Notes under the pieces: model-generated
What the model saw: only the letters and a program-made list of their open reading frames with translations
The model's database searches: none
What the model was told of the DNA's origin: nothing
Assembly: GCA_016188215.1 (NCBI GenBank)
Contig: JACPIF010000011.1
Location: forward strand, 172,159-236,158
DNA: 64,000 nt
Origin: Candidatus Woesearchaeota archaeon
GTDB lineage: Archaea; Nanobdellota; Nanobdellia; Woesearchaeales; JACPIF01
Direction: 5' to 3'
In this document: positions 1 to 64,000 of the stretch, one piece after another
How positions within the stretch are numbered: the stretch's first letter is position 1
How the letters are laid out: each line of letters starts with the position of its first letter
Position numbers and translations under genes: made by a program

Positions 1-29
1 TCGGAAGCATGAGGAAAAACTATCGTATC

Positions 30-941
30 CTATCGTGTAGACGTATTCCCCAACTGCCCTATCTCTGAAACTGCATGGCTTGCCTGGCTGAGGTATTCAT
101 GCTCAAACATACTTTCATCCTCTTCGGAAAGCACCAGGCTGCTTATCTGCTGCGAAATCCTGGTCAGTTGCCGTACGCCTGTAAAGTCACGCTGCTCCAC
201 CAGCATATCACCTGAGCGAAGCGCCTGCTGCAGCTTATCAATGAATCCAGCCAGGTTGTCAGTATTATAACCTTTGTCATGTGCATGCTCAAGCCGCTCC
301 CGCGCCAATGCTGCATATCCCTGGCCAACCTTAAGAAGCGTTTGCATGTTCTCTTCCTGCCTGATTCCCAGCGCAGCCATCCTCTGCTTGATATAATGCT
401 CTGCCTCTGCCGCAGAAAACTCATGCACTGCCTTCAGCTTGATGATTGTCCTTGCTTTCCTGTACTCCACTGCATCCTGCAGCTTCTCATGCTCGCTCGC
501 AAGCAGGCTTCTGCTCTCTTCGCTGTCTGTTTTCCCCAGCGTGCGAAGCATGGCAGTGTCCAATGCAAGCATAAATTCCGCGCTGTTTGCCTCATATTGC
601 CCAAGCGCATGCTCAAGCTGCAATATCTCATCCAGCTCAGCCCCCGGCTCATCAGCCAGATTCTGCAGTGCAGCAGCAATTGCATCGCTTGAGTATCCTG
701 AATAGTCCAGTATCTCTTCAGCTTTGTCAAGCCTGCCGTCTGCAGCCATGGCTGCAGCTTCCTCCAGGCGCTCATTGAGCTGGGAAAAGCCCTGCTGCGC
801 CTTGCTATAAGGCTCAAAGCTCAGGAATAATGCAACGCGCTCCATAATAATTTCTCCCTGGAAAAACGAGTTTCCAGGCTCAGCGCGTGCACCTGAACAC
901 ATGAGCAGGGCAATCAATACGAATGATAACTTATTTGACAT
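30..941 (-). CDS. Secreted helical hypothetical protein (DUF5667-like N-terminus)
   Basis: 303-aa ORF with signal peptide; 'ERVALFLSF...ERLEEA' pattern; overlaps the upstream gene. Confidence 0.6.
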   Translation of the reverse strand: MSNKLSFVLIALLMCSGARAEPGNSFFQGEIIMERVALFLSFEPYSKAQQGFSQLNERLEEAAAMAADGRLDKAEEILDYSGYSSDAIAAALQNLADEPGAELDEILQLEHALGQYEANSAEFMLALDTAMLRTLGKTDSEESRSLLASEHEKLQDAVEYRKARTIIKLKAVHEFSAAEAEHYIKQRMAALGIRQEENMQTLLKVGQGYAALARERLEHAHDKGYNTDNLAGFIDKLQQALRSGDMLVEQRDFTGVRQLTRISQQISSLVLSEEDESMFEHEYLSQASHAVSEIGQLGNTSTR

Positions 942-1590
942 GCTTCCCTCTGCTCCGCTGCCCGCGGAGGTAGTAAAGGTAGAATCCCAGTATCACCATG
1001 AAGAGTGTGATAAGCACTGCGCCCAGGAATAAGTTTGTCTTCTGCCTGAATTTTACATACAGCGACAGCTCGTCGCCCTGCTTTAGTTTGCGCCGCTCCC
1101 ATATATAGATAGTTGAGCGGGCATCAGTGTCAACCGTATTCGGCTTTGGATACATGCTCCCCCCTGCCTTGACAAACGGTATGTCAAGCACAGCCTCAGG
1201 AGCCAGCGTCAGGCTTGCCTGCAGTGTATTAGTCGGGTATATGCTCTGCAGTGTTATCAGGAATTCATCCGGAGGCTGCAGCTCAGTTATGTAGCTCAGT
1301 CTCATCCGTTCAATTTGCGTCTTGTTTATGACAAGCATCTTATACAGCCCTTCCTCCCTGATTTCCAGTTCAACAGGCTCAAGATTTACAGTAACTAGCA
1401 CGCCCCGTGCATCTTTTGGGATAGGTATGGCTGTGCTCAGGTTTGCAGGTTCTGAGAATATCTTTTCATTGAGCACCAGCACGCTGCCATACTTCAGCTT
1501 GAACTCATAGATGTCATAACGGAGCTCCTGGGCAAGCGCCAAAGAGGCAATCATAATGAAGAGCATCAATACAGCTAATAACCTGCGCAT
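931..1590 (-). CDS. Hypothetical surface protein with signal peptide and C-terminal TM anchor
   Basis: 219-aa ORF, hydrophobic termini, TATA-like box upstream. Confidence 0.7.
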   Translation of the reverse strand: MRRLLAVLMLFIMIASLALAQELRYDIYEFKLKYGSVLVLNEKIFSEPANLSTAIPIPKDARGVLVTVNLEPVELEIREEGLYKMLVINKTQIERMRLSYITELQPPDEFLITLQSIYPTNTLQASLTLAPEAVLDIPFVKAGGSMYPKPNTVDTDARSTIYIWERRKLKQGDELSLYVKFRQKTNLFLGAVLITLFMVILGFYLYYLRGQRSRGKHVK

Positions 1591-1640
1591 ATCCTTTAAA
1601 ATCAGCTAAGTTTATAAAAATATTGCGGCTCTCTGCTGGT

Positions 1641-2732
1641 ATGATAAAAATTGACGGAAGCCATGGCGAGTCTGGAGGCCAAATACTAAGGACTGCTTTG
1701 GCATTTTCCATGCTTACTGGCGGGGCATTTACCATAGAAAATATCCGCAAAGGCCGCGAAACTCCTGGATTAAAGGCGCAGCATCTGGCAGGTGTTCAGT
1801 CTGCTGCCAGACTGTGCAACGCTCATGTGGAAGGCGCAGAGCTTGGCTCCACGCACCTTTCCTTTGCCCCAAAGCCATTGAAAGGCTCATCTCTCTCAAT
1901 AGACATAGGCACTGCCGGCTCCGCTACGCTGCTATTGCAATCGCTCCTGCCCGCGCTCATCTTTTACAAAAAGTGCTCAATCACGGTTACTGGCGGCACT
2001 GATGTTGCCCATGCACCCCCATACGATTACTTCGCTTATGTCTTCCTTCCACTCCTGTCCAGGTTTGCCTATATCAAATCTCAGCTCATTAAGCGCGGCT
2101 ATTATCCGAAAGGCAGCGGCACGCTCAAGCTTGATATTCTGCCAAAATATCAGTTGTCACAGTTTCCGGGTTTCAATGAGCTGCGCACGCATGTGCAGAA
2201 AGAAGCTCCTGGCTTCAAGCTGCTCAACCAATCCCAACTTGTGCATATCAAGGGCGTCTCGCACGCGTCTGCAGATTTGCAGCAGGCGCAAGTTGCCGAG
2301 CGCCAGAAGCAGGCAGCTGTGCATGCTTTGTCAAAATACAGCTGCCCTGTCAGCATAAGGGTTGAATACGCCCGGACTGCTTCAACAGGCTCAGGCATAA
2401 CGCTCTGGGCGCTTTTCTCAGAGAAAAAGGACGAGCTTGATCCACTGCGCATACCCCGATTGGCCGGCGACGCGCTCGGCGAGCGTGGCATCCCTGCAGA
2501 AAAGGTCGGCAATCTTGCGGCACAGCGGCTGAGTGCAGAGATTGAAAGCAAGGCTGCTGTTGACAGGTATCTGGCAGATCAATTGCTGCCTTTCATGGCA
2601 TTTGTTCCCTCGAAGATTAAGACATCAGAAATAACAAAGCATTGCCTGTCAAATATATATGTCATAGAGTCCTTTCTAGGAAAAACATTTGAGATAGAGG
2701 AGAAGGAGAGAGTTATCAGGACGGTATTCTAA
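1641..2732 (+). CDS. rtcA: RNA 3'-terminal phosphate cyclase
   Basis: IDGSHGESGGQILR, RGYYPKGSG and DRYLADQLL motifs; ATG at 1641. Confidence 0.95.
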   Translation: MIKIDGSHGESGGQILRTALAFSMLTGGAFTIENIRKGRETPGLKAQHLAGVQSAARLCNAHVEGAELGSTHLSFAPKPLKGSSLSIDIGTAGSATLLLQSLLPALIFYKKCSITVTGGTDVAHAPPYDYFAYVFLPLLSRFAYIKSQLIKRGYYPKGSGTLKLDILPKYQLSQFPGFNELRTHVQKEAPGFKLLNQSQLVHIKGVSHASADLQQAQVAERQKQAAVHALSKYSCPVSIRVEYARTASTGSGITLWALFSEKKDELDPLRIPRLAGDALGERGIPAEKVGNLAAQRLSAEIESKAAVDRYLADQLLPFMAFVPSKIKTSEITKHCLSNIYVIESFLGKTFEIEEKERVIRTVF

Positions 2733-2735
2733 CAT

Positions 2736-3155
2736 TTATTTCCATAAAGAAAATTTCTTCGTAAGCTCAGAAACAAGAGTCCAGTCTCCAAAAAGGACAA
2801 TCCCATAATATTCCAGCTCTTCCTCTTTTGTAGCAGCCGATCTTTTCAATTGGTCTTCATAGGTGCCTTCAGTCATGGTATTGGTATAGTCAACAAAAGC
2901 AATATTATTAGCTAGAGCAGCTTTTCTTAGTTGCCGTATCTTATTGGAATTAGCTTTTAACACAACAAGCGGCATCTCTGATATATTGGCATGATTCCCT
3001 TGATCTGCATCTTTATAGTTTGTAAGACGCAGCTCTGCTTTATCAAGAATGCTGGCTCCTAATCCTAAAGACATATGCGCCAACGCATTTAATATAACCC
3101 CGGTTTCCTTGTTCTCATTCATTACAGCTACAAGCTTCTTTTCAAAAGTTGCCAT
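2736..3155 (-). CDS. DUF2000-family protein (Pth2-like fold)
   Basis: LNALAH...YKDAD...YYGIVLFG...TKKFSLW pattern. Confidence 0.75.
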   Translation of the reverse strand: MATFEKKLVAVMNENKETGVILNALAHMSLGLGASILDKAELRLTNYKDADQGNHANISEMPLVVLKANSNKIRQLRKAALANNIAFVDYTNTMTEGTYEDQLKRSAATKEEELEYYGIVLFGDWTLVSELTKKFSLWK

Positions 3156-3205
3156 TTAGGGTCAAAAAAGCGGCTATCAATATAAAAAGATATCTGCAAT
3201 TAGAA

Positions 3206-4915
3206 CTACTGCAGCGCCGCCAGCTTAATATCAGTCTGCAGCTCAATGATATCATAGTTCAGCTTGCGCTTCTCGCTATCTTCCACCCTGATGCTGCTGT
3301 GCGCCTGCTGTATGCTGCCCACTACCCGTTTCGCCTCATCCAATCTTCCTGCTTTGATAAGGTCGCGGGCCTGCCTTATGAGCACGTCAAGGTCAAGATG
3401 CTTGGGCATGGCTTGCGGCTCGCTCAGGATGCGCATGCTTCTCTCCTGCTCAATGAACTTGTGCAGGCTCTCCTTCTGGAAGGTCTCCCTGAGCTGTTTT
3501 AATTCCTGCTCCACTTCAACTAGCCACTGCTCTTTCAGTTTTACTTCGGTCTCGCGCTTGTCCAGCTCAAGCTCCCTGCTCTTCAGGAATCCCAATTTTG
3601 CATTGCCGTCATCAACAATCTTCCTGAGTTTCTGCTGCTCTTCCAGTAGCTGCTTCTCAAGCATGGGTATATTCTCCTTCAGCTCTTTCGCATGCGCAAC
3701 CTTTCTTTCACGCACTTCAAGATCATGCTTTGTTTCCTTCAGCCTTGCTTCAAGCGCTTCCAGCTCATCAACTTTCCTGATAAGCTCCTGCTGTTTCCGC
3801 TCCATCAGCGCAGTATCATCTTCAAGCTTCTCTGCTGCCACCACAACCTCTGCCTCTTTCTTGGATATGAGCTGTACATCATCCTGCAGCTCTTCATGCA
3901 TCTTGGCAATCCTCTTGTCCATCTCCTTGAACGAGGGCATGTTCTCGTCCAGGATTTCAAACAATTTTTGCCATTCCTGCCTGGCATCCTGCATCTCCTT
4001 AAGCCGCAGCCCAAGGTCGATCTCAACCTGTTTTTTCATCTCAATGAGTTTCACTGCCTGCTCGTTGAACACGTCATGCTTCTCTTTCAGCTCAACAAGC
4101 TGCTTTTTCACCTTTTCCTCTTCAGCAATCAGGATAGTCCTGCTCTCATCCATCTCCTTGAGCTTGTCCTGTATCTCGCGCTCTTTCTGCTCAAGGTTCT
4201 CATGGTATGATTTGATTTCACTGTGCTTTGAGTGCACCTCTGCTTCATGCGTTGCAATTTGCTTCCTGTCCTCCTCCAGGCTCTTCTGCTTTACAGACCA
4301 GTCTTTCTCAAAATTGGCCATCATGGCTTTCTGCTGCTCCAGCTCTTTTACCTGGGCCTCAAGCTCAACCTTTTTCTTGTTCCACTGGCTGACATCCCGC
4401 GACAATTCTTTGGTTGATTCAAAGATCTCCTGCTCCTTCTTGTTCAATTCTTCTTCCCGCTGGCTAAGAAGGCTCTCTTTTTCCTCAAGCAGGCTCTTGA
4501 TCTGCTCCAGTTCGCTAAGCTTCCCGCCCAGCTCCTGCTCTCGCCGGTCAAAATGCGCAAGCTTCTCGTCAAGCTGCTGCAGCTCTTCCTTCTTGCTGCG
4601 GATTGCGCTTTCAATCTGCTCGTGCTCTTCCTTTTTGCTGGTGAGCTGCTGCTCAGCCTTGCTTATATGCACGTGCCGCTGTTTCAGCTCCTGCATCTTC
4701 CTCTGGAACGCGGCAGCTAGCCCTGCTTCCTTGTTTTTGATCAGAATTTCCTTGTGCTCCAGCTCCTCAGCCTTCTTTTTCAGCTGCTTTGGAGGCGGCG
4801 GTAATGGCAATTCCTTTGAGATATCAAGTCCTTTCGGCACATCAGGAGGCTGCTCTAGCAATGCCTTTAGCTCCCTCTTTGACAGTACCCCCATGGCTAT
4901 GGATAATTTGAACAT
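3206..4915 (-). CDS. Long coiled-coil hypothetical protein
   Basis: 569-aa E/K/Q/L-rich ORF, Pro-rich N-terminus, C-terminal 'LNYDIIELQTDIKLAAL'; no ATPase motifs. Confidence 0.8.
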   Translation of the reverse strand: MFKLSIAMGVLSKRELKALLEQPPDVPKGLDISKELPLPPPPKQLKKKAEELEHKEILIKNKEAGLAAAFQRKMQELKQRHVHISKAEQQLTSKKEEHEQIESAIRSKKEELQQLDEKLAHFDRREQELGGKLSELEQIKSLLEEKESLLSQREEELNKKEQEIFESTKELSRDVSQWNKKKVELEAQVKELEQQKAMMANFEKDWSVKQKSLEEDRKQIATHEAEVHSKHSEIKSYHENLEQKEREIQDKLKEMDESRTILIAEEEKVKKQLVELKEKHDVFNEQAVKLIEMKKQVEIDLGLRLKEMQDARQEWQKLFEILDENMPSFKEMDKRIAKMHEELQDDVQLISKKEAEVVVAAEKLEDDTALMERKQQELIRKVDELEALEARLKETKHDLEVRERKVAHAKELKENIPMLEKQLLEEQQKLRKIVDDGNAKLGFLKSRELELDKRETEVKLKEQWLVEVEQELKQLRETFQKESLHKFIEQERSMRILSEPQAMPKHLDLDVLIRQARDLIKAGRLDEAKRVVGSIQQAHSSIRVEDSEKRKLNYDIIELQTDIKLAALQ

Positions 4916-5003
4916 GCTTTATTAATCTTTGTCATTACTTGTAGATGAAAAACCGCATCGTGCAAACCAAACATTTATAAACAAAACTTAAATCTCAGAA
5001 ACC

Positions 5004-5174
5004 ATGGAAGAGATGGTCTGTAATTCATGTAAGACAAAGGTTACGAACAGCAAGGGCACCGCCAGGTTCATGTGCCCGAACTGCAGCAAGCATGAGATTG
5101 TGAGATGCATGCACTGCCGTGAGATTTCTGCCAAATACGTATGCCCTCAGTGTAATTTTACAGGTCCTAACTAA
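5004..5174 (+). CDS. Small zinc-finger RNA-binding protein (DUF1610/HVO_2753 family)
   Basis: Hand translation: MEEMVCNSC...FMCPNC...IVRCMHCR...YVCPQCNFTGPN; usual position before aEF1B. Confidence 0.9.
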   Translation: MEEMVCNSCKTKVTNSKGTARFMCPNCSKHEIVRCMHCREISAKYVCPQCNFTGPN

Positions 5175-5176
5175 CA

Positions 5177-5452
5177 ATGGCAAGCGTTGTCATTACCTTG
5201 AGAGTGATGCCTGATACGCCAGAGGCAGACCTGCATGCCATTGAGAAAAGAGTCAGCGAATTAGTGCAGGAGTTCGGCGGCAGCGTTGGAAAGGTAGAGC
5301 ATATTCCAGTTGCATTCGGCCTTAAATCCCTGAATGTCATATTTGTCATGGACGAGTCATTAGGCTCAACAGAAGAGCTTGAGAAAGAGGCGGCAGCAAT
5401 CCCTCATGTCAATTCTGTTGAAGTGACTGATGTGAGAAGGGCTATTGGCTAG
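5177..5452 (+). CDS. ef1b: Translation elongation factor 1-beta
   Basis: VMPDTPEADL, PVAFGLKSL and VNSVEV motifs. Confidence 0.95.
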   Translation: MASVVITLRVMPDTPEADLHAIEKRVSELVQEFGGSVGKVEHIPVAFGLKSLNVIFVMDESLGSTEELEKEAAAIPHVNSVEVTDVRRAIG

Positions 5453-5462
5453 CGACTGATAA

Positions 5463-5750
5463 ATGAGTATGGCACCGGAAACTAATCAGAGACTATATGT
5501 AATAAAATACTTTACTCCTGCTGCAGGGCCTGCAGGCCATACTTTTCTTGCTGTTTCTTCTGTCGCTCCTACAGAACGTGAAGTTCGCACATTTGTTGAA
5601 AGAAGGGTAAATAGAGAAATTGATTGGCTCTTGCCGCCACGATTAGAAACAAGGGTCTTTTTCCCTCCATACACCAGGAATAGAGTTGGCCTTGAAAGTT
5701 TTGGAGAATATATAGAAGTTCATGATAAAGGACCTTTTGAGAGAACCTGA
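5463..5750 (+). CDS. Hypothetical protein
   Basis: 95-aa ORF following ef1b. Confidence 0.55.
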   Translation: MSMAPETNQRLYVIKYFTPAAGPAGHTFLAVSSVAPTEREVRTFVERRVNREIDWLLPPRLETRVFFPPYTRNRVGLESFGEYIEVHDKGPFERT

Positions 5751-5774
5751 TTTATTCAAGCATACACCACTTAT

Positions 5775-6824
5775 TTAGCAATTTCTTAATATAAATAATA
5801 ATTCTTTTTCAGGAACTGCACTCCTAATTCCCCAACCATTAAAATGCGTCCTGTTCGCTGCATATCCCTTGCTTTTTATCTTCTTAATTATATCATCCTG
5901 CTTAGGAATCCTGCTGACCTTATGCTTTTTGCATAATGCATGGATATCATGGAAGCCAACCGCATCAATCCTCGCTTCCTCCCTTATTGCGCCCAATAGT
6001 TCTGCCGCTTCCTTCATGTCTGCCTTTACAGCCTCTTTCCATGCTGCATCCGCAACCTTCCTGTCCCATAGCCTACCGAGCCATAACGGCCCTGCTCCTT
6101 TGTACATCCCATGCTGCCGCAGCACAGCATCAACATTCTTCTTTCCTTTTACGCACTCAAAGAATACTCTATAATAATGCTCAGTAGCATAGCTAAGCGC
6201 TGGAATAAGCGCCTTCTCGTACTGCCCAGCAACCAACTGCACCTTCCTGATCAGGATCCTCAGCCCAATCTCGTGCATCTCCTCATTCCGCAACGGATTA
6301 GCCCAATACTTCCGCCTGCAAGCCTCAGGAAAAGTTCCTGCCAATGCAGAGGTGTCAGTTGCAGTCACCGCTAGTATCCCTACCTTGGCAATCCTCTTAA
6401 CAGCAGCATCCAGGAAATTGTTCGGATTTCCAAATGGATCGATATCAATGTAGTCAAAGCTGCCAGCGTGCTCCAACAGGAACAGGTTTGCATCCTTATT
6501 ATAGACCTCAATCTTCTGCTTGAGCTTCTTTAATCCTTTCTCATTCAGCTTGATATTTCCGATGATTGACTCCACCGCCTTCCCACTGCTGTCATTGATG
6601 GCAATTGATTCCACATTTCTTGTTTCAAGCAGGAACCGTAGGGCACGCACCCCTGAAGCAGCCAGCGGATCAGCTATTTTCATCTTCTTTCCTTTCACTT
6701 TAAGCATTAGCACAGAAATATCCCTATTGAGCTTCATCACAGGGTTATAGAACACATCCATCTTCGCAGTTATCTTTCCTATTGAAGCTTTTATCTTGGC
6801 TTTGCCTTCTGTGATTATATTCAT
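5775..6824 (-). CDS. trm1: tRNA (guanine26-N2)-dimethyltransferase
   Basis: VFYNPVMKLNRD, ASGVRALR, DIDPFG, VTATD and HEIGLRILI motifs. Confidence 0.95.
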   Translation of the reverse strand: MNIITEGKAKIKASIGKITAKMDVFYNPVMKLNRDISVLMLKVKGKKMKIADPLAASGVRALRFLLETRNVESIAINDSSGKAVESIIGNIKLNEKGLKKLKQKIEVYNKDANLFLLEHAGSFDYIDIDPFGNPNNFLDAAVKRIAKVGILAVTATDTSALAGTFPEACRRKYWANPLRNEEMHEIGLRILIRKVQLVAGQYEKALIPALSYATEHYYRVFFECVKGKKNVDAVLRQHGMYKGAGPLWLGRLWDRKVADAAWKEAVKADMKEAAELLGAIREEARIDAVGFHDIHALCKKHKVSRIPKQDDIIKKIKSKGYAANRTHFNGWGIRSAVPEKELLFILRNC

Positions 6825-6863
6825 TTTAAATTAAGAATTCAATTAGCTTAAAATAACTTCTGA

Positions 6864-7523
6864 TTAATCAACACCAAGAGTTCTGCGCCAGTTTAAAAGC
6901 AAATCTGTTAATTCAGAAACATCCCTAACTACCTTAAAACCTGTATGCTCACGTGTTATCTGCCAGCCCCAAGGAACTCCTATAAAGGGCATGCCAATAA
7001 TTTCTGCTACTTGGTGATCTCGCAACTCATCAGCAACATATGGAGTCTTTCTTTGAAGGTTGTACTTTTCCCAAACAAAACCATATCTTCTTTTGAAAAA
7101 ATGCAACGCATGCCTCAAGGCATCCTCTTTAAGTTTAAACTCGTCACTTGTCAAAATTATACTAAATAAATCCCAGTATTGCCCTAAAGCCTTCCTAACA
7201 GTTAATGCTACATTTGAGGTTACTATGCCAAGTTGAATATCTGCTTCCTCTAGTTTAATTAGCATTTCCGGAATGCCTTCTACTAAAGGCAACGTATATT
7301 CTTCAGGAAATCTTGTAAAATAATCCAAAACTAGCTCTTTAATATGGGCCTCAGGAAAACCCGCAGTTCGAAATAAATTGCCAATAGGAAATGAAAATTC
7401 CTTGAATCGTTCCGGTAACCTTACATTAACCCCAAGTTGTCTACCCTTATCTGACATGTACTGCATATGAGCAGGGTAAGAATCTACCAGTGGTCCATCA
7501 AAATCAAAAATTATAGCTGTCAT
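6864..7523 (-). CDS. HAD-superfamily hydrolase
   Basis: IFDFDGPLVDS, IVTSN and VPWG motifs. Confidence 0.85.
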   Translation of the reverse strand: MTAIIFDFDGPLVDSYPAHMQYMSDKGRQLGVNVRLPERFKEFSFPIGNLFRTAGFPEAHIKELVLDYFTRFPEEYTLPLVEGIPEMLIKLEEADIQLGIVTSNVALTVRKALGQYWDLFSIILTSDEFKLKEDALRHALHFFKRRYGFVWEKYNLQRKTPYVADELRDHQVAEIIGMPFIGVPWGWQITREHTGFKVVRDVSELTDLLLNWRRTLGVD

Positions 7524-7644
7524 AATTTCAGATACATCTAATGATTTTAAAAATTTATGCTTATGTTTATCAAATAATCAACAACCTTAAAAACTCATCA
7601 TTTATCTCTCTTTCAGGGGGCAAGACAAGGCATAGTGCACATCC

Positions 7645-7715
7645 CAGTGTCGCAGTGCCGTCCCCAGGATAGGCGTCGCAGACTCCCGGCCCAGTGCGTT
7701 GGGTTTCCCAACGCT
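7645..7715. repeat. GC-rich intergenic palindromic element (GCGTCGCAGACT family)
   Basis: Similar to 36771-36801; contains hairpin GCGTTGGG-TTT-CCCAACGC. Confidence 0.5.
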
Positions 7716-7780
7716 TCCCTGCAAGTTCCAAGTAAGTTTGTGTGTAAAAATCAGGTTTAGATTTATTGTATCGTTTGAAA

Positions 7781-9538
7781 ATGGAAACACGCTCAGTAAT
7801 CTGCACGGTGATGGGTCATGTGGACCATGGCAAGTCCAGTATCCTGGACAGGATTAGAGGCACGGCTATTGTAGAGTCTGAGCCAGGAAAAATAACGCAG
7901 GCAATCGGCGCTTCAATTGTTACCCTTGATGTAATCAGGAAGATAGCCGGCAGCCTGCTGGAAACATTAAAGATAGAATTGACCATTCCCGGCTTATTAT
8001 TTATAGACACTCCCGGGCATGCAGCCTTTACCAACCTCAGGAAAAGGGGAGGCAACCTGGCAGATATCGCCATCTTAGTGATAGACATCCAGGAAGGCAT
8101 GATGCCGCAGACCCTGGAATCTTTAGAGATATTAAAGACCTACAAGACTCCGTTTATTATCGCATTGAACAAGATTGACCTGCTGCAGGGCTGGCAGGAA
8201 ACGCAGGGCACCATGATTCAGAAGATCATGGCGCAATCCCCCAACATGCAGGCACTCCTTGACCAGAAGCTGTACGAGCTGGTCGGCAAGCTCTCAGAGA
8301 ATGGGTTTAATGCAGAGCGGTTTGACAGGGTAGAGGATTTCACCAAGCAGGTTGCCATAGTTCCTGTTTCTGCGAAAACAGGCGAAGGCATTGCAGAATT
8401 ACTGGTCATGTTGGCAGGATTAGCCCAGAAATACCTTGAGCAGAGCCTGAAGGTAAACCTCCAGGGCCCTGCAAAAGGGACTGTCCTGGAAGTAAAGGAA
8501 GAGACTGGTTTAGGGACTACATTGGATGTCATCCTGTTTGACGGCAGCTTGACAATTAACGATACAATTGTGATTGGCACCACAAAAGAGCCGCTCGTTA
8601 CAAAAGTGAAAGCTCTCCTGGAACCCATGCCTTTGGCAGAGATGCGCGATAAGAAGGCAAAATACTCAAGGGTGCAGGAAGTAAAAGCAGCGACCGGCGT
8701 CAAGATATCTGCTCCTGATCTGAAAGAAGTGGTTGCAGGCATGCCGTTGAGGGGCGTAAAGAATGGCGATCTTGAAAAAGTAAAGCAGGATATCATGCAG
8801 GAGGTCCAGGAGGTCCTTATAGAGACAGATGAGAACGGAATTATCATAAAGGCAGATTCCCTGGGCAGTTTAGAGGCACTCATCAAGCTGTTAAGAGAGC
8901 GCAGCATCTCTATCAGGAGTGCATCTGTCGGCACTATCAGCAGGAAAGATATCGTGGATGCAGAGACTAATTATGAAAAAGATCCCCTGACTGCAGTCAT
9001 CCTTGGCTTTAACATACTGCCGCCTGATTCAGCTTCTCCAAAAGTGAGGATCATAACGAGTAATATCATCTACCGCCTTGTTGAGGAATACGAGGCCTGG
9101 AAGCAGGCAGAGGCCAGGAAACAGCAGGAGAATATCCTGGACACCATGAACCGCCCCTTCAAGCTGGAAATCCTGAAGGGATGCATCTTCCGGCAGAGCA
9201 ATCCTGCCATTGTCGGCGTTGACGTGCTTGCAGGTGTTGTAAGGACCAACATGCCTGTCATGGATAAGAACGGAAATGAGCTGGCCAGGATCAAGGAAAT
9301 GCAGTTGAACCAGGAAAACGTGCCCCGGGCTGAGAAGGGGCAGCAGGTTGCTGTCTCACTGCCCAATGTCACGGCAGGCAGGCAGATTGCAGAAGGCGAT
9401 ATCCTCTTTTCATCAGTCCCTGAAGAGCATTTCAGGAAGATGAAGGAGCTGAAGCAGAACATCACTCCCGAAGAGATAGAGATACTGAAAGAGATAGCCG
9501 AGATAATGAGAAGGCAGAATCCTTTGTGGGGCGTGTGA
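7781..9538 (+). CDS. infB: Translation initiation factor aIF5B (IF-2)
   Basis: GHVDHGKS, ITQAIGA, DTPGHAAF and NKID GTPase motifs. Confidence 0.97.
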   Translation: METRSVICTVMGHVDHGKSSILDRIRGTAIVESEPGKITQAIGASIVTLDVIRKIAGSLLETLKIELTIPGLLFIDTPGHAAFTNLRKRGGNLADIAILVIDIQEGMMPQTLESLEILKTYKTPFIIALNKIDLLQGWQETQGTMIQKIMAQSPNMQALLDQKLYELVGKLSENGFNAERFDRVEDFTKQVAIVPVSAKTGEGIAELLVMLAGLAQKYLEQSLKVNLQGPAKGTVLEVKEETGLGTTLDVILFDGSLTINDTIVIGTTKEPLVTKVKALLEPMPLAEMRDKKAKYSRVQEVKAATGVKISAPDLKEVVAGMPLRGVKNGDLEKVKQDIMQEVQEVLIETDENGIIIKADSLGSLEALIKLLRERSISIRSASVGTISRKDIVDAETNYEKDPLTAVILGFNILPPDSASPKVRIITSNIIYRLVEEYEAWKQAEARKQQENILDTMNRPFKLEILKGCIFRQSNPAIVGVDVLAGVVRTNMPVMDKNGNELARIKEMQLNQENVPRAEKGQQVAVSLPNVTAGRQIAEGDILFSSVPEEHFRKMKELKQNITPEEIEILKEIAEIMRRQNPLWGV

Positions 9539-9576
9539 TTCAGCAATTTATTCTGCAAGAAAACTTTTTACGCCAA

Positions 9577-9900
9577 TTAGGCTTTAACCTTCACTTTCTT
9601 ATCAAAATATTGCTTAGTCTCCTGTTGCAACAATTCCTTATAGGCATCTATCAGTTCTGCAACAGCTGAGTTTTCCTCATTCAGTTTGAATAGTTTAGCC
9701 TTTCCAATCTCCCGCGTTGGTACAACTATCTTTAAGGCTATAAACTCATTCCACAATCTGCTTAATGTAGCCCAGCCAACATTGCTGTTCCGCGCGATAT
9801 CTGACATGGAATAATCCAGGCCCCGATACTTTATTAAATAGTTCAGGATTCGTATTTTTGGCGTGTTTCCAAGCACTTTCATAAAGAAAGAATGTTCCAT
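9577..9900 (-). CDS. Winged-HTH DNA-binding protein
   Basis: DYSMSDIARNSNVGWATL helix-turn-helix with TREIGKAKLFKLN wing. Confidence 0.8.
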   Translation of the reverse strand: MEHSFFMKVLGNTPKIRILNYLIKYRGLDYSMSDIARNSNVGWATLSRLWNEFIALKIVVPTREIGKAKLFKLNEENSAVAELIDAYKELLQQETKQYFDKKVKVKA

Positions 9901-9959
9901 AGATGTATGGTAACAAAAGTCATATATAACCTTTTGTAATAAACATGACTTAAGAAAGA

Positions 9960-10066
9960 GCATGACTCAGCCGAGATAAATCTCGGCTGCTGTGGGTTGT
10001 CCGCGAACCGCAGCTTACTGGCAAATATTCGCGGACCAAATCGCGCCACGCGAAGCCGCCTCATGC
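9960..10066. repeat. Modular REP-like palindromic element A
   Basis: Hairpins CAGCCGAGA-TAAA-TCTCGGCTG (9968-9989) and GTCCGCGAA..TTCGCGGAC (9999-10036); modules recur near 53.1 kb and 57.5 kb. Confidence 0.75.
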
Positions 10067-10097
10067 AAATTAAATTAAGCAAAATTATTACAAGATA

Positions 10098-10556
10098 ATG
10101 CAGCAACTAAAAATCCTTAAAAGGAAAGAAGTGAAAGAGCTCATAGCCAAATTCAATAAGCAATGGGGCTATACAGGAAAGCTTGACTATACATTCCTGC
10201 AGAGCTCTAAAGATAAGATATACATTGTGAATAATGACATAAGCCGGATTGACATTTCCAGGTTGAGGATAGACAAGCTCGGCTTATATTTTTGCACGAT
10301 AGTGAACAACAACGAAATACGGCTGAGCATTGACGGTGCGCAGCTGATTGGAGCAGAATGCAATAAAAACATAGTGGAATTAAATGAGGCAGAAATGAAG
10401 GAGTGGCTGCAAGGCCTTGATTTGGAGAAAGAGGCTGCTGTGAAGGGCTTTGCCTTGATAAAGCATAACTCTGATTATCTTGGCACAGGCAAGGTCCACC
10501 AGAGAAAGATATTAAACTATATCCCAAAGGCACGGAGGATAAAGACCAGCATATAA
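10098..10556 (+). CDS. NIP7/RsmF C-terminal-like PUA-domain protein
   Basis: GLYF..IRLSIDGAQLIG, WLQGLDL and NYIPKARR pattern. Confidence 0.8.
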   Translation: MQQLKILKRKEVKELIAKFNKQWGYTGKLDYTFLQSSKDKIYIVNNDISRIDISRLRIDKLGLYFCTIVNNNEIRLSIDGAQLIGAECNKNIVELNEAEMKEWLQGLDLEKEAAVKGFALIKHNSDYLGTGKVHQRKILNYIPKARRIKTSI

Positions 10557-10557
10557 G

Positions 10558-11106
10558 ATGGCAGAGAATGATACCTTAATCTTAGTAGACAGGCATGATA
10601 AAGAGATAGGCCATGAAAGCAAGCAGAATGTCCATGACGGCAAAGGGCTGTTGCATAGGGCATTCTCAATATTGATTGTCAACAGCAGGGGCGAGATGCT
10701 GCTCCAGCAAAGGGCTGCAACTAAAAGATTATGGCCATTATACTGGGCAAATGCCTGCTGCAGCCATCCCAGGAAAGGTGAAGATATTAATGACGCAATC
10801 CATCGCAGGTTGCAGGAAGAGCTTGGCTTTGATTGCAAGCTTGACTATCTGTACCAGTTTGAATACCACGCATCTTTTAAGGATGAAGGCTCAGAGCATG
10901 AGCTCTGCTATGTATTCCTGGGAAAGTATGATGATAAGATAGTGCCGAACAAGGAGGAGGTAAACCAGCTCAGGTTTATTGCCCTTGATGCTTTGGAACA
11001 AGACTTAAAAGAAAATCCTGGCAAGTACGCACCCTGGTTCATCCTTGAGATACAGGAGCTCTTTAAGCATTACAGGAACCAGCTCGGCGAAAAGGTGCAA
11101 GCATAA
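10558..11106 (+). CDS. idi: Isopentenyl-diphosphate delta-isomerase, type 1 (Nudix fold)
   Basis: LHRAFS, WANACCSHP, RRLQEELG, EHELC and PWF motifs. Confidence 0.93.
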   Translation: MAENDTLILVDRHDKEIGHESKQNVHDGKGLLHRAFSILIVNSRGEMLLQQRAATKRLWPLYWANACCSHPRKGEDINDAIHRRLQEELGFDCKLDYLYQFEYHASFKDEGSEHELCYVFLGKYDDKIVPNKEEVNQLRFIALDALEQDLKENPGKYAPWFILEIQELFKHYRNQLGEKVQA

Positions 11107-11255
11107 TGTTCAAAATCACAGGCTTCTGCACAACCTGCAGCAAACAGGTAATATTGACAATAAAGGATTATGAGTTAGACGACACCCTTATGAGCTACCG
11201 CTGCCCAAAAGGCCACAAGATGGAGGATATGGGATGCGAGTTTGAGCCTGGGTGA
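11106..11255 (+). CDS. Small zinc-ribbon protein (49 aa)
   Basis: Hand translation MFKITGFCTTCSK...YRCPKGHKMEDMGCEFEPG; TAATG overlap with idi. Confidence 0.75.
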   Translation: MFKITGFCTTCSKQVILTIKDYELDDTLMSYRCPKGHKMEDMGCEFEPG

Positions 11256-11372
11256 TTTTTAATCATCAAAATCCGGACTAATTCGAGGGCTAGATTACGG
11301 TCTATAAGAATTGAATGGTATAACGGTTATATAAAGATGATTATTGGGTAAAAGTGCCAGCCAAACAAGTCT

Positions 11373-12062
11373 TTATGTACCTATAATTTTTTCCATTAGC
11401 TCAATAGCATTCTTGATATTTTCTATAGGCAATCTCTCAATCGAGAATACCCCTTTAAAGGAATCATTGAAATTTTTGCTCTTGAAAAATCCAAGTAACC
11501 TCATCGTATTGGCATGAACGCTTTCTTGATTGCCAACGTGCATAAAACCAAGGACAGCATCGAAGTCTATGTCTTTGCACAAGGCAACAATATCCCTGGC
11601 ATCTGTTAATCTGCCTGAGTGTATCTTTGAAGCGACCAATAGCTCCTTTTTTGGGATTCGTGCCTCAATAGTTCTTTCTATCCCCGTAATCTTCTTTAGT
11701 ATCGAATGAGCATGTAATAAGGCAAAACTAAACGAGGCTTGTGTCTGCCTGCTTGCAAGGCTGCCAACCATTACATCAACAGTAACAGGCAACTTGGTAT
11801 TCTTCTTGTAGCTTTCAAACTGGCCTTTATAAATATCTTCCAAATCTTTTCTCTTGGTCATCTCAAAACGCTTTGCTTTCAATACCTCTCTAAACCGGGA
11901 CAGATCTTTCGTTTCTATGCAAATATCAGCATCTACAGAAAATCTATGCATGTATGCAGATACCGCATACCCGCCCACCAAAACATAGTCAAGCCCAGCC
12001 TTCTGGAAACTAAGCAGAATATCAAAGATTTCATTTTCCCTGTCTATGAACGATTGTATCAT
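11373..12062 (-). CDS. Nucleotidyltransferase (AbiEii/AbiGii-like)
   Basis: LVGGYAV..RFSVDAD, KIHSGRLTDARD motifs. Confidence 0.8.
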   Translation of the reverse strand: MIQSFIDRENEIFDILLSFQKAGLDYVLVGGYAVSAYMHRFSVDADICIETKDLSRFREVLKAKRFEMTKRKDLEDIYKGQFESYKKNTKLPVTVDVMVGSLASRQTQASFSFALLHAHSILKKITGIERTIEARIPKKELLVASKIHSGRLTDARDIVALCKDIDFDAVLGFMHVGNQESVHANTMRLLGFFKSKNFNDSFKGVFSIERLPIENIKNAIELMEKIIGT

Positions 12063-12703
12063 TCCTTATAGGTTGCGCCAATCTTTAAATCATATAATTC
12101 ATCCAACATCTCTAACGCAGGCTGAAAATTAAATTCATATCGCTTTGCCCATGCCACGGTTTCTGATAAAGGCAAGACAGGGACTTGCTCTGATAATTCT
12201 TTTTCTATTGCAGTGCTGGTTGAGAGCACAAAATATATTCCTTTCTTTTTTTCATTCCTGAATGTGTAGGTTATTCCTAACTGTGAGAAGAAATATTCCC
12301 ATGCAGCCTTATCTTTTTGTGCTATTCCAATAAAGATAGGATATGCATCCTTGCTTCTTCCGATATTGTAGCCGCCTTTGGTCCAGATAAAGATTGCATC
12401 GGTATTGGTAAACATATAGTCTAATCCCGCTAAATTCGGCAATAAATAAGCGTCATTTAAGCTTATATTGCTTGGTAAGGTGCCCCTGATGAATCTGCGT
12501 ATGGCCTTGTAGAAAGGGTTCTTTTTGTCTACATACACCTCCTGCCTTTCCCTTGTTATGGCTCCCATTTTGACTAATTCAGATACCCACTTATGCGTCC
12601 AGCCATACGACTCCCGTATCTTTTTAGAGATCTGCCTGATTGAATCTCCATCCCGTGCGGCTATTACGATCTTTGCAACGTAAGGGTTTATCATTTCGAA
12701 CAT
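12059..12703 (-). CDS. HTH protein, putative cognate antitoxin/regulator
   Basis: GDSIRQISKKIRESYGWT HTH; 4-bp overlap with the NTase gene. Confidence 0.75.
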   Translation of the reverse strand: MFEMINPYVAKIVIAARDGDSIRQISKKIRESYGWTHKWVSELVKMGAITRERQEVYVDKKNPFYKAIRRFIRGTLPSNISLNDAYLLPNLAGLDYMFTNTDAIFIWTKGGYNIGRSKDAYPIFIGIAQKDKAAWEYFFSQLGITYTFRNEKKKGIYFVLSTSTAIEKELSEQVPVLPLSETVAWAKRYEFNFQPALEMLDELYDLKIGATYKE

Positions 12704-12704
12704 A

Positions 12705-12722
12705 TTATCATTATAATGATAA
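12705..12722. promoter_or_regulatory. Perfect 18-bp palindromic operator
   Basis: TTATCATTATAATGATAA between the TATA box and the ATG of the HTH gene. Confidence 0.7.
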
Positions 12723-12914
12723 CTTATATATAAATCCTATGGTTTATTGGTGTTTTTCAGCTGGTTGGAAAAGCTTTAGAGTCATAGGCTTGGGATTAGG
12801 AGCTTCAACTGCCTGGCCTTGTATGATGCTGATTATAGGAAGATAATGGAGAATTTGGAGGTGATTGCTCCAAGCTCTAAGAGATTAATCGAATTCTTAA
12901 TCTCTGAAACCTAT

Positions 12915-12985
12915 ACTTTAATGAGCTATCGGTGCCCCAAAGGCCACAAGATGGAAGATATGGGTGTGAGTTTGAGACTGGGTAG
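12915..12985 (+). pseudogene. Diverged duplicate of the 3' end of the 11106-11255 gene
   Basis: Encodes TLMSYRCPKGHKMEDMG with synonymous changes, followed by a 1-nt deletion. Confidence 0.8.
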
Positions 12986-13047
12986 TTGGTAAACATTATA
13001 TAGGTAAGACTGTCACATATATGGAAAATCTTACTCAGGGGAAATAA

Positions 13048-13449
13048 GTGCCAAAATTTACAAAAGTTTTTAGGTACAACCGAGCAAAGCTTAGAGATTT
13101 TATAATAACTGTTATTGCCGCTTTATTTACCGGCGCAATTATTGGCCTTTTTCTTTCTCTAAAAATTTCAAATCAAATTTCGTCTTCTTTAGCTATAATC
13201 CTCATCTTATTTTTTTTGTTTCTGTTCTATATGCTGGGAAAATATTTAGTAATATACATTATCAAAAATAATAAAAGTGTTTATAATTTTCACATTAATT
13301 TTGTAGGTGGAATCTTTAGCTCACTCCTTGTATCTTTATTACTATTATTTTATCAGAGCACAATACTTATTCTTGGTATTGCCATTGTTGCACTTATATT
13401 TTTATATCTTTTAGCATATTTTACCATACAGATAAAGAGAGCCAAGTAA
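13048..13449 (+). CDS. AT-rich 4-TM membrane protein
   Basis: 133-aa hydrophobic ORF. Confidence 0.65.
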   Translation: MPKFTKVFRYNRAKLRDFIITVIAALFTGAIIGLFLSLKISNQISSSLAIILILFFLFLFYMLGKYLVIYIIKNNKSVYNFHINFVGGIFSSLLVSLLLLFYQSTILILGIAIVALIFLYLLAYFTIQIKRAK

Positions 13450-13640
13450 ATTACATATTTTTATCTAAATACACAAACTCCTCACGAAAAATCACTTATC
13501 CCCATATACTTTCTTCACCACCACCACCACCACTATCAACCCAAACGCACTAAACGCCATCAATGGTATATAATCAGCTACTTTCTCTTTCTTCCATAAA
13601 GCCATCCCTAAAAGGATGACTTTGGAGATACATCAGGTGT

Positions 13641-14597
13641 CTACCTTTTCCCTGTTTTGTAGTCACCAAGCTTCTTCTTTAATTCATTGTACTCTTTCAT
13701 ATAAAGCTTTATCGTTGGTTTCAAATCATGATATTTCTCATATGCCTGCAATGATGAGTAGTATTCTATTCTATTTTTTAAGCCTATATTAATGGGAGGC
13801 AGGCTGTGTTTGATCAGGATATTATTCAGCAGGATTCTGCCTACCCTGCCGTTTCCGTCTTTAAACGGGTGGATATTCTCAAATTGGTTATGGACAACTG
13901 CCCCAAGAACTAATCCTGGATACCTGCTCTTATTATTCTCATACCAGTCTGTTAATTCCCGCAAAAGGTGGTTTATTCTTGCCTGCGGAGCGCCTTCATG
14001 GATAATGTTTCTTTTGCTGTCCATCACAACAACTTCTTCGCCTTTCTTCCTTAGTGCCCCTGCGAATGGCTTTGAATTCTTGAACACGATTTTATGTATT
14101 TCTTTTATCAATTCCAGTGACAGGTGCTCTTTTGTATCTCGTATGTATGAGATGGCCTCGTCAACACCTAATGCTTCAGCAATGTCCTCTTTGGCCTTAT
14201 TGGGCCATTTGTCTTTCTCCAGAAGGTCTTTTACCTCATCTTGGGTTAATTTGCTTCCTTCTATTGCGTTGGTATTGTAGGTGAATATTTCTGAGAATTT
14301 CTTCCAGTTGCTTTCGGATAAGTGGCTTATTCTTAATGGTATGCGGGCTTCAAGCTTTCTTATTGCAGCTATTTCTTCTTCTGAGAGCTGCACCTGAAGC
14401 GGGTCTTTTATGATTTTGTATCTGTAGATTTCTTCAAGAATGAGTTTTTCTGCTATTCTTTTCCTTTCTTCCAGTAACTCTGGCTTTAAGTCCTGTCCCA
14501 GGTATTTCCTGAATTTATGGACTTTTAAGCCTTCCCTGTACGAATGCGACAGATAATACTTGATTCGTTTTCCAACCTTTCTTCTTTCTACGTGCAT
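13641..14597 (-). CDS. Fic-family protein with N-terminal beta-sheet DNA-binding-like domain
   Basis: HPFKDGNGRVGR Fic motif; TNAIEGS inhibitory-type motif. Confidence 0.92.
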   Translation of the reverse strand: MHVERRKVGKRIKYYLSHSYREGLKVHKFRKYLGQDLKPELLEERKRIAEKLILEEIYRYKIIKDPLQVQLSEEEIAAIRKLEARIPLRISHLSESNWKKFSEIFTYNTNAIEGSKLTQDEVKDLLEKDKWPNKAKEDIAEALGVDEAISYIRDTKEHLSLELIKEIHKIVFKNSKPFAGALRKKGEEVVVMDSKRNIIHEGAPQARINHLLRELTDWYENNKSRYPGLVLGAVVHNQFENIHPFKDGNGRVGRILLNNILIKHSLPPINIGLKNRIEYYSSLQAYEKYHDLKPTIKLYMKEYNELKKKLGDYKTGKR

Positions 14598-14608
14598 AAT
14601 TATAGCAT

Positions 14609-14672
14609 AGGTGACTACATATTTAAATGTTTTGATGCAAGGTGACTACATTTGGGCTGGTTTGTAGTCACC
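14609..14672. promoter_or_regulatory. GGTGACTACA operator-like repeats around the fic TATA box
   Basis: AGGTGACTACAT at 14609 and 14640; inverted copy at 14661-14672. Confidence 0.7.
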
Positions 14673-14760
14673 TAACCAACTGGTCACTGGACACCTGTGC
14701 CGCCGCCAATTATATAAACCAGGAAATCCTGTAATCCCTTAGTTTTTCTAAAATGCATAA

Positions 14761-15129
14761 TTAGTCAAAATAGCGCGGATCATCGCTGCGCACCATCGGC
14801 TGCGTCCTTTCCTTCTCGCTTCTTGTCTTATAGTCAGATGCATTTTTCTTTGAAGTATCCCCAACTTGATCTTGGGCCTTGCGTACAGTATTAATGGACA
14901 ATACCTTAGCCATGCTCTGGGGTCCGCAATTGAGGCATAAAAAGAACGTGCCATACTTCCCATCCTTGATTTCAAGCGCATCACCGCATACACAGCGCAT
15001 GGTATCCAGCTGTGCCGATGAGTCATTTGGGCATACGGAGATTCCCTGCGCATTCACTAGCGTAGCGGCCTTTCCGCAGAATATGCAGGTTTCTGCTTTA
15101 CTTTCCCCATACTGTTTTGGAATATGCAT
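14761..15129 (-). CDS. Zinc-ribbon protein (topoisomerase C4-like motif)
   Basis: CIFCG, CVCG..KDGKYGTFFLCLNC. Confidence 0.75.
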   Translation of the reverse strand: MHIPKQYGESKAETCIFCGKAATLVNAQGISVCPNDSSAQLDTMRCVCGDALEIKDGKYGTFFLCLNCGPQSMAKVLSINTVRKAQDQVGDTSKKNASDYKTRSEKERTQPMVRSDDPRYFD

Positions 15130-15234
15130 AGGAAGGAACAGAAGCCATCGCTTTATATTTGTTTCCCTGGAGTTAGACTCCTGAATCCTTGCTCCCTAAT
15201 TCTTTTATATCATTGAATCTTAGAAAGCAATAAA

Positions 15235-15336
15235 ATGGTATCAGGCAGGCAGGTACGGAAAAGTGCGGCATTTCGGCAAAGGTATCCCAAAGAGCAGATA
15301 AAGGAAAAGCGCCTGGCAAAGCGCGCCACTAAGTAA
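15235..15336 (+). CDS. Small basic protein (33 aa)
   Basis: MVSGRQVRKSAAFRQRYPKEQIKEKRLAKRATK; TTTATA about 25 nt upstream. Confidence 0.5.
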   Translation: MVSGRQVRKSAAFRQRYPKEQIKEKRLAKRATK

Positions 15337-15367
15337 AAGTTTAAATATAGCTTCTTCAATTTCATCT

Positions 15368-15682
15368 TTGGGAGTGGCAACCTTAACAGAGGCTACAAAA
15401 GAATATATACATATTCCAGTAGAAAAAGATCTTCTAGAAACAATAATGTTCAAAGGTCAGCCTGTATTAATCCGAATAGTTCCAAGTTTTGGTCGGCGCA
15501 TGCCGCTACCGTCAGTAAGCATTATGGGGTATACTAGAGCTGAGTATGTTAAGCAAGAAGGTTTCTTTGCAGGTATGCGTGCCTCAATGCATGTACCTTT
15601 GCCTTTTGAAGAGCACGAAGAATTCAGATATGAAGTAAGGCAAAAGAAAGGATTTACTGATTTTTATGATTATTTCTGGTAA
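15368..15682 (+). CDS. Hypothetical protein
   Basis: 104-aa ORF; start may be the GTG at 15374. Confidence 0.55.
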   Translation: MGVATLTEATKEYIHIPVEKDLLETIMFKGQPVLIRIVPSFGRRMPLPSVSIMGYTRAEYVKQEGFFAGMRASMHVPLPFEEHEEFRYEVRQKKGFTDFYDYFW

Positions 15683-15698
15683 CAACTTGAAATGTGAA

Positions 15699-16340
15699 TT
15701 AAAACTCCTTATTCTCCCCTTCCAGAATCTCAGTAAACTCAATTCCTTCTTTTGGCAGCACCTGGTTCGGCACCCATCTGGTAGAAGCCCTTTTATCCTC
15801 TTTCAGCATCCCATCATGCACCGGAAAGCAGACCTTAGGCTTTACCTTTTTAGCGTATTCAATCGCTTCAGATATCTTCATCCACGGCCCTGCAACCGGT
15901 AATGCAAGTATCTCAACTTTCTTGTCAGGAACAGTAAATGCATCTCCAGGATAAAATAATTTGCCAGCTATCAGATACCCTGTATTCTCAATAATTGGTA
16001 TTGAGTCATGTATTACCGCATGCCTTTCACCAATGCCTTCAATAGTAACCCCTTTTACAGTAACGCTCTTCCCATGAGCAAGCAACTCAAACGCAATACC
16101 ATGCTCCACAAGCTTTTTTCCAACTCCATGATTCGTAAAAATCTTGGCGCCAGGATTATTTTCCAAAATCTGCTTGAAATTTTCAAGGTCAATATGATCA
16201 GGATGCTCATGCGTTATCAGTATGGCGTCTGCATCTTTTATCTTTTCTTGGCCAGTAGAAAAATTCCCCGGATCAAACAGTATCCTGGTTCCATGATCCT
16301 CAACCAGCATGCAGGAATGGCCTATTTTGGTTATGTTCAT
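15699..16340 (-). CDS. Metallo-beta-lactamase-fold hydrolase
   Basis: GHSC, THEHPDH, YPGD and PVHD motifs; ATG at 16340 just downstream of tRNA-Gln. Confidence 0.9.
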   Translation of the reverse strand: MNITKIGHSCMLVEDHGTRILFDPGNFSTGQEKIKDADAILITHEHPDHIDLENFKQILENNPGAKIFTNHGVGKKLVEHGIAFELLAHGKSVTVKGVTIEGIGERHAVIHDSIPIIENTGYLIAGKLFYPGDAFTVPDKKVEILALPVAGPWMKISEAIEYAKKVKPKVCFPVHDGMLKEDKRASTRWVPNQVLPKEGIEFTEILEGENKEF

Positions 16341-16349
16341 GGTAAAAAG

Positions 16350-16449
16350 TAGCCCCGGGCAGATTCGAACTGCCGTCAGATGGTCCAAAGCCACCTATGC
16401 TTGACCGCTACAAACCGCAGAATCGCAATGCGATTTCTTCTACGGGGCT
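16350..16449 (-). tRNA. tRNA-Gln(TTG) with 27-nt intron at position 10/11 (16413-16439)
   Basis: Removing the intron gives a 73-nt cloverleaf AGCCCCG..CT-TTG-GA..TTCGAAT..CGGGGCT-A; BHB motif at both junctions. Confidence 0.9.
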
Positions 16450-16573
16450 ATAAAGCATAAATCTGCCGGAACTGGGATTTAAGTGCTGGATGTGCATATT
16501 TAAACTTAATGATTACCATCTAATCCTGAGACCCTTAACTTAAGGTATTTCCTTTAATACGCACACCACATTT

Positions 16574-16761
16574 CGGCGGCTGGACGGTCATGCTCACCAC
16601 TGTTCGCATGCCCTACGAATCACCCCGTAAGGGACGTCCCCCGATTCGTCCAGCGCCGTCGTGGCGTGCGGCGAGGCGAGGGTTGGCTCCTACGGAGTGC
16701 CGAGTAGGGCAAAATCGTGGCGGAGCAGAGATTTTGCCCGTCGCACCGCCAGAGACGACGC
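16574..16761. repeat. GC-rich multi-stem non-coding element with GTAG-foot REP-like units
   Basis: Several nested stems; GTAGGGCAAAATC..GATTTTGCCC; reverse-oriented GTAGGGC and GTAGGAGCC. Confidence 0.6.
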
Positions 16762-16844
16762 TTGTTATTTCCCTTAATTTTAGGACTCTCTGATTCTGAC
16801 CGATACCTTTATAATGACTGCCCTTTCTATCTTATTTTTTTGGG

Positions 16845-17981
16845 ATGGTATCAAGACTGGCAGCTTCTATCGCGCCTTCAGAGACATTTGCTATTGACCA
16901 GAAGGCAAAGCAGCTTGCAGCCCAGGGCAGGAGCATCATCAACTTCAGCATCGGCGAGCCTGATTTCCAGACACCCGAACGCGTAAAGGAAGCGACAATA
17001 ACGGCAGTGAAGGGGAACAGGACTAAGTATGCGCCTGTTGCAGGCATCCAGGAGCTGAAACAGGCAGTCTGCGACAAGCTAGTGCAGGAAAACAAGCTTG
17101 AGTACCAGCCGGAAAACATAGTGGTTTCTAACGGAGCGAAGCAATCCCTCTACAATGCCCTGCTCGCAATAGCCAACTCAGGCGACGAGATAATAGTTAT
17201 TGCCCCGTATTGGTCTACTTATGCAGAACAGGTGAAACTTTGCCGGGCAAAGCCTGTTATCGTGCAATCAAATGATTTCTCATTGCCGCTTGGAGAAATC
17301 AAGATATCAAAAAGAACAAAAGCCATCATCATAAATTCCCCAAACAATCCAACTGGTGCAGTATATTCCAAAAAACAGCTTGAAGAGCTGGGCGAGCTTG
17401 CCGTCAAGCATCAAATCCATATAATAAGCGATGAAATCTATGAAAAGATAATTTATGATGAGCAGCATTACAGCATCGGCTCATTCAGTGAGGATATCAA
17501 GAAACTTACCATCACAATAAATGGTTTGTCAAAGAGTTATGCGATGACTGGCTACCGCGTTGGCTATGCAGCTGCTGCCAAAGAGCTTGCACAGGCCATG
17601 CAGAAAATCCAGAGCCAAACCACTTCAGGCATCAACACCATGGCGCAGTATGCAGCTTTAGAAGCCATGAAAACCCCTCCAAGCAAGGACATGGTCGCTG
17701 AATTCAGGAAGCGGCGTGATATAATCTATGCGCATTTAAAACAAATTGATGGCATAGCCGTAGATTTACCGAAGGGAGCATTCTATATTTTTCCAGACGT
17801 GAGTAAATTGCTTAGCGGCAGGACCATCCAGGAATTTTCAGAGTACTTGCTGGAAAAAGCAAACATTGCAGTTGTGCCTGGCCCTGCGTTTGGCAGAACT
17901 GCAAATATAAGGTTTAGCTATGCTTTGGCTGCTGAAAAGATAGAGGAAGGCATCAGCCGCATGCAGGAGGCTCTCAAATGA
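16845..17981 (+). CDS. aspC: PLP-dependent class I aminotransferase (aspartate aminotransferase-like)
   Basis: GEPDF, NSPNNPTG, SDEIY and SKSYAMTGYRVG motifs. Confidence 0.88.
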   Translation: MVSRLAASIAPSETFAIDQKAKQLAAQGRSIINFSIGEPDFQTPERVKEATITAVKGNRTKYAPVAGIQELKQAVCDKLVQENKLEYQPENIVVSNGAKQSLYNALLAIANSGDEIIVIAPYWSTYAEQVKLCRAKPVIVQSNDFSLPLGEIKISKRTKAIIINSPNNPTGAVYSKKQLEELGELAVKHQIHIISDEIYEKIIYDEQHYSIGSFSEDIKKLTITINGLSKSYAMTGYRVGYAAAAKELAQAMQKIQSQTTSGINTMAQYAALEAMKTPPSKDMVAEFRKRRDIIYAHLKQIDGIAVDLPKGAFYIFPDVSKLLSGRTIQEFSEYLLEKANIAVVPGPAFGRTANIRFSYALAAEKIEEGISRMQEALK

Positions 17982-19450
17982 GGCCAAACATCTCGCGCAC
18001 CATGAGCACACAGCATCCTGATAATGTCAGGCCGCCCTTCTTTGCCGATTCTACGGTGATCGGCGGCGATGACGAGATAAAAGAGGCATTCTACGCATTT
18101 AGCCATATTGATTGCCGGGAGCAGCTCTGGGACTTTGAAGGCAAGGAGGTTGACAACTACGTAGTCAAGAAACTTCTCACTAAATACGAGCCTTTCTTCC
18201 AGCGCAGGAAACTGGGCAGGGATGTATTCCTCACGCTAAGGGTGCCGAATCCCGGTGTAGAGCGTGGCGAGGCAAAGATCCTCCTGGAGACCCTTGAGTC
18301 AATACCGAGAAGCTATGATGTAGCCAGGGCCTTCTATGGTGAGGATATCGCCCCCATCTTTGAAATCACGCTTCCCATGGCAACCTCCGCAATCGCAATG
18401 CGGCGCATAAAGGAGTATTACCGGAAGATGATAGTGGGAAGGGAAAATCAAAGCATAATAGCAGGCGATATTCCCATCAGCCAATGGATCGGTGAATTCA
18501 ACCCAAAGGACATTAATGTAATCCCTCTTTTTGAAGACCACGAGACAATATTAAATGCTGCGAAGATAACCGAGGAATACCTGAAAGGGCAGGACATTGC
18601 ATACCAGCGGGTTTGGCTGGCAAGGTCTGATCCTGCACTGAACTATAGCTCGCTTGCAGCCGTGCTCATGATTAAGATAGGCCTGCAGCGCCTCCATCTC
18701 TTGCAGGAAAAGTCTTCCGTGGAAATTTTTCCCATCCTGGGCACAGGCTCTGCTCCTTTCCGCGGAAACCTGAAGCCGACCAATGCCGGGCATATCCTGA
18801 AAGCCTATCCAAGCGTGCAGACATTCACCATACAGTCCGCATTTAAGTATGACTATAGCGAGGATCTGGTCCAAAAGGCTGTTCGCTCGCTTGCAGCCTC
18901 GCCGAGGGGCAGGCCCATTGAAGTAGAAGAGGCAGCAGTCCTGCCTATAATAAAAAAGCTTTCAGAAGAGTACCAGAAGCAGGTCAGCCTCCTTTCAGGC
19001 ATGGTAAATGATTTCTCAAGGTACATTCCTCCGCGCCGGAAACGGAAGCTGCACATTGGCTTGTTTGGCTACTCCCGCTCGCTGAAAGGCATTAAGCTTC
19101 CGCGCGCGATCACGTTCGCCGCAAGCCTCTATAGCATCGGCCTTCCCCCTGAGATTCTTGGCCTGAATGTCTTGTCTGCCCGTGAGCTTGATGCTGTCCG
19201 CTCAATAACGCCCCATCTTGACGAGGACATGCAGGATGCGCTTCAGTTTTTCAATAAGGATTCGCTTGGTTTCCTGCCAAATGAGATCCAAAAGAAAACA
19301 AAGCAGGCAGTGGCAATGTTCAAATTTGATGTGGACCCAAGGCATAAGAAAGTGACCGACATCATCCGTGAGGATTATCATAAGAAGAATTTGATCTCCC
19401 TGGAGGAGAACATAACAAGGGCCGCTTCAATAAGAGGATTCCTCGGCTGA
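17978..19450 (+). CDS. ppcA: Archaeal-type phosphoenolpyruvate carboxylase
   Basis: MSTQHPDN, WDFEGK, LARSDPALNY, GSAPFRG and LPRAITF motifs. Confidence 0.95.
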   Translation: MRPNISRTMSTQHPDNVRPPFFADSTVIGGDDEIKEAFYAFSHIDCREQLWDFEGKEVDNYVVKKLLTKYEPFFQRRKLGRDVFLTLRVPNPGVERGEAKILLETLESIPRSYDVARAFYGEDIAPIFEITLPMATSAIAMRRIKEYYRKMIVGRENQSIIAGDIPISQWIGEFNPKDINVIPLFEDHETILNAAKITEEYLKGQDIAYQRVWLARSDPALNYSSLAAVLMIKIGLQRLHLLQEKSSVEIFPILGTGSAPFRGNLKPTNAGHILKAYPSVQTFTIQSAFKYDYSEDLVQKAVRSLAASPRGRPIEVEEAAVLPIIKKLSEEYQKQVSLLSGMVNDFSRYIPPRRKRKLHIGLFGYSRSLKGIKLPRAITFAASLYSIGLPPEILGLNVLSARELDAVRSITPHLDEDMQDALQFFNKDSLGFLPNEIQKKTKQAVAMFKFDVDPRHKKVTDIIREDYHKKNLISLEENITRAASIRGFLG

Positions 19451-20203
19451 CTATTTCCACACAGCAAGCATCTCTTCTTCCATGAAGTGTAATCTTCCAG
19501 GCACAATCAGGCAGTGCACCGGTTTTCCAAAATCAGCCTTCAGCAGTTCTTTAGCAACGCCATACTTAATCAGTTGAGAAGGATAACCTAAGCGTGCAAC
19601 ACCCACACAACGAGTTTTCTCAGTAAACACCTTCTCGTTCCGCTTCATCTCTGTTTTCAGCAGATACCTTATAGCATCCGCAACAGTCATAAACCGCTCA
19701 GGCGGCTGCAGGTCAAGTAAAAACAGTGTATGCAGGCCAAGCTTCTGGTTCTGCGCCAGGATATCATATGGCGTCTCAACATCATCATTCTGCAGCGGAA
19801 TGCTCGCAACCTTCCCGAACTTGTACACCTGCAGCCCGGTAATCCCTATTGCAGAAACAATGGAAGCATTATGCACAACCTCAACCTTTATGCCAAGCTT
19901 CCTCGCCCTCAAGAATAAGTCTGCATGCGTAGTCGCAACAAAAGGATCTCCCATCACAAGCAGCACCGTCTTCCTGCTTATTGCATCCTTAAGTATAGTC
20001 TCCTCAGCCCGCTGCTCAACAGTCTCCCTGCCAGCTAGTATTATCTCCTTTCCAAAGAAATTCTCAAGCCTTTCTTTAGTAGCATCAATTACAGAAGTAT
20101 AATTCTCCAGGTACACAACATCTGCATGCTTAACTATATCCAGCCCTTTTACAGAGATGTCTTTCTCATCATGCAAACCCAAACCGATAAAGAAGAGCAC
20201 CAT
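19451..20203 (-). CDS. dph5: Diphthine synthase
   Basis: IGLGL..DISVKG, GDPFVATTH, GLQVYKFG and GLHTLFLLD motifs. Confidence 0.95.
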   Translation of the reverse strand: MVLFFIGLGLHDEKDISVKGLDIVKHADVVYLENYTSVIDATKERLENFFGKEIILAGRETVEQRAEETILKDAISRKTVLLVMGDPFVATTHADLFLRARKLGIKVEVVHNASIVSAIGITGLQVYKFGKVASIPLQNDDVETPYDILAQNQKLGLHTLFLLDLQPPERFMTVADAIRYLLKTEMKRNEKVFTEKTRCVGVARLGYPSQLIKYGVAKELLKADFGKPVHCLIVPGRLHFMEEEMLAVWK

Positions 20204-20204
20204 T

Positions 20205-20669
20205 TTACCCTCTTTCTGTCAATGCATTGATTATTTCCCCGTATCCGATTGGGTCTGGAACTGGAACTTTTATAAGAGGCTCAGGCGTGTCAAAATTTAC
20301 TTTAAGTTCTCTGCACCATACAGCCATCCAGTTCTTCACGCAGACGCCTGATTCAAGCCCGCCTGCAGCTAGACGTATCTCGCTAGGATGTTTTCCAAGC
20401 TTCCAAGCCATAAAATAAGCTTCAAGCTGGTGATTGCCTTGGTATAGGCTTTCGTGGCTTCCTGGAATTTTAAGCCATCTCTCATAAAGCTCACTAGGAA
20501 TATATCCATGTTTATTGTCCCGATGGGGGAATACAAATACAATGCCTGTTGAACGCATAGCATCTGTGGCAAGTGCAAGATTTTGTACATATGATTTATG
20601 AGGAATAACCATATCAGGGTGCACCAATACTAATCCGTGGAATCCGGCTAAGGTTTCAATTAAACTCAT
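20205..20669 (-). CDS. Hypothetical protein
   Basis: 154-aa ORF abutting dph5, TATA upstream. Confidence 0.6.
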   Translation of the reverse strand: MSLIETLAGFHGLVLVHPDMVIPHKSYVQNLALATDAMRSTGIVFVFPHRDNKHGYIPSELYERWLKIPGSHESLYQGNHQLEAYFMAWKLGKHPSEIRLAAGGLESGVCVKNWMAVWCRELKVNFDTPEPLIKVPVPDPIGYGEIINALTERG

Positions 20670-20761
20670 GCAAAAGTAAAATTTCTGGCCATATTTAAAC
20701 CTTTATGCAATAAGCCAATAAGCCGAAAACTTTATCAATGATTCAAAAGCCACTTGCAAAA

Positions 20762-21127
20762 ATGGACGAGCCTGAAATAAATGAAGCATACTCGGGAAGC
20801 ATGCGCAATGGGGTGGTATTCACGACATTTTACATTGGATCCGACCCCATCAAAGGAAAAGTAATAGGTAGGGTATGGAGCAACAAAAACTTAGATCCGC
20901 CTTTTGACTGGCAACCGTATGAACGAGGCTTTTTAGGGTTGCCTATGGGATTGGGCTTGCATTCATACCAATCAAATGGTATTGTTTCAGTAACAGATTT
21001 TTCAGGCAGGCCTCTAGACGTTCCCGCAGGTCATATAAGCTTGATTGATCTGGTTCGTGAAGAATTGAAAGCAAGAATCAGGCTTGCATTGCAAAAGAAT
21101 CCCAACTTTTTAGAAAAGTTGCCATAA
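20762..21127 (+). CDS. Hypothetical protein
   Basis: ORF; start at 20738 or 20762. Confidence 0.6.
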   Translation: MDEPEINEAYSGSMRNGVVFTTFYIGSDPIKGKVIGRVWSNKNLDPPFDWQPYERGFLGLPMGLGLHSYQSNGIVSVTDFSGRPLDVPAGHISLIDLVREELKARIRLALQKNPNFLEKLP

Positions 21128-21128
21128 A

Positions 21129-21362
21129 ATGAGCCTTGACAATCTGGAGTTTCTAAAGGAAACAGTAATCTTTGGGCTTAAAGTTTCTTGCCCTATCTAT
21201 GGAGCATTTGTGCTTCGCAATAAATTAGAAGATACAATCCTCAATGATTGGGATTATTCGCCAGCCAAGGCTGCAGCAATAGCAACCGTAGGGGCAGGTG
21301 CCTTTGAACTGGCAAAATTGGGCATGGTAACTGTCGCAATCATATACCGCATGTATTATTGA
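21129..21362 (+). CDS. Small hypothetical membrane protein
   Basis: 77-aa ORF adjacent to the previous gene. Confidence 0.55.
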   Translation: MSLDNLEFLKETVIFGLKVSCPIYGAFVLRNKLEDTILNDWDYSPAKAAAIATVGAGAFELAKLGMVTVAIIYRMYY

Positions 21363-21402
21363 AAAAAAAGAAAAAAAATCTTCGCTCCCCATTGCTGGAG
21401 AG
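21362..21402 (-). terminator. Hairpin plus long U-tract downstream of ftsZ
   Basis: Minus strand CTCTCCA-GCAA-TGGGGAG followed by T8-C-T8. Confidence 0.75.
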
Positions 21403-21500
21403 GAAGAAAGATATTTGCCTTCAGTTGCTTATTTGTTGGGGGTGGTAAGTTAATGAAGGCAAAGAACTACCTCACCACACAAAGACCAAAGGGGTGACAA

Positions 21501-22571
21501 TCAGTGGATCACCTCTATCCCTAGCTCATCATCCATCTGTACTCTTCTGGATGCTGCAGCCCTGCTGTCATGCTTGCCCAGGATCCATGGGCTCTTCACT
21601 CCTGTGATAATTGTCATTACTGTCAGCTTTCCTTTCATGGTTTCTGAAACCCTTGCTCCCCAGATGACGTTTGCATCCTCATCCAGGCTCTCAGTCACCA
21701 GCTCTCCTACTTTATTGATCTCATCAAGTGTCATGTCCGGCCCGCCTTCCACATGGATAAGCGCTCCGGTCGCGCCTTTATAGCTTATGTCAAGCAGCGG
21801 ATTGCTCAAAGCTCCCTTAACAGCCTCATCTACCCTGTTATTTGTATCCGAAGCCCCTACGCCAATGACTGCTACCCCTCCATTTGTCATTATAGCCTTG
21901 ACATCAGCATAGTCCAGGTTGACTAGCGAAGGAACCGCTATAGTCTCCACAATGCCCCTAATCATTGTTGCAATCAGCTCATTAGCCACCGCAAATGCTT
22001 GTTGAATAGGCAAATTGCCCGCAATCTGAACCAGTCTATTGTTATCAATCACTATTACAGTATCAGAAACCTTCCTGAGCTGCTGCAATCCAAATTCTGC
22101 CTTGTCAATCCTTGCCCTTTCAATCTTAAATGGCATGGTTACTGTTCCTATTACTATAGCACCTGCATCCTTGGCAATCTGCGCAACAACAGGGCATGCT
22201 CCTGTTCCGGTGCCGCCTCCCATGCCGCCGCAGACAAATACCATATCTGCTCCCCGTAAAGATTCTTTCAGTTCCTGCAGAGCCTCTTTAGCAGCCTCAG
22301 CTCCCTTTTCCGGGAACCCGCCGCAGCCCAGTCCTCTGGTAACATCCTTTCCAATCAGGAACTTTCGATCAGCCTCAGAAATGTCAATATGCTGCTTATC
22401 AGTGTTGCATGCTATAATCTCAGCACCCCGTATCCCTTTCCTATAGAGCCAGCTTACCATATTATTGCCGGCCCCGCCAACACCAATAACCTTTATGTTT
22501 GCCTGTCCAACAGAAATCTCATTTTGAGGTGCGTTTTTTAGCGCCTCACCCACAAACAGCTCCATAGCCAT
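21501..22571 (-). CDS. ftsZ: Cell division protein FtsZ (FtsZ2-like)
   Basis: GVGGAGNN, GMGGGTGTG and NLDYADV motifs; 'PFKIERAR' resembles archaeal FtsZ2. Confidence 0.97.
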   Translation of the reverse strand: MAMELFVGEALKNAPQNEISVGQANIKVIGVGGAGNNMVSWLYRKGIRGAEIIACNTDKQHIDISEADRKFLIGKDVTRGLGCGGFPEKGAEAAKEALQELKESLRGADMVFVCGGMGGGTGTGACPVVAQIAKDAGAIVIGTVTMPFKIERARIDKAEFGLQQLRKVSDTVIVIDNNRLVQIAGNLPIQQAFAVANELIATMIRGIVETIAVPSLVNLDYADVKAIMTNGGVAVIGVGASDTNNRVDEAVKGALSNPLLDISYKGATGALIHVEGGPDMTLDEINKVGELVTESLDEDANVIWGARVSETMKGKLTVMTIITGVKSPWILGKHDSRAAASRRVQMDDELGIEVIH

Positions 22572-23003
22572 ATCGTTCAACCCCTTGTTTAAAGTCCCGG
22601 ACTCCTTTACTCCGGCACCTCAGTTTTTTGTCTTTGTAATACCCCAATGTGGTATTAATATTATAGTTTCCATTACAACAATCTTTTTATAATGGAAAGT
22701 CCATCAACTCCCTTAGAAAACAGTTTAATTGCTTACGCCAATAAGTAATTAAGACTTACACAACACACATTTCAAACAAAGCAACCGTAATCAGTCCGTT
22801 TTCGCCAAAAAACGCCTGATCCATTGAGTTTTTCGCCAAAAAAGCTCAATAAAGGTTTTCTTTATATTCATCTTTATAAGCAAATGACTATTTAAATGTT
22901 TCTATCAGCTTGCAGGGAATTCTCAAAGTTTATCGTCGACAAATCTGCTTTAAAACCAAGAATCACGGATTTGTATACTGGTAGAATTTAGAGCCTCTTT
23001 AGC

Positions 23004-23699
23004 CTATTTCTTATCCCTTTTTGCAATCTTATCATGCAGGTTTCCTATGAACTCTTTAGTCTTCTCTATGTACTTCCCCACTTTAAGGCTTGGGTAACCC
23101 ATAGTGATGGCAATGTCCTTAATCTGCTGTCCCATCTTCCAGCGTTCTATCATTGTTACCTGCTCCAGCTTATACTTGGTAGGCACCGGCGGCTCTTCAT
23201 CAGCATAGCCAAGGGTAATGATAGCCTGCGGCCTAGCTTGCTCCGGCATCATCACTGCTCTTTTCACGCCATCCTCATCAAACGCACCCACCCAGCATGC
23301 GCCTAACCCAAGATAATGGGCTGCCAGCAGCATATTCTGGCAGGCAGCCGCGCAATCCTGTATTGCATACAGCCGTTCCCCTCTAACTCCATAAAACCTG
23401 CGATGCTTCTCAAACTGGGAAACGACAATTATATGAACCTTTGCAGAGCCCATCCAGTATTGCTGCAGTGCAGCCTCAGCCAACATCCTTATTTTAGCAG
23501 GATCTGTTATTACCACAAACTTCCATGCCTGTATATTTCCAGCTGATGGCGCAGCCCTTCCCGCCTCAAGAATCTTTCCTACCTTGTCCCATTCAACAGG
23601 GATATCCCTATACTTCCTGATAGAACGTCTGGTATAGATGACCTCGAGCGTATCCATCTCGCTGGGATCTTTTGTAAGATGTTGAACTGCCTCTGCCAC
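23004..23699 (-). CDS. Nitroreductase-family protein
   Basis: RRSIRKY, APSAGNIQAW and GLGACWVG motifs. Confidence 0.9.
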   Translation of the reverse strand: MAEAVQHLTKDPSEMDTLEVIYTRRSIRKYRDIPVEWDKVGKILEAGRAAPSAGNIQAWKFVVITDPAKIRMLAEAALQQYWMGSAKVHIIVVSQFEKHRRFYGVRGERLYAIQDCAAACQNMLLAAHYLGLGACWVGAFDEDGVKRAVMMPEQARPQAIITLGYADEEPPVPTKYKLEQVTMIERWKMGQQIKDIAITMGYPSLKVGKYIEKTKEFIGNLHDKIAKRDKK

Positions 23700-23787
23700 G
23701 CTTCATTCCTGGCTATACTAGTATTTATAGTTAACGAGGTCTTTGGGTGCAGTTAACTTTTTATAAAAAGCTCTTTTCTATCTAGGC

Positions 23788-25545
23788 ATGGACTACAAAA
23801 AGCTGGTAGATGTCTATGAAGCGCTGGGCAGCACCACAAAGCGCCTTAAGAAAACAGCAATCATAGCAGAGCTCCTGAAGCAGACTAATGCTGACATCCA
23901 GAAACTTATGCTCTTGCTGCAGGGCAGAGTATTCCCTACATGGGATCAAAGGGAATTGGGAGTTGCAGACCGCCTGCTCATAAAGGCGATTGCAGCATCT
24001 TCAGGGGCGACCTCAGATAAGGTAGAGAGGGAATTCGCCAAGACTGGTGATTTGGGCTTGGCTGCTGAATCGCTGTTAAGGAATCGCAGGCAATCTACCT
24101 TGACTTCCCGCTCCTTAACCATAACAAAGGTCTTTGACAATATAAGGAAGGTTGCAGAATTCCAGGGCAAGGGAACCGTAGAGCGCAAGCTCCAGCTCAT
24201 TTCAGAGCTTCTTACCACAGCAACAGCGAAAGAAGCTAAGTACATCGTTAGGACCATAAGCGGCAACCTAAGGGTAGGCATCGGCTCCGGCTCAATACGG
24301 GATGCCATAGTCTGGGCATTCTTCGGTAAAGAGCTTGAGCTAAAATATGATGATAAGGATGAGGCAATTAAAGTCAGGGACAGGGCTGATTTTGGAAAGT
24401 ATCTGGATGCAGTCCAATCTGCATACGATTTAACAAATGATTTCTCAGTTGTGGCAGAAGCTGCTCAAACAAAAGGCCTTAAAGGTTTGTCTACCATCTC
24501 CTTGAAAGTAGGCATTCCCATCAAAGTCATGCTCGCCCAGAAAGCTAAGGATGTAGAGGACGGCTTCAGGCAGGTAGGGAAGCCGGCAGCCATAGAATAC
24601 AAGTATGACGGCTTCAGGATCCAGCTCCATAAGTCAAAAGGCACAATCTCATTGTTCACGCGGCGCCTGGAAAATGTTACAAAGCAGTTTCCTGATGTTG
24701 TCAAGTACGCTAAAGAGTACATCAAGGGCAATGAATATATCCTGGATTCAGAAGCTGTCGGCTATTCTCCAAAAACCAGGAAATACCTCCCGTTCCAGAT
24801 GGTATCCCAGCGCATCAAGCGGAAGTATGACATTAGCAAGCTTGAGCAGGAGCTGCCTGTTGAAGTCAACATTTTTGATGTTATTTATTATGAAGGCAAG
24901 AACTACATAAGCACTCCTTTCAGGGAGCGCCGGAAGCTCGTTGAAAAGATAGTAAAATCAGTCCCCCTTAAAATAAAGCCATGTGAGCATATTGAAAGCA
25001 GTAATGAGGAAGAAGCCAAGAAGTTTCTTGCGAAAGCCCTGGATTCTGGAAACGAGGGAGTGATGCTCAAGGCTTTGGATGCGCCTTACAAGCCAGGCTC
25101 CAGGGTCGGCTACATGCTCAAGCTCAAGCCTTCATTTGATACCCTTGACCTGGTTGTCATAGGTGCAGACTGGGGTGAAGGCAAGCGGGCAAAATACCTG
25201 AGCTCGTTCTATATCGCCTGTGTAGATGAAGACGGCAATTTCAAGGAAATAGGCAAAGTAGCCTCTGGCATCAAAGAGCTGGAAGACTCAGCAGAAGGTG
25301 CCACGATGCAGCAGATGACCTCATTATTGAAGCCATTGTTCACAAGCGAAAAAGGGAAGACAATTACCGTCAAGCCTAAGGTAGTAATAGAGGTTGAATA
25401 TGGAGAAATCCAGAAATCTCCGACATATAGCAGCGGCTATGCGCTTAGGTTTCCAAGAATTAAGACAGTAAGGGAAGACAGAAAAGCTGACGACGCAACA
25501 ACTCTAAATGAAATTGAGAAGCTGTATAAGGAGCAGAATAAGTAG
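23788..25545 (+). CDS. lig: ATP-dependent DNA ligase
   Basis: EYKYDGFR, EGVMLK and ALRFPRI motifs. Confidence 0.97.
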   Translation: MDYKKLVDVYEALGSTTKRLKKTAIIAELLKQTNADIQKLMLLLQGRVFPTWDQRELGVADRLLIKAIAASSGATSDKVEREFAKTGDLGLAAESLLRNRRQSTLTSRSLTITKVFDNIRKVAEFQGKGTVERKLQLISELLTTATAKEAKYIVRTISGNLRVGIGSGSIRDAIVWAFFGKELELKYDDKDEAIKVRDRADFGKYLDAVQSAYDLTNDFSVVAEAAQTKGLKGLSTISLKVGIPIKVMLAQKAKDVEDGFRQVGKPAAIEYKYDGFRIQLHKSKGTISLFTRRLENVTKQFPDVVKYAKEYIKGNEYILDSEAVGYSPKTRKYLPFQMVSQRIKRKYDISKLEQELPVEVNIFDVIYYEGKNYISTPFRERRKLVEKIVKSVPLKIKPCEHIESSNEEEAKKFLAKALDSGNEGVMLKALDAPYKPGSRVGYMLKLKPSFDTLDLVVIGADWGEGKRAKYLSSFYIACVDEDGNFKEIGKVASGIKELEDSAEGATMQQMTSLLKPLFTSEKGKTITVKPKVVIEVEYGEIQKSPTYSSGYALRFPRIKTVREDRKADDATTLNEIEKLYKEQNK

Positions 25546-25567
25546 TTAGGTGCAAAAAGACAATCTC

Positions 25568-25993
25568 TTAAGGGTCTTGTAAAAGAAGGTCGAGATTATT
25601 ACTCATAACCTGTTGTTCAGCAATTGATATTGGTCCGGATTGGCTTTTCTCAGAATAATAGCGCTCGATAAATCTCAAATAATATTCTCTAAGGCGATTG
25701 CCTATGTTCTCAAGGTTTTCAGATACAACTCCAACACAAATTTCATCTGTTTCCATCGTCCTCTGCCGCTTAAGATGTCTGACTAAGTCCTTTTCAGTCA
25801 TATTTTTATATAAGATGAAAAAAAGTACTGGCTCATGGCGCTCGCCGCCTATGCCTTGTATCGGTCTAAACATGGAAGCAAAGGTTTTTAAGGCCTCAAA
25901 ATCTGGCGATACTTTAATAGCAGCATATGTTTGCCCAATTCTACCGTAGATAAAAACTTCTCCAGTAGGTTCCTTAGGTATATCATCAATCAT
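25568..25993 (-). CDS. Hypothetical protein
   Basis: 141-aa ORF, TATA upstream. Confidence 0.6.
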   Translation of the reverse strand: MIDDIPKEPTGEVFIYGRIGQTYAAIKVSPDFEALKTFASMFRPIQGIGGERHEPVLFFILYKNMTEKDLVRHLKRQRTMETDEICVGVVSENLENIGNRLREYYLRFIERYYSEKSQSGPISIAEQQVMSNNLDLLLQDP

Positions 25994-26047
25994 ATAGAAT
26001 CCTCTCTTGGCATGTATTTAAAAAATTTGTGCCAAATAACCGAAAAA

Positions 26048-26119
26048 CGCCCCTGCGAAGAATCGAACTCCGATCTCAAGGTCCGCAACCTTGCGTACTG
26101 TCCATTATACGACAGGGGC
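26048..26119 (-). tRNA. tRNA-Arg(GCG), intronless
   Basis: GCCCCTG..CAAGG-TTGCGGA-CCTTG..GTTCGATT..CAGGGGC-G cloverleaf. Confidence 0.93.
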
Positions 26120-26162
26120 TTGAAGTATAATGGAAAATAAGAACTTCGTATATAAAGATTGC

Positions 26163-26807
26163 CTACCAAAATGGATGGTTGCGCCCCTGCGCCAGTTGTA
26201 CAAACGCGGACACTCCGGCTCCATTATGGTATGCTACTAAGGAATCAAGTTTCTTGGCCTTAGTCCTAATCTCACTAGGAACTGGTTGGGTGGCATAGAC
26301 GGCGCAAGGTATCCCTTTGTCAGAAATTCTTTGCAGGAAGCTGACAACACCCTGTGTTGGAAGCAAGTCTCCCCGTCTATAGCCGTTGTGCTCGTATCCG
26401 TGGTGATTGACATCAGTATCAATCGCGACCACGCTTGGCAGTGGGAGCCTTTCCAGTATAATTAAGGCGTCTCGTAAACCAGTCACCCCCAAAACTATAG
26501 ATTTGCATCTTCTTTCTGACTCTGGATCTTTCCTGTAAATCTTAAGGTCATCGCCGCATAACAGTGTAGTGTGCGCATCCGGCTTGCTAATCCGTTCAAC
26601 ATTATACCTCTCTCTAATAATTGGAACATTTATATTGCCTTGTAGAATAGTCTCTATCAATGGCTCAAAAGGCACCGAACTGCCCGGTTCTAGAAAAGAG
26701 GTATAAAAATGGCTGGAAACCCACACAATTCTGCGTTCGGCCTCAGTCATAATTGCAGGAAGTTTATGTGTACTCTGGAACTCCGGGTTTCTGCGGATAG
26801 TCGTCAA
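26163..26807 (-). CDS. Hypothetical protein
   Basis: 214-aa ORF with TTG start, TATA upstream. Confidence 0.55.
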   Translation of the reverse strand: MTTIRRNPEFQSTHKLPAIMTEAERRIVWVSSHFYTSFLEPGSSVPFEPLIETILQGNINVPIIRERYNVERISKPDAHTTLLCGDDLKIYRKDPESERRCKSIVLGVTGLRDALIILERLPLPSVVAIDTDVNHHGYEHNGYRRGDLLPTQGVVSFLQRISDKGIPCAVYATQPVPSEIRTKAKKLDSLVAYHNGAGVSAFVQLAQGRNHPFW

Positions 26808-26847
26808 TACTACGTAATTTTACCCTTATATATTTAAATTTTTTTTA

Positions 26848-27429
26848 CTAAAGGTGCTTGGTGCATCCTATCAAATGGACTTTATGCCTGCTGTCTTCAC
26901 TAGTTTCAATTATATTTACTGAAGCATTACTTTGATTCAGAGTTAGGCTTTCTTTTACTGTCTTATTTAAAAGGTATCCCAATAATTGCCTGTTGAATGA
27001 CCCATGTGAGACGATTAATACAGACTTCCCATAATAACTCTTTCTTAGAGAATCCCATGCTTTTATAGCTCTTTTCCTAAGATCTACTAGGCTCTCTCCT
27101 CTTTTGGGCCTATAATTAACTCGTTGAGCAACGTAATCAGGCAATAAATTCCATGATTTTCCATGTAATATGCCGTAGTTTCGTTCCCTGATTATCTTTG
27201 TATAGATAACAGGTATTTTTTTATGTTGTTTTAAAATTATTTTAGTGGTATCAACAGCCCTTTTAAGGTCACTGGAGATAATTACTTCAAATTTTTCATG
27301 AGCAAGCCTTTGGGCAAGCTTTTTTGCTTGCAATACCCCCTCTTTTGTTAGGTCTCCCGGTAAATGCCCTTGAATAATTCTAGACTTATTCTCATTAGTC
27401 TCCCCATGCCTCACCAGTATCAATCTCAC
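26848..27429 (-). CDS. Histidine phosphatase (phosphoglycerate mutase-like family)
   Basis: LVRHGET, SSDLKRA and VSHG motifs. Confidence 0.9.
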   Translation of the reverse strand: MRLILVRHGETNENKSRIIQGHLPGDLTKEGVLQAKKLAQRLAHEKFEVIISSDLKRAVDTTKIILKQHKKIPVIYTKIIRERNYGILHGKSWNLLPDYVAQRVNYRPKRGESLVDLRKRAIKAWDSLRKSYYGKSVLIVSHGSFNRQLLGYLLNKTVKESLTLNQSNASVNIIETSEDSRHKVHLIGCTKHL

Positions 27430-27437
27430 CTTCTCAC

Positions 27438-29054
27438 CTATTCATCCCCGAACTCATCAAAATCTGCAATATTGATCTGCCCTTTCCTCTTGCCCTCAGG
27501 TATTCTCTCAACCTCAGTCCCGACCTGCTTCCGCACGCTCTCTGCAACTTTCCTGCCAAGCAGCGCATTCAGCGTAGCAATGTCCGCCTTCCGTATGTCT
27601 CCCAAATCCCTGATCTTATTATTATACATGACGCGCGCCCTGACTCTTCCAATCCCCTCAAGCCTTATGAGCGGCAGCAGCTCTTCTTTAACGCCATGCT
27701 GCATCCTGAGCCGCAATTTGGCAGTTTCCCTTACCATCTCCTTGAACTGAAGTATCTTTGCCAGCTCTTCAGTGCAGAACAGCAGCCAGTCTGCAATCTG
27801 CAATTTGCTCCTTGTCTCTCCTGGCCTGACTGTAAACTCCTCTAGCAGGAATTCCTCATCTTTCTCGTCAATCCAGCTCTCAAAGAACAGGGCAGTCTTG
27901 AACGATTTGATATAGTCATCATAATCAGGGTCATAGAGGCTCGGCTCCTTCTCCAGTAAAAAGTGCTCATTCCTCATGAGCTCCTGCTCAATCTTCTCGC
28001 GCTCTTTGACCCGCACGGTAAGCAGCGGATACATCTCAAGGGTGTTGGACAGCAGCTGCAGCAGCCCAATGCTCCGCAGTTTCCTTCCTGAAGCGTTCCG
28101 CAGCCCTTCAATGATATGATAGGCACTCACAGGGTCAAGGTACAGCTCAGAAACCCTCTTTCCGAGGAATGTTGCAGCATAGCTTTCCTGGGTATTGCTG
28201 ATCTCATTTGCAGAGACAAACTCATCCTTCAACCCCTTCAGCTTCTGCATGCCAGCCTGCTCTTCCCCTCCTGACACCTTGATGAATTCATACTCTTCCA
28301 GCAGTTCCAGCATCTTAGTGATTATAATCTCAAGGTGCTCAAGGTCTTTGAACTGGTGGCTCCAGAATGTCTTGCTGAAGAAATCCATGATCTGCTGCTT
28401 GTCCTTCACTAGTTTAGTGGCAATCAACGACAATAGGTATGTCCGCAGCACAGGCTCAACCGCCAATTTAGAATAGATGTGCTCCGGCTTCCCGTTGACA
28501 TACTTTTCAAAGATGAAATCCTTCTCTGCCTCAGAGCCTGCAATGGTGATCGCCTGCCCTTCAGTGTCATAGCTTGGCCTCCCTGCCCTGCCTGCCATTT
28601 GGTGGTAATCCATGACAGGGATCCAGTTCAGTCCGCGGCTGCCATACCGCTTCAGGTCTTTTATGATTGAACGGTATGCCGGAAGATCTAAGCCATAAGC
28701 CAAAGTAGGAGTCGAGCATACAATCCTGATGACTCCGTTCTTAAAATGCTCTTCAATTATCTCCCTCTGCTTGCTGTGCAATCCTGCATGGTGGAACGCT
28801 ATTCCTTTTTTCAGGCAGAATGCCAGTTTTTCACACTGCTTTGTAGGCTTGGCAAGCGCCCGCAGCGCCCGCAGCGCAAGCTCTTCAAGCTCCTCCGCAG
28901 GCTTCATTTTTTTGGCAATATCTTCTGCAGCCTTCTCAGCAGACCTTTTAGTGCCGGCAAAGACCAGCGCCTGCTTGTTACGCTTCAGGGTATCAAGAAC
29001 TATATTGAGCACTGCGCTGTCTGTCTTCTGCTCAATGTCAATGGATTTTGCCAC
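27438..29054 (-). CDS. hel308: Ski2-like helicase Hel308, C-terminal part only (no RecA domain 1)
   Basis: AFHHAGL, STPTLAYGLDLP, QMAGRAGRP and GIGRVRAR motifs present; no Walker A or DExH. Confidence 0.88.
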   Translation of the reverse strand: MAKSIDIEQKTDSAVLNIVLDTLKRNKQALVFAGTKRSAEKAAEDIAKKMKPAEELEELALRALRALAKPTKQCEKLAFCLKKGIAFHHAGLHSKQREIIEEHFKNGVIRIVCSTPTLAYGLDLPAYRSIIKDLKRYGSRGLNWIPVMDYHQMAGRAGRPSYDTEGQAITIAGSEAEKDFIFEKYVNGKPEHIYSKLAVEPVLRTYLLSLIATKLVKDKQQIMDFFSKTFWSHQFKDLEHLEIIITKMLELLEEYEFIKVSGGEEQAGMQKLKGLKDEFVSANEISNTQESYAATFLGKRVSELYLDPVSAYHIIEGLRNASGRKLRSIGLLQLLSNTLEMYPLLTVRVKEREKIEQELMRNEHFLLEKEPSLYDPDYDDYIKSFKTALFFESWIDEKDEEFLLEEFTVRPGETRSKLQIADWLLFCTEELAKILQFKEMVRETAKLRLRMQHGVKEELLPLIRLEGIGRVRARVMYNNKIRDLGDIRKADIATLNALLGRKVAESVRKQVGTEVERIPEGKRKGQINIADFDEFGDE

Positions 29055-29090
29055 CAGCAGAAATAACTGACGCTTATTTATAAAAGTTGC

Positions 29091-29630
29091 TTACTGTATC
29101 TTTAGAGAAGTAATTATTTTCTGGATCGTCGGCTTGTGGGTTGCATAATCGTCTGTTCCAGCAGCATATGTGATGACATACACATTGTTTTCCTTAATGG
29201 TCCATACCTGCATGAAGGCAACAGTCTCCGCATCCGTTGTTGACGTGTACTCCAGCTTTTTGCCTGGATTGCCTGCTACAGTTGCATCGCTGTAGCCGGC
29301 AAGCTTGTAGCCCTGAATCATCTGCCCCACTGAATCAAGCGCTAATGCAGAATATTCTTCAAGGGTATAAGGCTCGGTAAGCTGCTGGACAACCACGTTC
29401 ACATTCTCTATAAACACATCTGTTCCTGTCTCTTGTCTGGCAAATACGACAATTGCCGGAGCTATACCCTCCTCAACCTTTATCCAATCTGAAGGGTACT
29501 GTAGCTCAATGCCATATTGTGCATTAAAGTATTTAAGTGAATTCTTGTCTGCTTGCGCAGGCTCCTGGGCGCACCCAATAAGTACAAGAAGAATAGCCAA
29601 TGGCACGATATATTTGAGGTTCATGTGCAT
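29091..29630 (-). CDS. PsbP/DcrB-like lipoprotein
   Basis: LIGC lipobox-like signal; LQYPSDW, ENVNVV and YVITY pattern. Confidence 0.75.
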   Translation of the reverse strand: MHMNLKYIVPLAILLVLIGCAQEPAQADKNSLKYFNAQYGIELQYPSDWIKVEEGIAPAIVVFARQETGTDVFIENVNVVVQQLTEPYTLEEYSALALDSVGQMIQGYKLAGYSDATVAGNPGKKLEYTSTTDAETVAFMQVWTIKENNVYVITYAAGTDDYATHKPTIQKIITSLKIQ

Positions 29631-29731
29631 CCTATATTCCCGGCAAGCGGGTATAAATACCTTTTGGTTTGCGAGTATTCCAGGCTGCTCACCAAAAATC
29701 TTATAAATGCCCGTCTAATCTAATCGATTAA

Positions 29732-29922
29732 GGGCCCGTGGCTCAGCCTGACTAGAGCGCTCGACTGATAGGTATCGAGACTAACGTCTCGGGACCTCTC
29801 GGAACGCAAGTTCCGAAAGGTTAAGCATCTCTCAGCTTTTCGGAGGTGAGGGTGTAGAGAGCGATGCTCTCTGGCTTGACTCACAAATCGAGAGATCCGC
29901 GGTTTAAATCCGCGCGGGCCCA
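29732..29922 (+). tRNA. tRNA-Ile(GAT) with 116-nt intron at 37/38 (29771-29886)
   Basis: GGGCCCG acceptor; CTCGA-CTGATA|A-TCGAG anticodon arm; CGCGG T-stem; relaxed BHB. Confidence 0.9.
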
Positions 29923-29971
29923 TTCATTTTTACAAAAAATATTTAAAACAAGTCCACAAATAGTTATAACT

Positions 29972-30379
29972 ATGGAAGCATCAGTTGAACACCTCTTCAG
30001 TTATGCAAAAATATCAACAGAAAAATTTATTAAGAATTATTGGGATGTCGGCGCTACTGGACTGATTGCAGCAACGGCAGCATACTATCTTGATAGAACA
30101 ACAGCCTTAATTATTGCAGATTTAGCTCTTATGAGTGGTGGGTTAGGAGCCATGACTTGGGCTGGCTATAAATCAAACGCTATTAGGGTTTTTCAGGATT
30201 CTTGTGGTTATGTGATAGGGACATATTTAAGCCAATTTGCACAAGGACAATTTCCTAGAGGCTTTCTTTCCGAATTTCAATGGGGAGAATTTCTCTTTTC
30301 TATTGCAGCATTGGCAATGGCATCATACGGAAGGGAAACAAATAATGCAAATAGTAATCAACTAGAAAATTTGGTTTAG
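29972..30379 (+). CDS. Hypothetical membrane protein
   Basis: ATG at 29972 after a TATA box; hydrophobic segments. Confidence 0.6.
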   Translation: MEASVEHLFSYAKISTEKFIKNYWDVGATGLIAATAAYYLDRTTALIIADLALMSGGLGAMTWAGYKSNAIRVFQDSCGYVIGTYLSQFAQGQFPRGFLSEFQWGEFLFSIAALAMASYGRETNNANSNQLENLV

Positions 30380-30381
30380 CT

Positions 30382-30936
30382 TCACTCTTCCTTGTTCTGC
30401 GCCAAAAAGCCCTTGATATGCTCAAGCTGCTTCTTCATCTCTTCTACAGTCATCTTCCGCTCAGGCTGCACCAGTATTTTCATGTTTGGATGCAGCGCCC
30501 AGTATGCCTTCGCCCTTTTATTCCTGGGATCCCGCTTCACTATATAGCCTGCATCTTTCAGGTTTTCAAGGATTCTGGTGATAGTCCTGTTTGTAGGCAC
30601 TGAGATGTGCATCTTCCTGACAAACTTTGCCTTTATCTCGCATGCCCGCTTGACATGCGGGATCTCATCAAGTGTAACGCTGCGCTGCAGCCCGAATTCG
30701 TCAGCAAGCAGCTCTGACAGTTTCCCTTTTTTCTCTGCAAGCCCCCGCTCCCTTCCTATCATTTCATTGATGTAAAGGTCATAAACTTCAAGCGCCGTAA
30801 GCGCATTATCAGATTTCTTGAGAATATCAAACACGATCCGCTCGTCAAAGGTTAGCATGGACAGGATCGCATGGAGTTCTTCCTGCTTGAATGCCCGGGA
30901 GCTGATATTAAGATTTGCTAAGATTTGTTCGTCCAC
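30382..30936 (-). CDS. Winged-HTH-like protein
   Basis: TNRTITRILENLKDAGYIVKR helix and wing; GTG start after a purine-rich SD-like stretch. Confidence 0.65.
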   Translation of the reverse strand: MDEQILANLNISSRAFKQEELHAILSMLTFDERIVFDILKKSDNALTALEVYDLYINEMIGRERGLAEKKGKLSELLADEFGLQRSVTLDEIPHVKRACEIKAKFVRKMHISVPTNRTITRILENLKDAGYIVKRDPRNKRAKAYWALHPNMKILVQPERKMTVEEMKKQLEHIKGFLAQNKEE

Positions 30937-31105
30937 CCTCTTTACCTCTGAATTTTATAAAGAGGTTCCAAAAACAAAGTTTTTGATACCCCTTATTTCG
31001 AATGAGTTTTTATTAAACCAGCTAGTATTTAAATCTATCTGAGGTGTACTGATAAATGAATATTTTTCATAATATTTATAATATATGTGGCAGTAACAAC
31101 TAAAA

Positions 31106-31729
31106 ATGAATTACAAAAAGATTACTATTAGAAGTTACGATAAGACAGTAAAGGATTACACAAAGAATGTGAGAAACCTGCATCCAAAAAGAGAGGCTAC
31201 CGCATTCCTCTCCCTGCTTAAAAGAAATTCACTTATTCTGGACCTAGGATGCGGCCCAGGTAGAGACGCTAAAATCTTTTCTGATAAAGGGTTAAAAGTG
31301 GTAGGTGTAGATTTGTCAAAAAACATGATTTTAGCTGCTAAGAAAAACGCTCCGCGTGCAAGATTTAAAGTCATGGACTTAACAGACTTAAAGCTTAGAG
31401 ATAAGTCCTTTGATGGTATTTGGGCCCACATGAGTTTTTTGCATTTGTCAAAAAAAGATCTACTAATGGCTCTTAAAGAGGCATATCGGGTATTGAAAAG
31501 AGGAGGTATACTATACCTATCCGTAAAGCAGGGTTCAGGACAGAAATTTCTACCTGATTCACGGTACAAAGAAAACATTAAAAAATTCTGGGTCTTCTAT
31601 CAAAAAGATGAAATTGAGCAAATGCTCGTTAAATCCGGTTTTAGAATTATGCAAAGCTATGTAAAAACTCCAAAAGATTCCTATTCAAATGCTCCTAAAA
31701 TATTTATTTTCTGCCAAAAAGAAAAATAG
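31106..31729 (+). CDS. Class I SAM-dependent methyltransferase
   Basis: ILDLGCGPGRD, FDGIWA and RVLKRGG motifs. Confidence 0.9.
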   Translation: MNYKKITIRSYDKTVKDYTKNVRNLHPKREATAFLSLLKRNSLILDLGCGPGRDAKIFSDKGLKVVGVDLSKNMILAAKKNAPRARFKVMDLTDLKLRDKSFDGIWAHMSFLHLSKKDLLMALKEAYRVLKRGGILYLSVKQGSGQKFLPDSRYKENIKKFWVFYQKDEIEQMLVKSGFRIMQSYVKTPKDSYSNAPKIFIFCQKEK

Positions 31730-32017
31730 TTAGTTTTTTAGGATAACACCCTTTATAGACGCAAGCTCTTCCTTCTTCACCCTCAGGAACCATCTCCTTT
31801 CAGGATACACCACGACCGTGGTCCCTTCTCCATTGCAGAAGCCCAGGCATCCTGTTTTTGTGACCCATATTCTTCCTGCCAGCCCGTTATCCTTAACAAA
31901 TTTCTTAAGCTCAAAAAAGATGGTTTCCCCGTCAACCTTTGCACAGCACTCGCGTTCTTCGCGGAAATTGGTGCAAACCAGGACATGCTTGGCATAGTTA
32001 GGCAAGATCTCTTCCAT
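31730..32017 (-). CDS. Thioredoxin-like [2Fe-2S] ferredoxin
   Basis: HVLVCTN..CC..TGCLGFC..VVVYPE. Confidence 0.88.
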   Translation of the reverse strand: MEEILPNYAKHVLVCTNFREERECCAKVDGETIFFELKKFVKDNGLAGRIWVTKTGCLGFCNGEGTTVVVYPERRWFLRVKKEELASIKGVILKN

Positions 32018-32049
32018 ACGTTATAGGATAACCATCATAATAAAAGCTT

Positions 32050-32637
32050 TTAGGCTATTGGTATGTGCTGCGCTATATAGAATATTACGAAGAGGCCGGC
32101 AGCATTAAGGAAGAATGAGAGGAGCGCGAAAGCCTTCTCGTGTATCCTGGTGAATGCCGCAAGCAATGCCACGCCTATCTCATCTGGCAGTGGCGATGCA
32201 ATAAAGATGCAGGCAACTAAGATGCTCAACTGCTTCCGCAGGCTATATGGAAGCCGCTTGAACTGCGCTAATATCCAGAAAAGCGGCTGCCTGCCTGCCA
32301 AATGATTGATTTCACTCAGCAGCGCAAGCTTAACGAATTCAAATATGAACATGTCAGCAAGGAGGGCACCTGTAGCAGCCACTACGGTTGCTGCATATAT
32401 GTTTACCTCAGATCCGGCCAGCAGGAAAAAGGCAACGGCAATAGGTGCAGTAAAGCTGAAAACGCTCAGCAAGCCTGCAATAAACACTCCAGGATAATTA
32501 AGCCCGTGCAGTGAACGCACCAGGATATGGAAATGCTGGTTTTTGAACATGATATATGCCAGAATAAAGGAAAGCGCAACAGCAGTCAGCCGCGGGTATT
32601 CATAATTCCGGATGAACTCAAGGGTCCTGCGGTACAT
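32050..32637 (-). CDS. Multi-pass membrane protein
   Basis: Hydrophobic ORF with IASPLPDEIG motif. Confidence 0.75.
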   Translation of the reverse strand: MYRRTLEFIRNYEYPRLTAVALSFILAYIMFKNQHFHILVRSLHGLNYPGVFIAGLLSVFSFTAPIAVAFFLLAGSEVNIYAATVVAATGALLADMFIFEFVKLALLSEINHLAGRQPLFWILAQFKRLPYSLRKQLSILVACIFIASPLPDEIGVALLAAFTRIHEKAFALLSFFLNAAGLFVIFYIAQHIPIA

Positions 32638-32685
32638 GCTGAAATACTGAAACCAGTGTTATATAAAAGTATGCAAAGAAAAAAG

Positions 32686-32791
32686 CGCCCCGGACCAGAC
32701 TCGAACTGGTGACCTTATGATCTCCATCGTGAGATAACAGTCATACGCTCTCTACAGCCTTGTTTCCAGGTACCTGCTGAGCTACCGGGGC
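32686..32791 (-). tRNA. tRNA-Asn(GTT) with two introns: 20/21 (32752-32771) and 37/38 (32722-32734)
   Basis: Removing 20 + 13 nt gives a 73-nt cloverleaf; BHB-like motifs at both introns. Confidence 0.9.
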
Positions 32792-32888
32792 AAACTGTCT
32801 CGGTAGATTGATAGTTTCTTTATAAACATTTCTCTATCCGAAGTGCCAAAGAAAACATTTTTAAAACCATCATAGTTCCCATATTATA

Positions 32889-33461
32889 ATGGTTGAGCAT
32901 GAAATTAAAGAGAGGCTGATATTTCTTAGGACGTTTCTTAAGAATCCAAAAGAGGTCGGCAGCATCACGCCCAGCTCGCGGTTCCTGCAGGAGAGCATGC
33001 TCAGGCATGTGGACTTCAGGAAGGCAAGGCATATCGTTGAATACGGCGCAGGCACCGGCATCCTCACCAGGGAGATTCTGAAGCATGCGCGCCCTGATGC
33101 GCGCATTCTATGCTTTGAGACGAACAGGAAATTCTGCCGCTACCTGAAAAATCATTTCAATGACATGCGGCTTACCATTATCAATGACAGCGCTGAGAAT
33201 ATCAGCCAGCACCTTCATCGCCATAATATGCTGAGCATTGACTATGCGCTTTCCTCGCTTCCTTTCTCAAACCTGGCCGAATCAGAAAAGGCAAGGATTA
33301 TGCAGGGCACGCGTGCAGCCCTTGCCCGCTCAGGCTCGTTTATTCTCTACAAGTATACTGTAAATTTCAGGCAGTACCTGAAGTACTATTTCAGGAGGAT
33401 ATCCAGGATCTTCGTGCCGTTGAACCTCCCACCTACCTTTGTCTATATCTGCCAGAAATAG
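32889..33461 (+). CDS. Phospholipid N-methyltransferase-like (PmtA-type) SAM methyltransferase
   Basis: FLKNPKEVGSITPSSRFL, VEYGAGTG, SSLPF and NLPPTFV pattern. Confidence 0.8.
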   Translation: MVEHEIKERLIFLRTFLKNPKEVGSITPSSRFLQESMLRHVDFRKARHIVEYGAGTGILTREILKHARPDARILCFETNRKFCRYLKNHFNDMRLTIINDSAENISQHLHRHNMLSIDYALSSLPFSNLAESEKARIMQGTRAALARSGSFILYKYTVNFRQYLKYYFRRISRIFVPLNLPPTFVYICQK

Positions 33462-33893
33462 TTACTGCACGCTTGAGATCGCGCTGTTGCTGTAGCACTT
33501 CCCTGGATTTCCCGCCGTTCCCTTGATGCCTGCAAACGATCCGGAAGGTATCCTGTGCCAGCACGTGAACCCAGTGATGCATTCGCCGTCTGATGTGCAG
33601 AATGATGGCCCTGCCCCTGCCTCAACCGCCAGCAGCTCCTGCTCCTGCTGCAAATACTCCTCTCTGGTTATCCTGCCGGTGATATACTGCAGCTGCACGC
33701 TCTTGAGCGGGTCATCCAGCTGCTCAATCCCTATGATTATTGCGCCCTTGAACACGTCAAGCTGGCCTGTCTTCTGCTCCTGCACTTTTTCTATGTAATT
33801 CTTGCCCCAGGTCATCGTAACAGCCCCAACGACCAGCGCGAACGCTACCAGGAGCAATGTCGCCACCAGGGGTGATACGCCGAATTTGTTCAT
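33462..33893 (-). CDS. Archaeal pilin-like protein (class III signal peptide)
   Basis: MNKFG|VSPLVATLLLVAF; small Cys-rich C-terminal module. Confidence 0.8.
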   Translation of the reverse strand: MNKFGVSPLVATLLLVAFALVVGAVTMTWGKNYIEKVQEQKTGQLDVFKGAIIIGIEQLDDPLKSVQLQYITGRITREEYLQQEQELLAVEAGAGPSFCTSDGECITGFTCWHRIPSGSFAGIKGTAGNPGKCYSNSAISSVQ

Positions 33894-33896
33894 AGT

Positions 33897-34220
33897 TCAA
33901 AACTTGTTATATTTTGTATATGCCCGCTGCAGGAGCAGCATGTAAATGAAGCACGCTATGATAAGCGTCTCAAGGAAAGGATACACTATATCGCTGACCG
34001 CAACTCCGCTCGCATCCGCTATAGTCAGCAACTCCTCCGCAATATAGATGAGCAGCGCATAGAACAGCCATTTCCACGGCTCAAGGTATACCTTCCGGTT
34101 GGGCGTGAGGAACAGCTTGACAAAGAGGATAAGGACTATAACCACGAGCACAAGGTTATAGAACGGCGCCATATACCCTGCGCATTCTGCATATAGGCTT
34201 TGGAATGGGAGTGTTGTCAT
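33897..34220 (-). CDS. Small membrane protein
   Basis: 107-aa hydrophobic ORF; resembles its neighbour. Confidence 0.7.
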   Translation of the reverse strand: MTTLPFQSLYAECAGYMAPFYNLVLVVIVLILFVKLFLTPNRKVYLEPWKWLFYALLIYIAEELLTIADASGVAVSDIVYPFLETLIIACFIYMLLLQRAYTKYNKF

Positions 34221-34531
34221 TGTTTTGTCGTGTGGTGTATGTGCAGCTGCAGTGCCAGCGCATAGATCAGCAGTCCGAGAATTATGGAGGGGACTATGTG
34301 CGTGAGGAACGGCGATGTAAAAGCGTCAAAAGCCCGCAGGGCTCCCAGCACTTCCTGCAGCACGAAGAACACGAGCGCAACCGCAAGTATCTTCCATGCC
34401 CTCAGCTCCTTCCTTCGGTGGGAAACTCTAATAAGGGAAATTGCAATAGCGCCTGCAACAAATGCAAGTACTACATTTGAAATCTTCAGAATGCCCTCAA
34501 AGTATTCTACCATGTGCACCTCTTTGGTCAT
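34217..34531 (-). CDS. Small membrane protein
   Basis: 104-aa hydrophobic ORF; ATGA overlap with the next gene. Confidence 0.7.
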   Translation of the reverse strand: MTKEVHMVEYFEGILKISNVVLAFVAGAIAISLIRVSHRRKELRAWKILAVALVFFVLQEVLGALRAFDAFTSPFLTHIVPSIILGLLIYALALQLHIHHTTKQ

Positions 34532-34563
34532 TAATCCATATTTGGACTATAAAAAGATTGTCA

Positions 34564-35016
34564 TTACTGTATCTGCTTTTCAAGTAAGATTCTATTATCT
34601 TCAATAGCTAGAAAAGGAATAATCTCAATAAAGTTAAAGCCGTGCTTAATGAGATATGTAAGCATTTCCCTTCTGGTATTTCTTGTCTTAATCTTTAGCG
34701 AGGAATATCCTCTACTTTTAGCTATTTTTTCAAGATATTCCATCATTTTTGTAAGAACACCTTTCTGCCTGTGTTTAGGAATAACCCCAACCATCCAGCA
34801 ATAAAATGAGCCATCAGCGAGTTTGTTGTATGCTACCAAATAACCAGCCTGCTCTTTGCCGGCATTTGCTACAATAATTAGACAATCTTTGCCTTTACAG
34901 CGCTCCTCAAAATATTCTTTAGTATATTTTGGCTCATTAAATTCAGGAATATCTTTATGAACTGAGAGAGCTTCATCAATAATTGTTTCCCTTATTGTAA
35001 CTGGTTTATTTGTCAT
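34564..35016 (-). CDS. GNAT N-acetyltransferase
   Basis: GVIPKHRQKGV acetyl-CoA motif; YLIKHGF. Confidence 0.85.
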   Translation of the reverse strand: MTNKPVTIRETIIDEALSVHKDIPEFNEPKYTKEYFEERCKGKDCLIIVANAGKEQAGYLVAYNKLADGSFYCWMVGVIPKHRQKGVLTKMMEYLEKIAKSRGYSSLKIKTRNTRREMLTYLIKHGFNFIEIIPFLAIEDNRILLEKQIQ

Positions 35017-35568
35017 TTAGTATTGCCCCGGCGGCATTTGGTAGGGGTTCTCCTGCCTTCCTGTATTTGGCGGCTCTTCCTCGTTGAATCGTTTCCTTAC
35101 GAACATGTAGCCTATGAACAGCACCCCTCCTGCTGCCAGCCATAGCCCCATGCGCACCAATCTTCTGGTAAGCGATTCCGGGCTTAAGGGCGTGACATAT
35201 GATGTCTCCCCGTCTTGTATGCGCAGGCTTGCCTTTTCATGGAATGGCACTACAAGTACAAAATCCGTCTCATTCAGTTTGATTACGCTGCCTTTCATTT
35301 TGCCGCCCTGCGCAGTATCAGTGAACAGCAGCAAAGGGACCTCAAAGTTAAAGCCGTAGATCACTTTACTCTGCTCAGAGATGAGCTCTGCCTTGAGGCT
35401 GCCTTGCTGCATCTTCCTGTCAGGGGCGTAGCCGTCCTTTACCTGCACTTCCCTGACTGTAAACCCCTCGCTGTCATAGTGCAGCAGCACAACATACACT
35501 TTTTCTTCTGCAGCGCCTGAAAGCAATGCAAGCATTGCTGTAAAGATGAGGATTGCGCCTAGTCTCAT
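35017..35568 (-). CDS. Surface protein with signal peptide and C-terminal TM
   Basis: 183-aa ORF coupled to the M64 gene. Confidence 0.7.
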   Translation of the reverse strand: MRLGAILIFTAMLALLSGAAEEKVYVVLLHYDSEGFTVREVQVKDGYAPDRKMQQGSLKAELISEQSKVIYGFNFEVPLLLFTDTAQGGKMKGSVIKLNETDFVLVVPFHEKASLRIQDGETSYVTPLSPESLTRRLVRMGLWLAAGGVLFIGYMFVRKRFNEEEPPNTGRQENPYQMPPGQY

Positions 35569-36713
35569 CCGTACACCTCAATCCCGCCTTCTAATACTTC
35601 TTCATTCACCGGCCCGAACTGCTGTGACCGCGAGTAATCCCGCATAATTGAAGTATCCACGCTCCTGAAGAAGCTTGATGTTGTGCAGCCGGGAAAGCAG
35701 CCTGCCCCTGCCACGCTTACCCATTTCCTGCATTTGTTGTCGTCGCAGTTAGGGCTTCCCTTTGCGTCAAACCCTGCATAAAAATCATCATCTATGTATT
35801 CGTCTGCAAGCTTCCCGAATATATGGGCAAACTCGTGTATCGCGACAAACTCATCATCAGCCGTGTTTACGTACGCCACGTTTCCAAGCGAGCTGGAGCG
35901 CAGCGGCTTCGCTATGTCCACAGCCTTGTTCCTGTTATGCAGCACAATGATATAGTCATGCGGGCAGTTTATTGCATGCTGCTGCACCAGGAACTCGTCG
36001 CAGATGATGTATGCGTCAGTAGTGCATCCAAGCGCCGCCTCCTTGTCCACCCTGTAGAAATTCAGTTTTCCAATGTTGCCTTTGAACGGCTCAGTTGCAA
36101 GGAATGCGTTCAGCACATACCTGTTAACATCATCAGCAAATTTCTCCCCGCTATACCCGTCTGCGAGGAACACAATATCCAGCTTGTAGTTGGGGTCTCC
36201 TGAATAATAGACAGTAGTGCAGTCAATCGCCGCATCCTTTTCATCAATAGGCTTCACCACGGCCTTGCTCCCTGTGCTTTCCAGCCGCATAGTTATCTTC
36301 CCGTTGCGCGCCTTTATGCACTCAGGATTTTTCTGCACTTCAAGGCTTGAGAGCTGCAGCGGATATATTTTATCGCCCTGGAACAATACCCCATTGCTGC
36401 TTTTCAGGTTTTCAGCGACTCCATCCAGCTTGAGGCTGCTGTACTGGTCAAATTCCGCATCATGGCTGAAGAAGCACACTTGCTCAATATCAGCAGGCAC
36501 CGCAAGCAATACCTCCTGCACGCTCCCTGCGCTTTTCTTTGCAGTCTCCAGCAGCTTCTTGTCAAGGCTTGCCTCAAAATTCTTCCTGAGCCCCTGTTCT
36601 GAGACCGAGCCGACGCCAAACACAAGATAGTACCCTACTCCAAGGATGGCAATGCCCACTGCCGCGACTAGTATAATCAGCACCGGCATGCTCAGCAACT
36701 GCGCTTGTTTCAC
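35565..36713 (-). CDS. M64 (IgA peptidase)-like metallopeptidase with class III-type signal
   Basis: MKQAQ + hydrophobic stretch; LDIVFLADGY, HEFAHIFGKLADEY and SIMR motifs. Confidence 0.85.
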   Translation of the reverse strand: MKQAQLLSMPVLIILVAAVGIAILGVGYYLVFGVGSVSEQGLRKNFEASLDKKLLETAKKSAGSVQEVLLAVPADIEQVCFFSHDAEFDQYSSLKLDGVAENLKSSNGVLFQGDKIYPLQLSSLEVQKNPECIKARNGKITMRLESTGSKAVVKPIDEKDAAIDCTTVYYSGDPNYKLDIVFLADGYSGEKFADDVNRYVLNAFLATEPFKGNIGKLNFYRVDKEAALGCTTDAYIICDEFLVQQHAINCPHDYIIVLHNRNKAVDIAKPLRSSSLGNVAYVNTADDEFVAIHEFAHIFGKLADEYIDDDFYAGFDAKGSPNCDDNKCRKWVSVAGAGCFPGCTTSSFFRSVDTSIMRDYSRSQQFGPVNEEVLEGGIEVYG

Positions 36714-36887
36714 AGGGCAATTACTGGGACTATTCGTTTATAAAGTTTATCAAAAGTGAAAGTGCGAAGTGCGTCGCAGACTGCCGTCCAGCGTTTTGGG
36801 TGTGCGCGTTTCACAGAGCGGGGAAAACTTACAGCAATGAGACAAGCAGATGCAACAGATACAATGCTCGTTACTAATTTAGTTTTA

Positions 36888-37040
36888 AGTAAAAAATGGA
36901 AAGAAAAAAGGAGAAAAAACAAAAAAAAGGAGAAAAAACAAAAAAGAGGAGAAAAAGGAAAGAGGAAAAAATAAAACTATGGAAAAGCAGGAGAAGAAAA
37001 AGAGGGAAAAGAGCATAAAGAAATAAAAAACTGAAACGGG
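36888..37040. repeat. Long purine-rich low-complexity tract
   Basis: Almost only A/G on the plus strand; AAAAAAGGAGAAAAAAC occurs twice. Confidence 0.8.
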
Positions 37041-37138
37041 GAATACAAGTTACATCTCAGAAAAACATAAGCAGGCATCTCACAACCCTAAAAGGAATCA
37101 AAAATAAATGGCTGAGTGCCAAAAGTGCTGCGCACAGC

Positions 37139-38638
37139 CTAAGCCAGAACCTCTGCTGTGACGCTTCTCAGCATATGCTCTGTTATCTTCACGCTGTAGA
37201 ACCTTCCGAGATCAACCCTTTTATTAACGCCGACCACCAATGGATATGTTCCAGGCTGCCTGCCGAAGGTATGGTTGCCGTCGTATATTTCCATGCCGAT
37301 ATCCGCAAGAATAGTCCCTTTTGGGAACACTTTCCTGAGCATAGGCAAATCAATCTCTTTCCTGATCTGCTTCCTCCAGCTCCAGTAGAATCTTTTGTTC
37401 TTTCTCAATTCCCTGCCTCCTTTCGGGTCATCGCCAAGCGTAGTTCCAGGCAGCACCGCAACCTGCCTGATATTGATCCGCCGCAGCTGCAATCCCTCAT
37501 CCAGGAATCTTTTCAGCCATAGCATATTTTCCTCATTGGTATGCCTGCTCTCCCCTTTAAGCCCGAAGATAATGTTGATGCCCGGCAAGAATTTAGGCAT
37601 GCCGTTATATCCTTTCTCCGCGCCGTACTGGTTGATGATCTTGATGGCCTTATACGCAACTTCAGGCATGCAGTTCAAAGTATTCTCTTTTACAACCTTC
37701 CTGTCAAAGCTTTCAACGCCAAACGCAGCAACATTCCCCGGGGTGCAATATTCCACGATCAATTTTGTGATCTCAGAGCCTTTAGGCCCCACTACGCTGA
37801 TAGGATTCACATTGTCAATGTGCAGCGTCTTGATCTCAGGGCACAATTCCCGCGCGCCTTTCAGCAGTTTCTCAATCGCCGCAACATCGCCGTTCATGTA
37901 AGAATAGAAGCACGTCTGCTTGCCATACCTGAAATTCCGCACCCCGAGCTCGTAAAGTGCCTTGATCTCCATCAGCACGCCATCCGCAGGCCGGTACTGC
38001 AGCTTCTTGAAAGGCTCAACACAGAATGAGCAGGTTGCAGTCTTGCACCCTCTCCCTGTCTCTATCTCTGCCATCAGGAAATCAGGGTAGCATGGATGCT
38101 GCTTTACAATAAAAGCCCCTCTCCACGCATACTCCTCCACTTTCAGATAATTATTAATTTCAAGATAGTTCTCATTTATCTCATCAAATATGCTTAAGTC
38201 TGCTTTCTCTGCATGCTTCCCTCCCTCTAACCTGCTGCCGTGCACGCTTCCTGCAGGCCCTGTCAGCACTTTCCTGCATTTCACATCCTGCAGCAGGGAA
38301 ACTATCTCAGGCAATACCCCCGGGATGGCAGACAGGTATTTTCCGGGCACATGGATGCCAGCAACCACAATCAACTCATGTATTGTTCCCAGTATATTCT
38401 CTATGAGCTTAAAGTTAGGTGAAATATTTCTGATGCGGATATTAGTCTTCATCCGTTGCTGCGGCGCCCTGGAATGGTAATACTTAAACAATCTAAGGTC
38501 ATCAATAGTCAGGTAGAAAACCTCATGCCCCTGCATGCTCAAGGCTCCCGCTAGATACCTTGGATAAGTTCCCAGATATGGCGGAACTCCCAATCCAGCG
38601 GGCTCATCAGTGTAGCAGTCTAAGATAGCGTATCTCAT
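37139..38638 (-). CDS. Radical SAM protein with C-terminal TRAM-like domain (COG1031-like)
   Basis: DEPAGLGVPPY, ETGRGC..CSFC, LHIDN and RRINIRQV motifs. Confidence 0.9.
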   Translation of the reverse strand: MRYAILDCYTDEPAGLGVPPYLGTYPRYLAGALSMQGHEVFYLTIDDLRLFKYYHSRAPQQRMKTNIRIRNISPNFKLIENILGTIHELIVVAGIHVPGKYLSAIPGVLPEIVSLLQDVKCRKVLTGPAGSVHGSRLEGGKHAEKADLSIFDEINENYLEINNYLKVEEYAWRGAFIVKQHPCYPDFLMAEIETGRGCKTATCSFCVEPFKKLQYRPADGVLMEIKALYELGVRNFRYGKQTCFYSYMNGDVAAIEKLLKGARELCPEIKTLHIDNVNPISVVGPKGSEITKLIVEYCTPGNVAAFGVESFDRKVVKENTLNCMPEVAYKAIKIINQYGAEKGYNGMPKFLPGINIIFGLKGESRHTNEENMLWLKRFLDEGLQLRRINIRQVAVLPGTTLGDDPKGGRELRKNKRFYWSWRKQIRKEIDLPMLRKVFPKGTILADIGMEIYDGNHTFGRQPGTYPLVVGVNKRVDLGRFYSVKITEHMLRSVTAEVLA

Positions 38639-38799
38639 GAAAGAAAGCGAATAAATAAAGGGTTAAAAAGGTTGCGTAGGGTGCAACGTTTATAACCAAA
38701 AATCCAACTCCATAAAACAACGCAGTAAACTATATCTAGGCACTGGTCACTGGACATCCCCGCGTGAGATATATAAAGGGGTACAGTTTTGCGCTATGC

Positions 38800-39633
38800 A
38801 TGGCAGAGCATAATGCCCTCGTGGTTTTTCAGGACAAGAAAATAAGAAGGGTATGGCATAATGGCCAGTGGTACTTTTCTGTTATTGATATTATAGGTGC
38901 TTTGACTGAAAGCAAGGATCCTCGTACATATTGGAAAGTGCTAAAGCATAGGTTATCCGAAGAAGGCAGTGAGGTGGTTACAAAATGTAACCAACTGAAA
39001 TTACCTGCGGCAGATGGAAAATATTACGAGACAGACTGCACCGATACCAAGACCATGTTTAGATTAATCCAATCCATACCATCCCAAAAGGCAGAACCGT
39101 TCAAGCTATGGCTTGCTCAAGTAGGCTATGAGCGTGTCCAGGAAATACAAAATCCAGAGCTATCCCAAGAGCGCATGAAAGCTTTGTACAGGGCAAAAGG
39201 CTACTCTGAAGACTGGATAGAAAAAAGGATGCGGGGAATAGCAATCCGCCAGGAATTGACTGATGAGTGGAGGAAAAGAAATGTTAAGGAGGGCAAAGAA
39301 TTTGCTATCCTGACAAATGAGATAAGTAAGGCTACCTTTGGCAAGACTGTAGAAGATTACAAGAGGCACAAAAACCTGAAAAAGGAGAATCTTCGCGACC
39401 ATATGACTGATTTGGAACTTATCTTTTCCATGTTGGGCGAAAGGGCTACAACAGAAATTGCAAGGACAAAAGATGCAAAAGGATTCCGAGAAAACAGGAT
39501 AGCTTCCATAAAAGGCGGAAAAATAGCCGGTCAGGCAAGGAAAAACTTAGAAATTGAGACTGGCAAGAAGGTTGTCAACCGGGATAGCTACCTTAAAGAG
39601 CCAGAACGAGAAAAGAGGAAGCGATTGAGATGA
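38800..39633 (+). CDS. Bro-N domain protein (phage antirepressor-like)
   Basis: KIRRVW..WYFSVIDI, ADGKYYETD, AEPFKLWLA and ENLRDHM pattern. Confidence 0.88.
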   Translation: MAEHNALVVFQDKKIRRVWHNGQWYFSVIDIIGALTESKDPRTYWKVLKHRLSEEGSEVVTKCNQLKLPAADGKYYETDCTDTKTMFRLIQSIPSQKAEPFKLWLAQVGYERVQEIQNPELSQERMKALYRAKGYSEDWIEKRMRGIAIRQELTDEWRKRNVKEGKEFAILTNEISKATFGKTVEDYKRHKNLKKENLRDHMTDLELIFSMLGERATTEIARTKDAKGFRENRIASIKGGKIAGQARKNLEIETGKKVVNRDSYLKEPEREKRKRLR

Positions 39634-40250
39634 ATATCTTATTGTATATTCTGTTCATTATCTTAATGCTAATACTTGCATTCTTCACCTATTGGCGCCT
39701 CTGGTTCCTCCGCGACCCGGAAAGAGCCGCGCCAAAAGGCAGGAACATAGTAAGCCCGGCGGACGGTAAAATCCTGAAGGTTGCAAACATCAAGAAACCA
39801 ATAGTAAAGGTAGACAAGGGCTTCATCGGCAAAATCTACACAGCAACCAAAGACGTAGCCTCAGAAACAAAATTAGTTGCTATCTTCATGTCCCCCCTGG
39901 ATGTGCACTACAACCGCGCACCGATAGAAGGCAAGGTAATTTCTGTAAAGCATACAAAAGGAAAGTTCTTTGCAGCAAATAAATTGGAAGAATCATTGCA
40001 GAACGAGAAGAACGAGATTGTTATTCAAAACAAGGAAATTGGAAAGGTCAAGGTAATCCAGGTTGCTGGCTTCCTCGCAAGAAGAGTCATCTGCTACGTG
40101 CACAAAAACCAAAATGTTATTAAAGGCGATAAAATAGGCTTAATCACTTTAGGAAGCCAGTGCATCATCATCATGCCAAAGAAAGTAAAGCTGTCGGTCA
40201 AGGAAGGCCAGCAAGTCTACGCCGGAACAACAATTATAGGTGAATACTGA
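39630..40250 (+). CDS. psd: Phosphatidylserine/archaetidylserine decarboxylase
   Basis: FLRDPER, SPADG, IFMSPLDVH..RAP and LGS cleavage site. Confidence 0.9.
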   Translation: MNILLYILFIILMLILAFFTYWRLWFLRDPERAAPKGRNIVSPADGKILKVANIKKPIVKVDKGFIGKIYTATKDVASETKLVAIFMSPLDVHYNRAPIEGKVISVKHTKGKFFAANKLEESLQNEKNEIVIQNKEIGKVKVIQVAGFLARRVICYVHKNQNVIKGDKIGLITLGSQCIIIMPKKVKLSVKEGQQVYAGTTIIGEY

Positions 40251-40784
40251 ATGAACATGCTTAAGCTTGTCAAGGCCCCTGATCTTGTCTCTCTGCTGAG
40301 CCTTGCTTTTGCAATGCTCTCAATCTTCTCCTCTATTGAGCGTGATTTTAATACAGCAATGTTTTTCATGATCCTTTCAGTGGTGGCAGACTACAGCGAT
40401 GGCATGCTCGCCAGGCTCATGCATCGCACCGGGAATTTTGGCAAGCAAGTGGATTCTCTTGCAGACATTATCGCGTTCGGTGTAACACCTGCGGTATTCG
40501 GCTACATGGTCCTTGGCAGGGACACCTTCACAATGGCCGCATTAGTCATATTCACCTGCGCCGGCTTGCTGCGATTGGCCCGATATAATATCTCTCCTGC
40601 ATCGGACTATTTTGAGGGGCTGCCTATTACCAGCTCCGCTCTGCTCATCCCGGCTGCATACACCCTCCTGCCGCTCAACCTTTTACCTTACCTCTATCTT
40701 CTATTAGCAGCCCTGATGATATCATCAATTAAAGTCAGTAAGCTAAAATTAGGTAAAAAGGATAAGAAGCAAAAGAAATCATAG
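40251..40784 (+). CDS. pssA: CDP-alcohol phosphatidyltransferase (serine synthase type)
   Basis: DYSDGMLAR..GKQVDSLAD, LRLARYN and FEGLP motifs. Confidence 0.88.
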   Translation: MNMLKLVKAPDLVSLLSLAFAMLSIFSSIERDFNTAMFFMILSVVADYSDGMLARLMHRTGNFGKQVDSLADIIAFGVTPAVFGYMVLGRDTFTMAALVIFTCAGLLRLARYNISPASDYFEGLPITSSALLIPAAYTLLPLNLLPYLYLLLAALMISSIKVSKLKLGKKDKKQKKS

Positions 40785-40915
40785 GTCAATCTGAAATTAC
40801 AGATATGATATTTTTAGAGAAGCTACTTGCATTTATTGAGATAAATTATCTCGAGATCTAGGTAAAGCTATATAAAGGGGCATATATCACCCAGTACTAG
40901 ATTGGGTGGTGTTGT

Positions 40916-41485
40916 ATTGTAAAAAAGAGGTCTCAGGCTAAAGCACTATTTCTATCAATTCTCTTACTTACTGCTCTGGCTGTCATTACTATAGCTCTTA
41001 ATCATTCTTTACCAGAACAAGCGGTTAGTCCTGATTTACAGAATATTCTTTCTAAGAATCCTAAATTAGCCACTGTAGTGAATGGGCAGTCTATTGATAC
41101 TGAATATATAAGGGAATATTTGAAGACTTATAAGGGCTTTTCTGAGTTGCAATACCGGAATGTGGGAAAAGGCGAGATAGTTAGGCAAACGTTAGCTGTT
41201 GGCAATAATGAGGAGAATATCAAAGGATTTGAGATCAATGGGAAAAGATATGTAGTACACCTAATAGCGTGTGATGTTAATTATGGTCAATGCATGTTTA
41301 GGATAAACGGATTGCCAACAGGTGGCATCAAAGTTCACAACAGGAATGCTTCTGGTTTTGATTTGGATAATACTTACAGAGTGGAAATTGATTCTGTCAC
41401 TTTTGATTATTGTGGTACAAAAAGATTCTGCAATTTGCATTATGAGGCGTATGATAAAGTTGAAGTGAGGGTGAGACCTAAATGA
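40916..41485 (+). CDS. Secreted protein with class III-like signal; probable ATT start
   Basis: Frame open upstream of GTG 41078, giving (I)VKKRSQAKALFLSILLL; GGTGGTG SD-like sequence before ATT 40916. Confidence 0.65.
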   Translation: MVKKRSQAKALFLSILLLTALAVITIALNHSLPEQAVSPDLQNILSKNPKLATVVNGQSIDTEYIREYLKTYKGFSELQYRNVGKGEIVRQTLAVGNNEENIKGFEINGKRYVVHLIACDVNYGQCMFRINGLPTGGIKVHNRNASGFDLDNTYRVEIDSVTFDYCGTKRFCNLHYEAYDKVEVRVRPK

Positions 41486-41928
41486 AGAAATTTATGTTGT
41501 TAGGATTATTATTAGTAATAATTATTTCAGGGTGTATCCAACAAACGGCTTTAGACACTAAAGAATTAATAAACACTGATAATTCCAATAAGTATAGATT
41601 AGATGAATTGATAGTTCAATTTAACTCTGTATCTTCTAATGGACTCATTGCTTCTATAAATTCTGAAAATCAGGCAGATGAAATAAATTTTAGAAATTAT
41701 TTTGAAAAGAATATTGCAAATATTAAAAATAACTATAACAAAATTGTTGAACTCAGGATCACATATCCTAGTCAAGCAAATCTGGCTTTTGTAAAAATTA
41801 TATATAGTCAAAACACTACTGAGCAAGAAAAAGAACAAATTCTCAAGTTGTTGAAGGAAGATTTAGAGGAAAGATGGTACTCCAAAAAAGTAAATTTTAG
41901 TGTGATAGAATATGTCAGTGGCAAATAG
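41482..41928 (+). CDS. Lipoprotein-like protein, possibly protease prodomain-like
   Basis: IISGC lipobox-like signal; YRLDELIVQF. Confidence 0.65.
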   Translation: MKKFMLLGLLLVIIISGCIQQTALDTKELINTDNSNKYRLDELIVQFNSVSSNGLIASINSENQADEINFRNYFEKNIANIKNNYNKIVELRITYPSQANLAFVKIIYSQNTTEQEKEQILKLLKEDLEERWYSKKVNFSVIEYVSGK

Positions 41929-43684
41929 AAGATGGAATAAGGTTGAGAAAATAGTATTTTGCTTAATCTTGATTTCTATGCTCTTGCCTATCTCACATGC
42001 AACTAATAATGATGCTAACGAAAAGATTACAAAAAAACTAAACCAAGAAGATTTTGTTGAGGTTATCATAATCCTAAAAGATCCCGATGATCTTTCAAAA
42101 GTTGATTTGTCTAACCGAAGATTAAAAGTAAAGAATCTCCAGGAGTCTATATTACACGGATTATCTCAAGATGAGATAAAACAAGTGAAAAGATTTCCAC
42201 TAACTAATGGCTTTAGCGGAATAATATCAAAGAAAGGATATGACAAAATTAAGAATAACCCTAGTATTAAATCGATACGTCTTGTTGAAAAAGAATATGT
42301 TCTGCTAACAGAAAGTGTACCTATTATTGAAGCTAATCTAGTCCAAAATTTATCGTTTACCGGGGAAGGACAAACAGTTTGTGTTATTGACACGGGAGTT
42401 GATTACGGCCACCCTAATTTAGGGTCTTGTACCCTTTCTCAATTTTTATCTAACTCATGTTCAAAAATAATTGGAGGATATGACTTTTGGAATGATGATT
42501 CTGACCCAATGGACGATTTTGGACACGGCACCCATGTTGCAGGGATTGTTGCCTCCGATAGTACAATCTATAGGGGAGTCGCGCCGGATTCAAGACTGAT
42601 AGCTCTTAAAGTATGTGGAAAGAACTTTTCAGAAGGTTGTTCAACTCCTAATATGATAAGCGCAATAGACTGGTGCATTAGCAATGCCAGTAAGTTTAAC
42701 ATCACTGTAATTACTATAAGTATTGGCGGAGGAGCGTTTTCATCATATTGTGATGATGATGACGATAGAAAACAAAGTATAGACCTGGCTATAAAAAATA
42801 ACATCTTTGTAACAATTGCTTCGGGGAATAATGGCTTTATAGGAGATATCTCAGCGCCTGCTTGTGTTGAAAATGCTACCTCGATAGGCGCTACAGATAA
42901 AAATGATAATGTAGCAACTTATTCAAATCGGAATCAAAATTTAGATTTATTAGCACCAGGTGGTGAATGGGGTTCTTCTACTTCTCCTTATTCAGAGATT
43001 GTATCAACATTTTCGCCGAATGTATCAAATGATCCAAACTTATGTTTTATAAGGAACACACAGGGTATATGTTTTGATACTTCTTATAACGTAACACCGT
43101 ATTTTATACGTTCTATTGGCACTTCAATGGCTGCTCCACACGTAGCTGGTATCGCAGCTTTGTTGCAAGATGCATATGATGGTAATCTCACACCTTCTCA
43201 AATTTTATGGATACTGAATGAAAGCGGGGAGGATGTGTGGGATTCTGAGGTTGAAACTGGATTATTCTCAGAGGGTAAGTATTTCCCTAGAGTGAATGCT
43301 CTTAAAGCTCTAGAATATGCTTCTTATCTTGATATTCAACACACTGATTGGCCCACTCAGCGCCACGACAACCGAAGGACAGCTTTTACAATTTTAAAAG
43401 GAGATATGAATGCCTCAAATATCGATAATTATAATCTTTATTTAACAAACGGAACTTCCCAAGAGTATGTTATTCGAACTAGTATTGCAGACATAGATGG
43501 CAACGGATATATGGAAGCTGTTACAGTCGCCCACGAGAAGATATCAGATAATGAAACAGATGGCAAGGTATATGCTTTTGAGAGAAATAGACGTTTCAAT
43601 GAGATATGTCCTTCTTTCTTCCCATTCTGCTGGGAAAATGAGCGGAAGTGGCATGTATCCGTTAATTCTGGAGGAGCTCTATGA
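41912..43684 (+). CDS. S8 subtilisin-like protease with prodomain and truncated FG-GAP tail
   Basis: VIDTG, GHGTHVAG and GTSMAAPH catalytic triad motifs. Confidence 0.92.
   Translation: MSVANRRWNKVEKIVFCLILISMLLPISHATNNDANEKITKKLNQEDFVEVIIILKDPDDLSKVDLSNRRLKVKNLQESILHGLSQDEIKQVKRFPLTNGFSGIISKKGYDKIKNNPSIKSIRLVEKEYVLLTESVPIIEANLVQNLSFTGEGQTVCVIDTGVDYGHPNLGSCTLSQFLSNSCSKIIGGYDFWNDDSDPMDDFGHGTHVAGIVASDSTIYRGVAPDSRLIALKVCGKNFSEGCSTPNMISAIDWCISNASKFNITVITISIGGGAFSSYCDDDDDRKQSIDLAIKNNIFVTIASGNNGFIGDISAPACVENATSIGATDKNDNVATYSNRNQNLDLLAPGGEWGSSTSPYSEIVSTFSPNVSNDPNLCFIRNTQGICFDTSYNVTPYFIRSIGTSMAAPHVAGIAALLQDAYDGNLTPSQILWILNESGEDVWDSEVETGLFSEGKYFPRVNALKALEYASYLDIQHTDWPTQRHDNRRTAFTILKGDMNASNIDNYNLYLTNGTSQEYVIRTSIADIDGNGYMEAVTVAHEKISDNETDGKVYAFERNRRFNEICPSFFPFCWENERKWHVSVNSGGAL
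43346..43651 (+). repeat. 306-bp direct repeat, copy 1 (copy 2 at 45027-45332)
   Basis: Encodes DWPTQRHDNRRT...ERKW in both proteases; 93 nt (43529-43621) identical. Confidence 0.95.
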
Positions 43685-43974
43685 AACTTATTTATTTTTT
43701 ATTATTAGGCCTTATACTAGTAAGCGGATGCAATGAATCTGAATCATTGAAAAATGAAAGTGTTTACACTAAACACGAAAATTTTGCTCGATTTGAATTA
43801 CCACAGGTAGCTGGTGAGTGTCGAAGTGATTCTCAGTGCATTATAGGTGGTTGTAACGGAGAGACTTGTACTGCTAAAGAAGCTAAAGTGACAACTTGCG
43901 ATGTTCCTAAAGGTATGAAATCAGGTGTATCATGTAAGTGCATTAATCAAGGATGTATTTGGACCAAAAAATGA
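43681..43974 (+). CDS. Small secreted eight-cysteine-cluster-like protein
   Basis: LVSGC signal; CRSDSQCIIGGCNGETC..TTC..CKCINQGCIW. Confidence 0.8.
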   Translation: MKLIYFLLLGLILVSGCNESESLKNESVYTKHENFARFELPQVAGECRSDSQCIIGGCNGETCTAKEAKVTTCDVPKGMKSGVSCKCINQGCIWTKK

Positions 43975-46835
43975 AAAGTAATATTTTAACTTTAAGTTTG
44001 TTCTTCTTAATTTTAATAATTATAACTCCTTTGAGCTATTCATTAGATAAAAGTAGAAATGAAATTGGTGCGGATATAGTCAATAATCTAGGGGTAACAG
44101 GAAAAAATAATACGATATGTTTAATTGATGATGGTGTTGATTACACACATCCTAACTTAGGCAACTGCACTCTTAATCAAATTTCTATTGGCCAATGTCC
44201 AACCTTTATTTCTGCTACTGATTTAGTTGAGAATGATTCAGACCCTTATCCAGAGGGAGAACAGGAACATGGTACACAAATTGCAGGAATTATTTTATCA
44301 AATCACGAAAAATATAAAGGTATATCCCCTGGTGCTAAAATAGCTTTTGTAAGAATTTGGGACTATGATTTTATTAATCAAGAATCTACAACAAATACAG
44401 CATTAGTTCTAGATGCTATTCAATGGTGTATAGATAATAGAAATAATTATAGCATCTCTGCTATTAGTCTTAGCATGGGTTTAGGATTTAGTCAATCCTC
44501 CAATATCACATCACAATTTCAATCAAAAATTGACAACGCTACTAGAGTCGGAATACTTTTTGTTAAATCATCTGGTAATAGAGAGGATGGTGATACTTAT
44601 AACATGACATTCCCTGCTGATTTGGGAAATGTTACATCAGTAGGTTCAGTGAGAAATAAGGACAAAATTTCATATTTTACGAGAAGAACTTCAAACTTAG
44701 ATTTATTAGCTCCAGGTGATAAAATAAGAAGTACAATAGTGGGAACGGGCTTCACAAGTTTTCTAGGTAATCTAATTTGTTGGCATAACAGTGACACAAT
44801 TGCTGGTTCGCTAATTACAAGGAAAGTTCTTCCTTTTTGTAACTATGGAACCTCCTTTTCCGCTCCTCATGTATCTGCTGCAGTCACATTATTAAAAGAA
44901 TATGACTCTGGTTTGAAACCTCATGATATAGAAAATTTATTAAAGGAAACTGGTAATGATGTCTATGACTCTGTGACTAATTCTACATTTAAAATGATCA
45001 ATTTACCTGCTGCTTTACATATTTACGATTGGCCCACACAGCGCCATGACAACCGCAGAACTGGTTTAACACTTTTAAAAGGTGACATGAATTCTTCAAA
45101 CATTGATAATTACAATCTCTATTTAACAAATGGAACTTCCCAGGAATATGTCATCAGAACTAGCATAGCAGATGTTGATGGCAACGGGTATATGGAAGCT
45201 GTTACTGTAGCCCACGAGAAGATATCAGATAATGAAACAGATGGCAAGGTATATGCTTTTGAGAGAAATAGACGTTTCAATGAGATATGTCCTTCTTTCT
45301 TCTCATTCTGCTGGGAAGATGAGCGGAAGTGGTTTATTGATCTGCATAGAGTAATCATGCATCCTCCTACAATTGGCAATATTGACGAAACCATTCAGAA
45401 AGAAGTCATAGTTCCGACCAGGAATGGCACATTAAGAGTACTTAATGTTAGCACAGACGGCAAAACTGTTTATGATAAATGGCAATATTTGACTAAGCCT
45501 AAATTCTCAACTTTTTCAGGTAATAATCACACAGCTGAACTGAGCGGTTCTGCAATTGCAGATATTGATTTAGACGGGAATCCTGATATTATAATTACAG
45601 ATTCTGCTCCAAGGGCTGTGTATGACTGGCCCGGACAGATATATGTCTTAAATCAGACAGGTGGACTAAAATTCAATGCAACTTTTGGGAATGCAGGGGC
45701 CTTTGGAGCACCATCTATTGCAAATATAGATGAGGATGATTACCCTGAAATTATTATACCTTCATTCTATGGAGTTTTTGTATATGACTATAATGTAACT
45801 CATAATAATCTGACTTTAAAATGGAACAATAGCGACGGATTAATAGATGGAGAAATTGTAGTCTATGATATAGATAGAGATAACGAATATGAGTTGATAT
45901 ATTCCACTTCGCCTGTCTCATGTGCCGCTCAAAAACAGTGTTACAATAGGACTTATATTAGAGATGCTAAGACTGGCGCAAATGAAGGGCCAAGTCCTAT
46001 AAATTATACGTTTGCAACCATGGTAGCTCCAACCATAGCTAATCTGGACAATGATTCAAACTTTGAGATAGTAGTTATTGGGACAAATGAAAAAGTAAGT
46101 TATGGTCTGGGCAAATTAAGAGCCTATGATGCAAGTTCTGGCAATCTTGAATGGGAGTACAATGATTCTAATAGCTTAATAACTCCTTTTGCAAGTCCTG
46201 TTATAGCAGATATCACTGGTGATGGCAACCTTGACATTATTTTTGCGGAAAATAATGGTACACAAGTTTATATTTTGCATAAAAATGGCACCTTAAACTT
46301 TAGATACTTCTTTGATGCTTTTGTAGACAATGCTTTAGCCATAGGTGATTTAGATAAGGATGGAAAAGCCGAGATTGCACTTAAAAGAGCAGGCTCACCT
46401 GTGGCCTTTACAACATTAACAGCTTTCAATGATCCTCCAGAATTAAACCTCATTAATAATTTAACTGCAAGGGCAGGAGATTTAATAAATCTAAATGTGA
46501 CAGGACAAGTTACTGCGATAGACCCTGAAGGAAATAACTTAACTCTTAGTTATAGTTCTCCATTCAATAGTTCAGGGCTATGGCAATCTACAATCAATGA
46601 TACGGGCAATTATTCCATTCTAGTAGAGGTAAGCGATGGAGGCATTACTGATTCACAATTTGTATTCTTACAAGTTTTCAACACAACTTCTACCTATGTT
46701 AGTAACTTAACGGATGGCTCTAACCAGAAAATACTGAACTATACACAAGCATCTAATCAATCTGTGCAGCTTAGACTGCCAAAAAATGTAAGTATATTGT
46801 ATGCAAGCATAAAAATAGAGGGAAAAGGTCAATGA
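43971..46835 (+). CDS. S8 protease without prodomain, fused to an FG-GAP/VCBS propeller and Ig-like domain
   Basis: LIDDG, EHGT and GTSFSAPH motifs; repeated ADxDxDG motifs; NDPP..DPEG Ig-like segment. Confidence 0.9.
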   Translation: MKSNILTLSLFFLILIIITPLSYSLDKSRNEIGADIVNNLGVTGKNNTICLIDDGVDYTHPNLGNCTLNQISIGQCPTFISATDLVENDSDPYPEGEQEHGTQIAGIILSNHEKYKGISPGAKIAFVRIWDYDFINQESTTNTALVLDAIQWCIDNRNNYSISAISLSMGLGFSQSSNITSQFQSKIDNATRVGILFVKSSGNREDGDTYNMTFPADLGNVTSVGSVRNKDKISYFTRRTSNLDLLAPGDKIRSTIVGTGFTSFLGNLICWHNSDTIAGSLITRKVLPFCNYGTSFSAPHVSAAVTLLKEYDSGLKPHDIENLLKETGNDVYDSVTNSTFKMINLPAALHIYDWPTQRHDNRRTGLTLLKGDMNSSNIDNYNLYLTNGTSQEYVIRTSIADVDGNGYMEAVTVAHEKISDNETDGKVYAFERNRRFNEICPSFFSFCWEDERKWFIDLHRVIMHPPTIGNIDETIQKEVIVPTRNGTLRVLNVSTDGKTVYDKWQYLTKPKFSTFSGNNHTAELSGSAIADIDLDGNPDIIITDSAPRAVYDWPGQIYVLNQTGGLKFNATFGNAGAFGAPSIANIDEDDYPEIIIPSFYGVFVYDYNVTHNNLTLKWNNSDGLIDGEIVVYDIDRDNEYELIYSTSPVSCAAQKQCYNRTYIRDAKTGANEGPSPINYTFATMVAPTIANLDNDSNFEIVVIGTNEKVSYGLGKLRAYDASSGNLEWEYNDSNSLITPFASPVIADITGDGNLDIIFAENNGTQVYILHKNGTLNFRYFFDAFVDNALAIGDLDKDGKAEIALKRAGSPVAFTTLTAFNDPPELNLINNLTARAGDLINLNVTGQVTAIDPEGNNLTLSYSSPFNSSGLWQSTINDTGNYSILVEVSDGGITDSQFVFLQVFNTTSTYVSNLTDGSNQKILNYTQASNQSVQLRLPKNVSILYASIKIEGKGQ
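45027..45332 (+). repeat. 306-bp direct repeat, copy 2
   Basis: Same length and frame-preserving match to 43346-43651. Confidence 0.95.
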
Positions 46836-49105
46836 AAAAGATACTAGTACTTTTCATTCCTGTACTATTTTTATTAGTTAATAGTTTAAATATCTCAGGT
46901 TATGCTACCTGTACAACTACTGGAGATTGTCCATCGGGTTTTACGGATAATGGTACAATTTGTGAAGGAAAAATTTGCTACAAGCAATGTTACATATACA
47001 CATGTGGTAATATATCCGATATAACATGGACTCAAGAATTCTCAGATGCAAATAAACCGCATATAAAAGATCAAACAGATTTTGATGTAACTGATTCGCT
47101 CGGATATACGCCTACTAATACATCCAGATGTTATAAATTTGAATACAGAGGGCCATCTTCAAATTCATGCATACAAATGAACGCAAATGAAAGTGCAAGC
47201 CCACCAAACAATTGTGATAGCGAAGCTATTGTTGGTTTTAGGGATTTAACAAATTTAGAAGACCCATGGTACAAGAATATTTACACTGCAGATAGTTATC
47301 GAGGCCCTAAGTACCTTGGTTTAGTTAACAAAGTCCAATTTGACTACATGGTTAAAGTCGCAAGATCCCATGCTGATGGAGAAGGGACATCTGACTCATA
47401 TAAAGCAGATTTAGAAATTACAAACTCAATTTATTGTGCCAACAATAGTGCAATCTGTGATGCAATGGCGCCACTTCATAATTGCACTACGGGATGTTAT
47501 AATAAAGAAACAAGATTAAGAGGCTTCCAAGGGTTTCTTGTAGAAAGTAATTCCATAGACAATACTTTATATAATGGAAACGGGTGCGGTGTTCAATACG
47601 TTGAAGCAAATATTGGGAATTATTTCACAGTTAAGAGTTCTGAAGGCTGTTCAGGTGGTTATTATGTATACAGTGCTCAAGCAAATATAATTAAGTATGA
47701 TACAAGTGCCAGATGTGACATGGTAAATGAGGCCCCCAATATAACAGGTGTAAAAATATTGCCATTAATGCCTAATGCTGGCCAAAACTTATTTTGTAAC
47801 TATACCTATTATGACACAGAAAACTTCACCGAGCAGAATTCAAGCTATGAATGGTGGAAGAATAATGTAAATCAAAATATTAACTCTCAAATCCTTGAAT
47901 ATAAAAACCTAACACCAGGTGATTTATGGTTTTGTAAGGTATCAGGAAGTGATGGCGATAAGACTTCTGTTTTTGTGCAAAGCGAAAATAATGTAACGAT
48001 AAACTCTACCCTGCAAAATCCCATACTCTACGTAGATGGCAATCAGTCATGGAATGAGAGCGGCTATTATGGTATAACCAAGATAGTTGACTTTGATAGC
48101 CAATTGCGTTCTGCTTTAAACAGCTGCACTGCAGATGCCCAGGGTTACTGCAATATATCGCTTACCTTCTTCTCTAATGCTACTGGATTGCTCAATATAA
48201 CAAACATTAACGTGTATTATGATAACCCTGTGGCAGCAGTATCTGTTGCAGATACTACATTAAACCTGACAGCATTACAATCTGATAATACTGTAAGATT
48301 ATTTGAGTTCACCATAATTAACACTGGAAACTCAAAAATCAGCAATCTTTCCTGGAAATTAAGCACTGGAGAAGCAATCCTAAACAGTACCCAGAACGTA
48401 ACGTTGGATGCTAGTGAGCGCTTAGTCTCTTTGATCCATTATAACTATACCACTGAAGGAAGCTTTGCTGTAATGGCAAATATAACGTATGATAATCTCA
48501 CCAGCAATGCCTCCCTGCTTGTTACCATAGGCAACCTGTTAGTTGACTCAATGCAGGAATTATCGCGGGTAGGAAAGGTAATAGTATATGAAATCAAAAT
48601 CCTAAATATAAGGAATGAGTCTATAAACAATGCAAATTGGTCGGTAAACATCAGCGGGGCTGATACTTATGCGAATAAAATCTATAACCTCACATCCAAT
48701 GAGTCACTCTACCTCTATTTTGAGCAGAACCACACCAGTTTTGGTGAATATCAAGTTAAGGCAACTGCGTTTAACCAGAACTTTACTCATTCAAAAACCC
48801 TCACCACATTGCTAAAAGAATTAGTGGTTATTGGGCTAAAAGTCCTCAATGCCACAAGCACAAGAATTCAATTTGAATTCCTCATCAATAACAGCCTTAA
48901 TGCCACCGTAAATGCTATCAACTGGACTTTGAATACTGGCTTGACTAATGTCTCTAGTACTACTAATATAACTTTGCAGTCTAATGAAACTGTGTATGTC
49001 ATCACTGATTATAATTACACATCTAGCGGAACGTATGCAGTCAATGCAACTGCAAGAAAGAACGAGTCTTCAGAGGACTCACAAAATATTTCCATAACAG
49101 TATAA
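46832..49105 (+). CDS. Secreted Cys-rich protein with three C-terminal CARDB/Ig-like repeats
   Basis: Signal peptide; many N-x-S/T sequons; repeated FEFxIxN..W..NYTxxG. Confidence 0.8.
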   Translation: MKKILVLFIPVLFLLVNSLNISGYATCTTTGDCPSGFTDNGTICEGKICYKQCYIYTCGNISDITWTQEFSDANKPHIKDQTDFDVTDSLGYTPTNTSRCYKFEYRGPSSNSCIQMNANESASPPNNCDSEAIVGFRDLTNLEDPWYKNIYTADSYRGPKYLGLVNKVQFDYMVKVARSHADGEGTSDSYKADLEITNSIYCANNSAICDAMAPLHNCTTGCYNKETRLRGFQGFLVESNSIDNTLYNGNGCGVQYVEANIGNYFTVKSSEGCSGGYYVYSAQANIIKYDTSARCDMVNEAPNITGVKILPLMPNAGQNLFCNYTYYDTENFTEQNSSYEWWKNNVNQNINSQILEYKNLTPGDLWFCKVSGSDGDKTSVFVQSENNVTINSTLQNPILYVDGNQSWNESGYYGITKIVDFDSQLRSALNSCTADAQGYCNISLTFFSNATGLLNITNINVYYDNPVAAVSVADTTLNLTALQSDNTVRLFEFTIINTGNSKISNLSWKLSTGEAILNSTQNVTLDASERLVSLIHYNYTTEGSFAVMANITYDNLTSNASLLVTIGNLLVDSMQELSRVGKVIVYEIKILNIRNESINNANWSVNISGADTYANKIYNLTSNESLYLYFEQNHTSFGEYQVKATAFNQNFTHSKTLTTLLKELVVIGLKVLNATSTRIQFEFLINNSLNATVNAINWTLNTGLTNVSSTTNITLQSNETVYVITDYNYTSSGTYAVNATARKNESSEDSQNISITV

Positions 49106-49120
49106 AGGAGGAATGAAACC

Positions 49121-49717
49121 ATGAAAAACCAAACTTTCAGATTTTATGCAGTACTATTCATAATAGGATTAATATTAGCTTTGGTTGCCATTGGTGTTAT
49201 CTCTCCGGTGGAAACAATCCAGGTTAACCCATCGCTTAAAGTTGATAAAAACCTTGATTGCCAGTCCGTGTCTTACGAGGAATTAGCGCCAGTATATGAG
49301 AATGTCACTGAACAAAGAGAGATTTGGGGCACTTGTCAGGTATTTTCTGTTGAAAACCAGACGAATCAGCCAAAACCCTGTATTACAGCTAATGAAACAT
49401 ATATTGTTACAATCCAGACAGGCTATCAAAATGTAACCAAACAAAGGCAAGAGTGTGCTGAAGACTCATACACTATAACTGCAAATTCAATCACTGAAGA
49501 TATAATATATAAGCAATTTGGAAGGTGCTCTTACCAGAATATTACAGATGGTATAGTTATCACCTGCGACAGCAAATATGATGGCAATGGGGACGGAAAA
49601 TGCCAGTCCGGAGAAAGCTGCTGCAGCTACACAGTAACCTCTGCAGGAATACAATCAAACTGTGATCTTGACTCTGCGTTCGTAGAGCAGTCAAAGCCTC
49701 TGGAGGTGCGAAAATGA
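49121..49717 (+). CDS. Membrane-anchored Cys-rich protein
   Basis: N-terminal TM; CDSKYDGNGDGKCQSGESC motif; GGAGG SD. Confidence 0.75.
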   Translation: MKNQTFRFYAVLFIIGLILALVAIGVISPVETIQVNPSLKVDKNLDCQSVSYEELAPVYENVTEQREIWGTCQVFSVENQTNQPKPCITANETYIVTIQTGYQNVTKQRQECAEDSYTITANSITEDIIYKQFGRCSYQNITDGIVITCDSKYDGNGDGKCQSGESCCSYTVTSAGIQSNCDLDSAFVEQSKPLEVRK

Positions 49718-51315
49718 AAACAATAACCTTTATCTTATTATCTGTAACTATTTTAGCAGTTTTAAGCTTAAATGCATTAGCTGCTCAGACAAGATGTGAC
49801 ATTTATTTTAATGAAACAGGAGGGTTTGGCAGTGAAAGAGAATTAGTCCATAATTTAACTGTTGCAAGCGTGCCTAATGAATGTAACTGGAGGGGGAATA
49901 CAAGTTCTCTAAGATTTTATTGTAATGACGAAGCAGTCCCATTTGAGCTTAATGCAAGCAATGAAACTGTTAGATTCATACTTACAAATCTCTCTGCTTC
50001 TCATACTAACAGTAAGCCATGCTATTATACTTTTAATGATACTGCTGGAATATCTTCAGCTAATGTATCTATTATTCAGGTATGGTTTGATGGAGGCGAT
50101 TCTAAGGGTAGTAGTGGAGATTGTCCTCTGGGGACCACGTCTTCTGCTTGGGCTTATAGTGGGGAAAAATCCTGCATATTAACAGCCCTACAGAATTGGA
50201 ATACTGGAATTAATTACAAGACTTTTTGCTATACATCTAATGCAGCCTCAGGAAGCAATTACAATGATTACCAGGGTGATGTCAATGACAACTTCAGATT
50301 CTTTGCAGACACCACAGATAATATAGGATGCACCGCCGCTGATAATGTATGGTGTAACTCTTCAGGAGTTGCTCTTAGCCAAACTCCATTTAATCTAAAT
50401 ACTCCAGAAATTATCTGTTTTAATACAACGAGTGCAACAGATAGAACTGGGGAATATCATAAGAATGGAACTCAGTTCAATAACACCGCTTCTGGAGCAG
50501 CTCACACATCCCTTACAAATTATAAGGTTCAAGGCAACGGACCCTATACTAAATATTTTGATGAAGTGTTTATAAGCAACACCTATCATTTCCTCATGTA
50601 TCCGAACCACCTGAAGATTGGTGTTGTTTTAGCACCGCCATCTGGACCCGACGTGCCTCCAGCAATTACATTTTATAACATGACCTCCTCTGGGGGCTGC
50701 GGCGCATGGAATACTAACAAATCAGCACCTTGCACCACAGAAGATACAACTCCAACAGTAAATGCTACAATCAACGAAGCCGCCTATTGTAGGATAGGCG
50801 TGTCTGATGTCAACTATACAGCAATGGGTGATCTGAGAAACTGCACGGGTGGCAACACGGTAAGCCATATATGCAGTTTAACAGATTCAGATGCAATAAC
50901 CTCTTTAGAGGCAAATATCTACATAAGCTGTAAGGACACTGCAGGCAATGAGAATATCACCAGCACATCAGGTGCCCTAAAAATGAATATTACGCCTGCT
51001 AACGAATCAATAGGGGACGCCCAAATAGAGTCTGGGATTAATTCCAGCCTAATAAGTGGGGCCAATATTCTGAGCAGCCAACAGGTTTATATTAGAACAT
51101 TAACAAACAGCCAAACTTTAGGTAGGTTTGACAAGGTAGCTATCTCAGGAAGCCAACGATGGGCATTCAATTATATATCTTTGAATGAGACCACAAGCCA
51201 GTTCACCAACATGGTTAATATAACACCAAGCTTTTATGTGCTTGAAATAGCCAACAGAACTAGCACTAATATAAGCAGGACGATTAGTGCTTTTATTAAT
51301 GCGACTAAGCAGTGA
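49714..51315 (+). CDS. Secreted glycoprotein-like protein
   Basis: Signal peptide; many sequons; ISCKDTAGN Ig-like motif. Confidence 0.75.
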   Translation: MKTITFILLSVTILAVLSLNALAAQTRCDIYFNETGGFGSERELVHNLTVASVPNECNWRGNTSSLRFYCNDEAVPFELNASNETVRFILTNLSASHTNSKPCYYTFNDTAGISSANVSIIQVWFDGGDSKGSSGDCPLGTTSSAWAYSGEKSCILTALQNWNTGINYKTFCYTSNAASGSNYNDYQGDVNDNFRFFADTTDNIGCTAADNVWCNSSGVALSQTPFNLNTPEIICFNTTSATDRTGEYHKNGTQFNNTASGAAHTSLTNYKVQGNGPYTKYFDEVFISNTYHFLMYPNHLKIGVVLAPPSGPDVPPAITFYNMTSSGGCGAWNTNKSAPCTTEDTTPTVNATINEAAYCRIGVSDVNYTAMGDLRNCTGGNTVSHICSLTDSDAITSLEANIYISCKDTAGNENITSTSGALKMNITPANESIGDAQIESGINSSLISGANILSSQQVYIRTLTNSQTLGRFDKVAISGSQRWAFNYISLNETTSQFTNMVNITPSFYVLEIANRTSTNISRTISAFINATKQ

Positions 51316-51325
51316 GGTGAAAGAG

Positions 51326-51895
51326 ATGACTGCGTCAGAAATTCTTGAATACGTCCTTGAGCTGTTCTACCTGATGCTCCCCGGTATTCTTGCAAATATG
51401 ATGCCTGTGCTCGCAGCCAGATGGAAAATCCTTAATTTCCTGGCAAAGCCCATAGATTCAAATAAGAAATGGCTGGACAACAAGCCTATCTTAGGGAAGC
51501 ATAAGACATATCGCGGATTTATACTTGGTATTGCAGTTGCCATGCTCGTAGCATTCATCCAATTCAAGCTCTATAATCTGTTTGTCTTCAAATCTTTAAG
51601 CATCATCCCCTATGACAGATACAACCCGTTTCTTTTAGGCTTCCTTATAGGATTCGGCGTCCTGCTCGGCGATTCAGTAAAGAGCTTTTTCAAGCGCAGG
51701 CTCAACATAAAGCCCGGCAAGCCTTTCTTCCCGTTTGACCAGATAGATTCAGTCATTGGGGGCCTTTTGTTTGTCAGCATCATTTATATACCTACATTCA
51801 AATTAGTAGTTTCACTGCTGGCATTGAGCCTTGTAACGCATCTTGCGGTGAGGACCATAGGCTATTACACCGGCATCAGCAAGGAACGATGGTAA
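51326..51895 (+). CDS. carS: CDP-archaeol synthase
   Basis: LPGILANMMPV, GKHKTYRG and GDSVKSFFKRR..PFDQID motifs. Confidence 0.88.
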   Translation: MTASEILEYVLELFYLMLPGILANMMPVLAARWKILNFLAKPIDSNKKWLDNKPILGKHKTYRGFILGIAVAMLVAFIQFKLYNLFVFKSLSIIPYDRYNPFLLGFLIGFGVLLGDSVKSFFKRRLNIKPGKPFFPFDQIDSVIGGLLFVSIIYIPTFKLVVSLLALSLVTHLAVRTIGYYTGISKERW

Positions 51896-52521
51896 AAGGA
51901 AAAGCAATGCAGGGCCTAAAGAAGTTACAAACTTCTCCCAACCTGCAGATATACCGCAAGCTGCTTCATTTATTGATGGGTGCAGCTGCCTTGCTTATTG
52001 GTTTCTCGGTTGCCCAATTTTATGGCCTGGAAGTCTTGCTTTATGGTGCATTTATATGTTTCATTATTCTGCTCCTCATTGATTTGCTGAGGGTAGAATA
52101 CAAGGTGAACTTCCCGCTTTACTCGCTGTTCACAAAGGAGAAAGAAAAGACAAATTTGCACGCCTTAACCTTTGCATTTCTCGCGGCAATAATAGTGATT
52201 ATGATGTACGAGTTCAAAATTGCCCTGGCAGCGGTGGCCATGTCAATCTTCAGCGACGGCATAGCCGCAATCATCGGCATCAGGTTTGGCAGGCATAGGA
52301 TATGGAATGGCAAGTCAATAGAAGGCTCTTTAGCTTCATTGGCTACAAACCTTCTCATAGGCTATTTCATTGTAGGGGCATGGTACATCTTTATCCCAAT
52401 GGCAGTCATCGCCACTTTAACAGAACTCGTCATCACGCATATGGATGATAACTTTGTTGTCCCGATTTTTTCCGGCTTTGTAGGCCAGCTTATTTTATTG
52501 CTAACCGTAGTCTACCTTTAG
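51889..52521 (+). CDS. Dolichol/phytol kinase-like CTP-dependent membrane kinase
   Basis: RKLLHL, SDGIAAIIG..G.KSIEGS and DDNFVVP motifs. Confidence 0.85.
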   Translation: MVKGKAMQGLKKLQTSPNLQIYRKLLHLLMGAAALLIGFSVAQFYGLEVLLYGAFICFIILLLIDLLRVEYKVNFPLYSLFTKEKEKTNLHALTFAFLAAIIVIMMYEFKIALAAVAMSIFSDGIAAIIGIRFGRHRIWNGKSIEGSLASLATNLLIGYFIVGAWYIFIPMAVIATLTELVITHMDDNFVVPIFSGFVGQLILLLTVVYL

Positions 52522-52792
52522 GACCCATCTTAAGAAATCGGTAAGCTGCAATGCTTCCCAATGGTACACCAAGGAGAAAAAGAGAACTTAATAAAAATAC
52601 ATACTCTCGGTAAAGCACTGCATACGCAAGAGAAGCAACCAATCCCAGCCCAAGCACGATACTCATAACCTTAAAATACTTCATCCCTTTCTTCAATTCT
52701 TCTGGAGCAATAAAAGCGACAATAATTCCAGCTGGAAACCCTAACAGAGAAGCAAGAAAAGCAATCCCTAGCGCCATATGCTGTGTCCCCAC
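52490..52792 (-). CDS. Small membrane protein
   Basis: Hydrophobic ORF with APEELKKGMKYF; start probably at an internal ATG. Confidence 0.65.
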   Translation of the reverse strand: MGTQHMALGIAFLASLLGFPAGIIVAFIAPEELKKGMKYFKVMSIVLGLGLVASLAYAVLYREYVFLLSSLFLLGVPLGSIAAYRFLKMGPKGRLRLAIK

Positions 52793-53037
52793 TGCACCAG
52801 CAAGTCTACGCCTAGTTTCTGGACCTCAAGCGGCAAATCGCATGCACCGAAGCAGCTCCCTGCCCAGATGATAACGTCAGCATCTGTATTCTCTTTAATA
52901 TAGTCCTGGATAACCTTCCCTTTATTTTTCAGGCCATCAGGAAGCTGCACACAAACCAGTTTGGCATTCTCCTTCTTTATGCGCTCAGCTACCTTCTCCA
53001 GTTCAAGGTCATATTCTTCTAAGGCTAATTGTTCCAT
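52768..53037 (-). CDS. dph2: Diphthamide synthesis protein Dph2, N-terminal domain only (89 aa)
   Basis: VQLPDGLK, CFGACD and QWGHS motifs, then a stop. Confidence 0.85.
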   Translation of the reverse strand: MEQLALEEYDLELEKVAERIKKENAKLVCVQLPDGLKNKGKVIQDYIKENTDADVIIWAGSCFGACDLPLEVQKLGVDLLVQWGHSIWR

Positions 53038-53093
53038 GGCGAATGGTAATGTGTATTAATATAAAAGATTATTGATACAATAAAATGGAGCAA

Positions 53094-53297
53094 GTAGTCG
53101 GTGAGCTAAAGCTCACCTCCGTGGTTACGTGGGTCCGCGAACCGCGATTGTATTGCAGAATCGCGGACATTTGGCACAGGAGACGAGATAAATCTCGTCT
53201 CAACCTGCAGATGTTAAGTTTCAATCATCCAATTAGAAAGGTAAATGGGCACGGCATGAGGAAAAGAGGTGTCAAAACCGCATGCCGTGCCGCATTT
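53094..53297. repeat. Modular REP-like palindromic element B
   Basis: GTAG-TC-GGTGAGC-TAAA-GCTCACC; GTCCGCGA..TCGCGGAC; GAGACGAGA-TAAA-TCTCGTCTC; GGCACGGCATG..CATGCCGTGCC. Confidence 0.75.
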
Positions 53298-53307
53298 AAT
53301 ATGAATA

Positions 53308-53448
53308 TCAGTCTTCTACAAACAAATCATCCATCTCATATCTTGATATCTTGCGCTTGTTCAGCGCGCTCATCACCGGCTTCTTTTTCTTCCCGGTTAT
53401 CTCGTCCATGAGATACTCTTCCTTTTCGTCATCAAACTCTTCAAGCAT
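53308..53448 (-). CDS. Small charged protein (46 aa)
   Basis: MLEEFDDEKEEYLMDEITGKKKK...FVED; AGGTGA SD. Confidence 0.55.
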   Translation of the reverse strand: MLEEFDDEKEEYLMDEITGKKKKPVMSALNKRKISRYEMDDLFVED

Positions 53449-53452
53449 TATT

Positions 53453-53983
53453 TCACCTTTGAGTTACACAGGCAGGGTCCCGCGCAATAAGAGCAGGTTG
53501 ATTTTGAGTGACTATAATCTGCGGAATGAGGGGAACCTCAACATAGTTAGTGAATAATCCGGGATCTGCTCGGTAGGCTGCAGTAAGAGCATTTGAGATT
53601 TCCAGTCGTGTTGAAGAGGCTCCTTTGCAATCTGCAACTAATACGCCCAGCCCACTTTGGTAAGGGGCAGGAGCTCCTATAGTGCTATCTAACACTTCAG
53701 GAACTCTCATTTTTTCAACAGGGAATGGTTGCCCAAATCTGCCAGAACGATAAACAAGTTGAGCAGTAGGATTTTCACCAGGGTGATAGGCAACTGCAAC
53801 TGGTTCATATCCTCTTATAACAAAACTAACTGGGATTGCAGTTACTACTAATGCTCCAAGTGTTGTAATTGTACCGATAACTAGATTACGGAAGCTAAAA
53901 GTACTTGGTTCAGATGAACCTGAAATAGGCTCTCTAAATCTATCAGACGTAGGGCCTTGCCCCATATAAATCGGTTTTTTCAT
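53453..53983 (-). CDS. Hypothetical single-TM protein
   Basis: 176-aa ORF. Confidence 0.6.
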   Translation of the reverse strand: MKKPIYMGQGPTSDRFREPISGSSEPSTFSFRNLVIGTITTLGALVVTAIPVSFVIRGYEPVAVAYHPGENPTAQLVYRSGRFGQPFPVEKMRVPEVLDSTIGAPAPYQSGLGVLVADCKGASSTRLEISNALTAAYRADPGLFTNYVEVPLIPQIIVTQNQPALIARDPACVTQR

Positions 53984-54144
53984 AACATACCCCCATTATA
54001 TATCAAATATACTAAAACAGCTACTATTTAAACCTTTCTATATTTAGTCCCTCCACAGTAATAACTATAGTAAGATAGAGCTGTTTTACCCATGTCATAG
54101 CTCATAAAAACCTTAATATAGCTTAGAGCATAGTACAAGAACAA

Positions 54145-55263
54145 ATGGACTCCAATACTGTTATTCTCCTCCTCAATACCTTTGCCTTCCTTTCACTCTC
54201 AGCTCTCTGCTCCTACATATTCCTTCAGTGGCACAAGAAGAGGCATCCCTGCACCCTAGGCAGGACTCTCCTCATAGACTCTCTTTTCTTTCTTTTCTTC
54301 GCTATTCTCTCAGGCGCCTGGAGCCTGAAATTAATCATTCCTGCTGAATCAGATGCAGGCATCATCTACACCATCTTCATTTTAGGCCTTACCGCAACAT
54401 ACCTCATCACTGTCTACCAGCTCACTCGTTTCAGGAATATCTATCTTATAGCTTTCCTCTATGCACTCTCCATCCTGGGAGCATACTACACTTTTGCGCA
54501 ATTTACCGCAAGCATAACATTCCTTTCAATTGCTGTCATGGCGCTCGCTTCTCTTGACCTGGTCTTTTTCACCAGCGATTACCTGAAAAAAGCAGGCTTT
54601 GCCGGCCTTGCCTTCTTTACTGCAAGCCTTGCCATATCCCTTCTAAGCTCCACCAATCTGGGTATTGCATGGTTCATCCCATTATCTTTCTTATGCCTCT
54701 TTTACTATTATATCTCAAAAGACCCATTTGTCTGCGAGTTCACGCATGAGCATCCTCCTGCAAGCCATTCGCTTATAAAAAGCACGCTCAAGCTGCTCGG
54801 CTACAGCTGCTCGCTCACCTTTATCATACTCTTTGCTGTAATTGCCATACATGAGCTGGGCCACGCATTGGCAGCAGAATATTACGGCTGCGAGAGTGCA
54901 AAAGCAGTTGTCTATGACATGCTTGCCCTGCCGCATACAGAAATCAAGTGCCAGAATGCCCCGGTAAACATGACGCTCATAACCCTTGCCGGATTGGTTA
55001 TCACGCTGCTTATTGGATTCCTTATATTGTTGGTAAGGCTTGACGGCGCATCATTCAGCCTGCTCTTCCTCAGCTTCTCAATATTCCTGTCTTATGGCGA
55101 CCTGATTGAGATGGGCGTCTCAGCAAGCATTGTACTGTTCCTTTATCTGATAGCCATTAGCATGCTGGTCTATGGTTATCTAAGCCTGACACAGGAGTAC
55201 CTAAAGAAAAATCAAATGCTGTGTGATCAGCCTGATGAGACGCTTGGCACGGCAGTCAAATAA
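54145..55263 (+). CDS. Polytopic membrane protein with C-terminal M50-like HELGH domain
   Basis: Many TM segments; IHELGHAL..ITLAG..YGD. Confidence 0.7.
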   Translation: MDSNTVILLLNTFAFLSLSALCSYIFLQWHKKRHPCTLGRTLLIDSLFFLFFAILSGAWSLKLIIPAESDAGIIYTIFILGLTATYLITVYQLTRFRNIYLIAFLYALSILGAYYTFAQFTASITFLSIAVMALASLDLVFFTSDYLKKAGFAGLAFFTASLAISLLSSTNLGIAWFIPLSFLCLFYYYISKDPFVCEFTHEHPPASHSLIKSTLKLLGYSCSLTFIILFAVIAIHELGHALAAEYYGCESAKAVVYDMLALPHTEIKCQNAPVNMTLITLAGLVITLLIGFLILLVRLDGASFSLLFLSFSIFLSYGDLIEMGVSASIVLFLYLIAISMLVYGYLSLTQEYLKKNQMLCDQPDETLGTAVK

Positions 55264-55271
55264 TTACTTGA

Positions 55272-55679
55272 CTACCTGATCCTTGCCGTCAAAAACTTCA
55301 GCAGGGCAATCTGAGTCTCAACCCTGGTGCTGCACTTCCTGACAGCATCCCCTAATGCAGGCTCTTGCAGGGATTCTGTTATCCATGTGCTGAAATCATT
55401 CCGCTCTTCTGTAACATGATGGAAAAAGCTCTCATCACTCATTGAGGCTAGCGCATCAACCAGCTCATAGATGCTGCGCAGGCTCCTTCCGTCTACAGTA
55501 ATGAAATACTGCTCGCTCGGTATGGTGCCCAGCACATATTTCCTGACATTTTCCACAAAATCAGGTTTAACAGCTGCCGCCCTTTGTAGAGCACTGCGCC
55601 CTCTCCTGATATCCCTTCTCACGGCCTTCACCGTATGCTTTATCCTTCTGCTCTTTAGTTTCATTCTCATATATCCCAC
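55272..55679 (-). CDS. DUF5752-like domain protein
   Basis: F..DGRSLRSIYEL..FFHHV..RNDFSTWI. Confidence 0.75.
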   Translation of the reverse strand: MGYMRMKLKSRRIKHTVKAVRRDIRRGRSALQRAAAVKPDFVENVRKYVLGTIPSEQYFITVDGRSLRSIYELVDALASMSDESFFHHVTEERNDFSTWITESLQEPALGDAVRKCSTRVETQIALLKFLTARIR

Positions 55680-55680
55680 C

Positions 55681-56382
55681 TCATATTCTTAATACAATCC
55701 CTAATAATCCGACAATGACTGCCCCAACGATAAGCCCCTGCACGAACTCTTTGGTGAATATGCTGTTCTGCTGCCCGGAGACTTCCTCCATCTTCCTGTG
55801 CAGCCTCTCCTCAAGCTTTGTCACACGTGCAATTGCAGTATGCATTTCCTGCTCCTGCTTGCCAGCCTGGCTCAGTTTTGCTGACATTGCCTGCTCAAGC
55901 TCTTTCAATTGGGCAAGCACAGCCCGCTCTTCTGCCAGCTTATCAGTCGGTTCCGATGGCATGCTTCTTGCAAGTATCCGTTTAACAATGCCCTGCTTCC
56001 CCAGGGCTTCCCTTCCCTTCATCTGCGCCCGCGACAATGCATTTTTGATTTTGATCCGTATCTTGCTTTCTTCATTGCTCTTTTCAAGATTCTCCCTTAT
56101 CAGTTCCTTCTCCAATATTGAAATTAGCTCATGCCTTCCTTTGGCTGAGAGCGCCTTGTGCGCCACATTATAGTCTCCGAATATGTCCCGTATCCATGTA
56201 CTGAAATCATTCCGGTGCGCATTCACATGATGATGGTAAACATGCTCGCTCATGCTTTTGAGCGCCTGCAGCAAGTCGTTGACATTTCTCAGCACTCTTC
56301 CATCAGACAGGTGGAAATAGAACTCAGGCGACGCATCCCGCAGCAGCAGGTCCTCATCAGGCAGCTCAAACTCAGATTTCAT
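55681..56382 (-). CDS. DUF5752-like domain + coiled coil + C-terminal TM
   Basis: FHLSDGRVL..HHHVNAHRNDFSTWI. Confidence 0.75.
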   Translation of the reverse strand: MKSEFELPDEDLLLRDASPEFYFHLSDGRVLRNVNDLLQALKSMSEHVYHHHVNAHRNDFSTWIRDIFGDYNVAHKALSAKGRHELISILEKELIRENLEKSNEESKIRIKIKNALSRAQMKGREALGKQGIVKRILARSMPSEPTDKLAEERAVLAQLKELEQAMSAKLSQAGKQEQEMHTAIARVTKLEERLHRKMEEVSGQQNSIFTKEFVQGLIVGAVIVGLLGIVLRI

Positions 56383-56448
56383 ACCAACCCTCTTTATATG
56401 AAGAATCTATTGGTTTTATTATATAAATGTATCCTGTTCCATTCAAAT

Positions 56449-56988
56449 TTAGACAGGTTCTCTTATTGCTGGAAATACCTTGGTGCACATAGGATATTTT
56501 GCGTGCGTATCTACGCTTGACATGAAGAATAGCATATCATTTCCTGCTACGAATTTTTGGATGCTTCCAGGACTGGCAATTACTATCTCCTTTCTCATAT
56601 CACTGTTGTCCAGAAATTTAGTATATTGCCTGCCGGCAGGCCCTCTCAGTTCCACAGCATCTTCAAGCTGTAATGCAGCATAAGACACTTCATGAGTAGG
56701 AGCGTTTTCCGGTGCACCTCTCCAATACATAGTTCCAGCATCATTTACAATAAGAGGCTCCATCAGCCCTGTTGATAGGTTTCTCACAAGAATGATTCTG
56801 TCTGGATTGTGCACAATGTCTGCCCTAAGCGCCCGAATATCCCTTAATGGTGAGCTGGCAATGTCATTGCCGGTAATTTCCCTTATGCTAAACAGCCTTC
56901 CTGTTTCATAGTATTGTTCCCTAGGTTGCAATTCTTGAGGTGCGCCGTGCATAACAGGTTCATTTAGCCTTAGTTCAATAGTTCTCAT
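56449..56988 (-). CDS. Hypothetical protein
   Basis: 179-aa ORF, TATA upstream. Confidence 0.6.
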   Translation of the reverse strand: MRTIELRLNEPVMHGAPQELQPREQYYETGRLFSIREITGNDIASSPLRDIRALRADIVHNPDRIILVRNLSTGLMEPLIVNDAGTMYWRGAPENAPTHEVSYAALQLEDAVELRGPAGRQYTKFLDNSDMRKEIVIASPGSIQKFVAGNDMLFFMSSVDTHAKYPMCTKVFPAIREPV

Positions 56989-57055
56989 AAATAGCAGCAG
57001 AGCAGGATGAAATATAAATCTTTCTACTTAATTAACTTGATAGTAGTAATAAAAT

Positions 57056-57367
57056 CTAATACACGAAACGCATAAATTTCTTGCACTCCATGCAATAGTA
57101 CACTACCTTCCCATTTTTTGTCCTGATCCTCACATTAGCACCAGGCATCAGGTACCGGTAGCAATGCTTGCACATCTGCCGCCTCAGCTCTTTAGGAATC
57201 CTAACCTTGTACTTCATGCTCAGCCTGCGTGCAGCCTTGACCTGCGCATGCGCCAGTTCCCTGTCTTCCCTGAACTGCTTTCGCGCCTGCGCAAACAGGC
57301 TTCTGATGTTCTCCAGCGCAAGCTGCTTCATCCATAGCGGCTTTCCATGTATCTTGCGTCGCGCCAT
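57056..57367 (-). CDS. rnp4: RNase P protein subunit Rpp21
   Basis: RRQMCKHC..PGAN.RIR..YCMEC zinc ribbon. Confidence 0.9.
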   Translation of the reverse strand: MARRKIHGKPLWMKQLALENIRSLFAQARKQFREDRELAHAQVKAARRLSMKYKVRIPKELRRQMCKHCYRYLMPGANVRIRTKNGKVVYYCMECKKFMRFVY

Positions 57368-57431
57368 ATGAAATATTGACGAGTTGCCTTTTATTTATAA
57401 TATTTGTTACTCATTACGTAAGTTACTTGGT

Positions 57432-57539
57432 CCGCTCGCTTTGCTCGCGGTTTTTAACTATTCAACATGTCCCCCGATTTTGAAGTAATACACAGTTCGG
57501 GGGACTATTCGCACCGTGCGGCGAGATTCATCTCGTCGC
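57432..57539. repeat. Modular REP-like palindromic element C
   Basis: CCGCTCGCTTTGCTCGCGG; GTCCCCCGA..TCGGGGGAC; GCGGCGAGA-TTCA-TCTCGTCGC. Confidence 0.7.
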
Positions 57540-57625
57540 TTATCCTCAAAATTTTGTCGTTTTAGTTTAAGCCTTCTCTCCTTCTCTCCACAAACCTTAT
57601 AAAAAGGTCTCTATTCAGCATCAGC

Positions 57626-58885
57626 ATGAAATGGTTCACCAGGTTCTTCACCAAAGAGAAGCCAAAGGAGCGGCCGCATCATAAAGTTCAGGTGCATGAA
57701 CTTGATGCCTGGTTCAAAGGGAAAGTCAGCTCAAAGCTGGATGCCGTACAGGATGATACCAACCGGATTCTTTCGGAATTGCGCCAGGAAATCCAGGCAA
57801 CCAGGGAAAAGCTGCATAAATTGGAAACAGCTCAATTGCAGAATCCAAACATACCGATGCGCGCCAAGCAGTTCATGGAAGGCAACCGGGAAGCATACAT
57901 CAGGGCTATCCGCCAAGTGCTGCCTGCAGTAGACGCCAGTGAGCTTGAACCATTGGAAATCCCTGCATTTACGCAGAAGGCAAAGCAGCGGTTTGAGCAT
58001 CTTGCCAGGAACGCGCATAAGCCCTACACTGTCCTGCAGGAATTCCTTGCCAACGAGGCAGCAGCAGTCGCGCGCAGCCTGAAAATTATACTTGCCGTAG
58101 TGGAAAAGCTTGAAGCCCATTACAAAGATGCAGGCCTTGCTGAAATCCAGGCAATGGAACAGTCAATCTCTGCCATCAATAATAAGATAGTGCAGAAGCA
58201 AACCCTGGCAAAATTAACAAAGCAGCTTGAGCAGGAAATAGCAGCCCTCAATACTATTGTTTCTGCCCTGGAGGCTGAAAAGCAGGCGCTCATGGCTTCA
58301 GAGCGCTATAAGCAGTACACTTTGTTAAAGCAGGAAAAGGCTGCTGCACATCAGCAGCTCAAGGAGCTTGAGCAATCGTTCATTGACCATTTCCAGGCAG
58401 TTGAGCCTGCTCTCAAGCGCTTTGCAAAGCGCTCCACGCATGAAGAGCACATCAACAGATACCTTTCGCATCCAGTGGCTGCTCTCATGGATGATGAAGT
58501 CTTGGGTATTATCCCCGTCCTACAGGCCCTGGAACAGAATATCTCCTCAAATTCAGTGCAGCTCAATGACCGCAAGGAAAAAAAGACTTTAGACAAGATT
58601 CAGCTGTTAAACCGGGCATTCCTTGCTGATTTCAGGGAAAAGCGCCAGGCAGCAGCGCATGCTATTTTAGGTATTGCAGGCAGGCTGGAGACGACAAAAG
58701 TTGAGGAAACGCTTGCTGCCCACAACCAAAAGCTCACTGATGAGCAGTATCGCCTTGAGAATAAGAGCCAGCAGCTTGCCCATGCCAGAAAAGAGCTGGA
58801 AAAGATTGATGTTGCAAGGTTTTCAGAAGACCTTGCAGCCAGGCTGTCTGTTTTCTTTAATGAGCAAGTTTCACTGACACCCTGA
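57626..58885 (+). CDS. Helical/coiled-coil hypothetical protein
   Basis: 419-aa ORF, TATA upstream. Confidence 0.75.
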   Translation: MKWFTRFFTKEKPKERPHHKVQVHELDAWFKGKVSSKLDAVQDDTNRILSELRQEIQATREKLHKLETAQLQNPNIPMRAKQFMEGNREAYIRAIRQVLPAVDASELEPLEIPAFTQKAKQRFEHLARNAHKPYTVLQEFLANEAAAVARSLKIILAVVEKLEAHYKDAGLAEIQAMEQSISAINNKIVQKQTLAKLTKQLEQEIAALNTIVSALEAEKQALMASERYKQYTLLKQEKAAAHQQLKELEQSFIDHFQAVEPALKRFAKRSTHEEHINRYLSHPVAALMDDEVLGIIPVLQALEQNISSNSVQLNDRKEKKTLDKIQLLNRAFLADFREKRQAAAHAILGIAGRLETTKVEETLAAHNQKLTDEQYRLENKSQQLAHARKELEKIDVARFSEDLAARLSVFFNEQVSLTP

Positions 58886-60062
58886 ACTTATTATAGTTCT
58901 GCTCCAGAGCCAGGATTCCAGGCATTGCTTTGCCTGATATAAAATCAAGTGCCGCGCCCCCTCCTGAGCTCACATGCGTCATCTTCTTTGCCAGCTTAAC
59001 CTTATCAATGGCAGCGCTGCTGTCCCCCCCGCATACGATCCTGATGCTCTTCAGTTTTGCTAGGAACAGCGCAAGTTCTTTGGTTCCCTTCTCAAATTTC
59101 CTGACTTCAAACATGCCCACAGGGCCTGCCCAGATGATGGTATGCGCATACTTAAGTACATCTTTATACTGCGCAATGCTCTGCTTTCCGATATCAGCAA
59201 TCATCCATTTTTTTGGGATTTGCTGCACGCTGGCCTGCCTCACCCTGGCCTTTGCATCAAGCCTGTCAGCAATAACCGCGTCTGAAGGCAGCACGAGCTT
59301 CCCGCGATGCTCCCGCAGCAGCCTCTTTGCATCCTCAACGCTTTCAGCATCAAACTTGGAATTTCCGATATCTATGCCAGAGGCTTTTAGGAAGGTGTTT
59401 GCAAGGATTCCGCCCACTATGATAGTATCAACCTTGTGCACAAGGTGCTCTATTACAGTTATCTTGTCATGTTTCGCCCCGCCGATAATCGCGACAAAAG
59501 GCTTGTCAGCATGCTCCAGCACACTTAATTCCTGTAGCTCCTTTTCCACCAATAATCCTGCGCATGACGGCACGAATTTCTGCACACCGGAAATGGACGC
59601 ATAGTCCCTATGGCTCTGCCCGAATGCATCAAGCACGAAATAATCGCAGTACCCCGCCAAGGTGCGTGCATAGCTTTCCTCATTGTGCGTTTCTCCCGGC
59701 TCAAACTGCACATTCTCCAGCAGCACTATATCTCCCGGCTTCATCCGCCGTATGCCCTGCTCAACAAGCTGCCCGGTGGTATAGTCAAGCTTCACAATCT
59801 TTCTTCTGAGCATCCTTTCCAGGATTTTCGCGACATGCGTCAGCCTGAGGCCTTCAACAGTCTTCCCTTCCGGCCTTCCCAAGTGGCTTGCGATGATCAG
59901 CCTGCAATGTTGCGAAAGCAGGTATTTGATTGTGGGCAGCGTATCCCTTATCTTCTTTTCATCCTGAACCCTGCCTTTCCCGTCAACAGGCACATTGAAA
60001 TCAGCCCGCAGCAGAACCCTCTTTCCAGTAAAATCAAAATCGTGTAATGTATAGAAATGCAT
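58857..60062 (-). CDS. pgk: Phosphoglycerate kinase
   Basis: RADFNVP, SHLGRP, GGAK, GPVGMFE and HVSSGGGA motifs. Confidence 0.95.
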   Translation of the reverse strand: MHFYTLHDFDFTGKRVLLRADFNVPVDGKGRVQDEKKIRDTLPTIKYLLSQHCRLIIASHLGRPEGKTVEGLRLTHVAKILERMLRRKIVKLDYTTGQLVEQGIRRMKPGDIVLLENVQFEPGETHNEESYARTLAGYCDYFVLDAFGQSHRDYASISGVQKFVPSCAGLLVEKELQELSVLEHADKPFVAIIGGAKHDKITVIEHLVHKVDTIIVGGILANTFLKASGIDIGNSKFDAESVEDAKRLLREHRGKLVLPSDAVIADRLDAKARVRQASVQQIPKKWMIADIGKQSIAQYKDVLKYAHTIIWAGPVGMFEVRKFEKGTKELALFLAKLKSIRIVCGGDSSAAIDKVKLAKKMTHVSSGGGAALDFISGKAMPGILALEQNYNKFRVSVKLAH

Positions 60063-60084
60063 TGCACCCTCTTTTCCTGACTGG

Positions 60085-60213
60085 CTAACTTTTCAAAAAC
60101 AAAAATATAAGCGCAATTATGGCCAGGTATATGAGCCAGGTCCTGAACGATATCTTGTGCGCAGGCCCGTGCTGCTTCTTCTCATATTCTATAAACCGCC
60201 GGTCGTATTGCAT
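60085..60213 (-). CDS. Small single-TM protein (42 aa)
   Basis: MQYDRRFIEYEKK..WLIYLAIIALIFLFLKS; TATA upstream. Confidence 0.5.
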   Translation of the reverse strand: MQYDRRFIEYEKKQHGPAHKISFRTWLIYLAIIALIFLFLKS

Positions 60214-60337
60214 GCGGGAATGAATTGATATTTTTGTATATAAAGGTTGCTAATCAAGAATTACTAAAGCGATCAATCTCCTCTCTATTGAATTCTTCGC
60301 GTAAGCCTTTAAATATATTTGTATTCATAGTAGTGTA

Positions 60338-61318
60338 TCAAATTATATACTTCTTAACCTTCACCTTATCAGCCTTCCTCACAGCCTCATTCCATCCCAG
60401 CAGGTTATTCTTTGCGCCGATAGCCTGCAGCACGCTGCCTGCCTCCACCAGTCCAAGCTTCATGGCAAACTCAATATTGTTCCTGCGGAGCATGCCTGCG
60501 GCAAATCCTGATGCAAACGCGTCTCCTGCTCCTGTGCTCTCCACAACCTTTACTCCTGCCCCTGGAACAGAGTATGCATATGCTCCATCATATGCATATG
60601 CGCCGTTGCTGCCGTCAGTAATCACTGCAATTTTTGCATGCTCCTGCAGCGCTTTCAGCAGTGCGGGAATCGGCTTCTGCATCCGCAGCAGCTCTTTTGC
60701 CTCTTCCCTGTTGAGCGCCAGGATGCTGCATCCTTCAACAATCTTCTTCAGTTTCCTAAGTCCCATTGAAGCAAGGTACTGGCTCGGATTGAACGCATAA
60801 GGCACATTGCGTTTTTTGGCATACAATGCCAGTTGCTCAATAGTCTTGAGCGACTTCCCAATCATTGAGGAAAAGTAAAAGAATCTTGCAGCCATGTTCT
60901 GCGGGATATCCTGCCATGCAAGCTGGTCATTAACTCCCTTGTATGCCAGCACAGTCCTGTCGTGCCGCAGCCCTATAAGGATGATTGAAAGCCCGGTGTT
61001 CCCTTTCGCGTGGCTGCAGAGCATGCTGACATTTTCCTTCCGCAGCTCATGCTCAATCCCGTGCCTCTGGTGGTCATCCCCCAGCTTCCCGACCCATCCT
61101 GTCTTAAACCCAAGCCTGGAAAATGCAACCGCTGCATTTGTCCCGCCGCCTCCGGAGTAGCTGTGCAATTCTTCAATGAGCGACTTGCCGCCGATATGGA
61201 ATGCGACATCCAGATGGTGATCCCTGCTTTTGCCGTCCACCCTGACTTCCTGCTGGGAACGCTTCACCTTTACAAAGATGTCAACAGTCGCCGAGCCAAC
61301 GGTTATAACGTCAAGCAT
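60338..61318 (-). CDS. PfkB-family carbohydrate kinase
   Basis: GGGGTNAA, NREEA and STGAGDAF motifs. Confidence 0.92.
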   Translation of the reverse strand: MLDVITVGSATVDIFVKVKRSQQEVRVDGKSRDHHLDVAFHIGGKSLIEELHSYSGGGGTNAAVAFSRLGFKTGWVGKLGDDHQRHGIEHELRKENVSMLCSHAKGNTGLSIILIGLRHDRTVLAYKGVNDQLAWQDIPQNMAARFFYFSSMIGKSLKTIEQLALYAKKRNVPYAFNPSQYLASMGLRKLKKIVEGCSILALNREEAKELLRMQKPIPALLKALQEHAKIAVITDGSNGAYAYDGAYAYSVPGAGVKVVESTGAGDAFASGFAAGMLRRNNIEFAMKLGLVEAGSVLQAIGAKNNLLGWNEAVRKADKVKVKKYII

Positions 61319-61322
61319 AGTC

Positions 61323-62543
61323 TCAACCTGCAGCAGCCCCTGCTCTCTGCTGCCTTGCATAAAATCTCCTGATGAAAAACCTGAACACTATGGGGGATAT
61401 AAGCGTTGTAAGGAGCGCCATGAGGATGATGGCAGAGAAAATATCAACAGTGATTAGATAATTCTGCAATGCCAGGGTTGCAATGACCAGCTCAACATCC
61501 CCTTTTGGATTTACGCCCCAGCCGATAGTCATTCCTTCCAGCGCGCTGCCTTTGCTGAGCATTACCGCAAGCATCGTCCCTCCTACAGTTCCCAGGATTG
61601 CAACTGCAGTCAGCACCAGCCCGAAACCAAGATTATGGAGCATTGATGACACATTAGTGTTCAACCCGACCCATACAAAGAACAGTGGCACTAAAAAGCC
61701 GAATGCAAGTGTGTGGATGACTTTTGCAATGCTGTGCTCCTCAAAGATGCCATGCCTTCCCTCTGCAAGGAAGGTCTGCCGCACCAGGACGCCTGCTATT
61801 AGCGCCCCTATCAGCGCATCCAGCCCAAGGTACTCAGCAATGCCCGCCATCATGAGTGATATCATTACAGCCCCTGCAAAAAGCAGCGCCGGATTTTTTT
61901 CCTCATCCAGCCTGTCAATGATGAAAGGCACGAGGAATCTCCTGAATATGATTATAATCAGTATGAAAATTATCCCGCTCGCAAATATCTCAAACAATCC
62001 TGAGATATTTGATGTCGCATTGATTGCCATCAGTATTCCTGAGATCAGTATAAGCTCAAATATGTCATCAACAGCCCCTGCAGCAATGACCAAGCCACCT
62101 ATCCGCGTCTTGATAAGCCTGAATTCATCCAGCACATCCAGCGATATTGCCTGTGAGCTCACCGCAAGTGAAATGCCTATGATGACAGCAACCAAAGGCT
62201 CAAAATGGAAGACGAAGATGCCCAGCAGGACGCCTGCAGTGAACGGGATGGCAGTATTGAGGATGCTTATCAGCGCAGCCTGGTTCACATGCTTTCTGAA
62301 TTTCCGCATGTCAATCTCCATCCCGACGAAGAAGAACAGGAAGATAGTTCCAAGGTAAGCCAGGAAGCTGAATATCTCAAGCGTAGAAGGCGTGAAAAAG
62401 GAAGTCTTGAACAAGCTGATGCTCAGTACCATTCCTGCAGCAATCTGCCCGATCACCCTCGGAATCTTCAGCCTGACGCATACCTCGGAAAGGGCAAATG
62501 CAAGCACAATGCTCACGATAACCGCAGCTAGCGTTGTCACCAT
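61323..62543 (-). CDS. CPA2 cation:proton antiporter
   Basis: Many TM segments; AAGAVDD, PLFFVWVG and PKGDV motifs. Confidence 0.9.
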   Translation of the reverse strand: MVTTLAAVIVSIVLAFALSEVCVRLKIPRVIGQIAAGMVLSISLFKTSFFTPSTLEIFSFLAYLGTIFLFFFVGMEIDMRKFRKHVNQAALISILNTAIPFTAGVLLGIFVFHFEPLVAVIIGISLAVSSQAISLDVLDEFRLIKTRIGGLVIAAGAVDDIFELILISGILMAINATSNISGLFEIFASGIIFILIIIIFRRFLVPFIIDRLDEEKNPALLFAGAVMISLMMAGIAEYLGLDALIGALIAGVLVRQTFLAEGRHGIFEEHSIAKVIHTLAFGFLVPLFFVWVGLNTNVSSMLHNLGFGLVLTAVAILGTVGGTMLAVMLSKGSALEGMTIGWGVNPKGDVELVIATLALQNYLITVDIFSAIILMALLTTLISPIVFRFFIRRFYARQQRAGAAAG

Positions 62544-62584
62544 CTTTTCTAGAATTCATTGGGATAAGGGTATATAAGGATTTC

Positions 62585-63427
62585 TTATTTTATTCCGGAT
62601 ACAATCCAGGCGCTGTACGGGAATTCCAGCCTGCCATTCTTTGCATACTGCTGTGCAGCCCTGATAACTGCTTCCCGTATCTCCGCCACCTTGTCTTCAT
62701 ATGCCGAGCGCAGCGCCATGGCAATAGGTGCAGCAATCTCTGTCATGATTTCCCAGTACTGCTCAGGGCTTCCAAAAGCTGTTATCCCTTCCTGCTCTGT
62801 CAATGATACTTGCTTTAGTCCTGCACCCTTGAGCAGCCCTGCCAACTTCCCGGAATCAGCAAACCTGAAAACCTGTGGAGCATCCGCAGCAGGCGGCTCT
62901 ATGTTCAATGCCTTGTTAACTATCCCCCCAATGACCGTTACCCATGGATTTTTCTGAGGCAATGCCCATGCAGACAATGCAACTGCCCTGCCTGGCTTCG
63001 CCACCCGCACCATCTCCTGCACTGCAGCCGCTGGATCTGGAAAGAACATGACTCCAAACCTGCAGATGACAGCATCAAACGCCGCATCAGCAAACGGCAG
63101 CTTAGTTGCATCGGCCACCTCTGCAGTATAGTTCATAACACCCTTTCTCCTCGCATGCTCAAGGGCGATTGCAACCATCTCCTGTGAAAGATCAGTTCCT
63201 ATAACAGCTCCCTTGCCGACCAAGGCAGCAGCAGTGATTCCCGGCTCTCCAGTCCCTGTTGCAACATCCAGTACATTATAGCCGTCCTGCAGCTTGGCAG
63301 CTTCAAGCAATGCATCTCCCACAGGCTTCAGCTTATGCATCATGAATGTATCATGCTTCTTCCAGCCATGCGCAAACGCATCCCAGCTCTTCCGCTGGGC
63401 CTCCCGTATCTCATTGACAGTTGCCAT
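62585..63427 (-). CDS. UbiE-like class I SAM methyltransferase
   Basis: VLDVATGTGEP, LPFAD..FD and RVAKPG motifs. Confidence 0.9.
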   Translation of the reverse strand: MATVNEIREAQRKSWDAFAHGWKKHDTFMMHKLKPVGDALLEAAKLQDGYNVLDVATGTGEPGITAAALVGKGAVIGTDLSQEMVAIALEHARRKGVMNYTAEVADATKLPFADAAFDAVICRFGVMFFPDPAAAVQEMVRVAKPGRAVALSAWALPQKNPWVTVIGGIVNKALNIEPPAADAPQVFRFADSGKLAGLLKGAGLKQVSLTEQEGITAFGSPEQYWEIMTEIAAPIAMALRSAYEDKVAEIREAVIRAAQQYAKNGRLEFPYSAWIVSGIK

Positions 63428-63549
63428 TAGATTTTCACGCTCACTTCCATCCCATCAAACCCAAAATCATGGAATCTGCTCCGGTAGTTCCCTAATTTCC
63501 TTACGTAGTCCAAGTAATCTTTCAACAGTCTTATAATAGCCTCATTCAT
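63427..63549 (-). CDS. Possible 40-aa protein
   Basis: TATA upstream; TAATG overlap with the methyltransferase gene. Confidence 0.35.
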   Translation of the reverse strand: MNEAIIRLLKDYLDYVRKLGNYRSRFHDFGFDGMEVSVKI

Positions 63550-63629
63550 CCAAGAATTGACAAATGTATATAAATACTGGCAAAACTTTATTATTGAAAA
63601 TTCATGAATAAAAAATAAGAAAAAAATAT

Positions 63630-64000
63630 TTATCTTCGCTTGCCTCTTCCAATTGAGGGCATCATTTCTCCCACTTGTGCAAGTCCCCATATGCCTTTAA
63701 GTGCTACTACTAGCACTGCTGGCACTATAAACGCCATCGAGTACTGCACAACTCCTGCCAGCCATGGCCCTATCCACTGTATCTTCTCCAGTCCTATGCC
63801 TCCAGTTGCTGTTCCTCCAGCCCACAAGACAATTACTAGCATTGTAGCAATTGCCAGGAAATCTTTAGCCTCTCTTCCACCTACATTAAGTAAGCCTACA
63901 ATCAAGCCAAGCACTACTAACAAAGAAGTTAGCCAAACCGTTGCTGCTCCTAATGAAGATGCTGCTATTCCAAGAAGCACAGCAAGTATTACTCCCAACA
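63630..64000 (-). CDS. Small membrane protein, 5' end probably outside the window
   Basis: Hydrophobic ORF with LGLIVGLLNV..E..FL motif. Confidence 0.7.
   Translation of the reverse strand, partial: LGVILAVLLGIAASSLGAATVWLTSLLVVLGLIVGLLNVGGREAKDFLAIATMLVIVLWAGGTATGGIGLEKIQWIGPWLAGVVQYSMAFIVPAVLVVALKGIWGLAQVGEMMPSIGRGKRR

Follow-up and report, generated by a model that had tools for sequence, protein, structure and literature searches.

A predicted 27-nt relaxed HBh' intron at position 10/11 of the tRNA-Gln(UUG) gene in a Woesearchaeales archaeon

The only tRNA-Gln(UUG) gene that was detectable in the genome of this tiny groundwater archaeon (Candidatus Woesearchaeota) appears to be split within its D-stem: an intron of 27 nt, which has the relaxed HBh' form, separates G10 from U11. 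Its sequence identifies the insert as a real, conserved, non-canonical archaeal tRNA intron of the endonuclease type (BHB family). Taking the gene, its relatives and the enzyme genes of the genome together, we consider it highly probable that this tRNA carries an EndA-type HBh' intron at 10/11, which would be cut by EndA and sealed by RtcB. The type of intron is known, and the gene provides a new example of it without a new mechanism.

The interrupted tRNA-Gln(UUG) gene

The window (the whole 64,000-nt stretch of contig JACPIF010000011.1 that was analysed) was read on the minus strand, and the parts of the gene were assigned by reading, by comparison with relatives, and by folding (Table 1). 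The insert, 16439..16413, was excised in silico and the product was submitted to ARAGORN, which returned tRNA-Gln(ttg) as a cloverleaf whose acceptor stem has 7 bp, the D-stem 4 bp, and the anticodon and T stems 5 bp each. The restored D-stem consisted of the pairs G10-U25, U11-A24, G12-C23, and U13-G22. Cutting after the second nucleotide of each bulge (AG/A and UU/U) took out exactly 27 nt and left the G10-U11 junction found in intronless relatives. The first-pass annotation had called a tRNA-Gln gene with a 27-nt intron at 10/11 whose removal repairs the D-stem, and reading, ARAGORN, the intronless relatives, and the homologues all upheld this call. CCA is not encoded by the gene.

Table 1. 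Features of the tRNA-Gln(UUG) locus (positions in the window) and the EndA gene (positions on its contig and extracted locus)
Feature	Position	Strand	Basis
Precursor tRNA-Gln(UUG) gene, 100 nt (73-nt mature tRNA plus 27-nt intron)	16350..16449	minus	sequence reading; ARAGORN after excision; intronless relatives
Exon 1, tRNA nt 1-10 (acceptor 5' strand, U8, A9, G10)	16440..16449	minus	reading; relatives; ARAGORN
Predicted HBh'-type intron, 27 nt, between nt 10 and 11	16413..16439	minus	reading; relatives; blind scan; homologue alignment
Exon 2, tRNA nt 11-73	16350..16412	minus	BLAST matches of relatives begin at query base 38 (U11); exon 1 runs straight into 16412 in contigs from other organisms
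Central helix H, 5' strand (C5 C6 G7 U8)	16442..16445	minus	reading; homologues
Central helix H, 3' strand (GCGG, intron nt 22-25)	16415..16418	minus	reading; homologues
5' splice-site bulge A9 G10 / A; predicted cut after G10	16439..16441	minus	reading; homologues
3' splice-site "bulge" U U / U11, no closing outer helix; predicted cut before U11	16412..16414	minus	reading; homologues
Inner helix h' and hairpin (3 bp beside the bulge, one bulged A, 5 bp, AUU loop)	16419..16438	minus	reading; folding; homologues
AUU loop of the inner hairpin, 3 nt	16427..16429	minus	reading
Anticodon UUG	16386..16388	minus	reading; ARAGORN
Discriminator A73	16350	minus	reading
Run of five T, two bases past the tRNA 3' end; likely archaeal terminator	16344..16348	minus	reading only
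TTAAAT, candidate TATA box, 28-33 nt upstream of tRNA nt 1	16477..16482	minus	reading only
EndA gene	C11:158254-158814 (L030:1225-1785)		domain matches

All elements named by the first-pass annotation (the bulges AG/A and TT/T, the helix CCGT/GCGG, and the inner hairpin) were present on the minus strand. The central helix is composed of four exon/intron pairs, C5-G, C6-G, G7-C, and U8-G; its reported use of acceptor-stem nucleotides 5-7 was borne out, and U8 takes part as well. The inner hairpin reads AGA(A)AUCGC / GCGAU-UCU. It closes on a 3-nt AUU loop and has one bulged A in the stem, and the 1-nt loop drawn for it earlier is impossible. For the outer exon helix h, C4-G12 alone can pair at this locus, while C3/U13 and G2/A14 cannot. 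The strict hBHBh' motif has at least 2 bp in each of h and h'; here h' was found and h was missing. The motif was therefore assigned from its sequence to the relaxed HBh' form instead of a strict BHB, and with h missing the 3' site does not amount to a true bulge.

In relatives, TTTAAATA was read at a distance upstream of tRNA-Gln comparable to that of the candidate TATA box TTAAAT. A listed open reading frame on the minus strand (15699-16394) overlaps the tRNA's 3' half; it belongs to a metallo-beta-lactamase-fold gene, the true start of which is probably the ATG at 16340, ten bases past the tRNA. The sole tRNA in the window that Rfam reported at its gathering score was an uninterrupted tRNA-Arg(GCG) at 26048-26119 on the minus strand (58.3 bits).

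The tRNA-Gln(UUG) gene itself was not reported by Rfam at that score. Infernal gave it 26.9 bits, compared to a cut-off of 29, and aligned it only from model position 10. ARAGORN called no tRNA on the isolated 160-nt unspliced piece; on the window it did report tRNA-Gln(ttg), at 16349..16424, but with a start that falls within the insert and hence with a wrong 5' half.

The whole 1.11-Mb assembly was then scanned blindly in the manner of SPLITS. Every 4-bp helix with 3-nt bulges and at least one outer helix was collected and spliced in silico, and an ARAGORN tRNA spanning the junction was required. The scan yielded 371,222 BHB-like candidates and, from these, 28 ARAGORN calls across a junction. 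It recovered the tRNA-Gln(UUG) locus with the cut after nucleotide 10 and a length of 27. An alternative solution at the same locus, in which the cut follows nucleotide 11, 25 nt are removed, and a 76-nt product results, was poorer and was ruled out by the junction of the relatives. Moreover, the first 40 nt of the precursor folded better than all of 200 shuffled sequences (200/200; z -3.36). The motif is more than a chance arrangement.

Since the source is a metagenome-assembled genome, we considered that the insert might be an artefact of assembly or binning. The conserved 3' part of the tRNA is in addition a repeat at which Logan contigs break. Nevertheless, DNA contigs from runs of two studies spanned 16382-16600 or 16351-16600 with 0 differences, and an insert at the same site was present in 43 other genes from independent assemblies. 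An artefact is, in our judgement, hardly credible.

The 10/11 insert in relatives

The 100-nt gene was compared by BLAST with 61 genomes (the source genome, G000, and 60 relatives), and matches were obtained in 21 of them. Many of the matches in relatives began exactly at the first base past the insert. Two genomes of the same genus, G002 and G001, encode an uninterrupted tRNA-Gln(UUG) with 94% and 89% identity over exon 2, respectively, and their junction, GTAG/TGTAG, is exactly the one predicted after splicing. Metagenome contigs of other organisms likewise run straight from the base corresponding to 16412 into exon-1 sequence. G003, from another family, has a 21-nt insert at 10/11 together with an anticodon-loop intron, and most other relatives whose flanks were read have no insert at 10/11. 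The genes that flank tRNA-Gln(UUG) differ between the source genome and its intronless congeners, and tblastn of the three flanking open reading frames against the G001, G002, and G003 loci gave no match.

A pattern built from the exons only, with ten exon-1 and twelve exon-2 bases fixed and 12-42 free positions between them, was run against 401 genomes of the order. There were 15 matches in 14 of the 401 genomes (12 of 281 high-quality genomes), and the reversed pattern gave 0 matches on the same 401 genomes as a control. Every one of the 15 inserts ended in R-Y-G-G plus 2 nt, which makes the same central helix possible; one of the 15 came from an unpublished genome (G315), and the count is 14/14 without it. 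All four central-helix pairs were formed in 15/15 of these genes, which had been found without forcing the helix. A scan of a species-representative genome collection gave 41 loci with a pattern that did require the central helix. Pooling and de-duplication left 44 distinct tRNA-Gln genes with a 10/11 insert of 14-39 nt.

For nearly all of the 44 genes, the title of the record is Candidatus Woesearchaeota, Nanoarchaeota, or Nanoarchaeia. A few records with the 10/11 insert are labelled uncultured Methanosarcinales, one Micrarchaeota, one Thaumarchaeota, and one "bacterium" (L038, L052, L054, L059, L061, L065, L067-L071, L073). Such titles probably stem from problems in the labelling of metagenome bins, but a range of the intron wider than Woesearchaeales is also conceivable. 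The first-pass annotation had called position 10/11 unusual. This holds in so far as the position is absent from the list in the text of a review (see below), whereas within the lineage it recurs in 44 genes.

The inserts of the 44 genes were aligned on the motif. The first three h' pairs were formed in 97.7% of cells, compared to 20-59% when the 3' partner was slid by 1-3 bases. At each of these three positions A-U and G-C alternate, the first position being A-U in 27 genes, G-C in 13, and G-U in 4. In the central helix, G7-C is exchanged for A7-U in 4 of the 44 genes. The 5' bulge is AG/A in 42/44 and AG/G in 2/44, and the 3' bulge is AA/U in 28 of 44. The outer helix is missing from every gene, with 3:13 and 2:14 mismatched in 44/44 and 4:12 able to pair in 26/44, and the motif is thus conserved in its relaxed HBh' form.

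Removal of the 10/11 insert alone gave an ARAGORN call from the true 5' end in 21/44 genes, compared to 0/44 for the unspliced sequences. When an anticodon-loop intron was allowed in the same test, the numbers were 35/44 versus 9/44. The remaining genes hold further inserts in the D-loop, variable region, or T-loop, or are cut by contig ends. Among relatives, tRNA-Gln genes with the 10/11 insert often hold one to three more, the sites being the D-loop, 37/38, the variable region, and the T-loop (L045, L055, L074, L036, L034, and others).

The start of h' differed by isoacceptor, being mostly AGA/UCU in UUG genes (12 genes) and mostly GAG/CUC in CUG genes (7 genes), and near-identical 18-nt introns occurred in several species. 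Because of these two features, vertical descent within each isoacceptor seems to fit the sequences better than repeated fresh insertion.

tRNA genes, splicing enzymes and folding of the precursor

Another intact tRNA-Gln(UUG) elsewhere in the genome, in combination with only an unspliced transcript or none, had been named by the first-pass annotation as an observation that would speak against the intron. The 91%-complete assembly was searched for a second such gene by ARAGORN with or without introns, by the Rfam tRNA model to E=10, by BLAST, by pattern search, and by a scan for T-arm hairpins, and none was found. The other glutamine tRNA, tRNA-Gln(CUG), lies on contig C1 at 143358-143494 on the minus strand (locus L083) and carries three inserts, at 10/11 (20 nt), 37/38 (23 nt), and 59/60 (29 nt); it was not detected by ARAGORN or Rfam. 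A D-stem insert at 10/11 is therefore present in both glutamine tRNA genes of the genome.

ARAGORN called 9 tRNAs in the genome by default and 20 with anticodon-loop introns allowed (-i), and Rfam placed 16 above its cut-off. Only 21 intact T-arm hairpins were found. Nine further tRNA-like T-arms surfaced only once a 59/60 insert had been removed, most of these inserts having hardly any inner helix or none (hBH type), and excision of a 53/54 insert revealed one more; the tRNA-like status of the nine was judged by reading their 3' acceptor strands. By sequence, the source genome is generally rich in tRNA introns of the endonuclease type. Automatic annotation of multiple introns in all tRNAs of the genome was also attempted. 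It was partial and gave spurious calls, such as a "Gln(ttg)" at a tRNA-Gly locus on contig C7, and was kept out of the counts beyond the T-arm scans.

A tRNA set that looks so visibly incomplete to standard tools, with only 16 genes over the Rfam cut-off, would also suit a dead or unspliced copy, with CAA codons decoded by a tRNA from the ~9% of the genome that is missing from the assembly, or in some other way. This is countered by the fruitless search for a second gene and by the presence of the insert in both glutamine tRNA genes. All four stems of the tRNA are intact once the insert is removed, and, unlike in decay, the architecture is kept with compensatory changes in 44 genes. We regard a dead or unspliced copy as very unlikely, and the preferred reading remains a functional tRNA gene with a predicted intron.

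The genes for the two splicing enzymes were next located. EndA is a single open reading frame on contig C11 that encodes 187-200 aa depending on the start and matches PF01974 and PF02778; it has both the N-terminal and the catalytic domain of the enzyme. It adjoins a divergently transcribed gene for a tRNase Z-like metallo-beta-lactamase. Neither a second subunit nor a paralogue of EndA was found in the genome at E<=10. One significant homologue each, with 61-77% identity, was found in G002 (100% complete), G331 (99%), G003, G161, and G229. Typing of the endonuclease, which the first-pass annotation had proposed as a check, hence gave one α-type EndA and no second subunit. This gene content is that of the homotetrameric α4 enzyme, and judging by its sequence the protein is probably a homotetramer.

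Among solved structures, EndA was closest to 3iey_A, the Nanoarchaeum equitans catalytic subunit (E 3.6e-37), and to 1a79, the homotetramer of M. jannaschii (E 6e-30). The structure paper of the M. jannaschii enzyme reportedly describes a catalytic Tyr/His/Lys and an acidic L10-type loop for tetramer contacts. Y, H, and K of our EndA align with those of 1a79. Its DDEGD stretch is matched by DADGD in M. jannaschii, at a place where two residues are missing from the catalytic subunit of N. equitans. The spacing of the catalytic Tyr and His is 9 residues both in our EndA and in that of M. jannaschii, whereas manual counting gave 15 for N. equitans and 14 for ARMAN-2. At the N-terminus, the segment that is the site of the crenarchaeal CSL and the ARMAN ASL is only one residue longer than in M. 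jannaschii. None of the known relaxed-specificity loops (L1/CSL, L2/ASL, L3/NEQ-ARMAN) was found in EndA N-terminally between the YG and LSL motifs or between Tyr and His. Because the Tyr-His spacing is that of M. jannaschii and there is no CSL- or ASL-like N-terminal insertion, EndA appears to be without the loops tied to relaxed cleavage. The C-terminal Trp is present. The six aligned Woesearchaeales EndAs agree in the spacing, the N-terminal length, the acidic loop, and the Trp, and at position 50 they share a conserved Lys/Arg in place of the Phe of M. jannaschii. In the text of published accounts, the loops are linked to cleavage of relaxed motifs and α4 enzymes are described as strict (PMC5829648, PMC3488258), and the C-terminal Trp is given as typical of broad-specificity (αβ)2 and ε2 EndAs (PMC3488258).

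RtcB is encoded on C11 at 8649-10018 (L031:1313-2685) in three collinear pieces in different frames. The gene contains two 31-nt inserts of BHB-like geometry (4-bp helix, bulges AT/T and TG/A, 9-10 bp hairpins), which sit within the GHWG/YGFPIGG and GIGFD/INCGMR motifs. The gene is uninterrupted in G002, G003, and G331. In G001, of the same genus, there are inserts at or near both sites, the first ~6 nt away, with unrelated sequence. A literature search for mRNA introns of this kind turned up the cbf5 mRNA intron alone among the matches listed.

The geometry of the sequence, the exact junction, the conservation with covariation, and the presence of the enzyme genes are established.

The folding of the precursor was then computed. 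Since the central helix uses nucleotides 5-7 of the acceptor stem as well as U8, it is in competition with the acceptor pairs 5:68-7:66. For the full-length precursor, the model assigned probabilities of 0.95-1.0 to the acceptor pairs that compete and of 0.00-0.05 to the pairs 5:35 and 6:34 of the helix, and the fold constrained to the BHB was 6.7 kcal/mol above the optimum. The first-pass statement that splicing requires an alternative fold agrees with these values. The minimum-free-energy fold of the full-length precursor did not give the BHB, and was not used as support. On the first 40 nt, by comparison, the central helix had a probability of at least 0.98, and on nascent fragments of all 44 genes at least 0.84. 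Once 38 nt have been transcribed, all that the helix needs is present, ~55 nt ahead of the acceptor 3' strand with which it competes. For this reason, the helix most likely forms on the nascent transcript.

The predicted register of the bulge on this nascent piece was less favorable. In the 40-nt RNA, a slipped register, with A9-G10-A instead of the following AGA paired to UCU, was favored over the BHB register by 3.5 kcal/mol, and the slipped register had a probability of 0.88-0.99, compared to 0.01 for the h' register. Across the 44 nascent fragments, the gap of the BHB register was 0 in 7 and <=2 kcal/mol in 28, with a median of 1.3. We therefore considered whether the insert is removed differently, through the slipped register, through the D-hairpin stacked on H as a stand-in for the outer helix, or with the aid of a helper or a second EndA subunit. 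The slipped register is the predicted optimum in the 40-nt RNA, the lone EndA has none of the known relaxed-specificity loops, and a 91%-complete assembly could miss a divergent subunit. Against this, the product has to be G10 joined to U11, and a shift of either cut by one nucleotide fails to give it. The 3-4-3 geometry is kept in 44 genes despite differences in stem sequence, and the BHB register is optimal or within 2 kcal/mol of the optimum in the 28 homologues mentioned. Moreover, a single EndA homologue was also all that was found in the more complete genomes G002 and G331. Removal by one of these other means is in our view improbable.

The preferred reading is removal through the bulged HBh' register. 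Nucleotides 5-8 of the precursor would pair with GCGG near the 3' end of the intron to form the 4-bp central helix, and A9-G10-A would bulge out where this helix meets h', the hairpin that belongs to the intron itself. On the 3' side, the cut site UU/U11 would follow the central helix without a closing exon helix. Helix formation, and possibly cutting, would take place on a nascent or not-yet-folded precursor, and binding of EndA would select the bulged register. EndA would then cleave each bulge behind its second nucleotide, and RtcB would ligate G10 and U11, which would restore the D-stem and free nucleotides 5-7 for the acceptor stem. For cleavage and ligation, we infer these steps by analogy with the family.

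Known systems and meaning of the finding

There is ample precedent in the texts available for non-canonical introns of the endonuclease type, for several introns in one gene, and for HBh'/hBH motifs (PMC4090602, PMC4033280, PMC3239211, PMC8450103). A close likeness is the pre-tRNA-Glu(UUC) of Methanopyrus kandleri with an intron at 20b/21. As described in the text of PMC5829648, it is also a relaxed HBh' intron in the D-arm, its gene can hold a canonical intron too, the enzyme is also without a specificity loop, and the mature tRNA was seen by RNA-seq. The M. kandleri intron is located in the D-loop, however, whereas ours lies between the first two pairs of the D-stem, and its central helix borrows no acceptor-stem nucleotides, unlike that of the 10/11 intron (PMC5829648). 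Furthermore, the M. kandleri enzyme is (αβ)2 and the intron a single case, while here there is a single EndA gene and the site is common to dozens of species (PMC5829648).

In Thermoproteales, according to the text of a review, introns of the endonuclease type occur at many positions, up to three per gene and often as HBh'/hBH, and the extreme case at 3/4 must likewise involve acceptor-stem nucleotides (PMC4090602). Thermoproteales are Crenarchaeota with an (αβ)2 EndA that has the CSL loop, unlike the enzyme here (PMC4090602). The positions listed in the text of that review are 20/21, 22/23, 25/26, 29/30, 30/31, 45/46, 53/54, 56/57, 59/60, 3/4, and "etc.", and 10/11 is absent from them (PMC4090602).

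ARMAN-2 (Ca. Micrarchaeum) is also a DPANN archaeon, with a genome of ~1 Mb and 56% of its tRNA genes disrupted, and its relaxed hBH introns at 59/60 occupy a position that is frequent in the source genome as well; its EndA is a three-unit ε2 enzyme with the ASL loop, whereas the one here is an α-type protein of ~187 aa without ASL (as given in the texts of PMC3239211 and PMC3488258). In its main text, Kaneta et al. 2018 report for DPANN genomes, including one Woesearchaeota MAG, an α4-type EndA, more disrupted tRNAs, and incomplete predicted tRNA sets (PMC5829648), and the source genome fits this general situation. They credit a loop named "L3". Judged from the Tyr-His spacing, none of the six Woesearchaeales EndAs has it, though L3 may be defined differently in that paper (PMC5829648). 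Its supplementary tables may list the 10/11 intron already. D-arm inserts of ~20 nt in Asgard archaea were overlooked by tRNAscan-SE, many are without a canonical BHB, and their splicing is likewise predicted (bioRxiv 10.64898/2026.10.13.758758, in the text available). Asgard archaea are a different lineage with a two-subunit EndA in most genomes, and the specific 10/11 tRNA-Gln site was not found in that text (bioRxiv 10.64898/2026.10.13.758758). A literature search for a 10/11 intron or for Woesearchaeal tRNA-Gln found no paper, the primary catalogues (Marck & Grosjean 2003; Sugahara 2007, 2008; Fujishima 2010) being outside its scope.

The analysis adds a well-supported position, 10/11, within the D-stem, to the catalogue of archaeal tRNA disruptions, with at least 44 genes. 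It also shows why the tRNA sets of these small DPANN genomes look incomplete, as in the 9 tRNAs called by default ARAGORN in a 91%-complete genome. Of specialist interest is the combination of a splice helix borrowed from the acceptor stem with a lone, loop-less EndA. It provides a concrete pair of substrate and enzyme for asking whether single-subunit EndAs without known specificity loops can cut relaxed motifs, a question that matters for the proposal that endonuclease architecture and intron diversity have evolved together.

More tentatively, the 10/11 intron may be an old feature of Woesearchaeales tRNA-Gln that tracks the isoacceptor, with an acceptor-borrowed helix that forms only before the 3' end of the tRNA is made, and may be cut, along with the 59/60 hBH introns, by the lone loop-less α-type EndA. 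This broader reading is possible and we do not favor it strongly. If it were true, the conserved Lys/Arg at position 50 and the C-terminal Trp would be candidate determinants of specificity, and Woesearchaeales would offer a further, undescribed route to broad EndA specificity together with a co-transcriptional timing of tRNA splicing.

Follow-up and report, generated by a model that had tools for sequence, protein, structure and literature searches.

A conserved array of UUGGCG-loop hairpins in the predicted leader of an FtsZ2-like gene of DPANN archaea, with a candidate antisense RNA

The ftsZ locus and its genome

The window, that is, the whole stretch of 64,000 nucleotides that was analysed, belongs to a genome of 1.11 Mb in 13 contigs that is 91% complete (G000). 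The source organism, one of the tiny archaea found in groundwater, is a Woesearchaeota-type DPANN archaeon and not a euryarchaeon. To our knowledge, DPANN archaea cannot yet be grown alone, and archaeal FtsZ regulation is known to us only at the level of proteins and transcription factors, with none known for DPANN. In the window, a gap of 432 nt separates an ftsZ gene from a co-directional nitroreductase-family gene, and three hairpins lie in this gap. The genes and hairpins are listed below; R1 is a covariance model of the hairpin.

21501-22571, minus strand: ftsZ coding sequence, putatively of an FtsZ2-like paralog (ATG 22571-22569; from the ORF list; TIGR00065 392.6 bits)
22580-22586, minus strand: Shine-Dalgarno sequence AAGGGGT of ftsZ, read from the sequence
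22725-22752, both strands: hairpin C (arms of 11 nt, 91% complementary; loop 22736-22741; R1 31.9 bits)
~22790-22820, both strands: hairpin B, bulged (loop 22803-22808; R1 23 bits)
22823-22850, both strands: hairpin A (arms of 11 nt, 91% complementary; loop 22834-22839; R1 31.6 bits)
23004-23699, co-directional with ftsZ: nitroreductase-family gene

Three FtsZ genes are encoded in G000, namely the copy at 21501-22571, a copy on contig C7 that is 81% identical to it, and a copy at C2:83612 that is 51% identical. The M. jannaschii protein "FtsZ homolog 1" scores 443 bits for the C2:83612 paralog vs 313 bits for the copy in the window. Because the former is much nearer to this protein, the gene at 21501-22571 is plausibly FtsZ2-like, a typing that is taken from one reference protein. 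The Shine-Dalgarno sequence recurs as AAGGGGGT 5' of the ftsZ start in the upstream sequences of related loci. The C7 paralog (G000:C7:64185-65261, L152) has a usual proximal promoter, aacatttaaatataag, and its leader of about 75 nt lacks hairpin loops. Since the C7 copy combines a proximal promoter with the lack of a loop array, the two FtsZ2-like copies appear to be regulated differently. In the same genome, ARAGORN found only 19 tRNA genes, many of them interrupted by an intron at the canonical position or close to it; the set is either incomplete or difficult to recognise.

In the cdrS-ftsZ2 operon of Halobacteria, a small ribbon-helix-helix ORF lies directly upstream of an FtsZ2-type gene. 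A first-pass annotation of this DNA had seen no such ORF, and the ORF scan agrees. ORFs in the intergenic region upstream of ftsZ do not exceed 35 aa; nine of 23-35 aa lie inside or overlap this region, and no small ORF of the cdrS kind was found directly 5' of ftsZ. A small ORF that spans hairpins A and B (26-30 aa) was rejected, as it is not kept in the same genus; in the same-genus genome G002, the ATG after the promoter P1 (see below) meets a stop after 8 codons. The locus resembles cdrS-ftsZ2 in that putative dedicated regulation lies directly upstream of an FtsZ2-type gene. It differs in having RNA hairpins in place of a small ORF, and it belongs to a different phylum.

An array of hairpins with one loop

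Hairpins A, B, and C have different stems and an identical loop, which reads CGCCAA on the plus strand and UUGGCG on the ftsZ sense (minus) strand. A 14-nt core, TTTTCGCCAAAAAA, is common to hairpins A and B, in which it recurs 31 nt apart, and the sole mismatch of hairpin C is an A.C on the sense strand, equivalent to a G.U on the antisense strand. With the two strands counted separately, G000 contains 386 hairpins that combine a 6-nt loop and a stem of 9 bp or more (at most one mismatch), and the TTGGCG loop is present in two of them, both at ftsZ. A scan of the 1.11 Mb genome with R1 at E<=10 returned three sites, only A, B, and C. The three-hairpin array is far from chance, and the sequence, the genome-wide count, and the R1 scan all confirm what the first-pass annotation had described, three hairpins with unlike stems and the same CGCCAA loop at these places.

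Rfam release 15 (4227 models) holds no matching family. The best scores, 12.4-17.1 bits vs gathering scores of 45-154, are matches at chance level to microRNA or thermometer models. Because no Rfam family matches, the array adds a candidate family to the RNA catalogue. An "ftsZ-DE" motif is reportedly due to Weinberg et al. in 2017. The word ftsZ is absent from the main text of PMC5737381, whose supplement could overlap the array. Among the literature matches listed, none was relevant by title or abstract as a prior description of the array or of an archaeal ftsZ antisense RNA. The array is a real and strongly conserved RNA element that was found neither in Rfam nor in the listed titles and abstracts of the literature searched.

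Conservation in related ftsZ loci

Conservation was studied in 127 ftsZ loci whose upstream sequence extends for at least 300 nt; four of these rows were later found to be duplicates. The first-pass annotation had proposed a comparison of ftsZ2 upstream regions from related genomes. Within 300 nt upstream, a sense TTGGCG occurs at least once in 69 of the 127 loci and at least twice in 62, and the stems covary. Over all 127 loci, the hexamer was counted 182 times on the sense strand vs once on the antisense strand, with about 7.6 expected from the genome frequency. The number of hairpins ranges from 1 to 6 per locus, and their spacing also varies. In the related genomes, the array sits on contigs of up to about 910 kb.

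Pairing was evaluated in several ways. At least five contiguous pairs adjoin the loop directly in 106 of the 180 loops of the de-duplicated set vs 1.7% of control positions. A gapless stem alignment (A3) was made from 109 hairpins that had been picked for at least six pairs; 81.2% of its cells are paired vs 47.0% when shuffled, a figure that is partly circular because of this selection. The covariation score of A3 is 0.806 vs 0.191 for shuffled alignments, and none of 500 shuffles reached it. Each Watson-Crick pair type is represented at the inner seven positions of the stem, every stem position changes on both sides, and a slide of the partner by one column cuts the pairing to about 52%. Among the 242 perfect hairpins of at least 6 bp that lie at -300 to -50 in 123 loci, 75 have the loop TTGGCG; six more carry TTGGCG with a U.G closing pair, and the next commonest loop is seen three times.

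The rare variant loops mostly retain UUGG, as in UUGGCU (L113, L124), UUGGUAG (L029), UUGGACA (L053), UUGGAAG (L014), and UUGGUG together with UUGGCA (L026); UUGACG (L003, L022) is the exception. The loops are mostly alike inside one genome, and all copies change together in L113/L124, L029, and L053.

Specificity for one ftsZ paralog

When 41 genomes of the order were scanned with R1 at E<=1, 43 matches were obtained, of which 38 are located just upstream of ftsZ. Three of the other five belong to arrays of the same architecture at contig ends, where the gene is cut off, and two lie elsewhere. Many of the array hairpins trained R1, so the informative result is the near-absence of matches elsewhere. 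In a class-wide sample, a match at E<=0.3 was found in 22 of 151 genomes. Fourteen matches from other orders were examined, and ten of these are upstream of ftsZ genes that are 60-74% identical to the gene at 21501-22571, with 2-4 loops each. Three of the remaining matches are lone hairpins without ftsZ nearby, and one is the hairpin of locus L137.

On the FtsZ tree, the motif is clustered: 18 changes are needed vs 39.7 with shuffled labels, and none of 500 shuffles was as low. Second close ftsZ paralogs have no TTGGCG loop of this kind. No conserved neighbour gene of the array was seen, and the upstream neighbours differ in orientation. Judged from these comparisons of sequences, the array is tied to the cell-division gene across the class and is conserved in at least two orders.

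Two lone hairpins may be described separately. The L137 hairpin (G086:C14:34501-34528) has the UUGGCG loop and lies past a good BRE/TATA. A weak FtsZ-like match on the opposite strand starts at a distance of about 115 nt. The L147 hairpin (G019:C2:20355-20382), cctttgttTTGGCGaacaaagc, has the same stem as in the ftsZ array of that genome and is found about 40 nt upstream of a 73-aa ORF without a Pfam match.

Promoters and predicted transcripts

Promoters were calibrated on G000 with 183 TTTAWAWW boxes that stand 20-27 nt before the ATG of ORFs of at least 100 aa. This position of the boxes indicates that the genome is largely leaderless, as the first-pass annotation had held. The resulting rule consists of a BRE, [AC][AG]NAA, at -7 to -3, a spacer of 2 nt, TTTAWATA, and a transcription start 22-24 nt after the TATA box. 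The BRE gives the direction: an ATG follows 20-29 nt downstream in 21 of 72 GAAA-N(1-3)-TTTAWATW sites vs 1 of 72 when reversed. According to this rule, the intergenic region has two promoter-like sites that face each other across the hairpins.

22889-22903, minus strand: sense promoter P1 (BRE AGAAA 22903-22899, spacer CA, TATA TTTAAATA 22896-22889; PWM 17.1)
22572-22865, minus strand: predicted ftsZ 5' leader of ~294 nt, placed by the position of P1 and the 22-24 nt rule, with the hairpins in its first ~140 nt
22677-22691, plus strand: antisense-oriented promoter Pas (BRE AACAA 22677-22681, TATA TTTTTATA 22684-22691; PWM 10.7, weak in G000)
22713-22721, plus strand: initiator-like TTAGAAAAC, with the predicted antisense start at A 22715, 24 nt after the TATA box
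22715-22865, plus strand: predicted antisense RNA of ~150 nt with three CGCCAA hexaloops and no ATG
22856-22863, plus strand: T-rich tract TTTTCTTT after the last antisense hairpin, read from the sequence

P1 is the minus-strand TATA element that the first-pass annotation had placed upstream of the array (BRE/TATA 22903-22889), and the start predicted near 22865 agrees with its estimate of a leader of about 290 nt. P1 is kept in the genus alignment A2, and a sense site scoring at least 11 is located upstream of the first hairpin in 62 related loci. In 56 of these 62, the first hairpin starts at least 22 nt after the P1 TATA box (median 34 nt), from which it follows that the sense RNA should contain the first hairpin.

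Pas, which points the opposite way between the hairpins and ftsZ, is a conserved predicted promoter that the first-pass annotation missed. In the segment from the last hairpin to the ATG, an antisense site scoring at least 14 is present at 44 of 67 motif loci vs 9 of 55 motif-free loci, with 0.014 expected per segment. A sense site of the same strength is found there in 0 of 67 motif loci vs 16 of 55 motif-free loci. In the absence of a proximal sense site, transcription of ftsZ in motif loci must begin at P1, so that the mRNA includes the array. The PWM score of Pas is 10.7 in G000 and 18.1 and 18.5 in two same-genus genomes, and 13 of the 67 motif loci have no antisense site of at least 11 in that segment. 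A consensus Y-T-A/G-R-A-A follows the antisense TATA box by 22-27 nt in 54 loci. The last hairpin is followed by a short conserved box whose sense-strand sequence is UUCUAAG; on the antisense strand, this box is a pyrimidine run and then TAGAA, and the spacing of TAGAA after the Pas TATA box matches where G000 starts its transcripts.

For the 3' end of the antisense RNA, the T-rich tract at 22856-22863 is a weak candidate. An A-run of at least 5 precedes hairpin 1 in 21 of 62 loci, a count that has no control set, and could at most hint at such an end.

The idea that Pas serves a divergent protein gene was rejected: the upstream neighbour runs in the same direction in 30 motif loci and in the opposite one in 36, several of these 36 being spurious ORFs. 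In family f51 of another order (L136, L138-L142, L144), a palindromic ATTTAAAT with A-rich flanks occupies the place of Pas and could fire either way or both. The direction of the TATA box is ambiguous there because ATTTAAAT is palindromic, and the fixed-width PWM even favours the sense direction.

Further inverted repeats had been noted in the first-pass annotation at 22637-22657 and 22667-22698. Both exist in G000, but the latter, which encloses the antisense-oriented TATA box, is not a conserved structure. As a conserved hairpin around Pas it was rejected, with a mean of 3.7 pairs vs 3.6 at P1 and 3.3 at the 183 control promoters. Hairpins at 22637-22657 and 22594-22612 lie between Pas and the ribosome-binding site and have no evident counterpart in two same-genus genomes.

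Which strand folds

The fold of the predicted antisense RNA of G000 consists of the three hairpins and no others, each with a CGCCAA hexaloop (z=-5.25; none of 200 shuffles equalled it), and the sense strand of the same interval has z=-1.48. Of 50 loci, 43 have a lower folding z-score for the antisense than for the sense strand, a difference to which base composition contributes. In the linkers, no strand skew was seen (G 16.2% vs C 13.7%).

Constrained folds of single hairpins depend on their position. Next to Pas, the antisense strand forms the stabler hairpin in 40 loci and the sense strand in 6 (mean -8.7 vs -5.4 kcal/mol); next to P1, the sense strand forms the stabler one in 25 loci and the antisense strand in 13. 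Between Watson-Crick pairs, non-canonical pairs are A.C on the sense strand (G.U on the antisense strand) in 28 cases vs G.U on the sense strand in 14. The closing pair shows the reverse, with nine sense G.U and no A.C. Both strands show signs of selection.

Comparison with known systems

The loop pair is itself a known kissing pair, which the first-pass annotation had not recognised. IRE/IRP and CsrA systems are built from several hairpins in an untranslated region that have the same apical loop (GGA in the case of CsrA) and free stems. The ftsZ array shares this design; it differs from IRE/IRP and CsrA leaders in having a conserved predicted antisense promoter, which these systems are not known to have.

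Antisense control of plasmid replication is a closer comparison. The Rfam model of CopA (RF00042) finds the CopA of R100 at 106.3 bits, and CGCCAA stands at the apex both in the consensus and in R100, where the match shows one CGCCAA. Because the CopA apex reads CGCCAA, the target loop in the repA leader is UUGGCG. We take CopA to have one main recognition loop. Inc RNA/repZ of the I-complex plasmids is reportedly associated with the work of Asano et al. from 1998, as cited in an IncK plasmid paper. In CopA/CopT (IncFII) and Inc RNA/repZ, as predicted here for the ftsZ array, an antisense RNA comes from inside the leader of the regulated mRNA. The polarity is also that of CopA/CopT, with CGCCAA on the antisense RNA and UUGGCG on the mRNA leader, and the CopA/CopT target loop has a YUNR U-turn, as do the UUGGCG loops at ftsZ. 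The YUNR motif is described as ubiquitous in a recognition loop of antisense systems that work by loop-loop contact (PMC4485353). UUGG fits YUNR and opens every UUGGCG loop.

The differences from CopA/CopT are equally clear. No match to RF00042 at E<=10 was obtained in 22000-23600 or 22700-22870, and there is no sequence or structure match of the array to this family. The promoters of the ftsZ array are archaeal BRE/TATA elements and those of CopA/CopT bacterial, and the target is a chromosomal ftsZ gene here vs a plasmid replication initiator there. The array has 1-6 hairpins with identical loops, no leader peptide was seen, and no RNase III gene was found, all unlike CopA/CopT. The likeness must be convergent.

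A second occurrence of the pair is viral. In Pelargonium line pattern virus, compensatory mutants support base pairing between the CGCCAA loop of the 3' enhancer and the UUGGCG loops at the apex of 5' hairpins (PMC4820102). This 5'-3' kissing of tombusvirids, with the TED-like enhancer of the virus, uses the same hexaloops as the ftsZ array; it differs in being a long-range contact inside one RNA that promotes translation in a eukaryotic host and does not involve an antisense transcript.

Proposed mechanism and alternative explanations

The sequence comparisons support an RNA-level element in a predicted long leader downstream of a conserved promoter. It is placed at the level of RNA and is not taken as a DNA operator, because the stems covary freely while the loop stays fixed. 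This part of the first-pass interpretation, an RNA element in a long leader at a cell-division gene, stands, and the small RNA that it offered as an alternative comes near to the antisense reading. The array probably sets the amount of division protein that is made.

Given the conserved opposite promoter and a kissing pair that is known from antisense control, a pair of antisense RNA and leader is the better explanation. The simplest model that uses every conserved feature is such a pair lowering FtsZ2 output, which would be CopA/CopT-like without being a member of that family. We infer the transcription of either strand, the pairing of the RNAs, and the effect on FtsZ; the ten sequencing runs listed for 21000-24500 are all DNA metagenomes. 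With a little more confidence than doubt, we suggest that multivalent U-turn kissing loops let the ftsZ leader pair with a cis-antisense RNA of about 150 nt.

In this mechanism, the ftsZ mRNA would start at the distal P1 (~22865, minus strand), and its leader of about 294 nt would open with the three UUGGCG-hexaloop hairpins. Pas, inside the leader, would make an untranslated RNA of about 150 nt (~22715-22865, plus strand), exactly complementary to the hairpin region and with CGCCAA in its loops. The first contact of the two RNAs would be loop-loop kissing, with UUGG as the YUNR U-turn, and any leader loop could dock with any antisense loop because all loops are alike. Pairing would then spread to a duplex and lower FtsZ output. 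Candidate routes are mRNA decay, blocked translation, and early termination at the U-rich stretch that follows the last hairpin, and the collision of convergent polymerases may add to the effect. No RNase III gene was found in the 91%-complete genome, which bears on the fate of any sense/antisense duplex.

Several observations count against the antisense reading. Pas is weak in G000 (10.7), 13 of the 67 motif loci have no site of at least 11, the direction in f51 is ambiguous, and the closing pairs are sense G.U in nine cases vs A.C in none. The ribosome-binding site is also about 130 nt beyond the paired region. In addition, a cis-antisense pair is complementary whatever the loop sequence, so the near-invariance of the six loop bases needs an added assumption. 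The uniformity of the loops suggests either that any two of them can dock or that a protein reads them.

A protein reader is the basis of the main rival explanation, that of the first-pass annotation, in which only the sense RNA matters and the UUGGCG hairpins are multivalent sites for an RNA-binding protein that sets the stability or translation of ftsZ mRNA, in the way of IRE/IRP or CsrA. An invariant loop on variable stems in several copies is what this explanation expects, one shared reader would fit the loops of a genome being mostly identical and varying together, P1 and hairpin 1 are placed so that the mRNA begins with the array, and the closing pairs favour the sense strand (G.U 9, A.C 0). 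It is nevertheless unlikely in our estimate: it leaves unexplained both the conserved antisense promoter with a correctly spaced initiator and the sense A.C mismatches (G.U on the other strand) in the promoter-proximal hairpin, neither a candidate protein nor a conserved neighbour gene was found, and this exact loop pair is already known as an RNA-RNA kissing pair. In another explanation, the antisense transcript is itself the functional product: a small RNA whose CGCCAA loops would act in trans or titrate a protein, its overlap with the leader being incidental. The better folding of the antisense strand, the conservation of Pas and its initiator, and the optimisation of the Pas-adjacent hairpin on the antisense strand all agree with this. 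Such an RNA would, however, have no structured target in trans, since G000 contains no other hairpin with a UUGGCG or CGCCAA loop, and the array was found at this ftsZ paralog alone. The sense promoter is conserved to the same degree, and as there is no proximal one, the ftsZ mRNA must read through the complement. We consider an action of this kind quite improbable.

Two further explanations can be given very little weight. The first-pass annotation had raised the alternative of DNA operators, to which cruciforms bound by a transcription factor may be added; the two copies that lie 31 bp apart in G000 and the location between two promoters would suit such an element. It is a highly improbable one, because what is conserved is the 6-nt centre, and the arms differ wholly yet stay complementary, which is the opposite of a palindromic operator. 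Stem covariation around a fixed loop, an orientation to ftsZ that is fixed at 182 to 1, and the variation in copy number (1-6) and spacing argue in the same direction. In T-boxes, a bulge pairs with the 3' end of uncharged tRNAs, and a tRNA-sensing leader could similarly use the loop UGGC to pair with the GCCA 3' end, coupling division to amino-acid supply. This is less probable still, as the complementarity of UGGC and GCCA is all that favours it; no specifier or T-box-like architecture is present, the anticodon loops of G000 do not match (CUGGCA in tRNA-Ala(GGC)), and the antisense promoter is left unexplained. Mimicry of an anticodon arm was likewise dropped, as CUGGCA of tRNA-Ala(GGC) and UUGGUAA of tRNA-Thr(GGU) differ from the loop among the 19 tRNAs detected.

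Implications

An extension of the antisense reading, which we hold more tentatively than the pairing itself and with doubt slightly the stronger, is that a class of ultra-small DPANN archaea independently arrived at a plasmid copy-number device and applied it to chromosomal division. The antisense RNA would then be a dose counter for one FtsZ2 paralog. Each RNA would offer up to six identical kissing loops, pairing would be register-independent because any loop can dock with any other, and division could possibly be tied to growth state or host contact. A dose counter of this kind would be a conserved antisense regulator of archaeal division, not found described in the literature searched, and a case of convergent RNA design across domains.

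If the antisense reading is true, the UUGGCG/CGCCAA U-turn pair would represent a convergent optimum of bacterial plasmids, plant viruses, and archaeal chromosomes. It would also provide a simple marker and an antisense knock-down handle for division in uncultured archaea. The array is a sharply defined and testable RNA element that is tied to a single ftsZ paralog in DPANN archaea, and in any case it is a clean example of a long structured leader in an otherwise leaderless genome.

A palindromic box upstream of P1

Upstream of P1, a near-palindromic box, GTCGACGATAAAC, is located at 22928-22940 on the minus strand, and elsewhere it takes forms like TTATCG(A/T)CGA(T/G/C)AA. With copies at coding starts set aside, it is found at about -270 to -420 in some related ftsZ loci (about 20 of 122), with or without the hairpin motif. 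The 7-mer core of the box has only seven copies in all of G000. From its sequence, the box looks like a transcription-factor operator that may be common to FtsZ2-type genes.

Follow-up and report, generated by a model that had tools for sequence, protein, structure and literature searches.

The tRNA-Ile(GAU) gene of the groundwater Woesearchaeota archaeon studied here (G000) contains a 116-nt intron at canonical position 37/38, and our data make it probable that this is a protein-spliced intron made of two separable pieces, a genus-specific core of 68 nt and a dispersed module of 48 nt, hereafter module M, that was gained or lost at the DNA level. The gene lies in the window, a stretch of 64,000 nucleotides (G000:C2:172159-236158) from a 1.11-Mb assembly of 13 contigs with 44% G+C; window positions are used below unless a contig is named, the features of the locus are all on the forward strand, and G001 and G002 are two congeners. 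None of the three genomes, which measure 1.1-1.7 Mb, contains McrA, and the DPANN label is used for them here. New are a filled/empty pair of sites resolved to the single base, a module of fixed layout whose parts show three-way covariation, and an intron of composite build. The literature searched offered no account of tRNA introns with hairpin repeats in DPANN archaea.

The 5' exon (29732..29770) comprises the acceptor, D arm, anticodon stem, anticodon GAU and A37, and the 3' exon (29887..29922) comprises A38, the anticodon stem, the variable loop, the T arm with its loop UUUAAAU, the acceptor and the discriminator A. The intron occupies 29771..29886, exactly where the sequence-only reading had placed a 116-nt intron in tRNA-Ile(GAT), and the joined exons are recognised by ARAGORN as a 75-nt tRNA-Ile(gat) with a regular cloverleaf. 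An intron after position 37 leaves the anticodon loop CUGAUA/A (the stroke marks the intron), and the same letters occur without an intron in 64 relatives. With introns allowed, ARAGORN recovers the 191-nt gene (29732-29922) and its 116-nt intron under the label Cys(gca) i(37,116). We consider this label a sliding artefact and chose Ile over it because only the Ile placement fits the intron-less CTGATAATCGAG of those 64 relatives; a Phe(GAA) placement was ruled out on the same ground. The Ile anticodon-arm pattern has one forward and no reverse match in G000, which indicates a single tRNA-Ile(GAU) gene. ARAGORN predicts 20 tRNA genes in the assembly, 12 of them with introns, the second-longest of which measures 57 nt. 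The gene is missed both by plain ARAGORN (no introns) and by the Rfam tRNA model at gathering score, and automatic annotation would leave G000 without a tRNA-Ile(GAU). Upstream, the TATA-like box TTATAAAT at 29701..29708, some 24-31 nt 5' of the tRNA start, is the probable promoter, and the block AAAAATCTTATAAAT is conserved in both congeners; a run of five T just 3' of the gene (29927..29931) is the probable terminator.

The D-loop AGCCUGACUA (29745-29754) has A at the expected G19 and the T-loop UUUAAAU (29902-29908) has U at the expected C56, unlike G002, which has GG and C at these sites. By our own numbering this looks like a compensated tertiary pair, G19-C56 having become A19-U56 in G000, and the change possibly followed the imprecise loss of a D-loop intron of the kind found in the congeners.

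Folded alone, the intron reaches -53.1 kcal/mol; 200 shuffled versions give -34.8 +/- 3.5, and none of them folds as well (z -5.18). The complete pre-tRNA shows the same pattern (z -5.19). The four hairpins that had been read from the sequence, with loops UAAC, GCAA, UUCG and GAU, are all present in the fold: H1 (CGAGAC-UAAC-GUCUCG, 29776-29791), H2 (UCGGAAC-GCAA-GUUCCGA with its GNRA loop, 29799-29816), H3 (29829..29852; a 6-bp stem, a G/G internal loop, a 3-bp stem and the UUCG loop) and H4 (29855..29873; an 8-bp stem with the GAU loop, AGAGAGC-GAU-GCUCUCU at 29856-72). A closing stem that had gone unnamed, P1, pairs 29819-26 with 29874-81 and encloses H3 and H4. The first bases of its 5' strand (GGUUAAGC, 29819..29826) double as the 3' flanking repeat of module M, and U111 of its 3' strand (GCUUGACU, 29874..29881) can alternatively pair with A35 in the central splice-site helix. 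In constrained folds, C112 and A113 of the 3' tail of the intron, CACAA (29882..29886), would pair with G34 and U33, and A115, A116 and A38 would form the modelled 3' bulge.

The intron of euryarchaeal tRNA-Trp is similar in length to this 116-nt intron, likewise structured and at 37/38, and reportedly carries a C/D-box guide (Singh et al. 2004, cited in PMC4090602). The possibility that the tRNA-Ile intron carries a C/D-box or other guide RNA in the same way is nevertheless effectively refuted. The sequence-only reading had seen no clear C/D boxes, and by eye we found no C, D, C' or D' box and no H/ACA layout in the intron; with RUGAUGA, which we take to be the C box consensus, there is no C box, the sole CUGA being that of the anticodon loop itself. 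An ACA near the 3' end of the intron follows the three-way junction and offers no pseudouridylation pocket. The same reading had proposed an Rfam search and named a match to a known C/D guide as the result that would count against it; the intron gave nothing at gathering scores. Relaxing the cutoff to E<=10 for the region 29650-30000 brought up only three chance-level rows with E 4-7; the tRNA model accounts for one, on the 3' half, and none is a small-RNA guide family. The intron also holds ACCUC (29793-29797), which resembles the 3' end of 16S rRNA, and the Shine-Dalgarno-like GGAGGUGA (29842-29849), and the two could pair with each other.

The excised intron could instead be a stable, probably circular ncRNA with its own function, as a protein scaffold, decoy or guide, for which the hairpins are kept. 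The very stable fold speaks in favour of this, as do a 17-nt H4 core and UUCGGAGGUG that are identical in G000, G001 and G002 although the exons differ; by our own count about one fifth of the rest of the 3' core differs between G000 and G001, while the 17 nt are unchanged. The changes in G001 and in the metagenomic contig X7 described below mostly keep pairs, C63U and A64G in H3 of X7 being kept as wobbles, and AUCUCUC in H3 complements GAGAGAU in the 3' exon, with six of seven pairs surviving in G001 by our own reading. However, the intron has no Rfam family and no C/D or H/ACA features, half of its structure (H1 and H2) is dispensable in G001 and in the metagenomic contig X8, a search of 401 genomes recovered the whole intron within the genus only, 64 tabulated relatives have no intron at all, and a two-sided change occurs in only one of 26 core pairs. 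We regard a functional ncRNA as quite improbable, and H1-H4 most likely have no function beyond their own folding. The invariant 17-nt H4 core still hints at a sequence constraint that the composite-intron reading does not explain.

Among 41 relatives, a match extending beyond the 5' exon was seen only in G001 and G002. The G002 gene carries two introns, one of 30 nt in the D loop and one of 115 nt in the anticodon loop that forms the four hairpins seen in G000, and the G001 gene has a 67-nt anticodon-loop intron consisting of P1, H3 and H4 only, plus a 29-nt D-loop intron. When the intron was used as a query against the 401 genomes of the order, the matches were the genus and one intergenic place, on contig C5 of G002; twelve other genomes gave E 0.007-0.09, and the nine places inspected were judged unrelated, most of them within long coding-like stretches. 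A genome-collection scan returned the two congeners only, and a metagenome pattern scan returned one contig, by eye a G001-like gene region. There is no second copy of the whole intron in G000 (best other match 13 nt, E 1.4). The 3' 68 nt, that is P1, H3 and H4, have no copy elsewhere in G000 and were found, among the 401 genomes, in the genus only.

The Ile anticodon-arm pattern matched 161 of the 401 genomes of the order, and lengths were tabulated for 145 of the 161, 64 of which carry the intron-less CTGATAATCGAG. Of the 20 longest-looking matches, which were fetched, 14 are tRNA genes and six (G043, G026, G243, G009, G373 and G112) are not; these six were dropped, leaving 139 rows, which include three genomes flagged as unpublished (G208, G133 and G122; used in this tally alone) and in which intron lengths below 36 nt are those given by the pattern. 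The comparison across relatives proposed in the sequence-only reading does bring out length variation, from no intron in 64 of the 139 genomes to 116 nt: introns of 11-20 nt occur in 36 genomes, of 21-40 nt in 26, of 41-70 nt in 10 and of more than 70 nt in three (G000, 116; G002, 115; G307, 79), with a median of 23 nt for the non-zero tabulated lengths. Among the rows listed from the 401 genomes scanned, no other confirmed tRNA-Ile(GAU) intron at 37/38 is as long as that of G000.

The separability of the two pieces can be read at the locus itself, in contigs of other groundwater metagenomes (runs X7, X8 and X9) compared over 29650-30000. The X8 contig (246 nt, with different outer flanks) matches 29732-29769 with no other letter in 38 positions and 29818-29931 with two in 114, and it joins 29769 directly to 29818, with four letters (AGGU) that fit either side; therefore exactly 48 nt, containing H1 and H2, are missing. 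The segment is given here as 29770..29817, the first of five equivalent frames that run to 29774-29821. The empty site retains one AGGU, and the filled site has AGGU on both sides and its complement inside. Elsewhere the X8 contig, a single contig from one run at depth 2.8, is about 99% identical to G000. The congener G001 lacks the same 48-nt segment. The X9 contig keeps H1 and H2 (one other letter over 29751-29848) and has 59 letters in place of 28 at 29723-29750, a net gain of 31 that is compatible with a D-loop intron, while the X7 contig (29691-29923) keeps H1 and H2 with G002-like changes and shows no D-loop gap, and X8 has no D-loop insertion. The D-loop intron of 29-30 nt, delimited from the congener genes (L019 1423-1452 in G002 and L003 924-952 in G001; insertion point 29750/29751 of the window), is present in G001, G002 and probably X9, and absent in G000, X7 and X8. 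Close relatives therefore differ in whether they have the H1 and H2 segment, and likewise in whether they have the D-loop intron. None of the listed records that contain this DNA is an RNA record. We infer that the 48-nt module was gained or lost at the DNA level, and the direction could be either. As for X7, 10 of its 13 differences from G000 are listed, and these include G002-like changes in the intron and no change in the 3' exon, at which G002 differs from G000; judging from this arrangement, the X7 allele is possibly a recombinant.

The segment that comes and goes is part of a repeat. Nine distinct copies of module M in the genus share one layout to the base, composed of a 5-nt flank r5' (A-N-G-U-W), a variable hairpin A of 15-17 nt, a 7-nt linker with the word r' (G-R-G-A-C-N'-U), a variable hairpin B of 20-22 nt and a second 5-nt flank r3' (A-N-G-U-W). 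In the intron copy (29770..29822), r5' is AGGUA at 29770-74, made of A37 and four intron bases, hairpin A is H1 at 29775-90, the linker is GGGACCU at 29791-97, hairpin B is H2 at 29798-29817 and r3' is AGGUU at 29818-22. The base N' pairs with N of r5' in all nine copies (GC in three, UA in three, AU in two and GU in one) and with N of r3' in all nine as well (AU, CG and UA in three each). In total, 94.4% of the cells are paired, a value reached by none of 500 shuffles, and slid controls stay at or below 56%. Since r' is complementary to both flanks, two mutually exclusive 4-bp helices are possible, each lengthening one of the two hairpins. Few lineages are represented among the nine copies, and the covariation therefore counts few independent events.

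The H2 stem, searched as CGGAAC-N3-6-GTTCCG, has four matches in G002, where the reversed control has none, and two in G000, where the control has one; the copies outside the intron sit in strings of short intergenic hairpins. The intergenic copy on contig C5 of G002 aligns with the intron over 33-34 nt at 91% identity, the linker and the following AAGGU included; the orthologous G000 spacer lacks this copy but is too diverged to define its borders. A covariance model of the H1 and H2 stretch (R1), whose E-values are rough, found copies at E<=0.01 in seven of 151 genomes, four of which had supplied training rows. The G000 intron copy scores 61.1 bits by construction, being itself a training row. 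At E<=1, R1 has 21 matches in G002, 20 in G056, 12 in G001, 9 in G000 and 3 in G075. One further copy in G000 is significant (C1:49804-49852, 36.3 bits, E 4e-4), directly 3' of a GTCCGCGA...TCGCGGAC hairpin, and the others there have E 0.13-0.8; a weak match lies inside a mosaic intergenic element at C1:80579, beside a GTCCGCGA-type hairpin. All five non-intron matches in G000 are at or between ORF borders and none is in a tRNA. In G044 (L102 1451-1549, contig C33), modules of about 50 nt with two hairpins stand head to tail; R1 matches two neighbours, and a third copy can be made out by eye immediately before them.

Module-like introns also occur outside the genus. Genomes of three other families (G003, G336 and G146) have 37/38 introns of 44-48 nt with two hairpins joined by GAACCUC or a similar word, the tRNA-Ile intron of G003 also having a UAAC loop, and in these introns the r5' slot is taken by UGAUA, the anticodon plus A37. 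A second model, R2, was built from the nine genus copies only and run on 23 tRNA-Ile loci of other families (29.5 kb). Its first and second ranks, both over the full model length, are the introns of G003 (21.5 bits, E 2.7e-4) and G336 (15.1 bits, E 0.014); that of G146 (7.6 bits, E 1.4) is not significant and was not accepted as a member. Judging from these matches, module M alone is the whole tRNA-Ile intron in two other families. With the module at this site in at least three families and the core in one genus, it therefore could be the 3' 68-nt core, rather than module M, that is the newcomer.

A reading without mobility would have the intron inherited vertically and neutrally, with H1 and H2 arising in place, their likeness to other sequences being convergence, and slippage between the 4-nt repeats having removed 48 nt from X8 and G001. 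Replication slippage is generally favoured where hairpins lie between short direct repeats, as H1 and H2 do here; it also suits this reading that G000 has no whole-intron paralogue and one significant extra module match, and that the link to a transposase, taken up below, failed. We nevertheless hold it to be unlikely: in situ origin sits poorly with a layout identical to the base in nine copies, with the three-way covariation, with the close identity of the intergenic G002 copy across linker and flanks, with the excess of the H2 stem in G002 over the reversed control, and with the R2 matches to introns of other families.

H1 had also been matched, through its CGAGA..TCTCG stem, to the module of three intergenic elements, A, B and C (9972-9985, 53184-53197 and 57522-57535), and this link is weak. 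The overlap with H1 is the 5-bp CGAGA/TCTCG only; the form that is invariant, CGAGAT-NN-ATCTCG, has 10 copies in G000, none for the reversed control and none in G002, which keeps H1 all the same. The CGAGAT-NN-ATCTCG copies have a covarying outer stem, and each has as neighbours a GTCCCCGA/GTCCGCGA-type hairpin and a GC-rich one. In eight of the 10 cases the array is an estimated 11-67 nt upstream of an ORF start, in one orientation, and these arrays may be a leader or promoter-proximal element and not only selfish DNA. A second family consists of strings of three or four short hairpins (AGGAAAUGC.., AAGAAACC.., CAGAAUC.., CGGAAC..) with AGCAU-like linkers, in the same order in different genomes (L018 1370-1530 on contig C11 of G002; C4:124779, C2:258774, C9:145 and C4:75248 in G000). 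The idea that a palindromic element hides in a spliced site is thus upheld for the 5' 48 nt with H1 and H2, a dispersed module present or absent in close relatives, and fails for the 3' 68 nt, which have no copies; the resemblance to elements A-C is slight, and the connection to palindromic elements runs instead through module M, which adjoins GTCCGCGA-type hairpins at C1:49804 and C1:80579.

By its position and by the enzymes predicted from the genome, the genuine intron in tRNA-Ile(GAU) is probably a canonical protein-spliced one. In the module-less form, a constrained fold gives the bulge-helix-bulge geometry at +2.4 kcal/mol over the minimum, with a 5-bp anticodon stem, a 3' bulge of A115, A116 and A38, a central helix of three Watson-Crick pairs (U33-A113, G34-C112 and A35-U111) and one C/C mismatch (C32/C114), a 5' bulge of U36, A37 and G1, and a 7-bp P1. 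The G000 form has two motif-compatible folds, each about 5 kcal/mol over the minimum in model energies; in one, the 5' GGU copy makes the first inner-helix pairs and r' pairs with r3', and in the other P1 is complete and module M lies within the 5' bulge strand. The pair probabilities of the motif are 0.13-0.16, and the minimum-energy fold is without it. These models suggest that a relaxed bulge-helix-bulge can form. No complementarity that could make a nested splice motif around module M was seen between its outer flanks.

G000 has one EndA frame (PF01974, 105.9 bits; 204 aa; C11:158530-158790), which, judging from this single frame, is an alpha4-like enzyme, and an RtcB match (PF01139, 494.6 bits; C11:8837-10018). 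The RtcB match, taken over C11:8649-10018, is split over different frames into three pieces, with a single in-frame TGA; the ligase gene could contain a frameshift or an insertion, or the assembly could be wrong here. An alpha4 EndA with an extra loop is reported, for DPANN lineages, to be accompanied by more disrupted tRNA genes (PMC5829648). As in canonical archaeal bulge-helix-bulge introns (PMC4090602, PMC5829648), the intron is at 37/38 and genes for EndA and RtcB are present; it differs in being much longer than the introns of relatives, whose median is 23 nt, and in having two separable parts.

In the composite reading that we prefer, the pre-tRNA would be made from its own promoter, and the 3' 68-nt core would supply P1, which closes H3 and H4 and would serve as the inner helix adjoining the 5' splice site. 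The other 48 nt, at the 5' end of the intron, would be a copy of module M, with the order A-N-G-U, hairpin A, GAC-N'-U, hairpin B and A-N-G-U, sitting directly after the AGGU that spans the exon-intron border. A single alpha4-like EndA would cut at 29770/29771 and 29886/29887, and RtcB would join the exons and probably circularise the intron as in other archaea; we infer splicing, ligation and circularisation from established archaeal tRNA splicing. The gene would tolerate module M, since splicing removes whatever lies between the two sites and the second copy of AGGU still allows the 5' splice-site helix to form.

In regards to the way module M might move, we compared it with known systems. 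It shares with REP/BIME repeats and IS200/IS605-type single-strand elements (PMC3201880, PMC3333891, PMC8266576) the character of a small multi-copy intergenic hairpin unit found in mosaics and tandem arrays. IS608 (PMC3201880) inserts 3' of a target tetranucleotide, has a guide beside the hairpin foot that pairs with the cleavage sites, and on excision rejoins the donor without gain or loss. Module M likewise has an internal tetranucleotide beside a hairpin foot that complements the flanking tetranucleotide, and its empty site keeps one tetranucleotide copy, like the IS608 donor joint described there; however, module M has one guide-like word for both ends, placed 3' of hairpin A, in contrast to IS608 as described in the same source. 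The likeness to IS200/IS605 is one of sequence features. G000 has no Y1 transposase: PF01797 has no match in this assembly (91% complete) and one each in G001 and G002. Those two Y1 genes are flanked by unrelated hairpins, R1 reaching at most 10.4 bits at the G002 gene (C3:96165-96509), and a Y1 transposase as the enzyme of module M is not supported. The word r' may either guide insertion as in IS608 or be copied from the target. The ends of module M are direct repeats and not terminal inverted repeats, which sets it apart from MITEs.

Transposed introns of Thermoproteales (PMC4090602) resemble module M in that a related intervening sequence recurs at several places in the genome, and it is on such recurrence that gain at the DNA level is argued. 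The Thermoproteales copies, as summarised in two later sources (Fujishima et al. 2010, via PMC4090602 and 10.64898/2026.10.13.758758), lie in other tRNA genes of the same genome, whereas in G000 the other module copies are intergenic, none lies in another tRNA, and the repeat is only part of the intron. In Caldiarchaeum subterraneum tRNA-Thr (PMC3293823), population heterogeneity at a tRNA locus likewise reveals recent intron gain or loss; however, the insertion there measures 1.9 kb and involves a recombinase gene and duplicated pieces of tRNA, and in G000 the module is non-coding, 48 nt long and accompanied by 4-nt repeats.

The route by which archaea acquire tRNA introns is unsettled. This locus provides a natural filled/empty pair at single-base resolution, and it connects the sequence of an intron with an interspersed repeat whose layout is simple and testable. 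Were module M immobile, the locus would still illustrate cleanly how a spliced site can shelter inserted DNA; if it is mobile, it would offer a mechanism for intron growth and possibly for intron origin. We put forward, tentatively and as something short of an even chance, that module M represents an undescribed class of non-coding mobile elements of about 48-55 nt in Woesearchaeota-type archaea, with r' matched to A-N-G-U by pairing (as guide or target copy) and with precise exit, that would enlarge tRNA introns or constitute them. Should this class be real, module M would be a concrete source of archaeal tRNA introns.
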